From Reyranella sp. (GTDB lineage: Bacteria > Pseudomonadota > Alphaproteobacteria > Reyranellales > Reyranellaceae): a stretch of DNA of 64,000 nt. Below are positions 1 to 64,000 of this stretch, piece by piece. Location: the NCBI GenBank assembly GCA_021732285.1, contig JAKFVH010000073.1:2862-66861 (forward strand). The letters are read 5' to 3'. The position numbers were made by a program, and so were the translations under genes. Positions within the stretch are counted from its first letter, which is position 1. Each line of letters opens with the position of its first letter. Under the pieces are notes generated by a model that searched no databases, was not told where the DNA came from, and saw only the letters and a program-made list of their open reading frames with translations.

Positions 1-384
1 CACGAACTCCGAGGGCTGCACGCTCGACAGGCCGGGCACCGAGATCCAGCGTCGCGCGCCCTTGATCTCGACGCCGATGACGAAGGTGGCGGCCAGCAAC
101 AGCACGCTGCCGCAGAACACCAGCAGCGCAACCCGCCTGATGTGGCGCGGCGAGGCGAGCGAAATCGCCAGCATCAGCATCAGGGCGATGGGCAGGAAGA
201 AGAACTGGCGCTTGGCGAAGATGAAGGAATCGGCGCCGATGCGCTCGGCGGCGGGCGGCGAGGCGGCGAGCGTCAGCATGACGCCGAAGGCGATGATGCC
301 CAGGATGGCGCCCAACGACCAACGGTCGACGGTCCACCACCACTGGCCGATCACGCTGCGGTCATCGCGCGGTACCTGGATCAC
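1..384 (-). CDS. ftsW: Cell division protein FtsW (5' part, runs off window start)
   Basis: Hand translation from GTG at 384: MIQVPRDDRSVIGQWWWTVDRW...EIKGARRWISVPGLSSVQPSEFV, with SEDS motifs GARRW and QPSE. GTGA overlap with the murD stop. Confidence 0.93.
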   Translation of the reverse strand, partial: MIQVPRDDRSVIGQWWWTVDRWSLGAILGIIAFGVMLTLAASPPAAERIGADSFIFAKRQFFFLPIALMLMLAISLASPRHIRRVALLVFCGSVLLLAATFVIGVEIKGARRWISVPGLSSVQPSEFV

Positions 385-1766
385 GCTGCTCTCCCCAAAA
401 CCTGCGCGCCCGGCAAGGCGCGCGCCATGGCGCGGAACGCATCGCCACGGTGCTCGTAGCTCTTCCACTGATCCCATGAGGCGCAGGCCGGCGACAGCAG
501 CACCACGGCGTCACCTTTGGCTTCGTGCTGCGCGCGCTCATGCGCGGCGTCGAGCGCCGACTTCAGGTCGCCGCAGCGGCTGTAGGCGATCTTGCCCTCG
601 AGCTGGCCGGCGAACAGCTCGGTCGCCTCGCCGATCAGGAAGGCATGGCGGATGCGGTCGAACCACGGCGCGAGCGGCGCCACGCCGCCCTCCTTCGCCT
701 GGCCGCCCAGGATCCAGTAGATGTCGTGGTAGGACGACAGCGCGCGCGCCGTGGCGTCAGCGTTGGTCGCCTTGCTGTCGTTGACGTAGACGACGGTGCC
801 GACGGACGCGACGCGCTCCTGGCGATGCGGCAGGCCGGGATAGGTCTCCAGCCCGGCGACGATCCTCTCGCGCGGCACGCCAAGCCAGCGGCAGGCCGCC
901 CAGGCGCAGGCGGCGTTCTGGGCGTTGTGGTCGCCCGGCAGGGTCGGCACGTCGGCGAAACCGACGGTGTAGCCATCGGCATCGACCAGCATGCCGGCGC
1001 GGTAGGAGATGCCGCCGGCGACCGGCGTCTCGAGCTTCACCGGCACGGCCGCGATGCCGCGCTTGATCAGCTTGGCATAGACGGCGCGCGAGGGCTGGTC
1101 GTCGACGCCGATCACGGCGCAGTCGCGGACCTGCTGGCGGGCGAAGATGTTCTCCTTGGCGGCGACATAGCCCGAGAGATCGCCATGGCGATCGATGTGG
1201 TCGGGCGTGATGTTGAGCCACACCGCGACATGGGCGTGGAAGGTCTCCAGCAATTCGAGCTGGTAGGACGACAGTTCCAGCACGTAGACGCCATCGGCGC
1301 CGAGCGGCGCGAGATCGAGCGCGCCGCGGCCGATATTGCCGCCGACCTCGCAGCGCACGCCGGCCTCGTCGAGGATATGGCCGATCAGCGCCGTCGTCGT
1401 CGACTTGCCGTTGGTGCCGGTGATGGCGACGTACTTCGCCTTGTCCTGGGCTCTGGCCAGCAGCTCGACGTCGCAGATGATCTTCTTGCCGGCGGCGCGC
1501 GCCGCGGCGGCCACGGGATGCGGCTTGGGAAAGGTGCTGGGAATGCCCGGGCTGATGACCAGCGCGGTGATACGCGACCAGTCGACGCCCGCGGGATCGG
1601 CGACGTTCAGGCCGGCCGCCGCGGCGGCCTCGCGCGAGGCGGCGTTGTCGTCCCAGCAGATGGTGTCGATGCCGGCCGCCTTCAGGGCGCGTCCGGTCGC
1701 CAGGCCGGAGCGCGCGAGCCCCAGCACGACGAACGACGAACCTTTCAGGATGCCGAGATCGATCAT
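381..1766 (-). CDS. murD: UDP-N-acetylmuramoyl-L-alanine--D-glutamate ligase
   Basis: GLARSG, ITGTNGKSTT, VLELSSYQL, NDSKATN and LLSPACASWDQ motifs. Start placed at ATG 1766 (MIDLG); the ORF-track 5' extension overlaps mraY. Confidence 0.96.
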   Translation of the reverse strand: MIDLGILKGSSFVVLGLARSGLATGRALKAAGIDTICWDDNAASREAAAAAGLNVADPAGVDWSRITALVISPGIPSTFPKPHPVAAAARAAGKKIICDVELLARAQDKAKYVAITGTNGKSTTTALIGHILDEAGVRCEVGGNIGRGALDLAPLGADGVYVLELSSYQLELLETFHAHVAVWLNITPDHIDRHGDLSGYVAAKENIFARQQVRDCAVIGVDDQPSRAVYAKLIKRGIAAVPVKLETPVAGGISYRAGMLVDADGYTVGFADVPTLPGDHNAQNAACAWAACRWLGVPRERIVAGLETYPGLPHRQERVASVGTVVYVNDSKATNADATARALSSYHDIYWILGGQAKEGGVAPLAPWFDRIRHAFLIGEATELFAGQLEGKIAYSRCGDLKSALDAAHERAQHEAKGDAVVLLSPACASWDQWKSYEHRGDAFRAMARALPGAQVLGRAA

Positions 1767-1768
1767 CC

Positions 1769-2857
1769 TTACCTCAACTTCAGGGTGGCAAGGCCGGCCA
1801 TCGCCAGGATGGCGGCGATGATCCAGAAACGGAAGACGATGGTGGGCTCGGCCCAGCCTTTCTGCTCGAAGTGATGGTGCAGCGGCGCCATGCGAAAGAC
1901 GCGGCGGCCGGTCCATTTGTAGGACAGGACCTGGACGATCACCGAGACGGTCTCGAGCACGAACAGTCCGCCCACGATCGCCAGCACGATCTCGTGCTTG
2001 GTGACGACGGCGACCGCCCCCAGCGCGCCGCCGATGGCGAGTGAGCCGGTGTCGCCCATGAACACCATGGCCGGTGGAGCGTTGAACCACAGGAAGCCCA
2101 GGCCCCCGCCGATCAGCGCGGCCAGCAGCACAGCGAGCTCGCCCGAGCGCGGCACGTGGTGGAGATAGAGGTAGTTGGTGAGGATGGTGTTGCCCACCAC
2201 GTAGGCGATCAGGCCGAACACCGCCGAGGCCATGATCACCGGTCCGATGGCGAGACCGTCGAGGCCGTCGGTCAGGTTGACGGCGTTGGAGGCGCCGACC
2301 ATGACCAGGGTCGCGAAGGCGAGGAAGCCGACGATGCCCAGCGGCAGCAGCACGTCCTTCAGGAACGGCAACGCCATCGTGTAGCGCAGCGCCGAGGGCG
2401 AGGCCTGGGCGATCAGGTAGGCGGCGATAGCGGCTACCACGACCGAGATCGTGAGCTTGATCTTGCCCGGCACGCCCTTGGGGTTCTTCTTGGTGACCTT
2501 GAGGTAGTCGTCCCAGAAGCCGACTGCGCCGAAAGCCAGGGTGACGGCGAGCACGATCCAGACATAGCGGTTGGTGAGATCGGCCCACAGCAAGGTCGCC
2601 ACCGTGAGGGTGATCAGGATCAGGAGCCCACCCATGGTGGGCGTGCCTTTCTTGGTGAGGTGCGTGGCCGGGCCGTCGCTGCGAATCGGCTGGCCCTGCG
2701 CCTGCTTGCTGCGCAGCCAGCGGATCAGCCCGCCGCCGATCAGGAAGCTCAGCACCAGCGCCGTCAGGAACGCCGCAATGGACCGGAACGTCAGATAACG
2801 GAACAGGTTGAACGGGCTGAAGATGTCCGCCAGCGGATAGAGAAGATTGTAGAACAT
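1769..2857 (-). CDS. mraY: Phospho-N-acetylmuramoyl-pentapeptide transferase
   Basis: [38 protein letters not shown]. Confidence 0.98.
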
Positions 2858-4261
2858 CTAGCGTCCTACCTCGCCGCCACTGGCCGCCAGGATGGCGTCG
2901 ACGACATGCTTCATCTTTGAACCCAGCGAACCCTTCACCGCGATCACATCTCCTGCCTGCAACGCCGCCGCGACCTCGCCGGCGAGTGCCATTGAATCCG
3001 GCCGGTGCACGCCACGCTGCGCCGGCTCGAGCTTGCGCCACAGCGCCTCCATGTGCGGCCCGCACAGGAAGACCCGTGTGGCGCCGCTGGCCGCCACCGC
3101 GTCGGCGAGGCCGGCATGGAAGGCGTCGGCGCCCTCGCCCAGCTCGCGCATGTCGCCCAGCGCCAGCAGCCGGCGGCCGCCCTTGGCCGGTTCGGTGCGC
3201 GCCAGGATGGCGAGCATGGCGCGAACCGACATCGGGTTGGCGTTATAACTCTCGTCCAGAAGCTCGACCGTGCCGGTGCCGAACTTCAGGAACCGCCGCG
3301 CCCCGCGCCCCGGCGATGCCGAAACGCCGGCGAGCGACGCGGCCGCCTGCTCGACATCCGCGCCCAGCGCCTCGGCGACGGCCAGCGCTGCGATGCTGTT
3401 CAGCACCCAGTGCTCGCCGGCCGCGCCCAGCCGATACTCGATGCGGCGGCCATGGATCAAGGCGACAACATCGCTGCCCGAATCCTGCAGGCTGCAGGAG
3501 ACAAGCCGCGCCTCCGCCGTCTCGCCGCGGCCGAAGCCGACGATGCGCGACACGCCAAAACGACGGGCGTGCCCCACCAACCGCTCGTAATGCTTGCCGT
3601 CGCGATTGAGCACGGCCACTGCACCTTGGGCCATGCCGGCGAACAGGCAGGCCTTCTCGTCGGCGATCGCCTCTTCAGAGCCCATGAAGCCGATATGCGC
3701 CGGCCCGACATTGGTCACGACGCCGACATGGGCCTCGACCTGGCGGGCCAGCGGCTCGATCTCGCCGGGATGGTTCATGCCGATCTCGAACACGCCGTAG
3801 CGCGCCTCGCGCGGCAGGCGGGCGAGACTGATGGGCACGCCGACATGGTTGTTGAACGAGGCGGCGCTGGCCGAGGTCGGCGCCTGGGCCGACAGCATGG
3901 CGCGCAAGGCATCCTTGGTGCTGGTCTTGCCGACCGAACCGGTGACGCTGGCGATGCGCGCCTTGCTGCGCCGGCGGGCGGCACGGCCGAGACCCTCCAG
4001 CGCCTTCATGGTGTCGGGCACACGGATCAGCGTGCCGCCCGCATTCTCGACGTCGCGCGACACGACCGCGGCCGCGGCGCCGCGCTTCATCGTCTCGGCC
4101 ACGAAGCCGTGACCGTCGGTCGTCTCGCCCTTCAGGGCAAAGAACAGATCGCCCTTGCCGACGGCGCGGCTGTCGAAGGTGACGCCGTTGACCTCGAACG
4201 GCGCGGCGATGGCCGCGCCGAGCGCCCGAGCCACCTCATCGGAGGTCCAGAGCGCGCTCAC
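2858..4261 (-). CDS. murF: UDP-N-acetylmuramoyl-tripeptide--D-Ala-D-Ala ligase
   Basis: VTGSVGKTSTK, FEIGMNHPGEI, DESYNANP, LGDMRELG, VKGS. Confidence 0.97.
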   Translation of the reverse strand: MSALWTSDEVARALGAAIAAPFEVNGVTFDSRAVGKGDLFFALKGETTDGHGFVAETMKRGAAAAVVSRDVENAGGTLIRVPDTMKALEGLGRAARRRSKARIASVTGSVGKTSTKDALRAMLSAQAPTSASAASFNNHVGVPISLARLPREARYGVFEIGMNHPGEIEPLARQVEAHVGVVTNVGPAHIGFMGSEEAIADEKACLFAGMAQGAVAVLNRDGKHYERLVGHARRFGVSRIVGFGRGETAEARLVSCSLQDSGSDVVALIHGRRIEYRLGAAGEHWVLNSIAALAVAEALGADVEQAAASLAGVSASPGRGARRFLKFGTGTVELLDESYNANPMSVRAMLAILARTEPAKGGRRLLALGDMRELGEGADAFHAGLADAVAASGATRVFLCGPHMEALWRKLEPAQRGVHRPDSMALAGEVAAALQAGDVIAVKGSLGSKMKHVVDAILAASGGEVGR

Positions 4262-5775
4262 GACACCGCCTCGGCGAACTCGCGCGCCACCTCGGCGTCA
4301 TCGAAGTGGTGTGTCACGCCCTTGATGGTCTGGCCGGTCTCGTGGCCCTTGCCCGCGATCAGCAGCAGATCGTCCTTGCTCCTGAGCGAGGCCATGCCAC
4401 GCTCGATGGCGGCGTGCCGGCCGTCGCGCACCTCGATCCAGTTGCGCCGGTCGGCGGGAATGCCGCGCACGATCTCGGTGCGGATCGCCTCGGGCTCCTC
4501 GCTGCGCGGGTTGTCGTCGGTCACCAGGGTGAGATCGGCGAGGCGCGTGGCGATCTCGCCCATCACCGGCCGCTTGGCGCGGTCGCGATCGCCGCCGCAG
4601 CCGAACACCACGACCAGCCGGCCGTGCGCGAAGGGCCGCAAGGTCGTGAGCACGGTCTCCAGCGCCTCGGGCTTGTGGGCGTAGTCGACATAGACATTGG
4701 CGCCGGTGCGATGGCGCGCGACGAGCTGCAGGCGGCCGGGTGCGCCAGTGACGCTGCCCAGCGCCTCGACCGAATGGCCGACATCGCCGCCGGTCGCCAC
4801 GGCCAGCGCCAGCGCGCCCAGCGCATTGGAGGCCTGGAAGCCGCCGACCAGCGGCAGCTCGATGCCGTGCAGCTCGCCCAGGATCTCGACCGCCAAATGC
4901 TGGCCGGCCGACGTCGCCCGGTCCTTGAGCAGGCGGAACTCGCGGCCCTTGGCGCCGTATGTCCAGCAGCGGATGCCGCGGCTTTGGCAGATCGCCACGA
5001 GGGCCTGGGCGCGATCGCTGTCGGCGTTGATCACCGCCGTGCCGCTTTCCGGCAGCAGGCTGTCGAACAGCCGTGCCTTGGCGGCGAAGTAGGTCTCCAT
5101 CGAGGCGTGATAGTCGAGATGCTCGTGCGTCAGGTTGGTGAAGCAGGCGGCCGACAGTTTCAGCCCGTCGAGACGATGCTGGTCCAGCCCGTGGCTCGAT
5201 GCCTCGATGGCGAGATGGGTGACGCCCTGGCGCGCCAGGATCGCCAGATCTTCGTGGAGCTGCACCGGATCCGGCGTGGTCAGGCCGGCGTCGCGCGTCA
5301 GGCCGGGAGAGAAGATGCCGAGCGTGCCCACGCTCGCTGCCTTCAGGCCGAGGCTCGCCCAGATGTGGCGCACGAAATGGACGGTCGAGGACTTGCCGTT
5401 GGTGCCGGTCACTGCCGCGATTGTCGCCGGCTGCGTGCCGGCGAAGGCCGCGGCCATCAGCGCCACGCGCCGCCGCGGATTGGCGTCGCGGATGACGACG
5501 ACCGAGGGATCGATGGGCGCCAGGTTGGCGTCGGGCGCGGCCAGGATGGCGACCGCGCCGCGCTTCACCGCCTCGGCGACGAAGGCCGCGCCGTCCTGCC
5601 GGTTGCCGGCGAGGGCAGCAAAAAGGAACCCCGGCCCGACCTTGCGCGAGTCGAGGGTCAAGCCAGCGAGCGCGGGGTCACTCCCCCCACCCGGCCTTCG
5701 GCCACCCTCCCCCATCTGATGGGGGAGGGCTGGGGTGGGGGAAGCGCTTGCCCGCATCAGGTCACTCAGCAGCAA
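4258..5775 (-). CDS. murE: UDP-N-acetylmuramoylalanyl-D-glutamate--2,6-diaminopimelate ligase
   Basis: VTGTNGKSS, EASSHGLDQ, DYAHKP, DDNPRSE (DAP specificity), AGKGHE. Probable TTG start at 5775 (MLLSDL) with GGGAG RBS upstream. Confidence 0.95.
   Translation of the reverse strand: MLLSDLMRASASPTPALPHQMGEGGRRPGGGSDPALAGLTLDSRKVGPGFLFAALAGNRQDGAAFVAEAVKRGAVAILAAPDANLAPIDPSVVVIRDANPRRRVALMAAAFAGTQPATIAAVTGTNGKSSTVHFVRHIWASLGLKAASVGTLGIFSPGLTRDAGLTTPDPVQLHEDLAILARQGVTHLAIEASSHGLDQHRLDGLKLSAACFTNLTHEHLDYHASMETYFAAKARLFDSLLPESGTAVINADSDRAQALVAICQSRGIRCWTYGAKGREFRLLKDRATSAGQHLAVEILGELHGIELPLVGGFQASNALGALALAVATGGDVGHSVEALGSVTGAPGRLQLVARHRTGANVYVDYAHKPEALETVLTTLRPFAHGRLVVVFGCGGDRDRAKRPVMGEIATRLADLTLVTDDNPRSEEPEAIRTEIVRGIPADRRNWIEVRDGRHAAIERGMASLRSKDDLLLIAGKGHETGQTIKGVTHHFDDAEVAREFAEAVS
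5682..5742. repeat. Palindromic repeat element inside the murE 5' coding region
   Basis: Core hairpin CCCTCCCCCATC-T-GATGGGGGAGGG with complementary flanks TCCCCCCACCC / GGGGTGGGGGA; resembles the intergenic repeats at 26007, 33696, 35294 and 48236. Confidence 0.8.
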
Positions 5776-7627
5776 CGCGACGCACTCCCGTTTGGGGTGC
5801 GGCCGCGGCCTGATTGGGGCCGGGCCGTACCGGCAGAGCCTTACGCTGTTCCTGGGCGCCACGATGGCGGGCACTCGCCGGGACGAACTGCGGCGGCGTC
5901 ACCGGCGCCGGCACGGGCGTCGAGGCGATCTCGATGGGCGGCAGGCCCTGCTTCAGGTCGCCCGGCAGGATGCCGTAGAGCGATGCCATCCCTTCGATGA
6001 TGACCTTCACCGAAGGCGCCGCCACCCAACCCGCCGTCGCATAGCCGTAGGTATCCTTCGTACCCTTGGGCTCGTCGATCGACACCAGGATGACGAACTT
6101 CGGATCGTTCATCGGGAACACCCCAACGAACGAGCTGATTAGGGCTTTTTGGCGGTAGCCGCCGCGCGACGGCTTCTCGGCCGTGCCGGTCTTGCCGCCA
6201 ACCTCGTAGCCTGGCACGTCGGCGTTCTTGCCGGTGCCCTCGACTGCGTTCAGGCGCAGCAGCTGGCGCATCATCACCGAGGTCTTGGGCTGGATGACGC
6301 GGCGGCCGGGGTCGCTGGCAGCGGTCCGCTTGACCAGGCTCGGCTGGTACAGGGTGCCGCCGTTGACGACGGCGGCCGAGCCGGTCGCGAGATGCAGCGG
6401 CGTCACCGAGATGCCATGCCCGAAGGCGATGGTCATGGTGTTGATCTTCATCCAGTTGCGCGGATAGAGCGGCGACGCCACCTCGGTGAGCTGGGTGTTG
6501 AGCGGCTTCAGGAAGCCGATCTTGTCGAAGAAGGCGCGCTGGGTGTCACTGCCCATCTCGACCGCCATCTTGGCCGAGGCGATGTTGGACGAGAACTTGA
6601 ACAGCTCCGGCACGGTGAGCGGCCGGCGCTGGGCATGGTCGTCGTTGATGGTGAAGCGGTCGATCTTGATCGGCGAGGTCGCGTCGAACACCGAGGTCAG
6701 CGTGACCCGGCCGGTGTCGAGCGCCATCGCCGTGTTGAAGATCTTGAAGGTCGAGCCCTGCTCGTAGACGCCAAGCGTGGCGCGGTTGAACAGCGCCTCG
6801 TTGGTGATGGTCTTGGCCGTGTTGGGATCGTAGGTCGGCAGCGAGGCCATGGCGAGGATCTCGCCGTTGGTCGCGTCCATGACGACGGCGGTGGCGCCGA
6901 TCGCCGAGAACTTCTCGACGGCGCGGGCGATCTCGCGCTCGACCAGGCGCTGCAGGCGGAGATCGATGGCCAGCTGCAGCGTCTCGCCGCTCTGCAGCTG
7001 CTGGTCGAAGTAGCGCTCGACGCCGGCCAGGCCGGCATTGTCGACGCTGGCATAGCCCAGGATATGCGCCGCCGCCGTGCCTTGCGGGTAGAGCCGGCGT
7101 TCCTCGGCCTGGAATTCCAGGCCGGGAATGCCGAGCCGGTTGACGCGGTCGTGCTCGCGCGGGCTCAAGCCGCGCTTCACCCAGACGAAGGTCTTGTCCT
7201 CCTCGAGCTTGGTGCGGACGTCGTCGTACTTGAGGTCAGGCAGCGCCGAGACGATCTTCTTGGCGGCGTCCTGCGGGTCGAGCAGCAGGCGCGGATTGAC
7301 GAAGGCCGACATCACCGGCACCGACGTCGCCAGCACGGCGCCGTTGCGGTCGACGATGTCGGCACGCTCCGACTGGATCGAGCCGCCGCGCGCGGCGACG
7401 CGCTGCGTCGGCTCGGCGCCATCGCGCAGCAGCGACACGTAGCCCATGCGCAGCGCAATAGCGACGAACATCACGGCGAACAGCCCTGATGCGATGACCA
7501 GGCGCTGGCGGGCGGTCTCCTGGGCATCGCCCTTGAGCCGCTCCTGCGCCGATCCGTAACGCGCGCCGGCCGCCGCGTTTGCCGCGGCGGCCGGGTCGGG
7601 CGAGGCTCGCTTGCGCCACAGCTTCAT
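5762..7627 (-). CDS. ftsI: Penicillin-binding protein FtsI (PBP3)
   Basis: RADIVDRNG, GSTFK (SxxK), SSN, KTGTA; dcw position. Confidence 0.96.
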   Translation of the reverse strand: MKLWRKRASPDPAAAANAAAGARYGSAQERLKGDAQETARQRLVIASGLFAVMFVAIALRMGYVSLLRDGAEPTQRVAARGGSIQSERADIVDRNGAVLATSVPVMSAFVNPRLLLDPQDAAKKIVSALPDLKYDDVRTKLEEDKTFVWVKRGLSPREHDRVNRLGIPGLEFQAEERRLYPQGTAAAHILGYASVDNAGLAGVERYFDQQLQSGETLQLAIDLRLQRLVEREIARAVEKFSAIGATAVVMDATNGEILAMASLPTYDPNTAKTITNEALFNRATLGVYEQGSTFKIFNTAMALDTGRVTLTSVFDATSPIKIDRFTINDDHAQRRPLTVPELFKFSSNIASAKMAVEMGSDTQRAFFDKIGFLKPLNTQLTEVASPLYPRNWMKINTMTIAFGHGISVTPLHLATGSAAVVNGGTLYQPSLVKRTAASDPGRRVIQPKTSVMMRQLLRLNAVEGTGKNADVPGYEVGGKTGTAEKPSRGGYRQKALISSFVGVFPMNDPKFVILVSIDEPKGTKDTYGYATAGWVAAPSVKVIIEGMASLYGILPGDLKQGLPPIEIASTPVPAPVTPPQFVPASARHRGAQEQRKALPVRPGPNQAAAAPQTGVRRVAAE

Positions 7628-8181
7628 CGACGGTCCTTTTCGTTTCTCGAAAGGATCTCATCGATGGAGACCGCGGCGCTCTGGCCATCGCCAACCGGAC
7701 CCGCTGTTGCCGGCTCTTGAATCAAGGCCGGTCGAGGGGGCGTCGAGGGTCCGGTCGTACGCCCTGGAGGGGGTGCGGAGGCCGGCGAGGGGCTGCCGGC
7801 CTCCGCTGCGACGCGACCACCACCGGGCAAGCTCGACGAGGGGACGTCGTTGCCCGTTCGTGGGGGGGAAGGGAGTGGTGGATCGCGACGCGGGGGCTGT
7901 GAATCTGCTGGAGGTTTCAGGGAATCGAGCCGCACGACCTGCTTGATCGAGGCGGGCTCGAGCTTGAGATGTTTTATGGCGAGCTTCTCGACGCGCTCGG
8001 CCTCGTTGAGGTGAGCCCATTCGACCCGCAGGATGTGCGTGGCCTGCTGGCTCTCGACGATCTTCTGGTTGGTGCGGTCGATCTTCTCCTCGAGGTCCGC
8101 CACCTTGTATTTCACGGTGAACAGACCGATCGCGGTGGCGACCGCGGCTATCGACCAGAACACGAGTCCGCGATGGATCAT
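7624..8181 (-). CDS. ftsL: FtsL-like cell division protein with a Pro-rich C-terminal tail
   Basis: N-terminal TM plus coiled coil with LRVEWAHLN, located between rsmH and ftsI. Confidence 0.82.
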
Positions 8182-9116
8182 GCGCGGCCTCCAATCTTTT
8201 CAGCGACGCGCAGGCGCGCGGAACGGGCGCGCGGATTGGCGGCGATCTCGGAGGCCGACGGCGAGACCGGCTTGCGCGTGAGATCGCGCAACCTCGCAGC
8301 CTCGGCATCGGCGCGCGGCGGCGCATGGCGCGACGGACCGGGCGTGCGGCCGGCACGGCTGCGCACGAACTCCTTCACGGCGCGGTCTTCCAGCGAATGG
8401 AAGGAGACGACGGCGAGACGTCCACCGGGCGCCAGCACCTGCTCCGCCGCCGCCAGGCCCCGCTCAAGCTCGCCCAGCTCGTCGTTCACGGCGATGCGCA
8501 GTGCCTGGAAGGTACGGGTGGCAGGGTCGCTCTCGTCCCTGCCCTGCGGGCCGACGGCGCGGCGCACAATCTCGGCCAGCTCGCCGGTGGTCTCGATGCG
8601 CTTCGTCTTGCGCGCCTCGACGATGGCGCGCGCCACGCGGCGGCTGCGACGCTCCTCGCCGTAGCGGAAGATGATGTCGGCCAGCTCGGCTTCGTCGGCG
8701 TCGTTCACCAGGTCGGCGGCCGACGGTCCGTTCTTCTCCATGCGCATGTCGAGCGGGCCGGAGGCGCGGAACGAGAAGCCGCGATCGGCCTGGTCGAACT
8801 GCATGGAGGAAACGCCGAGGTCGAGCGCCACTCCATCGACGTCGTCGACGCCTTCGGCCGACAACAGGTCGGCCATGTCGCCGAAGCGGCCTTCGATCAG
8901 GCGCAGCCGCGGCGCATAGCGCTCGGCAAGGGCGCGGCCGGCGCCGATGGCATCGGGATCGCGATCGATGGCGATCACCTGGCAGTCGGCGCGATCAAGC
9001 ATGGCCGTGGTGTAGCCGCCGGCGCCGAAGGTGCCGTCGACATAGCGGCCGCCGTCGCGCGGCTGCAGGGCGTCGACAACCTCATTCAAGAGGACGGGGA
9101 TATGACGCTCGCTCAT
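8178..9116 (-). CDS. rsmH: 16S rRNA m4C1402 methyltransferase
   Basis: [46 protein letters not shown]; ATG at 9116 overlaps the mraZ stop. Confidence 0.97.
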
Positions 9117-9589
9117 GCGTCGCCCCCGAGGCCGCGCACGAAGGCGGCCATCTTGTCTCGATCGGTATCGCGGCGGGCCTGCCAGCGGCCCGGATTCCAC
9201 AGCTGGAACTTGTCGCCCTTGCCGACCAGCATCACGCCGTCGGACACCTCGAGCACGCTCGCGAACTCGGCCGGCAGCGAGAAGCGGCCGTCGGGCTCCA
9301 TGGCGATGGTGCGGGCGGAGGCGGACAGGTAACCGGCGGGATCGAAGGCCTCGTCGTCGAGCGCGACCTTGAGGGCGCCCTTGGGGCCAAGCGCCTCGGC
9401 ACGCAGCCGGTCGAGCATGGCGTCAAAGCCGGCGCGCGAATTTCCGTTCACCACGCCCGACAGGTTGGGCGAGTGATAGAGCACGAAAGCACCACGGTCG
9501 TCGGCCGGCAGCTCGTCGCGAAAGGCGGCGGGCAACAAGACCCTGCCTTTTTTGTCGAGCTTGATCAGGATTTCGGACCGAAACGCCAC
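9113..9589 (-). CDS. mraZ: Division/cell wall cluster transcriptional regulator MraZ
   Basis: Two AbrB-like repeats ([10 protein letters not shown]; [10 protein letters not shown]...GKGDKFQLW); first gene of dcw. Confidence 0.88.
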
Positions 9590-9645
9590 CGGCCCAGTCC
9601 CCCTGCACTCCCCGCGGCCGGTGCCCCACGCCCCGGCCTGTTCTA

Positions 9646-9680
9646 CGGGATGTCATGGGATAGCATGGGAATTTCAGGGA
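9646..9680. promoter_or_regulatory. Putative MraZ binding site (4 x NGGGA, 10-bp period)
   Basis: CGGGA-tgtca-TGGGA-tagca-TGGGA-atttc-AGGGA upstream of mraZ; E. coli MraZ binds TGGGN repeats with 5-nt spacers. Confidence 0.7.
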
Positions 9681-9849
9681 AGCAATGCTGAAGAGCAAGA
9701 ATCCACAAGGAATCTGAAGCGCTTAGCTACCAAACCTATGGTCTGTTGATCGCCGTACACTACAAGGAATTGATTGGAGGGATCGAAGGGCTCTTTCCCA
9801 GTCTATACTGTCCGGAGTCTCGATGGGATGGGTTGGCCGGTGGCAGGCA

Positions 9850-10254
9850 GCAGGTCAGACGGCCTGTAAGCCGGGTTCTGTCCTCGCCTTGCGGCGATGG
9901 ATGGCCATTCCTCTGGGACGCCCGTTGCCGAGCGCCTCGCGCGACCGACCCGGGCGGCGACGCGGAAACACCGCTGCCGGTTGCCCGGCGTGCCGCCCCT
10001 ATTTGGTCTTGCTCCCGGTGGGGTTTGCCGTGCCGCTTCCGTTGCCGGTCGCGCGGTGGGCTCTTACCCCACCGTTTCACCCTTGCCTGACGAATTTACC
10101 CAATGGGCGAACCCGTCCGGCGGTCTGTTCTCTGTGGCACTTTCCCTGGGGTCGCCCCCGCCGGCCGTTAGCCGGCACCGTGTCTCCGTGGAGCCCGGAC
10201 TTTCCTCACCAGACGGTTGCCCGCCCAGTGCAGCCATCCAGCCGTCTGACCTGC
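9850..10254 (-). ncRNA. rnpB: RNase P RNA, class A
   Basis: Minus strand contains GAGGAAAGTCCGGGCTCC, GGGTGAAACGGTGGGGTAAGAGCCCACC and GACAGAACCCGGCTTACAGGCC. P1 helix: 9850-9863 is complementary to 10241-10254. Confidence 0.97.
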
Positions 10255-10263
10255 GGGCCCTAG

Positions 10264-10941
10264 CTAGGCTTCGTGCCCCACCTGGTCAAGCAGGGCGGCC
10301 AGCAGGGCGCGGGTCTCGTCATCGACCATTCCGTCGGCCTTGGCCGGTCGGAAGCGGCGCTGGAACGAGGCGACAATGTCGGCCGTCGTCACGTCAGCGG
10401 CCGGCGGATAGCCAAAGCGCTGCAGGGCTACCTGGATGTCGCCACCCAACGGAGCTGCGCCGGGACGCGGCCACAAACCAATGCCGCTCGCCGCCAGCGT
10501 CGCCCACGGGAAGCGCAAACCGGGGTCGTCCTTGCGCTTGGGCGCGATGTCGGAATGGCCGACGACGTTGCGCGGCTCGATGGCGGGATGGCGGCCGATG
10601 ATGTCGCGGCAGAGCCCGATGAGGGCGGCGATCTGCACGTCGGGATAGTCGTGACGATCGCCGTGCAGGTTCACGATCTCGATGCCGATCGAGGTGGCGT
10701 TAAGCGCCTCGCGGCCACGCCAGTACGAAGGGCCGGCATGCCAGGCGACGCGGTCTTCCGGCACCAGCCGATACACGGTGCCGTCCTCCGCCAGGACGTA
10801 GTGTGCACTGACGCGATTGGGCCGCTTTCCGTCGCACAGGATTTTCAGCGATTCGTCGAGCGGCAACTCGGTGTAGTGCAGCACCAGCACGTCGACCGCC
10901 GACTGGCGCGCCGCATGATTGGGCGACGGAAGCTCGATCAC
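10264..10941 (-). CDS. N-acetylmuramoyl-L-alanine amidase (Amidase_2, AmpD/AmiD-like)
   Basis: VLHYT, VSAHY, AWHAG, SIGIEI, GHSDIAP.RK.DPG; GTG start at 10941. Confidence 0.92.
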   Translation of the reverse strand: MIELPSPNHAARQSAVDVLVLHYTELPLDESLKILCDGKRPNRVSAHYVLAEDGTVYRLVPEDRVAWHAGPSYWRGREALNATSIGIEIVNLHGDRHDYPDVQIAALIGLCRDIIGRHPAIEPRNVVGHSDIAPKRKDDPGLRFPWATLAASGIGLWPRPGAAPLGGDIQVALQRFGYPPAADVTTADIVASFQRRFRPAKADGMVDDETRALLAALLDQVGHEA

Positions 10942-11651
10942 GCAGGAACGAGGCCGCGCTCGCGGCGCAGCCGGTCGTAGGCGTCGTTGATCAGCGCGAG
11001 CTTGCGGGTGGCCATGGCGATGGCCTCCTCGGGCAGACCCTGGGCCATCAGCTTGTCGGGATGGTTGGCCTTGACCTGGCGCAGCCAGGCGTCGCGGATC
11101 TGCTCGTCGGTCGCCAGCGGATCGATGCCCAGGATGGTGCAGGGCTCGCATTCGACGACGCCCAGCGCCGCGGCCTTGGCGCGCTCGAAGCGCGCGCTGC
11201 TCAGCCCGAAGATGCTGGAGACCTCGGCAAGGTAGGCGGCTTCGGTGACGTCGATCGGCCCGTCGGCCTTGGCGATGCTGAACAGCCCTTCGAGCACGTT
11301 CTCCAGGATCTCGGGTGCGTCGGGGAACAGCGCCGCGAGCTGGCGTGCGTAGGTGTCGAAACCTGCGACGTCGCGCTTGGCCAGATTGAAGAAGCGCTCG
11401 ACGTTGCGTTCCTCGCCCGGCGGCACGTGGAAGAAATCGCGAAAAGCCGCAGCCTCGCTCTCCGACACCTCGCCGTCGACGCCCGCCATCTTGGCGCCGA
11501 GCGCGATCACGCCGATGGTAAAGGCGATCTGGCGCAGGCCGGGATGCGCGCCATCGTCGGCCGGCGGCGAGGTGAGGCCGAGCAGCGAGCCGAACGATTC
11601 GCCGTTGGCCAGTCGCGTCACGCCCTCGACGATGCTGTCCCAGATCTTCAT
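10938..11651 (-). CDS. DjlA-like TerB + J-domain protein
   Basis: FTIGVIALGAKMA.DG TerB segment; C-terminal J domain with HPD motif. Confidence 0.88.
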   Translation of the reverse strand: MKIWDSIVEGVTRLANGESFGSLLGLTSPPADDGAHPGLRQIAFTIGVIALGAKMAGVDGEVSESEAAAFRDFFHVPPGEERNVERFFNLAKRDVAGFDTYARQLAALFPDAPEILENVLEGLFSIAKADGPIDVTEAAYLAEVSSIFGLSSARFERAKAAALGVVECEPCTILGIDPLATDEQIRDAWLRQVKANHPDKLMAQGLPEEAIAMATRKLALINDAYDRLRRERGLVPA

Positions 11652-11675
11652 GCCTGCCCCGCTACGCGTTCCCGC

Positions 11676-12407
11676 TCACAGGATCAAGGAGCCGATCGCC
11701 ACGCCGACCAGCAGGACGAGGGCAAGACGTCGATAGAAGCTTTCGCTGGCCAGCGGGAACAGCCGTGTGCCCAGCACACCGCCCAGCATGACGGCCGGTG
11801 CAAGAAACAGGCCCAGCACGATGGTGCTCCAGTCGATCAGGCCGCGCGAAGTGAAGGTGGCGATCGCCACCAGATCGACGAAGACGAAATAGGTCGTGAG
11901 GTTTGCGCGCACGCGCGTCGCCGTTTCATCGCCCGCGAGATAGTAGAAAGCGATGGGCGGCCCGGCCATGCCGGCAAGGCCGTTCAGGAAACCACTGCTG
12001 ACACCGGCTGTCAGCGTGGTCGTGGTACGCGGGCGACCGGCGAAGCGCCAGCCGCTGGCCAACAGGGCGACTGCGCCCAGGATGATGGCCGAGATCGCCC
12101 AGCGCATGGGCTCGGGTTCGGTCCGCGTCAGGACGAGGTTGCCAAGGGGAACCCCGACGGCAGCGGCAATCAGGAGCACGCCGATGCGATGCCAGTCGAC
12201 CAGGCGCACGACGCCGGGAACCACCGGCAGGGCGACGGCGATCTCGAGCAGCAGGCAAAGCGCCACGCCGGCGGCCGGTCCGTACAGCGCCGAAAAGATC
12301 GGCGTCATGATCATGGCCGCGCCAAAACCGGCAAACCCGCGCACCATGCCTGCAATGCAGGCCACGGCTGCGCAAATGAGGAAGGGAATTGCCAACAGGT
12401 CGGGCAT
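11676..12407 (-). CDS. TauE/SafE family sulfite exporter
   Basis: GFAGFG and GMAGPP motifs, about 8 TM segments. Confidence 0.88.
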   Translation of the reverse strand: MPDLLAIPFLICAAVACIAGMVRGFAGFGAAMIMTPIFSALYGPAAGVALCLLLEIAVALPVVPGVVRLVDWHRIGVLLIAAAVGVPLGNLVLTRTEPEPMRWAISAIILGAVALLASGWRFAGRPRTTTTLTAGVSSGFLNGLAGMAGPPIAFYYLAGDETATRVRANLTTYFVFVDLVAIATFTSRGLIDWSTIVLGLFLAPAVMLGGVLGTRLFPLASESFYRRLALVLLVGVAIGSLIL

Positions 12408-12464
12408 GGGGGCCGGGACGCTAGCATTGCCGGACCGTAACCCGGGCATCATATAATGCAGGTC

Positions 12465-14654
<2,190 letters not shown>

Positions 14655-14663
14655 TCTTCTTCT

Positions 14664-14720
14664 GGACCGCGCGCTTCCAGCGCGCTCATGATCATGAGGC
14701 GCGCTGGAAGCGCGCGGTCC
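14664..14720. repeat. GGACCGCG-family palindromic doublet repeat
   Basis: GGACCGCGCGCTTCCAGCGCG...CGCGCTGGAAGCGCGCGGTCC; related copies at 36936 and 55024. Confidence 0.9.
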
Positions 14721-14733
14721 GGGAGAGCATGAG

Positions 14734-15570
14734 ATGAAACTGCGGATACTTGTTGCCCTGCTGGCACTGGTCGTTGCCGGCGAAGCCGCTGCCCAGTCGC
14801 GCGAGCAGATCGTCAAGATCCCCGCCGCCGGCGGCGTGTCGATGATCGCCAACGTCATGCGCCCGCCGGGCGAGGACAAGAAGCCGCTGGTCATCATCAA
14901 CCACGGCTCGCCGGCCGACGGCTCCCAGCGGGCCAAGATGACGCCGCCGCGCTACAGCGGGCTCTCCTCGTGGTTCGTGTCGCGCGGCTACGTCGTCGTC
15001 CTGCCGCTGCGCCGTGGCTACGGCGAGACCGGAGGAACCTGGGCGGAAGCCTACGGCCCCTGCCAGAACCCGGACTACTACAACGCCGGCCTGCAAGGCG
15101 CGTCCGACATCAAGGCCGCCCTCGACTACATGCGCAGCCAACCCTACGTCGCGGCCGACCGCTCGCTGGTCGTGGGCCAGTCGGCCGGCGGCTGGGCAAC
15201 GCTTGCCTTCTCGAGCCAGAACCCGGCCGGGGTGTCGGGCATGATCGACTTCGCCGGCGGCCGCGGCGGCCATCAGAAGATGTCGGACGGCAGCCTCGGC
15301 AACTGCACGCCCAATGCCTTGGTGAGTGCGGCCGGCAAGTACGGCTCGACGGCGCGCGTGCCGACGCTGTGGATCTACACCGCCAACGACAGCTTCTTCG
15401 AACCGAGCCTCGCGAAGCGCATGTTCGAGGCCTACAACGCCGCCGGCGGCAAGGGCACCTATCGGCCGCTCGGCGCCTTCGGCAGCGACGGCCATGGCCT
15501 CGCCGGCAGCGACAGCGGCGTGGCGATGTGGCAGGGGCCGGTCTCGGAGTTCCTCGCCACCCTCAAATAG
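14734..15570 (+). CDS. Secreted alpha/beta hydrolase (dienelactone hydrolase-like)
   Basis: Signal peptide, NHGS, GQSAGG nucleophile elbow, ND and GH triad residues. Confidence 0.85.
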   Translation: MKLRILVALLALVVAGEAAAQSREQIVKIPAAGGVSMIANVMRPPGEDKKPLVIINHGSPADGSQRAKMTPPRYSGLSSWFVSRGYVVVLPLRRGYGETGGTWAEAYGPCQNPDYYNAGLQGASDIKAALDYMRSQPYVAADRSLVVGQSAGGWATLAFSSQNPAGVSGMIDFAGGRGGHQKMSDGSLGNCTPNALVSAAGKYGSTARVPTLWIYTANDSFFEPSLAKRMFEAYNAAGGKGTYRPLGAFGSDGHGLAGSDSGVAMWQGPVSEFLATLK

Positions 15571-15573
15571 GGC

Positions 15574-16350
15574 TCAGCTTTCTGGCAACGCGCTTTCGTG
15601 CCAGCGCCGCAGCAGCAGGTGGCTGAGCCAGGTGAGCAGCAGGTAGATAACGATGCCGGTCGCCGAGATCAGCATCAGGGCGGCGAACATGCGCGGAATT
15701 TTCAGCTGGTAGCCCGATTCGAGAATGCGCCAAGCCAGCCCCGAGGCATTGCCGCCGGTGCCGGCCACGAACTCGGCGACCACGGCGCCGATCAGCGCCA
15801 AGCCGCCCGAGATGCGCAGCCCACCCAGAAAGTACGGCAGCGCCGCCGGCAGGCGCAGGTCGACCAGGGTGCGCCATCGCCCTGCGCCATAGAGCCGGAA
15901 CAGGTCGAGCAGGTTGGGATCGACCGAGCGCAGGCCGAGGATGGTGTTCGACAGGATCGGGAAGAACGCCACCAGCCAGGCGCAGATCAGGAGCGATAGC
16001 TCGACATTATTCGCCCACACGATGATCAGCGGCGCGATCGCCACGATCGGCGTGACCTGCAGGATGATCGCATAGGGAAACAGCGACAGCTCGACCCAGC
16101 GCGACAGCGAGAACAGGATAGCGAGCAGCCCGCCGACCGCGACGGCCGCGGCCAGCGCCTCGAGGGTGATGCGGAGCGTGACCAGCAGCGACGGCTCGAG
16201 CGTGCCCCAGTCGGCTATAAGCGTCTTCGCCACCAGGATCGGGCCGGGCAGGATGTAGGGTTCTATGCCCGCCGCGCGCACGATGCCCTCCCACAAAGCG
16301 AGCATCAGGATGCCGAGCACGATCGGCGCGATCACCTTGGCGCCTATCAT
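15574..16350 (-). CDS. ABC transporter permease, NitT/TauT family
   Basis: LRLPAALP EAA-like loop, GAVVAEF; ATG at 16350. Confidence 0.9.
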   Translation of the reverse strand: MIGAKVIAPIVLGILMLALWEGIVRAAGIEPYILPGPILVAKTLIADWGTLEPSLLVTLRITLEALAAAVAVGGLLAILFSLSRWVELSLFPYAIILQVTPIVAIAPLIIVWANNVELSLLICAWLVAFFPILSNTILGLRSVDPNLLDLFRLYGAGRWRTLVDLRLPAALPYFLGGLRISGGLALIGAVVAEFVAGTGGNASGLAWRILESGYQLKIPRMFAALMLISATGIVIYLLLTWLSHLLLRRWHESALPES

Positions 16351-17093
16351 GCGGCCATCGCCTCGCCCAGCCGTGACGAGGCCTGTCGGCACCAGGCCGC
16401 GTACTCCGCCGAGGTGCGGAAGGCCTGGCTGCGCGGATAGGGCGTGGTCACGGCGAGATCGGCCGACACGCGGCCGGGCCGCGCCGACATCACCACGATG
16501 CGCTGCGACAGGAACACCGATTCGAACACCGAGTGGGTGACGAACACGACGGTGACGCCGCTCGCCTGCCACAGCTCCAGCAGGTCATCGTTCAGGCGAT
16601 GCCGCGTGATCTCGTCGAGGGCGGCGAACGGCTCGTCCATCAGCAGCAGCCGGGGTTTTACCACCAAGGCGCGCGCCAGCGACACGCGCATCTTCATGCC
16701 GCCCGACAGCTCGCGCGGCCACACGCGCATAAAACCTTTCAGTCCGACATTGTCGAGCGCCTCGGCCGCCCGCGCCTCGCGCTCGCTCTTCGCCACGCCG
16801 CGCAGCTTCAGCGGCAAGGCGACGTTGGCAAGGGCTGTCGCCCACGGCATCAGGGTGGGCTCCTGGAAGACGAAGCCGAGATCCGCCCTGCCCTTGTCGT
16901 CCGACCAGTCGATGGTGCCGGTGGTGGGCTCGGCGAGGCCGGCGATCAGGCGCAGCAACGTGGACTTGCCGCAGCCGGAGGGGCCCAACACGCTCAGAAA
17001 TTCGCCCGCCTGCACGTCGAGCGAGACATTGGCGAGAGCTTCTACGCCGTTGGCAAAGACCTTCGAGACGCCGCGAACGCCGACCAGCTGCAT
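16347..17093 (-). CDS. ABC transporter ATP-binding protein, NitT/TauT family
   Basis: GPSGCGKST, LSGGM, LLMDEPF; ATG at 17093. Confidence 0.93.
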   Translation of the reverse strand: MQLVGVRGVSKVFANGVEALANVSLDVQAGEFLSVLGPSGCGKSTLLRLIAGLAEPTTGTIDWSDDKGRADLGFVFQEPTLMPWATALANVALPLKLRGVAKSEREARAAEALDNVGLKGFMRVWPRELSGGMKMRVSLARALVVKPRLLLMDEPFAALDEITRHRLNDDLLELWQASGVTVVFVTHSVFESVFLSQRIVVMSARPGRVSADLAVTTPYPRSQAFRTSAEYAAWCRQASSRLGEAMAA

Positions 17094-17962
17094 CAGGCCG
17101 ACGGCAGCGTGAGATCGAGCGTGGCGGTCCACACCGGCAGCGGCAGGGTCTCGCGTGCCGCGAGATTGGCCGGCAGCTGCTTGCGATCGGTCACCTTCTT
17201 GAACGGCAGCACGAGGCCCGCGCGCACGCCGAACACGGCGTCGCCGTCGAGATACTTGTCGTCTTCGGGGAAGAACTCGGTGATCAGCGGCTTGTGGCCG
17301 GGCGCATTGATGATCATGTGCAGATGCGCCGGCCGCCAGGCGTTGCGGCCGAGCGCCCGCAGCATGTCGCCGGCCGGGCCGTCGTCGGGCACGGTGTAGG
17401 CGATCGGCCGCACCGTCGAATAGGAGAAGGTGCCGTCGTCGGCCACCTTGAGCTGGCCGTGATAGTTGGTCGGCGAGTTCTTGGGATCCTGCTGGGAGTA
17501 CAAGCCGTTGCCGCCGTTCTGCCAGAGCTGCAGCATCGCGCCCTTGGCCGGCGCGCCCTTCTGGTCGCGGATGCGGCCGTGCACGACCAGCGGCTCGCCG
17601 ACCTGGCCTTTCCACAAGTCGCCGCCGTTGGCCAGCTCGGGCGCGCCCTCGATGAGGAACGGCCCCAGCACCGACGACTGCGTGCCGGTGGTCGCGGCGT
17701 TGATCATGTCGACCAGGGACGAGACGCCCAGAAGGTCGGAGAACAGGATGTATTCGTTGCGCTTGTCGTCGGTGAACTTGGTCGCGCGCGTCAGCGCGTC
17801 GATCGCCGCGCCCCATTCGGCCTGGGTGACCTTGTTGTCGCGCACGAAGCTGTGCAGATGGCCCGCCAGGCTCACCAGCAGGATGCGCGTGCGCTCCGAC
17901 GGCGCGTTCTTGGCGTAGTCGGCGAAGGCCTGAGTGATGCTGGTCGGCGTCAGGTTGCGCAT
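17093..17962 (-). CDS. Intradiol ring-cleavage dioxygenase (catechol/hydroxyquinol 1,2-dioxygenase family)
   Basis: LFSDLLGVS, VLGPF, GLYSQQ, PIAYTVP and WRPAHLH iron-ligand motifs; GGAGGAG RBS before ATG 17962. Confidence 0.9.
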   Translation of the reverse strand: MRNLTPTSITQAFADYAKNAPSERTRILLVSLAGHLHSFVRDNKVTQAEWGAAIDALTRATKFTDDKRNEYILFSDLLGVSSLVDMINAATTGTQSSVLGPFLIEGAPELANGGDLWKGQVGEPLVVHGRIRDQKGAPAKGAMLQLWQNGGNGLYSQQDPKNSPTNYHGQLKVADDGTFSYSTVRPIAYTVPDDGPAGDMLRALGRNAWRPAHLHMIINAPGHKPLITEFFPEDDKYLDGDAVFGVRAGLVLPFKKVTDRKQLPANLAARETLPLPVWTATLDLTLPSA

Positions 17963-17987
17963 GAAAAACTCCTCCAGGGACGGCCGT

Positions 17988-18115
17988 CTAAAGCACATTC
18001 CGTCCAGCTGTTTACAGCTGGACGGAATGTGCCCTGCTGCAACCAGGATCGCCAGTGCGCGCGTTCCGATCGGCTGGAACCGCGAGCGGTTCCAGCCGAT
18101 CGGAAACCGCTCTAG
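17988..18115. repeat. Two-hairpin intergenic element (CIR/RIME/BRU-RS-like)
   Basis: Hairpins GCACATTCCGTCCAGCTGT-TT-ACAGCTGGACGGAATGTGC and TTCCGATCGGCTGGAACCGC-GA-GCGGTTCCAGCCGATCGGAA; ends CTAAAGC...GCTCTAG. Confidence 0.8.
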
Positions 18116-18720
18116 CGGGCCGCTCTCAGGAGGGCATCGTAGTCGGCGCGCAGCAGGGCGAACAACAGATGGTCGGCCCATTGGCCGTTGATCCGGAGGT
18201 ACTGGCGGGCCAGCCCCTCCTCGTGGAACCCGACCTTGGCCAGCACCGCCTTGGACGGCTCGTTGTGCGGCAGGCAGGCCGCCTCCAGGCGATGCAGCCT
18301 CAAGTCGTCGAACACGAAGGGCAGCGAGGCGCGCAAGGCGTCGGTCATCAGGCCCTGGCCGGCATAGGGCTGGCCCATCCAGTAGCCGACCGAAGCGGCC
18401 TGGGCGACGCCGCGGCGCACGTTGCTGAGATTGATGCCGCCGGCCAGTCGCCGGCCCTCGTTGGTGAAGACGAACAGGCTATAGGCCTCGCCCGACCGCC
18501 ATTCCCGGGCCTGCTGGCGCAGGCGGCGGCGGTAGTGGTCGCGGCCCAGGGAATCCTCCGGCCAGGTCGGTTCCCACGGTGTGAGAAAGGCCCGGCTGCG
18601 CGCCCGCAATTCCGCCCATTCGGCCCAGTCGTCCATGGCCGGAGCGCGCAAAAACACGCGCCGCCCGGCGATTCTGGTCATCCCGGACAGCGACAATGGG
18701 ACATCGGCAAAACGGAACAT
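18112..18720 (-). CDS. rimJ: RimJ-like GNAT N-acetyltransferase
   Basis: FLTPWEP, GGINLSNVRRG, GYWMG, LHRLEAAC, EGLAR.YL.ING.W.DH. Confidence 0.88.
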   Translation of the reverse strand: MFRFADVPLSLSGMTRIAGRRVFLRAPAMDDWAEWAELRARSRAFLTPWEPTWPEDSLGRDHYRRRLRQQAREWRSGEAYSLFVFTNEGRRLAGGINLSNVRRGVAQAASVGYWMGQPYAGQGLMTDALRASLPFVFDDLRLHRLEAACLPHNEPSKAVLAKVGFHEEGLARQYLRINGQWADHLLFALLRADYDALLRAAR

Positions 18721-18886
18721 CTTGGTCTATACTAATGCAGCTTTGGAATTGTTACATGTTTTCCGAGGCTTGACGTAGGAAATTGAGACTGTCGGCCGCG
18801 CCGCCCAGCCAAAAGCCAGGCCTTGAAAAGCTCCGACGGTGGTATGAAATTCCCCTCCCCAAGGAGTCATCCCGTTCAGGACGGCC

Positions 18887-19741
18887 ATGGAAACAGACGC
18901 GAATACCAATGTCGGCCAGAAGGGCCGATTTTATCTGACCAAGCACATCTGGGTCCCGCAGGAGCCCATCGAGAACTTCAATCTCAAGATGTCGGACATG
19001 ATCCTGCGCCGCATGCCCAAGCTGCCATTGAGTGGCGAGGATGCGGTCCGGGTCTTTCCGGTCCTGGCAGAGCTCAAGAAGAGCCACGCCAAGATCAAGG
19101 CCGACCTCCAGTACCTGCTGAGCCATCACGAGGAGATCCCGGCGCTGCACGAGGTCCATCCGCGCGACCTGTACGTGGCCGGCCGCGCATGGCGCACCTT
19201 CCTGCTCAAGATCTGGGGACACGAGATCAAGGAGAACACCGCCGCGGTGCCCGACACCTACGCGGCGATCTCGCGCATCCCCGGCGTGCACACGGCGCTG
19301 TTCAGCATCCTGGCCGGCGGCGCGGAGATCGAGCCCCATCGCGGCTCGGCGGCCGGCGTGATCCGCTTCCACTATCCGCTGATCGTGCCGAAGGAGCCGG
19401 AGAAGTGCTGGATCGAGATCGGCGGCCACCACTTCTTCTGGCAGGAAGGCGAGCCGCTGGTGTTCGACGACACGCGCGAGCACTGGGTCAAGAACCAGAC
19501 CGAGGAAACGCGCGTCGTCCTGATCATCGACTTCAACGCCGACATGCCGTTCCCGGTGAACCTCTTCACCAACCTGCGCTACAACCTGATCCGCCGCAGC
19601 GCCGAGGTCGCCGCCGTCATGGAGCGCGCCGCCATCGGCGTGCCGCCGCGCAATGCGAGCCCGCCGCAGCCTCAGATGTCACAGGGCCTGATCAGCATGG
19701 CGAGCCACACGACGTCGCCGGTCAACGTCGACCGTAAATAG
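18887..19741 (+). CDS. Aspartyl/asparaginyl beta-hydroxylase family 2OG dioxygenase (LpxO-like)
   Basis: FSIL, PHRG, RFHYPL.VP, WQEGE..VFDDT..H, RVVLIID. Confidence 0.82.
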   Translation: METDANTNVGQKGRFYLTKHIWVPQEPIENFNLKMSDMILRRMPKLPLSGEDAVRVFPVLAELKKSHAKIKADLQYLLSHHEEIPALHEVHPRDLYVAGRAWRTFLLKIWGHEIKENTAAVPDTYAAISRIPGVHTALFSILAGGAEIEPHRGSAAGVIRFHYPLIVPKEPEKCWIEIGGHHFFWQEGEPLVFDDTREHWVKNQTEETRVVLIIDFNADMPFPVNLFTNLRYNLIRRSAEVAAVMERAAIGVPPRNASPPQPQMSQGLISMASHTTSPVNVDRK

Positions 19742-19839
19742 ATCGGAGCGCCAGCGGGCGGCGCTCGATTTCACGAACATTGAATCGCTGCGATGCAGAT
19801 GCCTTTTGCCGGACACACTGAGCTGGCACCAGGGTTGGC

Positions 19840-20310
19840 ATGATCGATCGTCTGTTGGATTTGTTGGCCGGTCGCGGCGAGTGGACTTCGGAGAAGCCTG
19901 CTGACGATCTCCCGTTGGCGGTCGCCGCGTTGCTGATCGAGCTGGCGCGCATGGACGACAAGGTCAATGCCGTCGAGCGACGTACCGTCGAGCAGCTGCT
20001 CACCCGCATGTTCAGCCTCGAGCCTGAGAACGTGCAATCTCTTGTCGAGCGGGCAGACCAGGAGATGCAGCGCTCCACCCAGTACTTCCCCTTCACGCAG
20101 CAGATCTGCCGGCACGCCAGCGCCGACATGCGCGTGCAGATCATCGAGATGTTGTGGACGGTCGCCTACGCCGATGGCGCGCTCGATCCGGACGAAGATG
20201 CCCTGATCCGCCAGGTCGCCGGGCTGATCCAGGTGTCCGACTGGGAGCGCGGCGCGGCGCGCAAGAGAGCATTGGAGAAGCTTGCGAGAAGCGAGCCCGT
20301 CGCCGACTGA
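19840..20310 (+). CDS. TerB family protein
   Basis: AVAALLIELARMD, LWTVAYADG.LD.DED. Confidence 0.85.
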   Translation: MIDRLLDLLAGRGEWTSEKPADDLPLAVAALLIELARMDDKVNAVERRTVEQLLTRMFSLEPENVQSLVERADQEMQRSTQYFPFTQQICRHASADMRVQIIEMLWTVAYADGALDPDEDALIRQVAGLIQVSDWERGAARKRALEKLARSEPVAD

Positions 20311-20323
20311 CTGGCTTTCGTCG

Positions 20324-21592
20324 CTACGCCGCCAGACGGGAGGCGATCTTGTCCAAAGACTCCAGCTCGTCGATCGGACCGAGTGCGGCAAGCGTGAGCT
20401 CGCCCTGCAGGAGCCGGCGCGCGACCCGCTGCACGGCCGCCTGATCGACCGCCTCGATGCGGGTCACGATCTCGGCGTAGGGGATCGGCCGGCCATGGAT
20501 GATCAGGTGGCGGGCCGCCTGCTCCGACCGGGCGCCGCTCGATTCCAGGGCCATCAGCGTGCCGGCCTTGATCTGGTTGCGGGCGCGCACCAGCTCGGCT
20601 TCGCTCAGCGTGTCGGCGACGCCGGCGAATTCCTCGCACACCGCCGGCACCAGCTCGGCGAGATCGTCTTCGCCCGTGCCGGCATAGATGCCGAACAGGC
20701 CGCCGTCGGCATAGGCGGTGTTGAAGCAGTGGATGCCGTAGACCAGGCCGCGCTCCTCGCGGATGCGCTGGAACAGGCGTGAGGACATGCCGCCGCCGAA
20801 CAGGGTCGAATAGACGGCGAGCGCGAAGTAGTCGGGATCGCGATAGCCGATGCCTTGGCAGCCCAGCACCAGATGCGCCTGCTCGAGCACGCGCGATTCG
20901 CGGCCGTCGCCGCCGACATAGGCGAGCGGCACCGGCGCCTCGGCATTGGCGGGCGTGCGCGGCACCGAGCCGAAATACTTCTCGGCGAGGTCGACGATCT
21001 GGTTGTTCTCCACGCGCCCGGCCGCCGACAGGACCATGTTGGACGCCGTGTAGTGACGGGCGAGGAAGGCGAAGAGATCGTCGCGGCCGATCGCCTCGAC
21101 CGTCTCCGCCGTGCCCAGCACCGGCCGGCCGAGCGGCTGGCCGGGAAAGGCGGTGACCTGGAACTGGTCGAACACCAGGTCGTCGGGCGTGTCGAGCGCC
21201 TGGCCGATCTCCTGCAGGATGACGCCGCGCTCGCGCTGCAGCTCGTCGGGATCGAACACCGAGTTGCGCAGGATGTCGGCCACCATCTCGACACCCAGCG
21301 CCACGTCCTCCTTCAGCACCGAGGCATGGTAGGCCGTGATCTCGCGGCCGGTATAGGCGTTCAGGCTGCCGCCGACATTCTCGATCTCCTCGGCGATGGC
21401 GCGGGCCGAGCGCGTGCGCGTGCCCTTGAAGGCCATGTGCTCGAGCATGTGCGCCATGCCGTTGAGCTCGGCCGATTCGTGGCGCGTGCCGCAGGCGACC
21501 CAGATGCCGAGCGCCGCCGATTCGACCTCGGGCATCGCGTCGACCGCGACGCGCAAGCCGTTGGGGAGGGTGGTGACCTTGACGTTGCTCAT
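20324..21592 (-). CDS. M16 family zinc peptidase
   Basis: HMLEH (HxxEH), LNAYT, GGGMSSRLFQ.IREERGLVY. Confidence 0.93.
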   Translation of the reverse strand: MSNVKVTTLPNGLRVAVDAMPEVESAALGIWVACGTRHESAELNGMAHMLEHMAFKGTRTRSARAIAEEIENVGGSLNAYTGREITAYHASVLKEDVALGVEMVADILRNSVFDPDELQRERGVILQEIGQALDTPDDLVFDQFQVTAFPGQPLGRPVLGTAETVEAIGRDDLFAFLARHYTASNMVLSAAGRVENNQIVDLAEKYFGSVPRTPANAEAPVPLAYVGGDGRESRVLEQAHLVLGCQGIGYRDPDYFALAVYSTLFGGGMSSRLFQRIREERGLVYGIHCFNTAYADGGLFGIYAGTGEDDLAELVPAVCEEFAGVADTLSEAELVRARNQIKAGTLMALESSGARSEQAARHLIIHGRPIPYAEIVTRIEAVDQAAVQRVARRLLQGELTLAALGPIDELESLDKIASRLAA

Positions 21593-21599
21593 CGCCGTC

Positions 21600-23039
21600 C
21601 TATCGCCTTGCCGCACGAGAAGGTTGCCGCAGCGCCGCCATGCGCTCGTCGATCAGGCTTTTGAGCGCGACGGTGTCGTTGGGCAGCCCGTCGACGCGCT
21701 CGGTGCGCTCCATCAGGTCGGCGAGCCGGGGCGGCAGCGCCGGCCGCTCGCCCGTCGCTTTCTCGACCGCATCCGGGAACTTGGCGGGATGCGCCGTCGA
21801 CAGAACGACCATCGGCACCTTGGCGTCGCGCCGATGCTGCTGGGCCACGGCATAGCCCACCGCGCTATGGGTATCGAGCGTCACGCCGAACCGCTTGCGG
21901 CAGTCGACGATGGCCTTGAGCGTGCCCTCGTCGTCGAGGCGGCCGGCGTCGAAGAGCTCGCGCACGCCGCCCAGCGCATTGGCGCCGACCTTGAGCGTGC
22001 CGCTGCTGCGGAAGCCCGCCATCGCCTCGGCCAGCGCCTTGCCGTCGCGGCCGTAGAGGTCGAACAGCAGGCGCTCGAAGTTGCTCGAGATCTGGATGTC
22101 CATGCTCGGGCTATAGGTCGGCACGACGTCGGTCATGGTCATGGCGCCCGTCTCGAAGAAGCGCGCCAGGATGTCGTTGCTGTTGGTCGCCACGACGAAG
22201 TGCGAAACCGGCAGGCCCATCTGCTTGGCGGCATAGCCCGCATAGACGTTGCCGAAATTGCCCGTCGGCACCGTGAAGGCGACCGGCCGGTCCGGCGCGC
22301 CGAGCTTCACCGCCGCCCAGAAGTAATAGACGATCTGCGCCATCACGCGAGCGAAGTTGATCGAGTTCACCGCGGTCAGCGCATGGCGGTCGCGGAAGGC
22401 GAGGTCGTTGAAGCACGCCTTGGCGAGGTCCTGACAGTCGTCGAACGTGCCCTCGATGGTGACATTGTGCACGTTGGGCGCCAGCACCGTCGTCATCTGG
22501 CGGCGCTGCACCTCGCTGACGCGGCCGTGCGGGAACAGCATGAAGACGTCGATGGTCCTGCGGTCGCGCACCGCCTCGATGGCGGCCGAGCCGGTGTCGC
22601 CCGAGGTGGCGCCGACGATGGTGGCGTGCTGGTGCCGCGCCGTCAGCGTGTGGTCGAGCATGCGGCCTAAAAGCTGCAGCGCCACGTCCTTGAAGGCGAG
22701 CGTCGGGCCGTGGAACAGCTCCAGCAGGTGCATGCCGCTGTCGCCCAGTGACTTCACCGGCGCGACTTCGGAGGTCTCGAACGAGGCATAGGCCTCGCCG
22801 ATCAGGCGACGGAAGGTCGCCTCGTCGAAGGCATCGCCGACGAACGGACGCATCACCCGATAGGCAACCTCGCCATAGGGCTGGCCCTTGAGGGCAGCGA
22901 TCTCGGCCTTGGAGAACTGTGGCCATTCCGCCGGCAGATAGAGGCCGCCGTCGCGGGCGAGGCCCGCGAGCATGACGTCCTCGAAGCCAAGCGGCTCAGG
23001 ATTTCCCTGCGAGCCGCGGCGCGTGCTGATGTAGAGCAA
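21600..23039 (-). CDS. thrC: Threonine synthase
   Basis: YISTR, ELFHGPTLAFKD, ATSGDTGSA, NSINFAR, TAHPAKF; probable TTG start. Confidence 0.97.
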   Translation of the reverse strand: MLYISTRRGSQGNPEPLGFEDVMLAGLARDGGLYLPAEWPQFSKAEIAALKGQPYGEVAYRVMRPFVGDAFDEATFRRLIGEAYASFETSEVAPVKSLGDSGMHLLELFHGPTLAFKDVALQLLGRMLDHTLTARHQHATIVGATSGDTGSAAIEAVRDRRTIDVFMLFPHGRVSEVQRRQMTTVLAPNVHNVTIEGTFDDCQDLAKACFNDLAFRDRHALTAVNSINFARVMAQIVYYFWAAVKLGAPDRPVAFTVPTGNFGNVYAGYAAKQMGLPVSHFVVATNSNDILARFFETGAMTMTDVVPTYSPSMDIQISSNFERLLFDLYGRDGKALAEAMAGFRSSGTLKVGANALGGVRELFDAGRLDDEGTLKAIVDCRKRFGVTLDTHSAVGYAVAQQHRRDAKVPMVVLSTAHPAKFPDAVEKATGERPALPPRLADLMERTERVDGLPNDTVALKSLIDERMAALRQPSRAARR

Positions 23040-23065
23040 AGAAAGACTCCGACTAGGCAAACCTG

Positions 23066-23317
23066 TTACGCCACTTGGCGACAGGCTGCATGATCCTTGC
23101 GGACCCTCTTGGTCGAAGCGGGGTGTTTCTCCAGCATCCGCGCCGGGCGCGTCGGACGCTTCACGAGGTCACCGCCGCAATTGGGGCAAAGACCGCCCAG
23201 CCGAGTTCGGGCGCAGTCCGCACAGAACGTGCACTCATAGGTGCAGATCAGGGCGTCGGCGGCGCCGTTCGGCAGGTCCTTGTCGCAGCATTCGCAGTTG
23301 GGGCGGAGATCGAGCAT
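23066..23317 (-). CDS. DUF1272 family Cys-rich small protein
   Basis: MLDLRPNCECCD...ICTYECTFC...CPNCGG. Confidence 0.88.
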   Translation of the reverse strand: MLDLRPNCECCDKDLPNGAADALICTYECTFCADCARTRLGGLCPNCGGDLVKRPTRPARMLEKHPASTKRVRKDHAACRQVA

Positions 23318-23326
23318 GGCTTCCTC

Positions 23327-24829
23327 TTACGCCGACAGATAGCGGGTTTCCAGATGGGCCTTGAAGGCGGCGGCCCCGAGGCGGTCGCCGGTGGCCTCGA
23401 TCAGCACCTGGTCGGTGCTTTCCAGCGAGCCCTTGCCGTGCACATTGGCCCGCAGCCAGGCCAGCAAGGGGGCAAAATCGCCTTTGCCGATGGCGGCCAA
23501 AAGGCCGGGATTGGCCCTCCGGGCGGCGGCAAATAGCTGCGCGGCAGCCAACGCCCCCAACGTATAGGTCGGGAAGTAGCCCCAGCCGCCGTCCGGCCAA
23601 TGGATGTCCTGCAGGCAGCCCAGCGCGTCGTCCGGCGGCACGATGCCCAAAAGCTCGCGCATCCCCTCGTTCCAGGCCCCGGGCAGGTCGGCGAGCTTGA
23701 GGTCGCCTGAAAGCATCGCCCGCTCCAGCCGGTAGCGCAGCATGACGTGCAAGGGATAGGTCACCTCGTCGGCATCGACGCGGATGTAGCCCGGCGCCAC
23801 GCGTGTATAAACGCGATGGATATTGTCCGCCGTCCAGGCCGGCCCATCCTTGCCGAAGGCCGCACGCATGCGCGGTGCGGCAAACTCGAGGAAGGCGTCG
23901 CTGCGACAGGCCTGCATCTCCATCAAGAGCGACTGGCTCTCGTGCAGCGCCATGCCGCGCGCATTGCCGACCGGCTGACGTCGCCAGTCGCGCGGCAACC
24001 CGAGCTCATAGAGGCCATGGCCGGTCTCGTGCAGCACCCCCATCAGGGCGCGCGCGAAGTCGGCCTCGTCGTAGCGCGTGGTGATGCGCACGTCGTCGGC
24101 CGTGCCGCCGGTGAAAGGATGCGCCGAGACATCGAGCCGGCCATGGGTGAAGTCGAAGCCGAGTCGACGGCACATCTCCTCGCCGAGCTTGCGCTGCTGT
24201 TCGACCGGGAACGGCCCGTCGAGCTCGAGCGGCTTGCCGGCCTTCGCTTGGCGCTCCATGACACGACCCAGCAGGTCGGGGAGGAAACTGCGCAACTCGC
24301 CGAACAGCTCGTCGATGCGCGCCGAGCGGCCGCCCGGCTCGAACTCGTCGAGCAGCGCGTCGTACAGCGAGGTGCCGAGCGCGGCAGCCTTGGCCTCGCC
24401 GACGCGGCGCATCACGGCCAGCACTTCGGTGAGCGTCGGCAGCAACGACTTGAAGTCGGCGTCCTTCTTGGCCTCGCGCCAGACCATCTCGCAGGCCGAC
24501 GTGGCGCGGGTGCGCGCCTCCACGAGGTCGGCCGGCAGCGCGCTTTCGTGGACCCACAGTCGCCGCATCTCGCGCAGGTTGGCGGCGCGCCAGCGATCGA
24601 GGCGCTTGGCCCCCTCCTCCGCGCGCGACAGCAGCTCGGGCATGTCTGGGGCAGCGATCATGCCATGCGCGATGACGCCCAGGGTCGCGAGCTGGTCGGC
24701 GCGATCCTTGCTGGCGCCCGATGGCATCATGGCCGAGCGGTCCCAGTTCAGGATCGAGCTGGCGCGGTTGACGGCGCTCAGCCGCGCGAAGCGGCGTTCG
24801 AGCTCGGCATAGGGATCGTTGGCGATCAT
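23327..24829 (-). CDS. M32 family carboxypeptidase
   Basis: HPF, HETGH, HESQ, IRVDADE, GYFPTYTLG. Confidence 0.95.
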   Translation of the reverse strand: MIANDPYAELERRFARLSAVNRASSILNWDRSAMMPSGASKDRADQLATLGVIAHGMIAAPDMPELLSRAEEGAKRLDRWRAANLREMRRLWVHESALPADLVEARTRATSACEMVWREAKKDADFKSLLPTLTEVLAVMRRVGEAKAAALGTSLYDALLDEFEPGGRSARIDELFGELRSFLPDLLGRVMERQAKAGKPLELDGPFPVEQQRKLGEEMCRRLGFDFTHGRLDVSAHPFTGGTADDVRITTRYDEADFARALMGVLHETGHGLYELGLPRDWRRQPVGNARGMALHESQSLLMEMQACRSDAFLEFAAPRMRAAFGKDGPAWTADNIHRVYTRVAPGYIRVDADEVTYPLHVMLRYRLERAMLSGDLKLADLPGAWNEGMRELLGIVPPDDALGCLQDIHWPDGGWGYFPTYTLGALAAAQLFAAARRANPGLLAAIGKGDFAPLLAWLRANVHGKGSLESTDQVLIEATGDRLGAAAFKAHLETRYLSA

Positions 24830-25572
24830 GGTTTGACCTTCGTGCGGCCGGCGACGGTCAGCCGGCCGTTCTCCCAATGGTAGGCGAGATAGACTCCAGC
24901 CAGCGCCAGCGCGATCAGGAACCAGGTGATGGCGTACTGCAGATGGTCGTTGGGGATGTCGAGGCGCGTCTGGCCGCCGATCGGAATGCCGCCCGGGTTG
25001 GGCGCGGCGTCGGCGTCGAGGAAGAAGGCGTCGAGCTTGGGATCGGGCTTGCCGCCCGCCATGCTGCGCATCAGCGGCACGTCGACATGGAACCAGACGT
25101 TCTTGTCAGGCACGTTCTCGGGCGCGAACTGGCGGCGCTCCTGGTTGCGGCGCACGACGCCGGTGAGGTCGACGCGGCTCGTGACCTGGCCCTGGGCGCG
25201 CTTGGCAGGGTCCTTCTGCTCCTGCGGGACCCAGCCGCGGTTGAACAGCACGATGCGCCCGTCATCCGTGCGCAGCGGCGTCACGACCTGCAAACCGACC
25301 TTGTTCTTGAGGTTGCGGGCGGCGAGGTAGAACTCCTTGTCGTTCAGGAGCGTGCCGAACACGGTCACGCGACCGTATTCATGGCGCAGCACGTTGCCGC
25401 GTAAGAGCTCGTCGAGGGTGATGGGTGCGGCCGCCTGGTTGACCTCGATGCGATGCAGAATGTCCTGCTTCCAGGCACGGCGCTCCATCTGCCAGACGCC
25501 GAGCCCCAGCGAGACCACGAAGATCGGCAGCGAGATGAGGGTGGGCCACAAGGCTGGCCTGAGCCGGAACAT
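24826..25572 (-). CDS. SURF1/Shy1 cytochrome oxidase assembly protein
   Basis: LGVWQ..R..WK, NRGWVP, NDHLQYAITWF. Confidence 0.94.
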   Translation of the reverse strand: MFRLRPALWPTLISLPIFVVSLGLGVWQMERRAWKQDILHRIEVNQAAAPITLDELLRGNVLRHEYGRVTVFGTLLNDKEFYLAARNLKNKVGLQVVTPLRTDDGRIVLFNRGWVPQEQKDPAKRAQGQVTSRVDLTGVVRRNQERRQFAPENVPDKNVWFHVDVPLMRSMAGGKPDPKLDAFFLDADAAPNPGGIPIGGQTRLDIPNDHLQYAITWFLIALALAGVYLAYHWENGRLTVAGRTKVKP

Positions 25573-25582
25573 GCGCCCTCTC

Positions 25583-25945
25583 CTACTTGTCCAACGCCGT
25601 CGAGCGATGAGTGTACTGCTGGGCGATCAGCCATGCCTTCAGCACCCGCAGCATCCACACGGCGAGCCCGACGGTGAGCGGGCCCCAGATCAGAACATGC
25701 ACCCACCACGGCGGCTCGAAGCGGAATTCCACCCAGAACACCAGGATCATGACGATGGCGCCCAGCCCCAGGATGACGAACACCGCCGGGCCGTCACCGG
25801 CATCGTTGCCGCGCAGATCGAGGTCGCATTCGGAACAGCGCTCGACCACGCCTAAAAGGCCGCGGAACAGCCGGCCGCGGCCGCAGCGCGGGCAGGCCCC
25901 GCGCAGGGCGACGTCGACGGGCGATTGCCGCGGCCAATCCGACAT
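25583..25945 (-). CDS. DUF983 family protein
   Basis: CPRCGRGRLF, GDGPA, PPWWVH; usual neighbour of surf1. Confidence 0.88.
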   Translation of the reverse strand: MSDWPRQSPVDVALRGACPRCGRGRLFRGLLGVVERCSECDLDLRGNDAGDGPAVFVILGLGAIVMILVFWVEFRFEPPWWVHVLIWGPLTVGLAVWMLRVLKAWLIAQQYTHRSTALDK

Positions 25946-26006
25946 TCACACGCTCCAAAGGCGAACCGCCGGGGGTCGCCCGGCGGTGTCATCATATCGT
26001 TCAGAC

Positions 26007-26101
26007 TCCTCTCCCCCGCTAGGGGGAGAGGTTGGGTGAGGGGGTTACAAACAGCCTTCGAAGCCCCCTCACCTAGCCTCTCCCCCTAGCGGGGGAGAGG
26101 A
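26007..26101. repeat. CCTCTCCCC-family palindromic doublet repeat
   Basis: TCCTCTCCCCCGCTAGGGGGAGAGGTTGGGTGAGGGG...CCCCTCACCTAGCCTCTCCCCCTAGCGGGGGAGAGGA; near-identical copy at 33696-33873. Confidence 0.9.
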
Positions 26102-26124
26102 ACATGAATCGTGTCCACGACAGC

Positions 26125-26997
26125 TCAGTGCAGAGCGATCGGCGCCTTGCCCGAACCCCACCAGTAGATGCAGAAGAACAGGAACAGCCACACCACGTCG
26201 ACGAAGTGCCAGTACCAGGCGGCGGCCTCGAAGCCGAAATGCTGGTTCGGCTTGAACTGGCCCGCCATGGCGCGGAACAGGCAGACCAGCAGGAAGGTCG
26301 TGCCGACCAGCACGTGGAAGCCGTGGAAGCCGGTCGCCATGAAGAACGTCGACGAATAGATGTTCTCCCGGAAGCTGAACGGCGCGTTGATGTACTCGTA
26401 GGCCTGGATGGCGGTGAAGCAGATGCCGAGGATCACCGTCAGCGTCAGGCCGCGCACGGCGTCGCGCTTGTTGCCCTCGAGGATGGCGTGGTGCGCCCAC
26501 GTCACCGTGGTGCCCGAGAGCAGCAGGATCAGCGTGTTCATGAAGGGCAGGTCGAACGGCGCGATGACGCTGATGCCCTTGGGCGGCCAGATGCCGCCGG
26601 TGGCCTCGGCGCGCACCGGCATCTCCGGCGAGTTCGGGAACAGCGAGGCGTCGAAGAAGGCCCAGAAGAAGGCCGCGAAGAACAGCACCTCCGAGGCGAT
26701 GAACAGGATCATGCCGTAGCGCAGGCCGAGCTGGACCACCGCGGTGTGGTACTTGCGCGACTCGGCGATGACATCGCTCCACCACCAGAACATGACCGCC
26801 AGGATGAGCCCGAGGCCGGGCGCGATGATCCACCATTCGACGGCCTTGATGACCTTGGCGACGCCGGTGCCCAGCATCTCGGGATGCATGCCGAGCGCCC
26901 CGCCGACCGCCAGCATCAGGGCGCCGATCGCGCCCAGCGCCGGCCACGGGCTGGGATCGACCAGGTGATAGGGATGCTTGGGAGTGCCGTCGGCCAT
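26125..26997 (-). CDS. ctaE: Cytochrome c oxidase subunit III
   Basis: HPYHLVDPSPWP, LFIASE, TGFHGFHV, AWYWHFVDVVW. Confidence 0.97.
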   Translation of the reverse strand: MADGTPKHPYHLVDPSPWPALGAIGALMLAVGGALGMHPEMLGTGVAKVIKAVEWWIIAPGLGLILAVMFWWWSDVIAESRKYHTAVVQLGLRYGMILFIASEVLFFAAFFWAFFDASLFPNSPEMPVRAEATGGIWPPKGISVIAPFDLPFMNTLILLLSGTTVTWAHHAILEGNKRDAVRGLTLTVILGICFTAIQAYEYINAPFSFRENIYSSTFFMATGFHGFHVLVGTTFLLVCLFRAMAGQFKPNQHFGFEAAAWYWHFVDVVWLFLFFCIYWWGSGKAPIALH

Positions 26998-26999
26998 GT

Positions 27000-27584
27000 T
27001 CATCCACCCTTTCCAGTGGCGCCGGCAGCAACGCTGCCGAGCAAGGTCTTCGCCCGCTCCGTCTTGGCCTCGAAGAAGGTGTACGAGAGCGTGATGGTGC
27101 GGACGTTGTCGTAGCGCCGATCCTTGTCCATCTCGGGATCGACGAAGAACACCACGGGCATGTCCATCGACTGCCCGGGCAGCAGCAACTGCTCGGTGAA
27201 GCAGAAGCATTGCAACTTGTTGAACCACGGACCCGAGTGCTCGGGCGTGACGTTGTAGGTCGAGGTGCCGACGATCGGGCGCTGCGAGACGTTGGTCACG
27301 CGGTAATGCACCAGGCGCTCCTCGCCCAGCTTGACCTTGACCTCGCGCTCGAGCGGCGTGAAGCGCCACGGCAGGTTGGCATCGACGTTGGAATCGAAGC
27401 GCACGTTGACGGTGCGCGACAGGATCGGACGCTCGCCTGCCTGGGCGACCTGCGGCGTGCCGCCGAAGCCGGTGGCGCGGCAGAACATGTCGTAGAGCGG
27501 CGAGGCGGCATAGGCGAGCGCCAGCATGCCGCCGACCGCGGCCGCCAGCGTCCAGGCCAGGCGAGCGTTCTTGTCGCCGCTCAT
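27000..27584 (-). CDS. ctaG: Cytochrome c oxidase assembly protein CtaG/Cox11
   Basis: PLY..FC..TGFGGT, CFCF copper motif, ITLSYTFF. Confidence 0.96.
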   Translation of the reverse strand: MSGDKNARLAWTLAAAVGGMLALAYAASPLYDMFCRATGFGGTPQVAQAGERPILSRTVNVRFDSNVDANLPWRFTPLEREVKVKLGEERLVHYRVTNVSQRPIVGTSTYNVTPEHSGPWFNKLQCFCFTEQLLLPGQSMDMPVVFFVDPEMDKDRRYDNVRTITLSYTFFEAKTERAKTLLGSVAAGATGKGG

Positions 27585-27727
27585 AGATGCGGCCCCATGC
27601 GCACGATGGTGAGCACGAAGAAGATCACGACCAGCACCAGCAGGAAGGCTGCCACCACGAGGTTCTTGCCGCGCTGGCGGCGGTGCATGTCGGAATCGCC
27701 GGGGCGGTTGTCGGCCATCACGCTCAT
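27581..27727 (-). CDS. Small membrane protein of the cox operon (CoxF-like), not in ORF track
   Basis: 48 aa MSVMADNRPGDSDMHRRQRGKNLVVAAFLLVLVVIFFVLTIVRMGPHL; ATGA overlaps with both ctaB and ctaG. Confidence 0.8.
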   Translation of the reverse strand: MSVMADNRPGDSDMHRRQRGKNLVVAAFLLVLVVIFFVLTIVRMGPHL

Positions 27728-28653
27728 CCGGCCAGCATCCGGGAGACGAACTGGTCGACCGGCAGCGCGGCGAACAGCGCGGCGAGATAGATCAGCGAGA
27801 AACGGAACATGCGGCGCGCCGTCCCGTAGCCGCTCGCGTCGTCAGCGGTGCGCCACACGATGACGGCGTGGCCGATGAAGGCCAGGCTCAGCACCAGGGC
27901 GACGGCGCCGTACAGCCAGCCGACCGAGCCCATCAAGGTCGGCACCAGCGCCACCGGCAGCAGCACCAGGGTGTAGATCAGCATCTGCCGCTTGGTCTCG
28001 CGCGGGCCCGCCACCACCGGCAGCATGGGCACGCCGGCGCGGCGATAGTCCTCGCTGCGATAGAGGGCGAGCGCCCAGAAGTGCGGCGGCGTCCACAGGA
28101 AGATCAGGCCGAACAGGGCGATCGAGATGGCCGAGACGTCGCCGGTGACGGCGGCCCAGCCGATCATCGGCGGGAAGGCGCCGGCGGCGCCGCCGATCAC
28201 GATGTTCTGCGGCGTGCGGCGCTTCAGCCACACCGTGTAGATGAAGACGTAGAACAGGATCGCGGCAGTGAGCAGCGCGGCGGCGACGAAGTTGGTCGAC
28301 ACCGCCATCAGCAGGACGGAGAAGATCGACAGCAGCACGCCCAGCGCCAGCGCATCGTCCGGCGCCACGCGGCCGGCCGGCAGCGGCCGGTTGGCGGTGC
28401 GCGCCATCAGAGCGTCGAGGTCGCGCTCGTACCACATGTTGATGCAGCCGGCGGCGCCCGAACCCAGCGCGATCGCCAGCACGGCGAGCGCGGCCATGAA
28501 CGGATGCAGATGCCCGGGCGCGATCATGACGCCGACCAGGCCGGTGAAGACGACCAGCGACATGACCCTGGGCTTCAGCAAGTCGACGTAGTCGCGGACG
28601 CGTGTGGGCGCCGCCTCGTCGAATGCTCTCAGGATCTGTGTCGTGTCACTCAT
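27724..28653 (-). CDS. ctaB: Protoheme IX farnesyltransferase (heme o synthase)
   Basis: LLKPRVM, D..M.RT..RPLP, KRRTPQNIVIGG, WTPPHFWAL. Confidence 0.97.
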   Translation of the reverse strand: MSDTTQILRAFDEAAPTRVRDYVDLLKPRVMSLVVFTGLVGVMIAPGHLHPFMAALAVLAIALGSGAAGCINMWYERDLDALMARTANRPLPAGRVAPDDALALGVLLSIFSVLLMAVSTNFVAAALLTAAILFYVFIYTVWLKRRTPQNIVIGGAAGAFPPMIGWAAVTGDVSAISIALFGLIFLWTPPHFWALALYRSEDYRRAGVPMLPVVAGPRETKRQMLIYTLVLLPVALVPTLMGSVGWLYGAVALVLSLAFIGHAVIVWRTADDASGYGTARRMFRFSLIYLAALFAALPVDQFVSRMLAG

Positions 28654-28665
28654 CGCTCAATCAAG

Positions 28666-28692
28666 GCGAAGGCGCCGCAGGGGCGCCTTCGC
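28666..28692. terminator. Intergenic stem-loop between ctaD and ctaB
   Basis: GCGAAGGCGCC-GCAGG-GGCGCCTTCGC; no clear U tract, so it may be a stabilising or processing hairpin. Confidence 0.45.
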
Positions 28693-28699
28693 TCCTATC

Positions 28700-30361
<1,662 letters not shown>

Positions 30362-31225
30362 TTAGCGGTTGGCGGGAGCGGTGACGGAAGCGAAGTCGGT
30401 CGCCGGCAACAGGCCGGCCTTCTTCTTCTTCTGCTCCACCCATTTGTCGAAGACGTCCTTGGAGACCACGCGCACCGCGATCGGCATGTAGGCGTGATTG
30501 TCGCCACAGATCTGCGAGCACTGGCCGAAGTAGAAGCCCTCTTCCTTGACGCTGATCCAGCCCTCGTTGAGGCGGCCGGGGATCACCGTCTTCTTGATGC
30601 CGAAGCCCGGCACGGTCCAGCCGTGCATGGAGTTGCCGACGGCGGTGCCGATGATGCGGACCGTGGTGCCCTTGGGAATCACCATCTCCTCGTCGACCGC
30701 CAGCAGGCGCGGGACCTGCGGCTTCTGCTTGACGCGGTCGGCCTCGGGCAGGATGCGGCTCTCGACCGTGAAGTCACCCTGGTCCGGGTAGTTGTAGGTC
30801 CAGTACCACTGGTTGCCCGTCACCTTGATGGTGAAGGCGGCGTCGACGGCCTTGTCGCTGTAGTAGAGCAACCGGAACGACGGGATGGCGATGACCACCA
30901 GGATGAGGATCGGCACGACCGTCCAGGCGATCTCGATCACGGTGTTGTGCGTCGTCGTCGTCGCCACCGGGTTGCGCGAGGCATGGAAGCGCCACATCGC
31001 GTAGAGCAGCAGGCCAAGCACGAAAATGCAGATCAGCGTGATGATGACCAGCAGGAGGTCGTTCAGCGATTCGACCTTCTCCATCACCGGCGTGTAGGGC
31101 GGCGGGAAGTTCGTCTGCCAATCGTGCGGCACGCCGACGATCGGCTGCGCCAGGACGCCGCCCGCGAAGCCGAGCGCGGCGATCACCGCCATCCCGAGAA
31201 TGCCCAAAACGCGCTTGCCGCTCAT
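30362..31225 (-). CDS. ctaC: Cytochrome c oxidase subunit II
   Basis: IEIAWT, QWYW.Y.Y, CuA motif H...GQCSQICG..H..M. Confidence 0.96.
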   Translation of the reverse strand: MSGKRVLGILGMAVIAALGFAGGVLAQPIVGVPHDWQTNFPPPYTPVMEKVESLNDLLLVIITLICIFVLGLLLYAMWRFHASRNPVATTTTHNTVIEIAWTVVPILILVVIAIPSFRLLYYSDKAVDAAFTIKVTGNQWYWTYNYPDQGDFTVESRILPEADRVKQKPQVPRLLAVDEEMVIPKGTTVRIIGTAVGNSMHGWTVPGFGIKKTVIPGRLNEGWISVKEEGFYFGQCSQICGDNHAYMPIAVRVVSKDVFDKWVEQKKKKAGLLPATDFASVTAPANR

Positions 31226-31384
31226 GCAACTCGTCCCTTCAGCAGGCCGCTCTCTCAGGAGGGTTCCGACCCGCAAAATCCCCCGCAATTCAAAGCGGTT
31301 AGTACCAGATATAGGCCTGTGACGTAACGGGTTTTCGCCCCTTATCGGTATGTGGCGGCCGGTCGCACTGGAGGATAGGCAGAG

Positions 31385-32914
31385 CTAGCGCAGCACGCTG
31401 GAAAGCGCCTCGCCGTAGCCCGCCTTGTGCACGGTCCCGGCGAATGACGGCGTGGTCGCCCGACGCTGGAACCCGCCGCCCTTTTGATAGGCGAAGAGTT
31501 GGGCGCCGGTCGCGTCCTCGATGGAGGTCACGACGAACGATCCGTGCAGGCGACCGACGCTGACCAGGAGATCGACGGATTGACGCGGCACGACCGCGAT
31601 GGCCGGAGGCTCGCCGGCGGCGACGATGCCGCGCGCACCCGCCGACAGCAGGCCGCCAAGGACGGAGGCGTCGGATGGCTGCAGCGAATCGACAACCAGC
31701 ACCTCGGGCCGCAACCGCAGGCTGGTCGCCAGCAGCGTGGCCAAGGAGGCTTCAGGCGACGCAGTGATCTCGACTTTCGAGGCGGACGCCCAGCGGAACT
31801 CGCGGTGCGGCGCCAACGTCACGACCCGGGCGTCGCCAAGGTCGCGCGCCAGCGCCGCCAACAACACGGTCTTGCCCGCCCCTGCGGGCCCGACCACCAG
31901 CGCATTCAGTCGGCTGCGGGTGGCAATGCGTAAAAGGTCGGCCATCGGCCGGCTGAGCCGCGCGGCGGCGACCAGCCGCTCGAGGGTCGCCTCCCCCGGC
32001 TCGCCGCGCCGCAGAGCCAGGACGGGCCCGGCCGGCGCGGCCGGCGGAAACAGCACCACGCCTTCACTGCCATCGCGCAGACTGATCGCAGCCGCAGGCG
32101 ACGCCCGCCGCCTCACGAGGCGTCCGACGATCTCCGCGAGGTGGGTACTGTCGCGAAACCTCTCCGGTGACGCTTCGATGACACCCTCGCGCTCGACGTA
32201 GAGGGCGTCCGGACCGTTCACGTACACGGCGCGGATCGAACTGTCGGCCCATAGGCGCTCGATCGGCCCCAGGCCACAGAGCTCACTCAAGGCGAGGCGG
32301 GCCAGTCGATCGCGCTCGTCGGACGGCGAGCCGTCGAGCGCCGACGCGATGGCATCGATCACGACCTTGCGCGGCAGGCCGAACGGATCAGCCCCAAGCC
32401 GAGCGCGGACCTTGGCCACGACGTCGGCCAACTCGCGCGGCATCACCGTCACCAGACGCGATGGCGGCCCCGCGAACACGGCATCGCCGACGGCCGGCGG
32501 CGGCGGCGCAGCGTCGGTATCGGTCCACGTCGTCGTGCCGGTCGAGGGCTCGCTGGCGAACTGCACGAGCGGCCCGCTCGTCCGGCGCCCGCGCTGCCGC
32601 TGGGCAAGCAGCTCGGCGACCAGGCGGCGCAGCTCATAGCTTGTGAGCGTGAGCCCGCGCGTGCGGAAGGTGTTGTGGACGACCTCGCCGATGGCATAGG
32701 CGATTTCCGGCGGCGAGCGGCCGTCGCCGAAGGCCGCCGCCACCCTGGCCGACATGCCGACGGTGAAGGCGCGCCAGGTCTCCTGCATCAGGCGTGCACG
32801 ACCGGCATCGCCGCGCAGCGGGAAAATCTCCTCGAGCGGACGCGGCCGTTCGAGCACGGAATTCAGGGCGGCCGGGCCCTCATCGAGCCGCTCTCCGCCG
32901 TCCATGGCGGTCAT
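31385..32914 (-). CDS. Degenerate CpaF/TadA-like secretion ATPase
   Basis: GLGPIE.L..D..I..V.VNG, Walker A GPAGAGKT, LRLRPE; Asp box, Walker B and His box are degenerate. Confidence 0.75.
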   Translation of the reverse strand: MTAMDGGERLDEGPAALNSVLERPRPLEEIFPLRGDAGRARLMQETWRAFTVGMSARVAAAFGDGRSPPEIAYAIGEVVHNTFRTRGLTLTSYELRRLVAELLAQRQRGRRTSGPLVQFASEPSTGTTTWTDTDAAPPPPAVGDAVFAGPPSRLVTVMPRELADVVAKVRARLGADPFGLPRKVVIDAIASALDGSPSDERDRLARLALSELCGLGPIERLWADSSIRAVYVNGPDALYVEREGVIEASPERFRDSTHLAEIVGRLVRRRASPAAAISLRDGSEGVVLFPPAAPAGPVLALRRGEPGEATLERLVAAARLSRPMADLLRIATRSRLNALVVGPAGAGKTVLLAALARDLGDARVVTLAPHREFRWASASKVEITASPEASLATLLATSLRLRPEVLVVDSLQPSDASVLGGLLSAGARGIVAAGEPPAIAVVPRQSVDLLVSVGRLHGSFVVTSIEDATGAQLFAYQKGGGFQRRATTPSFAGTVHKAGYGEALSSVLR

Positions 32915-33116
32915 CCGACAGTCCGATTTATCAATGACTTCCCACTATTCCTGCACTCTAAGCAGCGGTTTCGCGGGAACTCCACGGGAAACGATGCACA
33001 CCCCCTGGGCCAACCAAATGGCGGCCTGATTGGTGGCCGAGTTGACGCTTGTCTTTCCGGGACCTGTCAGTATGGTCGCGCGCCGACCCTATCGGCGTGG
33101 TGAGAGTGAGGGTCCC

Positions 33117-33665
33117 ATGATGCGTCTGGCATTGACGCCGCTATTCGTCGCCATCTCTTTAATGTTCGCAGGAGCGACTGCTGCCATGGACAAGGAAAAC
33201 ACGCTCTATATCGATCTCAAGGATGGCCGCGTGGTCATCGAGATGCGCCCCGATCTCGCGCCCAACCACGTGGCGCAGATCAAGAAGCTGGCGCGCGAGG
33301 GCAAGTACGACGGCGTCGTGTTCCATCGCGTGATCGAGGGCTTCATGGCCCAGACTGGCGACCCGACCGGCACCGGCTCAGGCGGCATGGGCGAGACGCT
33401 GAAGTCGGAGTTCTCCAAGGAGCCGCACGTGCGCGGCTCGGTGTCGATGGCGCGCACCAGCGACCCCAACAGCGCGCGCAGCCAGTTCTTCATCGTCTTC
33501 AAGGATTCGAACTTCCTCGACGGCCAGTACACGGTGTGGGGCAAGGTCACCAAGGGCATGGAGTTCGTCGACAAGATCAAGCGCGGCCAGGGCCAGTCGG
33601 GCTCGGTGCCGCCGCCGCCCGACAAGATGATCAAGGTCCAGGTCGCGGCCGACGCAAAGAACTAG
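33117..33665 (+). CDS. Cyclophilin-type peptidyl-prolyl isomerase
   Basis: FHRVIEGFMAQTGDP, SMAR, SQFFI, LDGQYTVWG; signal peptide. Confidence 0.95.
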   Translation: MMRLALTPLFVAISLMFAGATAAMDKENTLYIDLKDGRVVIEMRPDLAPNHVAQIKKLAREGKYDGVVFHRVIEGFMAQTGDPTGTGSGGMGETLKSEFSKEPHVRGSVSMARTSDPNSARSQFFIVFKDSNFLDGQYTVWGKVTKGMEFVDKIKRGQGQSGSVPPPPDKMIKVQVAADAKN

Positions 33666-33695
33666 GCGTTACAAGACGACCTTCATGAATTGGGC

Positions 33696-33873
33696 TCCTC
33701 TCCCCCGCTAGCCCCCTTCGCTCCTGCGGAGCTTCGGAGGGCTTGAGGCCAAGCATGCTGCTAAAGCCACCGAAGCTGCACCGCAGCGTAGGTGGCTAGG
33801 GGGAGAGGTTGGGTGAGGGGGAAACGCACGTCGCTGCCCCCTCACCTAGCCTCTCCCCCTAACGGGGGAGAGG
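33696..33873. repeat. CCTCTCCCC-family repeat interrupted by a second 88-bp element
   Basis: Same arms as the 26007 copy, with the first hairpin split at GCTAG; GCTAG occurs at both 33707-33711 and 33795-33799. Confidence 0.85.
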
Positions 33874-33893
33874 AACATGAAGGACTGAGAGCC

Positions 33894-34271
33894 CTATTCC
33901 TTCGTCACCGTGTGGAAGGTCTTGGAGATGATCTGCCAGCGACCGTCCACCTTCAGCAGCGTCAGGTAATCGGTGAAGTAGCGTGGCGGCAGCTGGCATT
34001 CGACCTTGGCGATTGCCGTGGTCGGGCCGGAGAAGTCGATCGACACGATGCGGTCGGCACGGGCGCTGCCCTTGGCCTTGCCGGACGGGCGGCCGTCCAC
34101 CATCTTGAACCACTCGCCACGCGGCCAGTCGCTCGCCTTGCCATCGCCTCCCGCGGCATAGAGATGCGAGGCGGAATGGAACACCTCGCCGAGCTTCTTG
34201 GTGTCGCCTTCGTAGAGGCCGTCGAAATAAACCTGTAGCACCTTCTCGACCGCCGAGACTTCCGAGCTCAT
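33894..34271 (-). CDS. NTF2-like (lumazine-binding-like) protein
   Basis: YFDGLYEGD, FTDYLTLLK.DGRWQIISK. Confidence 0.85.
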   Translation of the reverse strand: MSSEVSAVEKVLQVYFDGLYEGDTKKLGEVFHSASHLYAAGGDGKASDWPRGEWFKMVDGRPSGKAKGSARADRIVSIDFSGPTTAIAKVECQLPPRYFTDYLTLLKVDGRWQIISKTFHTVTKE

Positions 34272-34287
34272 CGCCTGTCCTCCGTGT

Positions 34288-35277
34288 TCAGATCGCCCCG
34301 TTCGGGCTGACCAGGATCTTGCCGTTGCGCCCGCCCTTGTCGGCGTGCGCCAGTGCGTCCTTGATATTCTCGATCGGATAGACCGTGTCCACCGGCGCGG
34401 AAAGCTTGCCCGCCATCACCTGCCCGCCGAGGTCGGCGTAGATCGCGCGGATCTGCTCCGCGCTGCGCTTGGCAAGGAAGCGGCCCAGCATGAAGCCGGT
34501 GAGTCGCACGCCGCGATAGATGAAGTTGTTGCGCGTGACCTTCGGGTCCTCGCCGCTCATCGAGCCGTAATGGACCAGCGTGCCGTCGGTCGCGATGCAG
34601 TCGGCCAGCCGGCCGGTGGCCGCGCCGCCGATCGCCTCGACGCCCAGCATGATGCGGGCATCGTCCGTCGCCTCGCCGACCTGGCGCGCCAGGTCGCTGC
34701 TGTCGACGATCACGACGTCGGCACCCAGCGCCGTCAGCTCGGCGGCAAGGTCGGCGCGGCGCACGACATTGACCGTGCGCAGGCCGCGCTGCTTGGCCAG
34801 CACGATCAGCAGCCGGCCGACGGCGGAGTTGGCGACGTTCTGGCTCACCCAGTCGCCCGGCTTGAGGTCGACGAAGTCCGACAGCATCAGCTGTGCAGTC
34901 GGCGGGTTGATACGCACCATCGCCGCCTGCCTGAGGTCGATGCCGGCCGGCAGCGGGATCGCATCGTCGCCTTTGACCTTGCGGCGCTGCGCCCAGTTCT
35001 CGCGCTGCAGGTTGATGACCAGGTCATCCTTCTTGACGTGCTTCACCGCCGAGCCGACGGCGACGACGCGGCCGACGCACTCGGCGCCAGGCGTCGCGGG
35101 CAGCGGCGGCTTCAGCCGGTAGCTGCCGCGACAGAACCACATGTCGGCCGGGTTGATGGGGAAGGCCAGCACGTCGAACACGACTTCGTCCGCCGCCGGC
35201 TCGCCGACGTCGGGCACGTCGGCGCAGCGCGCGACGTCCCAGGGCGTTCCATAGCGGTCGATCAGGACCTGCTGCAT
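34288..35277 (-). CDS. MDR family 2-enoyl thioester reductase-like oxidoreductase
   Basis: PINPAD, INPPTA, QN.ANSAVG, YGSMSG. Confidence 0.88.
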   Translation of the reverse strand: MQQVLIDRYGTPWDVARCADVPDVGEPAADEVVFDVLAFPINPADMWFCRGSYRLKPPLPATPGAECVGRVVAVGSAVKHVKKDDLVINLQRENWAQRRKVKGDDAIPLPAGIDLRQAAMVRINPPTAQLMLSDFVDLKPGDWVSQNVANSAVGRLLIVLAKQRGLRTVNVVRRADLAAELTALGADVVIVDSSDLARQVGEATDDARIMLGVEAIGGAATGRLADCIATDGTLVHYGSMSGEDPKVTRNNFIYRGVRLTGFMLGRFLAKRSAEQIRAIYADLGGQVMAGKLSAPVDTVYPIENIKDALAHADKGGRNGKILVSPNGAI

Positions 35278-35293
35278 GCGTTTCCTCCTTTTT

Positions 35294-35425
35294 CTTCCTC
35301 CCCACGCTCAAGCGTGGGGAGGTGTCCGCGAAGCGGACGGAGGGGTCATGAGCATCAGTCGCGATGCTCATGACCCCTCCGTCGGCGAAGACGCCGACAC
35401 CTCCCCAGCTTCGCTGGGGAGGAAG
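35294..35425. repeat. CTCCCC/GGGGAG multi-hairpin palindromic repeat
   Basis: CTTCCTCCCC..GGGGAGGTG..GGAGGGGTCATG...CATGACCCCTCCG..CACCTCCCC..GGGGAGGAAG; second copy at 48236. Confidence 0.9.
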
Positions 35426-35488
35426 AGCCTTTGCTTTGTTGGCCCGTCGATTGCTTATATTGTGATTCGACAGGGGGTGAAATGCCGG

Positions 35489-36922
35489 ATGGCGGCCAAG
35501 GCATTTGACGAAATGAATTCAGGCGCGGCGGACTCCGTCCGCGCGCCCTATCGCGCCGTCGCCAACTGGCTGGCGCAGACTTCGCCCGAGAAGGTCGCGG
35601 CGACGCGGCACGAGGTCGACGTCTTCTATCGCCGGCACGGCATCACCTTCGGCGCCTATGGCGCCGTCGACGGCGCGGAGACGACGATCCCCTTCGACAT
35701 CATCCCGCGCGTCATCGCCTGGGACGAATGGGAGCATCTGCACAAGGGGCTGGTGCAGCGCGTTCGCGCGCTCAACGCCTTCCTGGCCGACGCCTACGGC
35801 GAACGCGAGATCTGCCGCGCCGGCGTCATCCCCGAGCAGCAGGTGCTGATGAACGCCGAGTTCGTCGCCATGGCGCAGGGCCTCGACCTGCCGGGCGGCG
35901 TGCACGCCCACATCGCCGGCATCGACCTGGTGCGCGTCGGCGAGAAGGATTTTTACGTCCTCGAGGACAACGTGCGCACGCCGTCGGGCGTGTCCTACGT
36001 GCTGGAGAATCGCGAAGTGATGATGCGGCTGGCGCCCGAGCTGTTCTCGGCCATGCGCGTGCTGCCGGTCGCCGACTACACCGAGGAGCTGCTGGCGACG
36101 TTGCGTTCAGTGTCGTTCAGCGACGATGCCGCGCCCAACGTCGTGCTGCTGACACCCGGCCACTACAACAGCGCCTACTTCGAGCACGCCTTCCTGGCCG
36201 ACGAGATGGGCATCGAGCTGGTCAAGGGCTCCGACCTGTTCGTCGACGAAGGCCGCGTCTACATGCGCACGCCGCGCGGGCCGCAGAGGGTCGACGTGAT
36301 CTACCGGCGCGTCGACGACGGCTTCCTCGATCCGCTGGCGATGCGGCCGGATTCCTTCCTCGGCGTCGCGGGCCTCTTAGGCGCGCTGCGTGCCGGCCGC
36401 GTCAACATCGTCAATGCGCTGGGCAACGGCGTGGCCGACGACAAGTCGACCTACACCTACGTGCCGGAGATGGTGCGCTTCTATCTCGGCGAGGAGCCGA
36501 TCCTGAACAACGTGCCGACCTGGCGCTGCGATCGCGCCGACGACTTCAAGTACGTGCTGGAACGCCTGCCCGAGCTGGTGGTCAAGGAGATCCACGGATC
36601 GGGCGGCAAGGGCATGCTGGTCGGCCCGACCTCGAGCAAGGCCGAGATCGAGGAGTTCACCACGCTCCTCAAGGCGCGGCCCGACAACTACATCGCCCAG
36701 CCGACGCTGGCGCTCTCGACCTGCCCGACCTTCGTCGGCCAGGGCGTGGCGCCGCGCCATGTCGATCTGCGCCCCTTCGTGCTGTCAGGCCGCAAGACCA
36801 CCATCATCCCCGGCGGGCTGACGCGCGTGGCGCTGAAGGAGGGCTCGCTGGTCGTCAATTCGAGCCAGGGCGGCGGCACCAAGGACACCTGGGTCCTGGC
36901 GCCGGGCGCCGCGGGTGCTTGA
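35489..36922 (+). CDS. Circularly permuted type 2 ATP-grasp protein
   Basis: IPFDIIPR, LEDNVRTPSGVSY, NSAYFEH, RHVDLRPF, VVNSSQGGGTKDTWV. Confidence 0.95.
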   Translation: MAAKAFDEMNSGAADSVRAPYRAVANWLAQTSPEKVAATRHEVDVFYRRHGITFGAYGAVDGAETTIPFDIIPRVIAWDEWEHLHKGLVQRVRALNAFLADAYGEREICRAGVIPEQQVLMNAEFVAMAQGLDLPGGVHAHIAGIDLVRVGEKDFYVLEDNVRTPSGVSYVLENREVMMRLAPELFSAMRVLPVADYTEELLATLRSVSFSDDAAPNVVLLTPGHYNSAYFEHAFLADEMGIELVKGSDLFVDEGRVYMRTPRGPQRVDVIYRRVDDGFLDPLAMRPDSFLGVAGLLGALRAGRVNIVNALGNGVADDKSTYTYVPEMVRFYLGEEPILNNVPTWRCDRADDFKYVLERLPELVVKEIHGSGGKGMLVGPTSSKAEIEEFTTLLKARPDNYIAQPTLALSTCPTFVGQGVAPRHVDLRPFVLSGRKTTIIPGGLTRVALKEGSLVVNSSQGGGTKDTWVLAPGAAGA

Positions 36923-36935
36923 CATGAGTTCATGC

Positions 36936-36997
36936 TCTTCCGGACCGCGCGCTTCCAGCGCGCTCATGAGCGCGCTGGAAGCGCGCGGTCCGGAAGA
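36936..36997. repeat. Perfect 62-bp palindrome, GGACCGCG family
   Basis: TCTTCCGGACCGCGCGCTTCCAGCGCGCTCA|TGAGCGCGCTGGAAGCGCGCGGTCCGGAAGA. Confidence 0.92.
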
Positions 36998-37018
36998 ATA
37001 CGAGCAAGTGAGCGGCGC

Positions 37019-37954
37019 ATGCTGAGCAGCACCGCCAAGAACCTCTACTGGATGGGCCGCTATCTGCAGCGCGCCAAGTCGACGGCGCGGCTGATCGAGG
37101 CGACGCAGCGCATGGCCCTGCAGTCGCGCGGCGAGGAAGCCGCCGGCGTGGCCGCGATCTTCGGCATGGAGGACGAGTTCCGCCAGAGGCAGCAGCAGTC
37201 GAGCGGCCGGCTGGCGAGCCTCATCGACTTCCTGGTGATCGACGAGAACAATCCCTCCTCACTGGTGAGCTCGATCGGCGCGGCGCGGCGCAACGCCCGC
37301 GAGGAACGCAACAACATCACGGTCGATGTCTGGGAGAGCCTGAACGGCCTGTGGCTGGAGCTGAGCGAGCGCCTGCGCGGCAACCGCGCCCTGCTCGACC
37401 GCGGCGCGCTGATCGAATCGGTGAAGAAGCAGGCAGTGATGATCTTCGGCGCGGCGCAAGTGACCTTGCTGCGCGACGAGGCCTACAACTTCCTGCAGCT
37501 CGGCGCCTTCCTCGAGCGCGCCGACAACACCGCGCGCATCCTCGACATCAAGTTCCACGCGCTGCGCCCCGACGGCAACCCGCATGCGCAGGAGCTCGAC
37601 TACTTCGCCTGGTCGGAGGTGCTGGCCTGCATCGGCGCGGTGCGCACCTACCGGCGCATCTATCGCAGCGCGCTCGATCCCATGAAAGTCGCCGAGCTGA
37701 TGATGTTGCGCCGTGACGTGCCGCGCTCGGTGCACCACTGCCTGTGGATGGTCGATCTCAGCATGCGCGAGCTGGCCGAGGCCTACGGCTCGCGCGGCGA
37801 GGCCGACCGGCTGGCCGGTGAGCTGCACGCCCGCCTGCGCTACACGCGCATCGACCAGGTGTTCGACATGGGCCTCAACAAGTTTTTAGGCGGCGTGCGC
37901 GGCGACATCGCCACGCTGTCCGACGAAATCGGCCGCCAGTTCCTGCTGGACTGA
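37019..37954 (+). CDS. Alpha-E domain protein
   Basis: MLS..A..LYWMGRY..RA, LG.FLERADNTARILD, PRS. Confidence 0.92.
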   Translation: MLSSTAKNLYWMGRYLQRAKSTARLIEATQRMALQSRGEEAAGVAAIFGMEDEFRQRQQQSSGRLASLIDFLVIDENNPSSLVSSIGAARRNAREERNNITVDVWESLNGLWLELSERLRGNRALLDRGALIESVKKQAVMIFGAAQVTLLRDEAYNFLQLGAFLERADNTARILDIKFHALRPDGNPHAQELDYFAWSEVLACIGAVRTYRRIYRSALDPMKVAELMMLRRDVPRSVHHCLWMVDLSMRELAEAYGSRGEADRLAGELHARLRYTRIDQVFDMGLNKFLGGVRGDIATLSDEIGRQFLLD

Positions 37955-37960
37955 CAGAAC

Positions 37961-38779
37961 ATGCGCCTCTCCGTCCACCACGCCACCCGCTTCGAGTTCG
38001 ACCAGCCCTCGGGTCATTCGATCCATGACGTGCGGCTCACGCCCAAGCCCGCCAGCGGCCAGCGCCTGATCTCATGGCGCATCGACGGACCGGGCAAGCG
38101 CTCGGAGTGGCTCGATGGCCACGGCAACCAGGTCACGACCTTCTCGGTGGCGCAGCAGCACGATCGCGTCGAGATCGTCGTCCACGGCATCTACGAGTAC
38201 ATCGGCGGCGACCAGTGGCTGCGCTACGCCGAGACACCGACCCTGCCGGCGCCGTTCTGGCTGCGCAACACGGGCCTGGCGCGCCACGACGCGAGCTTCG
38301 ATCCGTTGATCGGAGGCCTGGCCGAGCGGGCCAACGCAACCACCAAGCGCGTCGAAGCCCTGCACGAGCTCATGAAGCGCGTCTGCCAGCGCATCGTCTA
38401 CAAGACCGGCGTCTCGACCGTGGATACGACCGCCACCGAGGCGCTGGCGCGCGGCGCCGGCGTGGCGCAGGACCAGGCGCATGTCTTCATCGCCGCCTGC
38501 CGTCGGCTCGGCGTGCCGGCGCGCTACGTCAGCGGCTACCTGCGCAACGACGATCCTGAGCTGCATGTCGGCCGCACCAGCCATTCGTGGGCCGAAGCCT
38601 GGGTGCCGGGCCTGGAATGGGTGGGCTTCGACCCGGCCAACGACATCAGCCCGCGCGGCGACAGCCTCAGGGTCGCCGTCGGCCTCGACTATCGTGATGC
38701 CGCGCCGGTCAGCGGCCGGCGTGTAGGATTCGGGGATGCGAAGATGAGCGTCGAGGCTTCCGTGAGGCTCATGGACTAG
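37961..38779 (+). CDS. Transglutaminase-like protein (catalytic Cys position is Ala)
   Basis: RLTP, GVAQDQAH, PARYVSGY, HSWAE, GFDPAN, VGLDY.DAAP. Confidence 0.9.
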   Translation: MRLSVHHATRFEFDQPSGHSIHDVRLTPKPASGQRLISWRIDGPGKRSEWLDGHGNQVTTFSVAQQHDRVEIVVHGIYEYIGGDQWLRYAETPTLPAPFWLRNTGLARHDASFDPLIGGLAERANATTKRVEALHELMKRVCQRIVYKTGVSTVDTTATEALARGAGVAQDQAHVFIAACRRLGVPARYVSGYLRNDDPELHVGRTSHSWAEAWVPGLEWVGFDPANDISPRGDSLRVAVGLDYRDAAPVSGRRVGFGDAKMSVEASVRLMD

Positions 38780-39195
38780 CCTTGATAAAGAAGCAGGAAG
38801 GCCGCGGGCGTCACAATGCGCACGCCTTCGAACGGATCGAGTTGCAGCAGATCCGAATCGCCGGTCACAAGATGGGACGCGCGGCCGTTCACAGCGATTT
38901 CGAGGAGCTTGTCGTCACTCGGATCACGACAAAGGCGGACTCGCCTGACGATGCGAACAGGTTCGGTCAGCTCCGCCAAACGCCGAACCTGTTCCAAGCG
39001 AACATCGCGGGAAATGTAGGCATCGAACTTCCGACGCATGACGACGTCGAAAAGCTCCTTCAAATGTTCCTCAGATGTGAGAAGAACGCCGAGGCGCAAG
39101 ACGACTCTCACCGCCTCTGACGGCTTCGACTGTGGGCGGAGCAGCTGACTGATAAGAACGTTGGTGTCGATAACGACCCGGAACTCAGTCGTCAT
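38776..39195 (-). CDS. PIN-domain toxin (VapC-like)
   Basis: VVIDTNVLIS, CRDPSDDKLLE.A, LVTGD.DLL. Confidence 0.9.
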   Translation of the reverse strand: MTTEFRVVIDTNVLISQLLRPQSKPSEAVRVVLRLGVLLTSEEHLKELFDVVMRRKFDAYISRDVRLEQVRRLAELTEPVRIVRRVRLCRDPSDDKLLEIAVNGRASHLVTGDSDLLQLDPFEGVRIVTPAAFLLLYQG

Positions 39196-39436
39196 TGCGT
39201 AGAAGCTCGGCGAGCTTCTCTTCGCTCAATCCTCGCGATTCGGCCTGACGCCCGACGCGCTCGCACAACGACAGCAACTCCTCGACCTTGAGGCGTCGAA
39301 GCTTGTCGTAGTCCTCGATCGATATCACCGCGGCGACATCGTCCTCGCCTCGTTTGAGCACAACACTATCCTCGACTAGGCTCTCCAGAACCTTGTCGAA
39401 GGCAGCTTGGGCTTCGGCAATGGTCATTACCTTCAT
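39185..39436 (-). CDS. Phd/YefM family antitoxin
   Basis: MTIAEAQAAF..V...AAVISIEDY; overlaps the PIN gene start; AAGGAG RBS. Confidence 0.85.
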   Translation of the reverse strand: MKVMTIAEAQAAFDKVLESLVEDSVVLKRGEDDVAAVISIEDYDKLRRLKVEELLSLCERVGRQAESRGLSEEKLAELLRNDD

Positions 39437-39559
39437 GGTCGTGCTCCTTTCGCGACTATATCCCAGAGGCCGGCCTGTCGTCCTGCCTTGACGAGAGCCT
39501 CTAATAGGCTTGCAAACGCCCAGATTAGGGCTTGTACGGCACGAACCTACGAGAAATAG

Positions 39560-40864
<1,305 letters not shown>

Positions 40865-40913
40865 CAAGCTACATCGGGCGCGACCGTCAACTGTCGCGCC
40901 CGGGAGCTCAGCT

Positions 40914-41270
40914 TCACAAAGGGTTGGCGGGGTAGAAATCCGCCACGAAGAGCAGAGCATCCTTCTCTGCCCGATCCGGTTTCTCGAAACGCAGCCTCAT
41001 CTTGCGATCCAGTCCCAACATGACGTTGTGGATATCGACAGGCAGCGGAGCGATTGAATCGATCGTACATCGGGTTTCACCGTCGTCTGGCAAGGAGACG
41101 CCGGTGCTCAACTCAAACGTTACGTGATCCTGCGTGGTCACCCTTCTTGCTTCAATTTTGTCGTTCGTTATGGCCTCTACCAAGCAGATGAGACTCGCGC
41201 CGTTTGGGCACTCCGCATGGAAAATGTCGCCCGGGACAAGACGACTTAGCTTGGACCTGCGATCGGCCAT
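40914..41270 (-). CDS. Hypothetical protein
   Basis: 118-aa ORF with AGGAA RBS, 11 nt downstream of the next ORF; lower GC than flanks. Confidence 0.7.
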   Translation of the reverse strand: MADRRSKLSRLVPGDIFHAECPNGASLICLVEAITNDKIEARRVTTQDHVTFELSTGVSLPDDGETRCTIDSIAPLPVDIHNVMLGLDRKMRLRFEKPDRAEKDALLFVADFYPANPL

Positions 41271-41281
41271 GCGCCGATTTC

Positions 41282-41734
41282 CTACCTAGGACGGATAAGC
41301 CACGGCCGAAGCAGCCCCGGTTGCGTGGAACTCGGTTCGTTTCCGATTCCGAGTTGTTTTACGGCGCACTTTTGGCACAAAATACGATCCTCGATCCGAT
41401 ACGCGCCGGTCGTACCATAGTCTCCACCAGAAGCGCATTTTTGGCAGGCCAAGTCGCCAGCAGCAACAGGGTCAACATCCTGTAGTGTCCGGGGCGTCAG
41501 ATCGCCGGCCATCCCACCGCCAAGGAATGCCAAGTTGGTCGTTGGTCCGGGCGTAAGCGCGGGCCAATGCTGCAACCAGCTCTCGGAAGCGAGACCTTGA
41601 TGTGTTGGGGGATCGACGTCTGCCGAGCTGTCCCGAATTGAACCATCTGGTGCAAGGCGGAAGCCTGGAACTTCCTCCTTAGGCTCTCTGACGCGAAAAC
41701 CGGGTATGAATTTGGTCTCTCGAAAGTTGAACAT
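41282..41734 (-). CDS. Hypothetical protein with PGFR repeats and two CQKC motifs
   Basis: GAGGA RBS; IPGFRV...VPGFRL at the N-terminus; CQKCA twice at the C-terminus. Confidence 0.65.
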   Translation of the reverse strand: MFNFRETKFIPGFRVREPKEEVPGFRLAPDGSIRDSSADVDPPTHQGLASESWLQHWPALTPGPTTNLAFLGGGMAGDLTPRTLQDVDPVAAGDLACQKCASGGDYGTTGAYRIEDRILCQKCAVKQLGIGNEPSSTQPGLLRPWLIRPR

Positions 41735-41757
41735 TTGCGATTCCTCATAATGACAAC

Positions 41758-41774
41758 TAACTATACCATAGTTA
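41758..41774. promoter_or_regulatory. AT-rich inverted repeat, possible operator
   Basis: TAACTAT-ACC-ATAGTTA, about 25 bp upstream of the 41734 start. Confidence 0.45.
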
Positions 41775-41907
41775 TTATTCGTTCACCAGAGTTATTTATC
41801 GTCTGATCGTCGAATCGTTAGATATGCACTTAGGACCGGGCGCATTCGCCCGATAATTTTCACATGATGGCGCCGTTGAGTTAATGGCAGATCATCAGTG
41901 AAACCAC

Positions 41908-44900
41908 TTACTCGTCCATCACCGCCGCCGGCAGAAGGATTTCGAAACAGGCGCCACCCTCGGCCCGGTTCCTGGCCGAGATCTCGCCGTCCATCTCCTC
42001 GACGATGCGCCGGCAGATGCGCAGGCCGAGGCCAGTGCCCTTGCCGCGCGCCTTGGTGGTGACGAAGGCCACGAACAGGCGCGACAGCACGTCGGGCGCG
42101 ATGCCCGGTCCTGAATCCTCGACCGCGATACGCACCAGCGGCCGGCCGCCTCGCTCGACGGCGCTGGCGGCGACGGAGATGGTGCTGCCGCCGGCATCGC
42201 GCGCATTGTTGATCAGGTTGACCAGCACCTGCTCGAGCCGGGCGACATGGCCCATGACGGGAGGCAGGTCGTCGGGCAGCGACGCCGACAGTGTCGTCTG
42301 CTGCTGTCGCAGGCCATGGCCCGTGAGATCGACCGCGCCCCGCACGGCGTCGGCGATCCGGAACGGCACGGGGTCGTCGCCGGCGCTGGCGCCGCGCACG
42401 AAGGCCCTGAGGTCGCCGACGATGCGGCTGGCACGCTCGACCTGAAGGGTGATGCGGCCGAGCTTGGTCGCCATGAAGTCCGGATCGGCGGTAGTGCCGC
42501 GCTTGGTGGCCTCGGACAGCTCGTCGCTGGCGGTATGGCAAGCGAGGTCGATCACCTGCAACGGCTGGCTGAGCTCGTGGGCCACCGTCGCCGCCATTTC
42601 GCCGACAGTGGTGAGACGCTCGGCGGCGTACAAGGCATGCTCGGCCTCGCGCCGCTCGGTCTCGTCGACACCCAGGAAGGCGATCTGGCGCACCACCCCC
42701 GACGAATCGAGGATCGGGCTCGCCGTCAGGCTGAACAGCCGATGCCGGCCCGATGCGTCGATGAGTGAGCGCGTATACCTCGCCGGTTCCGTATGCTCGC
42801 CGGCCAGCCATTGCCGATACACACTCATCTCGAGAGCCGTCCCGACCGTCTCGGTCACCGGCCGGCCGACCAGGTCTTCCTCAGTCACACCATGGATGTT
42901 CAAGACCTCGCGATTGACCACGATGACCCTGAGATCGCGGTCAGTCAGTATCAGCCCGGCGCCGATCGATCCGACGATCGAACGCAGGTTGCCCATCTCC
43001 TCGGCGAGCCGGCGCTCGAGCTGCACACGCGCCTCGATGTCGCGCACGATGGCGACGATGAGCGACTTGCCGTCCTCCCCCCACACTTTTCGGCAGTTTG
43101 CCTCGACGTGTCTCTTCTCGCCGCCGGCCGTGAGGACGCGATAGTGTAACTGAACGAGCTGCGGCTGGCCGCCGGCGAGGCTGCCCCTGATGGTCGCGCG
43201 CACGCTCCCCCTGTCTTCGCCGACGATATGATCGAACGCATCGGCGCCGACCATCTGCAAGCCCCAGAGATCAGTCGCGGCGGCATTGGCGAAGACGATG
43301 CGGTTGCTGCGCGGGTCGACCTTGAGCACCACGTCGCCCATTGAATCGAGCAGCGCCTGGTACTCGGCGCGGGCATGCTCGACTTCAGCCATCTGCCGTT
43401 CCAGACGTGCCGTGAGCTCGACGCGCTCCGTCACGTCGCGCATCACGCCGACCGCCGCCACGGTCTGGCCAGGGCCACCCGGCGGCCGGCGATAGCGGCA
43501 TTCCATGTGCTTGATCGAGCCGTCAGCCCGCTTCATGCGCAGATTGATATGGCGTACCGCTTCGTCCGTCGACCGCAGGTGAGCGCGGGCGGCCGCGCTG
43601 GCGCGCTCCAGGTCCTCGGCGTCCAGGAAATCGGCAAAGCGCTTGCCGACAACGTTTGCGGCCGGCATTTCCAGCAAGTCGATGGCGGCGGCGCTGGCGA
43701 AGGTGAAGACGCCCTTTGCATCGAGCGCGTAGACCATGTCGGAGAGCGAATCGACCAGCGCCTGATAGTCGGCCCGGGCACGCTCGATCTCGAGCTCCTG
43801 GTTCTTCAGGTCGGTGACGTCGACCCGAAGGCCGACCGTGCCACCGCTCGGTGTCTCTTTCTCGAGCCACTCGATCCAACGATTTTTCGTCGTCTTGCGA
43901 AGGTGTCGACTTTCCTTGGAGCGAAAACGCCTGATCCACGACTCCGGCCCCTCGACCACCTCGGCTTCGGTAGCCTCGCCGTTGCGCACACGCGCATAAC
44001 ACAATTCGGCGTAAGTCATGCCAATGGCGCCGGGCCGGGCGAGGCCGGGCGTGATGGCGGCCGCGGCCTTGTTGAACATCACCAACCGCTCGTCCTTGTC
44101 GTAGAGCACGACGCCCGCCGGCAGCGCATCGATGGTTTCCTGGAGTAGGTCGCGCGCGTGCTCGATCTCCATCTCGTGGTTCTTGAGATCGGTGACGTCG
44201 ACCCTGAGACCGACCGTCCGGCCGGACGGCGTGAGCTTCTCCGACCATTCGAACCAGCGTTCGCCGACCGCCTGGCGCATGATCTGCCGGCCCTTGCTGC
44301 GGAAACGCGCGATCCATTCCTCGGCGGTGTTCTCGAGCGGCGCGCCGAACTCTCCCGACAGCTTGGCGGTCTCGCGCGCCAAGTCCGTGTAGGAAATGCC
44401 GATGATGCCAGGCCGCTTCAGCACCGGCGTCGAGGCCATGGCGGCGGCATTGAACATGACCAGCCGTTCGTTCTGGTCGTAGACCACGACGCCTGCCGAC
44501 AGGCTGTCGATCGTCTCCTGCAGGAGATCGCGCGCCTCTCCGGCGGCCTGCCATTGCCGCTGGTGCTCCATCGAGGCGCGGCCGACCAGCAGGATCAGCA
44601 CCAGGCCGGCGGAAACGAAGCCCGCCGTGCTGAGCGTCAACACCAGGAGCGCCCAACCGTAGTCGTCGACCAGCTTGCCGATCAGCACATCCACGCTCTG
44701 CGCGTCCGCGGCACTCGCCGCGTTGAACCGGCCGAGCAGGACGATGGCCTTGCCCAGCGTCGCCCGGTCGAGCAGGCGGCTCGGCGGGTTGAACGCCTTG
44801 ATCTCGCCCACGAGCAAGGCATGCATCGCCGCGGCCTCGGCGCAGATCACCGGCTGGCGCGCGATGTCGGATGACACTCCGCCCGCCTGGCCACAAGCCT

Positions 44901-45219
44901 CGGTCAGCGCAGCCTCGAACCGCGCCCACGCCTTGCGCAAGGATGCTTCGGCGTCGGCAGCCGGAAGCTGGTCGTAGGTCATGAGATGGACGGAATGCAT
45001 CAACTGCCGCGTGCTCTGGTCGAGCGCCAGCAGATCGGCCGTCCTGTGTCGGGTGTAGCCCGCCTCCGTGGCACGCAACGACAGCACGATGCTGGCCATG
45101 GAGATCGCGCAGCACAGCAGGCCGACCGCGCCAGCTGCCGTCGCCCAGATGACACCGCGCGTGCCGAGTGCGAGCCTGGCTTGGTCGGGAAAAGAACGTA
45201 TGAGGTCGAAAAGCTGCAT
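41908..45219 (-). CDS. Membrane-bound multi-PAS sensor histidine kinase
   Basis: Two TM segments, about 5 PAS domains, H-box VAHELSQPL, N-box NLINNA, DSGPG, GTGLGL; start uncertain. Confidence 0.93.
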   Translation of the reverse strand: MQLFDLIRSFPDQARLALGTRGVIWATAAGAVGLLCCAISMASIVLSLRATEAGYTRHRTADLLALDQSTRQLMHSVHLMTYDQLPAADAEASLRKAWARFEAALTEACGQAGGVSSDIARQPVICAEAAAMHALLVGEIKAFNPPSRLLDRATLGKAIVLLGRFNAASAADAQSVDVLIGKLVDDYGWALLVLTLSTAGFVSAGLVLILLVGRASMEHQRQWQAAGEARDLLQETIDSLSAGVVVYDQNERLVMFNAAAMASTPVLKRPGIIGISYTDLARETAKLSGEFGAPLENTAEEWIARFRSKGRQIMRQAVGERWFEWSEKLTPSGRTVGLRVDVTDLKNHEMEIEHARDLLQETIDALPAGVVLYDKDERLVMFNKAAAAITPGLARPGAIGMTYAELCYARVRNGEATEAEVVEGPESWIRRFRSKESRHLRKTTKNRWIEWLEKETPSGGTVGLRVDVTDLKNQELEIERARADYQALVDSLSDMVYALDAKGVFTFASAAAIDLLEMPAANVVGKRFADFLDAEDLERASAAARAHLRSTDEAVRHINLRMKRADGSIKHMECRYRRPPGGPGQTVAAVGVMRDVTERVELTARLERQMAEVEHARAEYQALLDSMGDVVLKVDPRSNRIVFANAAATDLWGLQMVGADAFDHIVGEDRGSVRATIRGSLAGGQPQLVQLHYRVLTAGGEKRHVEANCRKVWGEDGKSLIVAIVRDIEARVQLERRLAEEMGNLRSIVGSIGAGLILTDRDLRVIVVNREVLNIHGVTEEDLVGRPVTETVGTALEMSVYRQWLAGEHTEPARYTRSLIDASGRHRLFSLTASPILDSSGVVRQIAFLGVDETERREAEHALYAAERLTTVGEMAATVAHELSQPLQVIDLACHTASDELSEATKRGTTADPDFMATKLGRITLQVERASRIVGDLRAFVRGASAGDDPVPFRIADAVRGAVDLTGHGLRQQQTTLSASLPDDLPPVMGHVARLEQVLVNLINNARDAGGSTISVAASAVERGGRPLVRIAVEDSGPGIAPDVLSRLFVAFVTTKARGKGTGLGLRICRRIVEEMDGEISARNRAEGGACFEILLPAAVMDE

Positions 45220-45614
45220 GCCCCTCGGCCGGGCGATTATTGCCGGACCGCGCAGCCGGACCGTTGACACTATAGAAGCCCCCTGCTCCGGTCGAGAAAC
45301 CGGAGCTACCAACTGTGGTGCACAAAGGGGCAGAGGTCACCCCTTTATGGTTCCGTTGTGGATGCATTGCCATTGCGGTGAAAATAGGTGCCGCCACAAC
45401 CGCCGCCGCGGCCTATATCCGCACGAATAGGGTGCGCGAGCGGCTGTTCCGCTGTGACGACTATCGCTCTCGGCCTTCTCCACACCCGCCGATTGACTCG
45501 CCCAAGCCGGGGTGAAACGATTTCCAGGACAAGACTTCGCTCCGGCCGAGTTCCGTAGCGACCACGTCCGGAGCCTTTGTGCGCAAACGACCGCGCCAGC
45601 AGGAGGACGTTGTC

Positions 45615-47687
45615 ATGGCCGACATCAAATCCGAGACCATCACTGGAGGCAGACCAGGCAGCGGCGCGCATCGCGTGGTGGCGCTGTGCGGGCCGTATCT
45701 CTCGGGCAAGACCAGCCTGCTCGAGAGCATCCTCTACGCCACGGGGGCCATCGGCCGGCGCGGCTCGACGCGCGCAGGCACCTCCATCGGCGACGGTGCC
45801 GCCGAGGCGCGCAAGCGCGGCATGGGCACCGAGATCAACGTCGCCTCGGTCGACTATCTCGGCGATCAATGGACCTTCCTCGACGTCCCGGGCTCGATCG
45901 AGTTCCAGCACGATGCCTTTGCGGCGTTGGCCGTGAGCGACGCGGCCGTGCTGGTCTGCGAACCCTCGCCCGAGCGCGTCGTGGCGCTGACGCCGCTCTT
46001 GAAGTTCATCGAAGACCACCACATCCCCCACGTCATCTTCATCAACAAGATCGATTCCGCCGAGGTCCGCGTGCGCGACATGCTGTCGGCGCTGCAGTCG
46101 ATCTCGTCGCGCAAGCTGCTGCTACGCCAGGTGCCGATCCGCCACACGGCGGCCGACGGCAGCGAGGAGACGGTGGGCTATGTCGACCTCGTGAGCGAGC
46201 GCGCCTACCGCTACAAGTCGAGCGGCGCGTCCGACCTGATCGAGATGCCGGCCGAGATCCTGCCGCGCGAGAGCGAAGCCCGCCGCGAGATGCTGGAGAC
46301 GCTGTCGGAGTTCGACGACCAGCTCCTCGAGCAGCTCATCGAGGACATCGCGCCCGAGAAGTCGCTGATCTACCGCGACCTGCACGACGAGTTCGGCGCC
46401 GACCAGATCTCGCCCGTCTTGCTGGGCGCCGGCGATCGCGAGAACGGCGTGCGCCGGCTGCTCAAGGCGCTGCGCCATGACGCGCCGTTCGTCGCCGAGA
46501 CCGCCAAGCGGCGCGCGCTGCCGTCCAACGGCGTGGCCATGGCCGAATGCTTCAAGGTCCTGCACCAGAGCCATGCCGGCAAGCTGTCGCTCTGCCGAGT
46601 CTGGTCGGGCAGCCTGGTCGAGGGCCAGAGCGTCGGCGGCCAGCGCATCGGCACGCTGCTGAGGCCGTTCGGCCAGCGCCTCGACAAGATCGCCGAGGCC
46701 AAGGCCGGCGAGATCGTGGCGCTGGCCAAGGTCGACGCGTTGTCGGGCGGCCAGTCGCTGGCGGCCGCGGGCATTGTCGCGAGCGCGGACTTCCCCAAGG
46801 CCGACCCGCCGGTGTTCGCGCTGTCGCTCAGGGCCAAGAACCGCAACGACGAGGTCAAGCTCTCGGGCGCCCTGCACAAGATCGTCGAGGAAGACCCGTC
46901 GCTTTCCTTCGAGGCGCGCGGCGAGACCCACGAGCTGCTGATCAAGGGCCAGGGCGAGATGCACCTGAAGGTCGCGGTCGACAAGCTCGCCGGCCGCTAC
47001 AACGTCGCGGTCGACACCGAGACGCCGCGGGTCGCCTACCGCGAGACCATCCAGGGCGGCAGCCAGCAGCATGCCCGCTACAAGCGCCAGACAGGCGGCC
47101 ACGGCCAGTTCGCCGACATCAAGGTCGAGATCAAGCCCTTGGCCCGCGGCTCGGGCTTCCGCTTCGTCGACAAGGTCGTGGGCGGCGTGGTGCCGCGCAA
47201 CTTCATCCCGGCGGTCGAGGAGGGCCTGGTCGACTACCTGAAGGAAGGCCCGCTCGGCCAACCGGTGGTCGACCTCGAGGTCACGCTGTTCGACGGCCAG
47301 TACCACTCCGTCGACAGCTCGGAAATGTCGTTCAAGATGGCCGCGCGCATCGCCATGAGCGAGGCCATGCCCAAGTGCAAGCCGGTGCTGCTGGAGCCCA
47401 TCCTCAAGGTGACGGTGGCCGCGCCCAACGACGCCACGCCGCGCATCCAGCGCCTGATCTCCGGCCGCCGCGGCCAGCTTCTGGGCTACGACGCGCGCGA
47501 GGGCTGGAACGGCTGGGACGAGGTCTCCGCCCTCATGCCCGAGGCCGAGATCGCCGACATGATCGTCGAGATCCGCTCGGTCACCCAGGGTGTGGGCACC
47601 TTCCGCACCGAGTTCGACCATCTGCAGGAGCTGGTCGGGCGCACCGCCGACCGCATCGTCGAGGAAAGCAAGAAGCGGGCGGCCTAG
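45615..47687 (+). CDS. Elongation factor G-like protein (EF-G2 type)
   Basis: Full EF-G domain layout (EEDPS, GEMHL, VAYRETI, KRQTGGHGQF, YHSVDSSEMSF, LLEP) with divergent G motifs; AGGAGG RBS. Confidence 0.93.
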   Translation: MADIKSETITGGRPGSGAHRVVALCGPYLSGKTSLLESILYATGAIGRRGSTRAGTSIGDGAAEARKRGMGTEINVASVDYLGDQWTFLDVPGSIEFQHDAFAALAVSDAAVLVCEPSPERVVALTPLLKFIEDHHIPHVIFINKIDSAEVRVRDMLSALQSISSRKLLLRQVPIRHTAADGSEETVGYVDLVSERAYRYKSSGASDLIEMPAEILPRESEARREMLETLSEFDDQLLEQLIEDIAPEKSLIYRDLHDEFGADQISPVLLGAGDRENGVRRLLKALRHDAPFVAETAKRRALPSNGVAMAECFKVLHQSHAGKLSLCRVWSGSLVEGQSVGGQRIGTLLRPFGQRLDKIAEAKAGEIVALAKVDALSGGQSLAAAGIVASADFPKADPPVFALSLRAKNRNDEVKLSGALHKIVEEDPSLSFEARGETHELLIKGQGEMHLKVAVDKLAGRYNVAVDTETPRVAYRETIQGGSQQHARYKRQTGGHGQFADIKVEIKPLARGSGFRFVDKVVGGVVPRNFIPAVEEGLVDYLKEGPLGQPVVDLEVTLFDGQYHSVDSSEMSFKMAARIAMSEAMPKCKPVLLEPILKVTVAAPNDATPRIQRLISGRRGQLLGYDAREGWNGWDEVSALMPEAEIADMIVEIRSVTQGVGTFRTEFDHLQELVGRTADRIVEESKKRAA

Positions 47688-47795
47688 GATCAGGCTCCCC
47701 TCACAAGGCGGTGAAGCCGCTCCACGGCGGCTTCTCCCGGCTGGCAATCGCCCGCATACTTGTCCGGTGGAATGGTTCCACGGGGGATGGATCTC

Positions 47796-48230
47796 ATGTT
47801 CAACAGAAGGTCCGTGATGGTGGGCGGCCTGGCGATGGCCACCGCACCGTCATTGACCCGCATCGCGCACGCCCAGTCTGGGAAGCCGATGCTGGTGTTC
47901 GTCGGTCACGAACTTTGAGGCGGCTGCAAGATCTGGCGTGCCCAGTCTGAACCTGACTTCAAGAAGTCAGACGCCTTCAGCAAGCTCGACTACCAGGTGG
48001 TCTATCCCGCCAACGCCGACCTCGTGACGGCGGAAGCGAGCTGGCCTGCCGCGGCCAAACCCGTGCGCACCGCCTTCCTCGACAGCGACGAGGGCAAGGC
48101 AAACGGGTCCAAGACGCCGCGCTTCATCCTCTTCCAGGACGGCAACGTCATTCTTGCAGTCACCGGCAATGCCGGCTGGAAGGATCAGATGTGGCCGAAG
48201 CTCGTCGAGGTGACGGGTACCAAGGCCTGA
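47796..48230 (+). CDS. Putative selenoprotein: Tat-exported thioredoxin-fold protein with UxxC motif
   Basis: MFNRRSVMVGGLAMATAPSLTRIAHAQSGKPMLVFVGHEL-U-GGCKIW...TPRFILF...; in-frame TGA at 47916-47918; both sides align with the adjacent paralog; SECIS-like hairpin follows. Confidence 0.78.
47929..47948 (+). promoter_or_regulatory. Candidate bacterial SECIS element
   Basis: AGA-(U)-CUGG-CGUGC-CCAG-UCU; bulged U at +14 and GU at +20/+21 after the UGA. Confidence 0.68.
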
Positions 48231-48235
48231 GAATG

Positions 48236-48360
48236 CTTCCTCCCCAGCTTCGCTGGGGAGGTGGCCCGCAGGGCCGGAGGGGTCATGGACGACAGTACTG
48301 ATGCTCATGACCCCTCCGCCCGCTACGCGGGCACCTCCCCATCGTAAGACGATGGGGAGG
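48236..48360. repeat. CTCCCC/GGGGAG multi-hairpin palindromic repeat
   Basis: Same architecture as 35294-35425, sharing CCTCCCCAGCTTCGCTGGGGAGG and GATGCTCATGACCCCTCCG. Confidence 0.9.
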
Positions 48361-48440
48361 CAAGACTCGCTGCCTTTTCCTCGTTGGCGGCTTGGATCAT
48401 ATTGACCCCGTGGAGCGTTCCACGGGGGAGATGAAGTCGT

Positions 48441-48890
48441 ATGGTCCTGAGACGTTTCTTGATGGCGAGCCTGGCGATGGCCGCTGCGGTGCTGTGCGCA
48501 CCCGTTGTCGACGCGCAAACGCCCGCTGCCAGCCAGGGCGCGAAGGCGCAGTTGATCCTCGTCTGCCACGACCAGTCAGAGGCGTGCAAAACGTGGCACA
48601 GCCAGTGGCAGCCACTGTTCGCCGCCAGCCCCGCTTACAAGATGATCGACATCCAGACGATCAACGCACCCAACGCCAAGGCAATGATGCAGCCCAAGGC
48701 CTGGCCCGCCAATCTGAGCTGGCTGCTCGACACCTTCCTGATGAGCCAGGTAGGCAGATGGGAGGAATACGAAACCCCGCGGTTCTTCCTGCTGCAGAAC
48801 GGCCAGCTCACGGCGAGCACCGCCGGCAACAACGGCTGGCGTGACTATATGTGGCCGACGATCCTCGACATCACGAACACCAAACCCTGA
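48441..48890 (+). CDS. Exported thioredoxin-fold protein with SxxC motif, paralog of 47796-48230
   Basis: RR signal peptide, LILVCHDQ-SEAC-KTW, WPA, TPRFFL.Q.G, GN.GW.D.MWP. Confidence 0.8.
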   Translation: MVLRRFLMASLAMAAAVLCAPVVDAQTPAASQGAKAQLILVCHDQSEACKTWHSQWQPLFAASPAYKMIDIQTINAPNAKAMMQPKAWPANLSWLLDTFLMSQVGRWEEYETPRFFLLQNGQLTASTAGNNGWRDYMWPTILDITNTKP

Positions 48891-48906
48891 CCAACCGGAG
48901 GCCAAG

Positions 48907-49419
48907 ATGACGAACGAGCTGTTCCGCAGTCAACTCGCATCCTACGCGTCGGTGCATCGCGACTGGCGCAACAAGGCGACCCACTTCGTCGGTATCCCGA
49001 TCATCGTCTTCTCGCTGCTGCTGATCCTGTCGCTGTGGCGCTTCGAGGTCGGCGACCGGCAATGGACGCTGTCGCTCGCCATCACCATCGTGGCGGTGCT
49101 GGGCTGGATGGCGCTCGATCTCGGCATCGGCATCGTCATGGCCCTGATCATGGCGGTCGCCTGGTACGCCGCCGAGGCCTTCGCCGGCGCGCTGGGCTCG
49201 GCGCAGGCCGTGTGGATCGCCTTCATCGTCCTGTTCGTCGGCGGATGGGTGCTGCAGCTCCTCGGCCATCACTACGAGGGCAAGCGGCCGGCGCTGATGG
49301 ACAATATCTTCCAGGCCTTCATCGGGCCGATGTTCCTGGTTGCCGAAGCCATGGTCGTCATGGGCCAGCGCCGCGATCTTGCCGACGCCATGGGCGAAGG
49401 TGACGTCACGGCGCGGTGA
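48907..49419 (+). CDS. DUF962/Mpo1-like membrane protein
   Basis: Y...H....N...H..GIP, GW..Q..GH..EG.RPA. Confidence 0.88.
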   Translation: MTNELFRSQLASYASVHRDWRNKATHFVGIPIIVFSLLLILSLWRFEVGDRQWTLSLAITIVAVLGWMALDLGIGIVMALIMAVAWYAAEAFAGALGSAQAVWIAFIVLFVGGWVLQLLGHHYEGKRPALMDNIFQAFIGPMFLVAEAMVVMGQRRDLADAMGEGDVTAR

Positions 49420-49486
49420 GCAGGGTTGATTTGCACCCGAGCCGCCGCGACGCCAGATAAGCGCGGGGCGTAGAGGAGTTCTACTC

Positions 49487-50443
49487 ATGTTGATCAAGCG
49501 CAGACGCGGCTGGGAATTGGGCGAAAACCAGGCAACGCCTGAAGGCACCTATTTGCAGCGCCGGTCGCTGGTGAAGGCCATGGGTCTCGGCGCCGCCTCG
49601 CTCGCCCTTCCGGCCATCGCCTCGGCCCAAGACAAGGATCCATCCGCCGCACTTTATCCGGCCAAGCGCAACGACAAGTTCGGCGTGCCCACGCCGATGA
49701 CCGCCGAGAAGCTGGCGACGACCTACAACAACTTCTACGAATTCGGCACCGACAAGAGCATCTGGCGCGATGCCCAGAAGCTCGAGGTGCGTCCCTGGAC
49801 CATCAAGGTCTCGGGCATGGTCGAGAAGCCGTTCGAGATCGGCATCGACGATCTCTTGGCCAAGGTCCAGCTCGAGGAGCGCGTCTATCGCCATCGCTGC
49901 GTCGAGACGTGGTCGATGATCGTGCCGTGGAGCGGCTTTCCGATGCGCTCGCTGGTCGAGCTGTGCAAGCCCACGAGCGGCGCCAAGTTCGTGGTGATGA
50001 AGACGCTCAGCAAGCCCGCGGTGATGCGCGAGCAGCGCGACCCGCTCTATCCCTGGCCCTATACCGAGGGCCTGGCGATGGACGAGGCGATGAACGACCT
50101 CACCTTCATCGCCACCGGCCTCTACGGCAAGCCGATCCACAAGCAGAACGGCGCGCCGCTCAGGCTCGTGGCGCCGTGGAAGTACGGCTTCAAGAACGTG
50201 AAGTCGATCGTCTCAGTCGAGTTCAGCGATAGGCGACCGGTCTCGTTCTGGGAGAAGCTGCAGGCGAGCGAGTACGGCTTCTGGGCCAACGTGAACCCGC
50301 AGGTGGCGCATCCGCGCTGGAGCCAGGCGACCGAGAAGCCGCTGGGCAGCGAACAACGCATCCCCACCCTGCTCTACAACGGCTACGGCGAGTTCGTGGC
50401 CGGGCTTTACGCCGACCGCAAAGCGGAAAAGCTCTTCATGTAA
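49487..50443 (+). CDS. msrP: Protein-methionine-sulfoxide reductase catalytic subunit
   Basis: Tat signal, YNNFYEFG, RCVETWSM, WPYTEGL, PWKYGFK, EYGFWANVNP, HPRWSQA. Confidence 0.96.
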   Translation: MLIKRRRGWELGENQATPEGTYLQRRSLVKAMGLGAASLALPAIASAQDKDPSAALYPAKRNDKFGVPTPMTAEKLATTYNNFYEFGTDKSIWRDAQKLEVRPWTIKVSGMVEKPFEIGIDDLLAKVQLEERVYRHRCVETWSMIVPWSGFPMRSLVELCKPTSGAKFVVMKTLSKPAVMREQRDPLYPWPYTEGLAMDEAMNDLTFIATGLYGKPIHKQNGAPLRLVAPWKYGFKNVKSIVSVEFSDRRPVSFWEKLQASEYGFWANVNPQVAHPRWSQATEKPLGSEQRIPTLLYNGYGEFVAGLYADRKAEKLFM

Positions 50444-50525
50444 CGCTGGGCTGCCTTCCTTTGCCTTGCCGCGCCGGCCCGCGCTAAAACGGGCATCGGC
50501 CCGCGAGGCCAAGGGAGGATTTTCA

Positions 50526-51488
50526 GTGAAGTTGTTTCGCCGTTCCGTGCTTGCCGGCGCTGTCGCCCTGTCGGCATCGCCGAAGGCATTCGCGCAGGCG
50601 TACCCCAACAAGCCGATCAAGATCGTCGTGCCCTTCGCTGCCGGCAGCGCCACCGACCTGACGGCCCGCGGGCTGGCCGCCAAGCTGCAGGAGCTCCTGA
50701 AGCAGCCGATCGTCGTCGACGACAAGCCCGGCGCCTCGGGCCAGCTCGGCGCCTCGGCGGTCGCGACAGCGCCGCCCGACGGCTACACGCTGCTGATGGG
50801 CACCAACACGACCAACGCCGCCAACCCGGCGTTGTTCAAGAAGCTCTCCTACGATCCGGAAAAGGACTTCGTGCCGATCATGCGCTGCGTGACCGGCGTC
50901 AACGTGCTGGTGGTCAACAACGAGCTGCCGATCAAGTCGGTCGCCGAGCTGATCGACTACGCCAAGAAGAACCCCGGCAAGCTGAACTACGCCGAGGCCA
51001 GCGCCTCGCAGCGGCTGTCGGCCGAGATGTTCAACAAGATGGCGGGCGTCAAGATCGAGCGCGTGCCCTACAAGGCAAGCCCGCAGGCGCTGGGCGACGT
51101 CATGTCCGGCCAGTGCCAAGTCATGTTCCCCGACCTGCCGCAGGGGCTGGCGCAGATCGACGCCGGCAAGGTGCGCGGGCTTGGCACCACCGGTCCGCAG
51201 CGGACGTCGGTGGCGCCCAACCTGCCGGCGATCGCCGAGACCGTGCCGGGCTACTCGCTGGTCTATTGGCTGGCGGTGTTCGCCCCGGCCGGCACGCCGA
51301 AGGACATCCAGAAGACGCTGGCCGACGCCATCGCCGAGGCGCTGAAGGACCCGGCGACGGGCAAGGCCATGACGCAGGGCCGCATGGAAATCTCGCCGCT
51401 GCCGCTCGAGCAGTTCGCCGCCTACGTCAAGGAACAGACGACGTGGTGGACCACCGAGATCAAGGCCGCGGGCATCGAACCGGAGTGA
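50526..51488 (+). CDS. Bug/TctC tripartite tricarboxylate transporter substrate-binding protein
   Basis: YPNKPIKIVVPF.AG..TD..AR, KPGA.G, PDGYTLL, VPYK. Confidence 0.93.
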   Translation: MKLFRRSVLAGAVALSASPKAFAQAYPNKPIKIVVPFAAGSATDLTARGLAAKLQELLKQPIVVDDKPGASGQLGASAVATAPPDGYTLLMGTNTTNAANPALFKKLSYDPEKDFVPIMRCVTGVNVLVVNNELPIKSVAELIDYAKKNPGKLNYAEASASQRLSAEMFNKMAGVKIERVPYKASPQALGDVMSGQCQVMFPDLPQGLAQIDAGKVRGLGTTGPQRTSVAPNLPAIAETVPGYSLVYWLAVFAPAGTPKDIQKTLADAIAEALKDPATGKAMTQGRMEISPLPLEQFAAYVKEQTTWWTTEIKAAGIEPE

Positions 51489-51493
51489 CATCA

Positions 51494-52255
51494 ATGAGCA
51501 AGGTCATCATCGAGAAGAACGGCCCGGTCAAAACCGTATGGATGAACCGGCCGGAGAAGCGCAACGCGCTCGACAGCGAATTGCTGAAGGAGATGATCGG
51601 CGCCCTGCAGGCGCCGGTCGCGGCCGAAGACCGCGTCCTGGTGATCCGCGGCAAGGGCGACGTCTTCTGCGCCGGCCTCGACATGGCCGAGCGCAGCAAA
51701 TCGGCCGGCGCCGGCGAGGCGAGCGGCATCGAAATCATGCTGCGCGCCATCGAGCTCTGTCCGCTGCCCGTGGTGGCCGTGGTCCAGGGCGACGCGATTG
51801 CCGGCGGCAATGAGCTGGCGCTGCATTGCGATCTGGTGGTGGCGAGCCAGAAGGCGCGCTTCGGCATGTCGCTCGCCCAGGTCGGCCTGGCGCCCAACTG
51901 GTTCCTGGCGAAGAAGCTCATGGAAGTGCTGGGGCCGGTGACGACGCGCGAGATGCTGCTGCTGGGCGATCCCCTGCCCTCGACCAAGCTCTTTGCGCTC
52001 GGCCTGATCGCCCGCTGTGTGCCGGCCGACCAGCTCGAGGCCGAGGCGACCAAGGTCATCGACCGGTTGGCCGCCAACGCGCCCCTGTCGCTAAAAGCCA
52101 TGAAGGCGCTGACCGTGCGCCAGCTCGAGATCCGTGACGCCATCAAGCACGACGACGTCGACGCGCTGGTGCGGGCGGCGATGCAGAGCCAGGACGCGCA
52201 GGAAGGCATGAAGGCCCGCCTGGAGAAGCGCACCGCCAAGTTCCAGGGCAAGTGA
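51494..52255 (+). CDS. Enoyl-CoA hydratase/isomerase family protein
   Basis: NRPEKRNAL, FCAGLD, AGGNELALHCD, DAQEG..A..EKR. Confidence 0.92.
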   Translation: MSKVIIEKNGPVKTVWMNRPEKRNALDSELLKEMIGALQAPVAAEDRVLVIRGKGDVFCAGLDMAERSKSAGAGEASGIEIMLRAIELCPLPVVAVVQGDAIAGGNELALHCDLVVASQKARFGMSLAQVGLAPNWFLAKKLMEVLGPVTTREMLLLGDPLPSTKLFALGLIARCVPADQLEAEATKVIDRLAANAPLSLKAMKALTVRQLEIRDAIKHDDVDALVRAAMQSQDAQEGMKARLEKRTAKFQGK

Positions 52256-52256
52256 C

Positions 52257-52598
52257 GTGGCGCTCAGGCTGCGCCTCGACAAGCCCTGGCGTCCGCTGAC
52301 GGCGGAAGTCGTCGATCGCCTGCCGGGCCAGCTCGGCGTCTACCAGATCGCCGACGCCAAGGGCACGATCGTCTATATCGGCCAGGCCGGCGCGCGCACG
52401 GCCTTCGGCCTGCGCAGCGAACTGCAGCGCGAGGCGAGCCAGCGCGCCTCGGGCCATCAGTTCCGTGTCGAGGTCAACCAGCAGTACCGCACGCGCTGGT
52501 TCGAGCTTCTGATGGTGCACCAGGCCGACCACGGCAGCCTGCCCGCCGACAACGCCAAGAACCCGCCGCCTGCTCTCGGCAGGCTGAGTCCGTCGTGA
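52257..52598 (+). CDS. Small GIY-YIG-like hypothetical protein
   Basis: GVYQI.D..G..VYIGQAG; GTG start 1 nt after the upstream stop. Confidence 0.65.
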   Translation: MALRLRLDKPWRPLTAEVVDRLPGQLGVYQIADAKGTIVYIGQAGARTAFGLRSELQREASQRASGHQFRVEVNQQYRTRWFELLMVHQADHGSLPADNAKNPPPALGRLSPS

Positions 52599-52612
52599 AG
52601 ATCAGCGAACCG

Positions 52613-52716
52613 CCTCACCCTGAGGAGCGCGCGAAGCGCGCGTCTCGAAGGGTGGCAACATCAAGACTGTGGCCCACCCTTCGAGACGCGGCCTGCGGCC
52701 GCTCCTCGGGGTGAGG
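52613..52716. repeat. CCTCACCCTGAGG-family palindromic doublet repeat
   Basis: CCTCACCCTGAGGAGCG..CGCGTCTCGAAGGGTGG...CCACCCTTCGAGACGCG..CGCTCCTCGGGGTGAGG. Confidence 0.85.
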
Positions 52717-52735
52717 TCGTACTGAGGAGACACCC

Positions 52736-53902
52736 ATGGATTTCGAGCCCAGCGCCGAACAGCAGATGCTGATCGATCAGGTGCGCCGCTACGTGCGCGA
52801 AGAGATCATCCCGCTCGAGGCCAAGCTCGATCCCGACGCCGCCGAGCTCGACCCGGCCGACCAGGCGCGACTGGTCGAGAAGACCAAGGCGATGGGCCTC
52901 TACGGCATCGACATCCCCAAGGAATTCGGCGGGCCCGACATCGATATCGTGACGCGCGTGCTGCTGGCCATCGAAATGGCCCAACATCGCGCCGGCCTCT
53001 ACGTGCCCTGCTACGGCACCTTCGGCGGCGCCGGCCTCGCCCAGATCTTCGAGGCCAACGAGGACCAGAAGGAGCGCTACCTCTATCCGACCCTGCGCGG
53101 CGAGAAGAAGCCGTTCTTCGGGCTCACCGAGCCGTCGGGCGGCAGTGATCCGGCACGCGCCATCCAGACCAAGGCCGAGCGCAAGGACAATGGCTGGGTG
53201 CTGAACGGCGCCAAGATCTTCATCTCCGGCGCCGATCGCGCCCAGTACGGCATCGTCTTCGCCCGCACCGACGCCTCCAAGGGCCGCGCCGGCATCACCT
53301 GCTTCATCATTGACGCCGGCACGCCGGGTTTCCACGTGCGGCGCGTCGTGCACACGCTGCGCTCGTCGAGCTACGCCACCGAGCTCGAGTTCAAGGACTG
53401 CTGGGTGTCCGACCATCAGATCCTGGGCGAGGTCAACAAGGGCTTCGCCGTGGCCAACGACCGGCTGACGCGCCAGCGCATCCCCTACGCCGCGGGCTGC
53501 ATCGGTGTCGCCATCGCTGCCCACGAGATGGCCGTCGAATGGGCCAAGATGCGCAGCACCTTCGGCGAGAAGCTCGCCAACCGGCAGGCCATCCAGTGGA
53601 TGCTTGTAGACAACGAGATCGACATCCGCACCGCCCGGCACTTCACGCTCGAGGCCGCCGAGAAGGCGCGCCGCGGGCTGCCCTTCCGCACCGAGGCCGC
53701 CATCGCCAAGCTCACGGCATCGGAAGGCGGCGGCCGCGTCGTCGATCGCGCGATGCAGATCCATGGCGGTATGGGCATGACCAAGGACCTGCCGCTCGAA
53801 CGCTGGTATCGCGAGATGCGCATCCGCCGCGTCGGCGAGGGGCCGAGCGAGGTGCAGCGCATGGTGATCGCGCGCGAGATCCTGGGCAGCAATCTCAGAT
53901 GA
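52736..53902 (+). CDS. Acyl-CoA dehydrogenase
   Basis: LTEPSGGSD, LNGAKIFIS, QIHGGMG, GEGPSEVQR. Confidence 0.95.
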   Translation: MDFEPSAEQQMLIDQVRRYVREEIIPLEAKLDPDAAELDPADQARLVEKTKAMGLYGIDIPKEFGGPDIDIVTRVLLAIEMAQHRAGLYVPCYGTFGGAGLAQIFEANEDQKERYLYPTLRGEKKPFFGLTEPSGGSDPARAIQTKAERKDNGWVLNGAKIFISGADRAQYGIVFARTDASKGRAGITCFIIDAGTPGFHVRRVVHTLRSSSYATELEFKDCWVSDHQILGEVNKGFAVANDRLTRQRIPYAAGCIGVAIAAHEMAVEWAKMRSTFGEKLANRQAIQWMLVDNEIDIRTARHFTLEAAEKARRGLPFRTEAAIAKLTASEGGGRVVDRAMQIHGGMGMTKDLPLERWYREMRIRRVGEGPSEVQRMVIAREILGSNLR

Positions 53903-55017
53903 GCAAGCCGCTGGCGGGCATAAAAGTCGTCGAGTTCGGCCAGAACCTCGCTGGACCCTATTGCGGTCAGATCCTTGCTTTCCTCGGCGCCGAGGTAGTG
54001 AAGGTCGAGCGGCCCGAAGGTGACGATGCACGCAAATGGGGCCCGCCTTTCATCGAGGGCGACTCGGTGGGCTTCATCGCGCTGAACCGCGGCAAGAAGT
54101 CGATCACCTGCGATCTTTCGGACAAGGCCGAGCGCGAGGCGCTGATCGAGCGCATCGGCGCGGCCGACGTCTTCATCCACAATCTGCGTGCCGACGTGCC
54201 GGCCAAGTTCGGCATCGACGGCGCCACGCTCACCAGGCGCTTCCCGCGGCTCATCTATGCCGATCTCGGCGCCTTCGGTCATGCCGGCCCGTGGAAGGAG
54301 CGGCCGGGCTATGAGCCGATCGTCCAGGCGGTGGCCGGACTGATCTCGCTGAACGGCGATCCGTCGGGCCCCGAGGCGCGCATCGGTGTCTCGATCATCG
54401 ACCTGTCGACCGGCATGTGGACGGCGATCGGCGTTTTAGCGGCGATCGCCCGGCGCGCCGCCACCGGCCGCGGCAGCCTGGTCAACACCTCGCTGTTCGA
54501 GAGCGGCCTGATGTGGGCGTCGAACCACGCCGCGAACTACGCGGTGACGGGCAAGATGGCTGCACGCCAGGGCACCGGCCATCCCTCGCTCACGCCCTAC
54601 CAGGCGTTCGAGTGCAGCGACGGCCCCTTGATGATCTGCCCGGGCAACGACCGGCTATGGCGCAAGTTCGCCGAGGCGCTGGGCCATCCCGAATGGCCCG
54701 ACGAGCCGCGCTTCAAGACCAATGTCGAGCGCATGCAGCAGCGCGACCTGCTGCTGGGCTTGATCGGCGACATCATGAAGCACAAGAGCCGCGACTACTG
54801 GTCGGGCAAGCTCGATGCGCTGGGCGTGCCCAACGGGCCACTCAACACCGTGCCGCAGGTGCTGGACCTGGCCCAGGTGGCCGCCCTCGGCATGTTCTCG
54901 AAGCCCTACGCCGGCTCGAATGCGCTGTTCCACGGCCTGCCGGTCAGCTTCGACGGCGAACGCGCGAGCGAGGTCGCCAAGGCGCCGAAGATCGGCGAGC
55001 ACAACGGAAAGATCTGA
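53899..55017 (+). CDS. CaiB/BaiF family III CoA-transferase
   Basis: PLAGIKVV, AGPYC, GAEVVKVE, NRGKKSI, AP.IGEHN. Confidence 0.94.
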   Translation: MSKPLAGIKVVEFGQNLAGPYCGQILAFLGAEVVKVERPEGDDARKWGPPFIEGDSVGFIALNRGKKSITCDLSDKAEREALIERIGAADVFIHNLRADVPAKFGIDGATLTRRFPRLIYADLGAFGHAGPWKERPGYEPIVQAVAGLISLNGDPSGPEARIGVSIIDLSTGMWTAIGVLAAIARRAATGRGSLVNTSLFESGLMWASNHAANYAVTGKMAARQGTGHPSLTPYQAFECSDGPLMICPGNDRLWRKFAEALGHPEWPDEPRFKTNVERMQQRDLLLGLIGDIMKHKSRDYWSGKLDALGVPNGPLNTVPQVLDLAQVAALGMFSKPYAGSNALFHGLPVSFDGERASEVAKAPKIGEHNGKI

Positions 55018-55023
55018 CTCTTA

Positions 55024-55160
55024 CCGGACCGCGGGCCTCCAGGCCCGCTCATGGTCTTTTGGACCGCGAGCTTCCAGCTCGCTCATGATTCATGAGCGAG
55101 CTGGAAGCTCGCGGTCCGGAAGAACATGAATATGAGCGGGCCTGGAGGCCCGCGGTCCGG
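55024..55160. repeat. Nested GGACCGCG-family palindromes
   Basis: Outer arms GGACCGCGGGCCTCCAGGCCCGCTCAT enclose inner doublet GGACCGCGAGCTTCCAGCTCGCTCATG (55061-55117). Confidence 0.9.
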
Positions 55161-55168
55161 CGAGAAAA

Positions 55169-56050
55169 TCAGCCAGCGAAGCTCAGGGCGTATTCGCGCA
55201 CCCGCTCGAGCGGGATGCGGGCGTGGCTTTGCACGATGATGAACTTGCCGCCGGGGTCGGTGCCGTTGGGCAGCTTGACCAGCCGCTCGAAATCGTCGGC
55301 GCCCCAGACGCAGGACTGCTCGGAGAACAGGTGCACGCTGGCGCCATAGCAGGTGTTCCATTCGACGTGATAGTCGAACAGGTTGCCCTGCATCTCGGCC
55401 ACGGTGGTGTAGAGCGAATACTCGGTCCACGGCACGCTCATCGGCCGGCGGATCTTCCAGGACATCAAGGCCTTGGTCGACGAGCCCTGCGAGCCGTTGC
55501 GCATGAATTTCAGGGTCTGCGCCGCGAGGTCGCCATGCAGCAGGTTGGGCGTCACCGACAGGCCATGGCCCTTGGCGTCGTAGTAGGTGCCGACCACCTC
55601 GGTGACGTTGCGCCACCAGTCATGGTGGACCTTGGGCTCCCAGCGCGACAGGCCGCGGCCGTCGTCGACGAAGGTCCGGGCATCGAAGTCGCCGACGCAG
55701 CAGACGTCGGAGTCGAGCGTCAGGTAGCCGCCGAAGCCCAGCATCACCGGCACCTGCAGCTTGACGATCTGCTGCCGGTACCAGCCGGTCATCAGGTAGA
55801 AGCTCGAGAACCACGGGAAGAAGTCGCTCTCGGGCCGTACCGACACGTTGATGTTGGGAAAGCGCGGCAGGCTGGTGCGCAACAGATGGGTGTCGTTGCC
55901 GGGCGAGACGATCAGCAGCTCGAAGGGCTTGGCATCGCGCCAGTGCTTGGCCAGCGATTCGATCAGAAGACCGGCACGCTCCAGGTCGCCCCGGCGCTTA
56001 ATCGTGCGCAGAGCCAAGGGCAGGATGGCTTGGCGGACTTCGGAAAACAT
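55169..56050 (-). CDS. Putative GT-A glycosyltransferase-like protein (DUF6492-like)
   Basis: GWYRQQIVKL, YLTLDSDV (DxD), WTEYSLY; start uncertain. Confidence 0.65.
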   Translation of the reverse strand: MFSEVRQAILPLALRTIKRRGDLERAGLLIESLAKHWRDAKPFELLIVSPGNDTHLLRTSLPRFPNINVSVRPESDFFPWFSSFYLMTGWYRQQIVKLQVPVMLGFGGYLTLDSDVCCVGDFDARTFVDDGRGLSRWEPKVHHDWWRNVTEVVGTYYDAKGHGLSVTPNLLHGDLAAQTLKFMRNGSQGSSTKALMSWKIRRPMSVPWTEYSLYTTVAEMQGNLFDYHVEWNTCYGASVHLFSEQSCVWGADDFERLVKLPNGTDPGGKFIIVQSHARIPLERVREYALSFAG

Positions 56051-56199
56051 CGTCTTGGTTGGCCTGAAAATACATGTGGGGTGGGAAGCCTTCCACATCA
56101 ATTGCTTGGGCAACCTGTGGGCTCTGACCTACCAGCGGCAGAACGTCCCATTCAAAAGCGACAGGAATGACCGCTTCAGCCGCAGGGAATCAGGCTGCC

Positions 56200-56234
56200 A
56201 AAAAAAGACGCCGGGCCCAAAGGCCCGGCGAGTC
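56200..56234 (-). terminator. Rho-independent terminator
   Basis: CGCCGGGCC-TTTG-GGCCCGGCG-TC-TTTTTTT on the minus strand. Confidence 0.88.
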
Positions 56235-56327
56235 AAACAGGGAGGCTTCACGTCTGGGAGACGTGGGATCATGAGGATCCCGAGTTTCGAACGCGAAAAG
56301 CAAAGAACCGTTCGTGGTCGAAAACCT
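56200..56327 (-). ncRNA. Candidate trans-acting sRNA with anti-SD loops
   Basis: Hairpin CACGUC-UCCCA-GACGUG, single-stranded GCCUCCCUG, then terminator; located downstream of the trxB-linked LysR gene; 5' end inferred from TATTTT. Confidence 0.7.
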
Positions 56328-56381
56328 GCCTCGAAAATAGTCTTCGGATTGCACATGGGTAGGGGGGAATTTCCGGCAACT

Positions 56382-56402
56382 GGCATGCGGTGGACGCATG
56401 CC
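56382..56402. promoter_or_regulatory. Putative LysR-type binding site (T-N11-A palindrome)
   Basis: GGCATGCG-GTGGA-CGCATGCC, centred about 65 bp upstream of the inferred sRNA start. Confidence 0.6.
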
Positions 56403-56436
56403 TTTCATCGACTATGCAATCCTGCAGGTCTGATCT

Positions 56437-57327
56437 TCAGAATCGGGTCTCCGCGACCTTGCGCAACAGGAAATCGCGGAACACGGCGATGCGCTTGGAG
56501 TGCCGCAATTCCTCGGGATAGGTGAAATACACATCGGTGGTGCGGACATTGAGCTCCGGCAGGACCATGTCGATCTTGGTCGATTCGCGCGCCAGGTAGT
56601 CGGGCAGCGAGGCTATCCCCAGGCCGGATTCGACGGCGCGGAAGATGCCGTAGGTGTTGTTGACGCGCAGCACGACGATGCGGGCGGCCTGATCGGGGTT
56701 GCCTTCGCGCAGCAGCCAATTGACGTCCTGCACGGGGGCGCGCGCATCCTCGCCGAAGATGATCAGCCGGTGCTGGTCGAGTTCGTCGATCGACTTGGGC
56801 TTGCCGTACTTCTGGATGTAGCTGTGCGCGGCATAGACGTGGCTGCGCACGGTCAGCAGGTGGCGCTGCACCAGGCCGGGCTGGCGCGGCATCATCATGC
56901 GGATGGCAACGTCGGCCTCGCGCATGCCGAGGTCGAGCTCGTTGTCCGACAGCACCAGGCTGACGTCGATCTCGGGATAGGTGGTGATGAACTCGTGCAT
57001 CTGCGCGGTCAGCCAGGTCGAGCCGAAGCCCACCGTGGCGTGGATCTTCAGGCGGCCGGCCGGCTTGTCCTGGTTGGCGCGCAGCAGCGCCTCCGCAGTG
57101 TTGACCTTGGCCGCCATGTCGCGCGCGGTGCGATACAGCAGCTCGCCCTGCTCGGTGAGGATCAGGCCGCGCGCATGGCGATGGAACAGCATGACGCCGA
57201 GCTGCTCCTCGAGCGCGCCGATCTGGCGCGAGATCGCCGACTGGCTGAGTTTCAGTGATTCGCCGGCGTGAGTGAAACTTCCCGCGTCAGCTACGGCCTG
57301 AAAGATCCGCAGCTTGTCCCAGTCCAT
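56437..57327 (-). CDS. LysR family regulator (LsrB/VtlR-like)
   Basis: MDWDKLRIF...GSFTHAG..L.LSQSAISRQ, LFHRHARGLILTEQG; trxB synteny. Confidence 0.93.
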   Translation of the reverse strand: MDWDKLRIFQAVADAGSFTHAGESLKLSQSAISRQIGALEEQLGVMLFHRHARGLILTEQGELLYRTARDMAAKVNTAEALLRANQDKPAGRLKIHATVGFGSTWLTAQMHEFITTYPEIDVSLVLSDNELDLGMREADVAIRMMMPRQPGLVQRHLLTVRSHVYAAHSYIQKYGKPKSIDELDQHRLIIFGEDARAPVQDVNWLLREGNPDQAARIVVLRVNNTYGIFRAVESGLGIASLPDYLARESTKIDMVLPELNVRTTDVYFTYPEELRHSKRIAVFRDFLLRKVAETRF

Positions 57328-57359
57328 GACATCGCCTCCCTATCGCGGCGCCGCTTGAA

Positions 57360-58331
57360 CTACTCCGCGGCTTGCGCGAGGCGGGCTTCCTGGCCCGCCA
57401 ACCATTTCTCCGCCTCCAGCGCCGCCATGCAGCCAGTGCCGGCCGCCGTTACGGCCTGGCGGAAGATCTTGTCCTGCACGTCGCCCGCCGCGTAGACGCC
57501 TTCGACGTCGGTGGCGGTCGAATCGGGCTTGGTGATGAGATAGCCCTCGCTGTCCATGGCGAGCTTGCCCCGGAACAGCTCGGTGTTGGGCGAATGGCCG
57601 ATGGCGATGAACACGCCGTCGGTCGAAAACTCCTTCTCCGCCCCGGTCTTGACGTTCTTCACGCGCACGCCCTTGACCAGCGGCGCGGGCTTGGCCTCGC
57701 CCGTGATCTCCTGCAGCGTGTGATCCCACAGCACCGTGACCTTGGGATTCTTGAACAGGCGTTCCTGAAGGATCTTTTCGGCGCGGAACGAATCGCGCCG
57801 GTGGATCAACGTCACCTTCGAGGCATGGTGCGTGAGATAGAGCGATTCCTCGACCGCGGTGTTGCCGCCGCCGACCACGACCACTTCCTTGCCACGGAAG
57901 AAGAAACCGTCGCAGGTCGCGCAGGCCGACACGCCGCCGCCGCGGAAGGTCTCCTCAGTCGGGATGCCCAGCCACTTCGCCGTGGCCCCGGTCGAGATGA
58001 TCAATGCGTCCGCCTCATAGCGGTCTCCGGAATCGCCCAGGCAGACGAACGGCCGGCGCGACAGGTCGACGTCGACGATGGTATCAAAATGGAGCTGGGT
58101 GCCGACATGCTCGGCCTGCTTCTGCATCTGCTCCATCAGCCAGGGGCCCTGGATGACGTCGGCGAAGCCCGGATAGTTCTCCACGTCAGTGGTGATGGTG
58201 AGCTGGCCGCCGGGCTGGATGCCCTGGACCAGCATGGGCTTCAGGCTGGCGCGGGCGGCATAGATGGCCGCCGTGTAACCAGCCGGTCCCGACCCCAGAA
58301 TGAGCACTTTTCCCCGATGAGTCGCCGCCAT
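57360..58331 (-). CDS. trxB: Thioredoxin reductase
   Basis: GSGPAGYTAA, CATCDG, GGGNTA, FIAIGH.PN, AAGDV. Confidence 0.98.
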   Translation of the reverse strand: MAATHRGKVLILGSGPAGYTAAIYAARASLKPMLVQGIQPGGQLTITTDVENYPGFADVIQGPWLMEQMQKQAEHVGTQLHFDTIVDVDLSRRPFVCLGDSGDRYEADALIISTGATAKWLGIPTEETFRGGGVSACATCDGFFFRGKEVVVVGGGNTAVEESLYLTHHASKVTLIHRRDSFRAEKILQERLFKNPKVTVLWDHTLQEITGEAKPAPLVKGVRVKNVKTGAEKEFSTDGVFIAIGHSPNTELFRGKLAMDSEGYLITKPDSTATDVEGVYAAGDVQDKIFRQAVTAAGTGCMAALEAEKWLAGQEARLAQAAE

Positions 58332-58506
58332 GACCTACCCGCATCCCGCAAACCGCATATCTTCGACATATATGCAAACCTCGCCAGGTATGCACGGATG
58401 TTCTGACGATCGAGCGCAATTGTTCACAGGGACTTGGCCCAAACCCGCAACTTTATTGCGCGGACGGCATGGTTCTGGCATAGAGCGCGGCCAACGGAGG
58501 AAATTG

Positions 58507-58983
58507 ATGGCTCGTGCAAAGCTCGATCGGATCGATCGGCGCATTATCAGCGACCTGCAGGCAAACGGGCGCATGACCAACGTGGAGCTGGCCGAGCGCG
58601 CCGGCATATCCGCGCCGCCCTGCCTGCGGCGGGTGCGGGCGCTCGAGCGCGCCGGGATCATCAAGGGTTACCATGCGGAACTCAGCCCCGAGACCCTGGG
58701 CTACAGCGTCTCGGTGTTCGCGCTGGTCGGCCTCAACAGCCAGGCCGAGATCGACCTCAAGGCCTTCGAGGAACTCATCGCCAAGTGGGACGAGGTCCGC
58801 GAATGCCACATGCTGGCGGGCGAGGCCGACTTCCTGCTGAAGATCGTCGCGGAGACCTGGGACGAGTACCAGAAGTTCCTGACCACGCGGCTGACCTCGG
58901 CGCCCAATGTCAGTCATGTGAAATCCATGATGGTCTTCCGCACCGCCAAGCAGCTGCCCGGGGTGCCGATCTCCGTCGAGTAG
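58507..58983 (+). CDS. Lrp/AsnC family regulator
   Basis: LDRIDRRI, GRMTNVELA, PCLRRVRALE, GEADFLLK. Confidence 0.94.
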   Translation: MARAKLDRIDRRIISDLQANGRMTNVELAERAGISAPPCLRRVRALERAGIIKGYHAELSPETLGYSVSVFALVGLNSQAEIDLKAFEELIAKWDEVRECHMLAGEADFLLKIVAETWDEYQKFLTTRLTSAPNVSHVKSMMVFRTAKQLPGVPISVE

Positions 58984-58994
58984 GAGCAAGGACC

Positions 58995-59381
58995 ATGGAC
59001 GGCAGCCCCGCCCCCGACGTCACTTTGGAGCGCCTGCACGAGATCGCCGACGCCTTCGCCCGCCGCGACGTCGACGGCATCGTCAATTCGTTCGCCGAGG
59101 ACGGCGAGTTCCGCAATGCCCGCGGCCCCGACTATTGGGGCCAGAGTTTCAAGGGCAAGGCGGCGATCCGCAGCTACTTCGAACCGCTGTTTGCCTCGAC
59201 CGGCGACGTGAAATGGCAGCACACCAGCGAGTTCATCTGCGGCAACCGCGCCGTCACGGAATGGCATCGTACGGCGACGCTCAAGACCGGCGAACGTCAG
59301 GAGTGGCTGGGCTGCGATCTCTACACCTTCCGCCGCGGCCTGATCGTTCTGAAGGACACGTACATCAAGGTCGTCACCTGA
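58995..59381 (+). CDS. SnoaL/NTF2-like protein
   Basis: AF.R.DVDGI...FAEDG, GCDLYTF, KDTY.K; AGGAG RBS. Confidence 0.85.
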   Translation: MDGSPAPDVTLERLHEIADAFARRDVDGIVNSFAEDGEFRNARGPDYWGQSFKGKAAIRSYFEPLFASTGDVKWQHTSEFICGNRAVTEWHRTATLKTGERQEWLGCDLYTFRRGLIVLKDTYIKVVT

Positions 59382-59491
59382 CGGCCCTGTCCGCGCTGCC
59401 TTAAAAATTCCTCGAAAACCCTCTTGCGGGAAACGCTGTGTATCTATAGCGTGCCAAAAATACACGGCGTTACCGCTACACGGAGGCGCAC

Positions 59492-60067
59492 ATGGCCAAC
59501 CTGATGCACTCGGCCCGGCTGCTGGTTACCGACCTCGCCTCGACGATCCTGTTCCTGGTCGTCCTGCTCGCCACCAAGGACCTGATGCTGGCCGTGGCGC
59601 TGGGCGTCGGCCTCGGCATCGTCCAGATCGGCTGGATGAAACTGCGGGGTCAGCCGATCGACACCATGCAATGGCTGAGCATCGGCCTGGTCGTGGTCTC
59701 CGGCATCGCCACCATGCTGACCAGCGATCCGCGCTTCGTGATGCTGAAGCCTACGGTGATCTACTGCATCGTCGGCGCCTACATGCTGAAGCCGGGCTGG
59801 ATGAACCGCTATCTGCCGCCGATCGCCGTGCAGACCGTGCCCGATCTCGCGTGGATCTTCGGCTTCGTGTGGGCCGGCCTGATGTTCGGCTCGGCCGTGC
59901 TCAACATCGCGCTGGCCATGACGCTCGATCCGGTCAGCTGGTCGGCGATCATGTCGATCTGGGGCATCGCGAGCAAAGTCGCGCTGTTCCTGGTTCAGTA
60001 TGGCCTGATGCGGTTCGTCGGCGTGCGTCGCGCCAAGGCGGCGATGGCGCAGGCGGCGTCTACTTGA
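59492..60067 (+). CDS. YciB/IspZ-like inner membrane protein
   Basis: T....[10 protein letters not shown] motif, about 5-6 TM segments. Confidence 0.8.
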
Positions 60068-60533
60068 ACTGGACGCCCACGACCTCGTAGGAGCGGGCGC
60101 CGCGCGGCGTCTGGACTTCGACGGTGTCGCCCACCGTCTTGCCGATCAGGGCCCGGCCGATCGGCGAGGTCACCGAGATGCGGCCCTTGGTGAGGTCGGC
60201 CTCGTAGGGGCCGACGATCTGGTATTTCACCTTCTCGTCGGTGTCCTCGTCGGCCAGCCGCACGGTGGCGCCGAACTTCACGACCTTGCCGGAAAGCTTG
60301 CTGAAATCGATCACCTCGGCGCGCGCGACGATGTCCTCGATCTCGGCGATGCGGCCTTCGATGAAGCCCTGGCGTTCGCGCGCGGAGGTATATTCGGCGT
60401 TCTCCGAAAGATCGCCATGCTCGCGCGCCGCCGCGATCGCCTTGATGATCGCCGGGCGCTCAATGCTCTTCAGCTGCTTCAGTTCGTCCTCGAGGACTTT
60501 CAGCCCCTCGGCCGTCGTCGGAACCCTTTCCAT
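60060..60533 (-). CDS. greA: Transcription elongation factor GreA
   Basis: [27 protein letters not shown]; ATG at 60533. Confidence 0.97.
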
Positions 60534-60622
60534 TGCCTGATCGTCCTTAATGAATCGTGCGGCGTCAACGCCCATCCCGGCCCATCAGGCCGGTTGCAAT
60601 GCGCCTGATTTGGGCTCGGAAG

Positions 60623-63868
<3,246 letters not shown>

Positions 63869-63872
63869 TCGG

Positions 63873-64000
63873 TTATTTGCCGCCCTTGCTCTTGTCGATC
63901 ATGTCGACGAAGCGATCGAACAGGTAGTGGCTGTCGGTCGGGCCGGGCGAGGCCTCGGGATGGTACTGCACCGAGAAGGCCGGCTTGTCGATGCAGCGCA
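63873..64000 (-). CDS. carA: Carbamoyl-phosphate synthase small subunit (3' end only)
   Basis: Hand translation [34 protein letters not shown]. Confidence 0.93.

Follow-up and report, generated by a model that had tools for sequence, protein, structure and literature searches.

An in-frame TGA in a small Reyranella gene

A small gene of Reyranella sp. carries a TGA inside its reading frame, which raises the question of whether this codon ends translation or is decoded as selenocysteine (Sec), and what kind of protein would result. The gene lies at 47796–48230 (+) of the window, as we call the whole 64,000-nucleotide stretch of DNA analyzed here. A preliminary description of the locus had held that the ATG at 47796 opens a frame of 144 codons with one internal TGA, and the sequence confirms it. 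The internal TGA (47916–47918, predicted Sec41) is followed by GGC GGC TGC, giving a U-G-G-C motif (47916–47927, +) at the start of predicted helix 1, and the terminal TGA occupies 48228–48230. Over its full 144 codons we predict a selenoprotein gene with a SoxS-like thioredoxin fold. As had also been noted, the list of open reading frames holds the tail only (77 aa, 47997–48230), and the neighboring paralog at 48441–48890 can indeed be aligned across the stop, with 36% identity over 120 aa (E = 3e-30).

A TGA in this position could also be a true stop, arising from a pseudogene, a split gene or a sequencing error, or it could be a Trp codon or a site of leaky read-through. This reading draws on the Sec members of the family in public collections, which are called solely as hypothetical fragments of 43–89 aa, and on one database protein, P0001, known from its protein record alone, with W at the Sec position. 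Against an error stand the contigs of three independent-looking public runs (X2, X15 and X16), which span the TGA without change; X15 and X16 are possibly not independent of the window’s source. One further run, on record as RNA, gives contigs over 47573–47881 and 48071–48266 that leave the TGA uncovered, at a depth like that of the flanks. Against a Trp codon stands the use of TGA as terminator: it is the last codon of both the Sec gene and the paralog, so this genome reads TGA as a stop.

Conservation of the codon in the genus and the wider family

The identical TGA recurs across the genus, which argues against a true stop or Trp codon. A 30-nt pattern covering the TGA and the hairpin core described below, built from the recovered family genes, is present in 103 of the 114 genomes of the genus (67 of the 71 of good quality), and the reversed control in none. 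Two of the listed matches look like chance, and both genomes also hold a standard match. Since kin genomes are not independent, these figures are counts and not a test. A search with the read-through protein gave matches in 70 of the 72 genomes of the genus; among 48 other relatives it matched one, weakly.

From 88 loci around part of the matches we collected 131 family genes, the total being at least 131. Their codon at the Sec position is TGA in 77, Ser in 44 and Cys in 10. The motif of the TGA genes is UGGC in 66 and UGPC in eight, with UGIC, UAGC and UAAC in one each, and U-x-x-C is invariant in all 77. The preliminary description had considered that close homologs might all have TGC or TGT and lack the hairpin; this is not so, as homologs retain the TGA. 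Nor is selection relaxed beyond the codon, as it had also considered. Past the hairpin, median pN is 0.205 vs a median pS of 0.522 (57 equal-length orthologs), so this part is coding and constrained, and purifying selection acts on both sides of the TGA, which again speaks against a stop.

Relatives have Cys at the homologous position, as expected neither of a true stop nor of Trp. Examples are P0002, P0042 and the syntenic ortholog of G001 (C-G-F-C), in which the GU loop and the +18:+24 pair of the hairpin are lost, though G001 keeps selA. Cys forms are widespread: at E up to 0.001 the wider family amounts to 509 clusters, and of the best 150 among them 111 have CxxC, four have Ser first and 35 are off pattern, about a dozen of the latter being fragments that begin just past the motif. 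The Sec form was seen solely in this genus among the genomes searched. A profile search of 400 genomes drawn from the phylum, with ten candidates scored per genome, returned a single member of the genus plus four weak hits, none of which has the TGA.

In a tree of 68 rows (large groups thinned) and 116 columns, with 34 of 65 inner branches open and the root unsure, the Ser twins fall into one supported clade (95/97), nested in a group that they share with UGGC genes and that has weak support (82/56); the Cys gene of G001 pairs with a Sec gene (85/88). Given these two placements, changes from Sec to Ser and from Sec to Cys are likely within the family. The family also contains less usual members. 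P0001 possibly reflects a code-4 translation, both redox residues are lost in P0003 and P0004, and P0043 also belongs among the homologs with W or without redox residues. A third member in the host genome, with C-Q-P-C, lies at G000:C205:5774-6154 (-) (L014). Its neighborhood has flanking gene clusters in common with that of a U-G-P-C gene in G048 (L141 vs L150), so a single site may be occupied now by a Sec form, now by a Cys form.

Selenocysteine machinery of the host

The search for selA, selB, selC and selD proposed in the preliminary description found all of them in the host. Contig C160 holds selA, selB and the tRNA-Sec gene (anticodon tca) together, and selD is on contig C51. The cluster on C160 adjoins the 3' portion of a formate dehydrogenase gene: this Sec-containing alpha-subunit gene is split between G000:C197:1-1077 (-) and G000:C160:13363-15462 (-), after which selA, selB and tRNA-Sec follow. 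Across the genus, selA was found in 69 of 72 genomes vs none of eight from the sister family, and the three genomes that miss it are 60–89% complete.

The sel genes, the Cys homologs and the SECIS geometry set out below together count against a stop or Trp codon, a reading that we consider very improbable. From the sequence evidence, the TGA of gene 47796–48230 is very likely recoded as selenocysteine.

A short SECIS-like hairpin follows the TGA

A SECIS-like hairpin lies at 47930–47947 (+), which is +12 to +29 when counted from the first base after the UGA. It has a 2-bp lower stem (+12:+29 and +13:+28), an unpaired bulge at +14, a 4-bp upper stem (+15 to +18 with +27 to +24) and the loop CGUGC. 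The key offsets given in the preliminary description proved correct, with U+14 at 47932, G+20 at 47938 and U+21 at 47939. From +12:+29 inward, the six pairs hold in 74, 75, 77, 77, 77 and 77 of the 77 Sec genes, but the additional outer pair that it had drawn, A+11:U+30, is paired in just 25 of them. Of the SelB determinants it had named, G+20/U+21 stands: 75 of the 77 Sec genes have it, against 3 of the 44 Ser genes and none of the 10 Cys genes. The bulged U+14 lacks such specificity, as it is found in 70 of 77 Sec genes and also in 31 of 44 Ser genes, with G or C at +14 in seven Sec genes. Placing GU at +20/+21 requires the rare codon CGT, which is used for 34 of the 397 arginines at other positions in the same genes.

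Several measures bear on whether the hairpin itself is conserved. Median pS is 0.0 over codons 42–50 vs 0.52 over codons 51–144 (57 orthologs). Pairing reaches 90% for the hairpin vs 12–46% in slid controls. Among 36 distinct sequences, four of seven pairs change on both sides (18 cells), an outcome seen in 0 of 500 shuffles. Covariation is seen in the lower stem; the upper stem is invariant or nearly so, and the W-R-x-Q codons constrain part of its sequence. Eight related UGPC genes account for most of the compensatory changes, which leaves few independent events. Folded alone, 47916–47960 gives -10.9 kcal/mol (z 0.32) and is not unusually stable, and the hairpin from +10 to +31 has a mean of -5.2 kcal/mol, against a bSECIS threshold of -7.5 defined on a stretch that may differ from ours.

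In the numbering of the E. coli fdhF SECIS, the bulged base is U17 and the loop bases are G23/U24. The fdhF-like geometry claimed for the Reyranella gene recurs at the same offsets in the host’s own formate dehydrogenase gene (fdhF/fdnG-type), where U+14 is unpaired and G+20/U+21 lie in the loop; this agreement confirms the geometry inside the genome. The two elements differ in that the formate dehydrogenase hairpin has a 5-bp stem with a GUCU loop, whereas the Reyranella gene has a 4-bp stem with the 5-nt loop CGUGC. The long lower stem of the former is absent from the latter, and the stretches folded give -21 and -5 kcal/mol, respectively. The bacterial SECIS model, as presented in PMC13188914, calls for a loop of 3–9 nt, a stem of at least 4 bp, G in one of the first two loop positions and a spacing of 16–37 nt; the Reyranella hairpin fits in loop size (5 nt), stem (4 bp), G position (second in the loop) and spacing (18 nt).

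A scan of all 149,319 TGA triplets of the host for the hairpin geometry left 52, of which 16 have open frames on both sides and four also have GC3 >= 0.73 on both sides. Two of these four, gene 47796–48230 and the formate dehydrogenase gene, were recovered by construction, and a third is a 15+34-codon stretch on contig C253 without a motif. The fourth, G000:C18:45465-46043 (-), has an in-frame TGA in N-G-C-P-F-U and an identical CGUGC loop at +19 to +23; from its motif we take it to be an AhpD/CMD-like CxxU selenoprotein, a known class.

A predicted thioredoxin fold remotely related to SoxS

The thioredoxin fold suggested in the preliminary description is also predicted by AlphaFold2 (pLDDT 87, pTM 0.77; 65 sequences). 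The model contains a strand at 32–36, a helix at 42–50 with the motif at its start, a strand at 65–69 and extra helices at 72–103, followed by Pro108, strands 109–114 and 117–123 and a closing helix. The T-P-R-F segment (48114–48125, +) takes the predicted position of the thioredoxin cis-proline, ahead of the beta-beta-alpha motif. All 66 orthologs have P108 and 65 of them have T107, directly before strand 109–114. The model and the Foldseek comparison thus predict the features that define a thioredoxin: beta-alpha-beta plus beta-beta-alpha units, the motif at helix 1 and a Pro before strand 3.

Foldseek gave 74 matches at E up to 0.001, and those listed are nearly all thioredoxins at 13–23% identity. 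Among the matches listed, SoxS of Paracoccus pantotrophus has the best target TM-score (0.69) and the lowest rmsd (3.6); its E-values rank 15th and 20th, behind ordinary thioredoxins. We ranked SoxS on Foldseek together with hhalign, where the family profile matched a SoxS-like protein at E = 1.1e-8 (probability 95.6). Two of the four weak phylum hits look SoxS-like, and one of them matches 3d4t at 7e-22. The 65-sequence family profile itself did not match 3d4t at E up to 1. Because the profile fails to find SoxS directly, we regard the protein as SoxS-like in scaffold and not as a member of SoxS. The predicted picture is that of a thioredoxin fold remotely related to periplasmic SoxS. The earlier view of an unrecognized family needs refining, since a remote relative, periplasmic SoxS, can be recognized.

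Like SoxS (PDB 3d4t, 3dml), the Reyranella protein would be an exported small thioredoxin with C/U-x-x-C-x-x-W-x-x-(Q/E)-x-x-P and T-P-x-F. The two differ in sequence (~20% identity), in the stretch from strand 2 to the Pro loop, which is about 20 residues longer in the Reyranella protein, in Sec for Cys and in the absence of sox genes near the Reyranella gene. We recognized no sox genes in the ortholog neighborhoods, only two of 12 genomes have soxB, which was not found in the host (81% complete), and a SoxS-like query had no match in the host genome; on these grounds we rejected a Sox function.

No Pfam or NCBIfam model reached its cut-off on the window protein or the relatives tested. With the NCBIfam 20.0 set, applied to the window protein and three more Sec forms (all four of L081, L085, L220 and L190) and to 45 of the best 150 representatives, none of the tested proteins came near a cut-off. 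Pfam gave weak hits only among the 65 family members; DUF7155, matched weakly in three of them, was discarded at 16.7 bits vs a cut-off of 27. A search of the Atlas with the natural Cys ortholog of G001 returned hypothetical top clusters and then Thioredoxin_2-type ones. By any model tested, the protein is not TlpA, ScsC or a peroxiredoxin.

Known bacterial selenoproteins with a UxxC thioredoxin fold likewise have U-x-x-C at the start of helix 1, a SECIS directly past the UGA and Cys homologs. Unlike them, the Reyranella form has an RR signal peptide, extra helices at 72–103 and a tandem Ser-x-x-Cys twin. The families with UxxC listed in Table 1 of PMC13188914 include Sec-Trx (PF00085), thiol:disulfide interchange (PF13098), DsbG-like (NF041057), SaoT (NF040730), HUIPC (NF047660) and GOS_C (NF045500) proteins.

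Signal peptide and export

Residues 1–26 (47796–47873, +) form a predicted signal peptide with N-R-R-S-V-M and an A-H-A end. RR is present in 66 of 66 UGGC orthologs, and a TATFIND-type pattern in 58 of 66. Pfam TAT_signal scores 12.9 bits on the window protein, below the cut-off of 22.7, and tatC is present in the host. The Tat consensus includes a Phe that the Reyranella signal lacks, and RR also occurs in a neighboring solute-binding protein. As read from these features, the predicted selenoprotein very probably leaves the cytoplasm, and Tat is its probable route, at a lower level of confidence.

The Ser twin and the neighborhood of the gene

The tandem paralog (48441–48890, +) has S-E-A-C for U-G-G-C, with no attacking residue, and its hairpin has decayed; the +12:+29 pair is formed in 0 of 44 Ser paralogs. 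In 43 fetched loci the twin lies 32–255 nt downstream of the Sec gene. It is absent in several species, and G045 retains the Ser twin alone at the site. The twin would be redox-dead or a monothiol trap. A palindromic, REP-like multi-copy repeat, detected with blastn, separates the two paralogs (48237–48362, no strand assigned). It has 316 blastn hits in the genome, 202 of them at least 100 nt long, and is not part of the mechanism. Rfam hits on it were chance matches to miRNA models only and were discarded.

In 19 of the 20 ortholog regions the gene is flanked by fusA2 upstream and msrP downstream, the exception being a second copy in G002; the msrP cluster label also lumps in an Mpo1/DUF962 gene, and MsrP itself corresponds to NCBIfam NF003767. 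This context is found at 0 of 7 distant Sec loci and 0 of 8 CxxC loci. In the window, the EF-G-like gene (fusA2) is directly upstream at 45579–47687, and beyond it, on the opposite strand, lies a large gene labeled from sequence reading as a multi-PAS histidine kinase (41908–45312). Downstream, 48907–50443 holds an Mpo1/DUF962 membrane gene and then msrP without an adjacent msrQ; an msrQ-like gene is on contig C184.

A TTGACA/TATAAT scan called no promoter upstream of the gene. Ortholog conservation points to a promoter-like site at 47732–47760 (+), with TTCTCC, 17 nt and CATACT. The CATAnT-type box is found in 59 of 66 orthologs, and a TT 22–23 nt before it is 97–98% conserved; this TT could also mark the end of the fusA2 terminator. 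Upstream of the gene and of its twin alike there is a conserved TT..17 nt..CATAnT site, which suggests separate promoters. A leader hairpin, GTGGAA...TTCCAC (47767–47787, +), stands directly before a Shine-Dalgarno-like GGGGGA. A similar hairpin precedes the paralog; among the 69 Sec genes that are not UGPC, 40 show the pattern, as do 20 of the 44 Ser paralogs. In L064, L076 and L077 about 7 nt separate the CATAnT box from the ATG and there is no leader hairpin, which suggests leaderless transcripts.

Proposed mechanism and competing explanations

We hypothesize a chain in which SelB would bind the hairpin loop and insert Sec41, and the folded protein would be exported from the cytoplasm. There, the Sec41 selenolate would attack an oxidized cysteine on an envelope protein, be it a disulfide, mixed disulfide, persulfide or sulfenic acid. 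Cys44 would resolve the intermediate, forming an Se-S bond, and a single DsbD-family membrane protein would re-reduce this form. The scheme builds on the TGA, the homolog residues, the machinery and the hairpin as observed and on the fold as predicted, and its later steps are modeled on thioredoxin chemistry, SoxS and the ScsB substrates. By analogy with these systems, we lean towards the whole chain of Sec recoding, export and a U-x-x-C reductase recharged by one DsbD-family protein, at slightly better than even odds.

Each of 12 genomes has one DsbD-family gene. The host protein has 716 aa, with N-terminal, membrane and thioredoxin domains, and adjoins a redoxin gene; we infer that it is ScsB-like. 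Its gene is unlinked to the selenoprotein gene. SoxS reduces false mixed disulfides on SoxYZ (PMC10451225); SoxYZ is an unlikely substrate for the Reyranella protein. In Caulobacter, an ScsB-type DsbD feeds envelope thioredoxin-like proteins (TlpA, PprX, PrxL and ScsC), as described in PMC3322552. The two settings share an alphaproteobacterial envelope and one long DsbD-family protein, in the host beside a redoxin gene, and they differ in that we infer the DsbD link of the Reyranella family.

The main competing explanation keeps the selenoprotein and changes its task to that of an envelope disulfide isomerase, an oxidase, or a scavenger of peroxide or hypochlorite. A Thr before the conserved Pro is a feature of the DsbC/DsbG type. 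With T-P, not I/V-P, before strand 3, an isomerase would also fit, and the periplasm is oxidizing. The 144-aa model, on the other hand, has neither a DsbC-type dimerization domain nor a helical domain of DsbA size, eight distant Sec members have the thioredoxin dipeptide in U-G-P-C, and a monomeric U-x-x-C protein would still need an electron donor; we therefore rate this alternative as unlikely. It is less probable again that the protein is a dedicated partner of the neighboring MsrP, as an electron shuttle or as a cysteine-repair arm for oxidized envelope proteins. The order fusA2, gene, msrP cluster in 19 of 20 ortholog regions and the RR signals on both proteins would fit such a partnership, but the conserved block also contains unrelated metabolic genes, msrP is beside none of the 7 distant Sec or 8 CxxC loci, and the gene and its twin each seem to own a promoter-like site. 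All 12 genomes searched carry an MsrQ-like gene at another site (that of G047 scores 122, below the cut-off of 130), which also led us to reject the idea that the protein replaces MsrQ.

The Sec protein and its Ser twin could instead be a redox sensor or ligand-binding pair and not turnover enzymes. The Ser paralog is kept in 43 loci, alone in G045, and members without any redox residue exist; since P0003 and P0004 lost both, a non-redox role of the fold is possible. The invariance of U-x-x-C in 77 Sec genes and the lack of a twin in several species weigh against such a pair, which we hold to be quite improbable. Beyond the reductase chain that we favor, the Tat-exported Sec-thioredoxin, its redox-dead Ser twin and MsrP might form a selenium-dependent envelope repair module protecting the Reyranella periplasm, a speculative proposal that we think doubtful.

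Novelty and implications

UxxC thioredoxin selenoproteins are a known class, and the class itself will not surprise a specialist; this family is uncatalogued by the Pfam and NCBIfam models and by the descriptions in Table 1 of PMC13188914. It would be added to the roughly 119 prokaryotic selenoprotein families listed in that table. The part of PMC13188914 consulted has no SoxS-like or Tat-exported thioredoxin entry and does not use the words “Tat” or “periplasm”. Reyranella is absent from the main texts of BSepDB (PMC13326102) and deep-Sep (PMC12013277) and from the deep-Sep supplements, as far as these sources were covered. A search of titles and the starts of abstracts, with most subscription journals outside its range, found no description of Reyranella selenoproteins.

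A separate candidate selenoprotein family appeared in nine Planctomycetota-titled records (L174, L175, L179, L188, L189, L193, L225, L254 and L274). Its candidates have ~290–300 aa, a signal peptide, an N-terminal thioredoxin-like domain and U-A-P-C (U-G-P-C in one), and they are homologous on both sides of the TGA (e.g. L188:701-703, +). All five genomes tested for selA have it. None reached an NCBIfam cut-off, and the one member tested passes Pfam Thioredoxin_7. Their shared hairpin core follows by construction from the search pattern.

For Reyranella, a cultivable, aerobic genus, the predicted selenoprotein gene is a near-core gene, yet databases record only hypothetical fragments of it. 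In this family a single small scaffold occurs naturally with Sec, with Cys, with Ser and without the motif, in some cases within one genome, and because the Sec, Cys and Ser versions exist, the advantage of Sec over Cys is directly testable, in an oxidizing compartment. The short, weak SECIS with its natural covariation is useful for defining what SelB requires. On the speculative repair-module reading, the W-R-x-Q codons after CxxC in SoxS-like proteins would offer a ready-made SECIS stem, and this would explain why scaffolds of this kind gain Sec. If the repair module were real, an alphaproteobacterium that lives aerobically in fresh water and soil would be guarding its periplasm with selenium chemistry.
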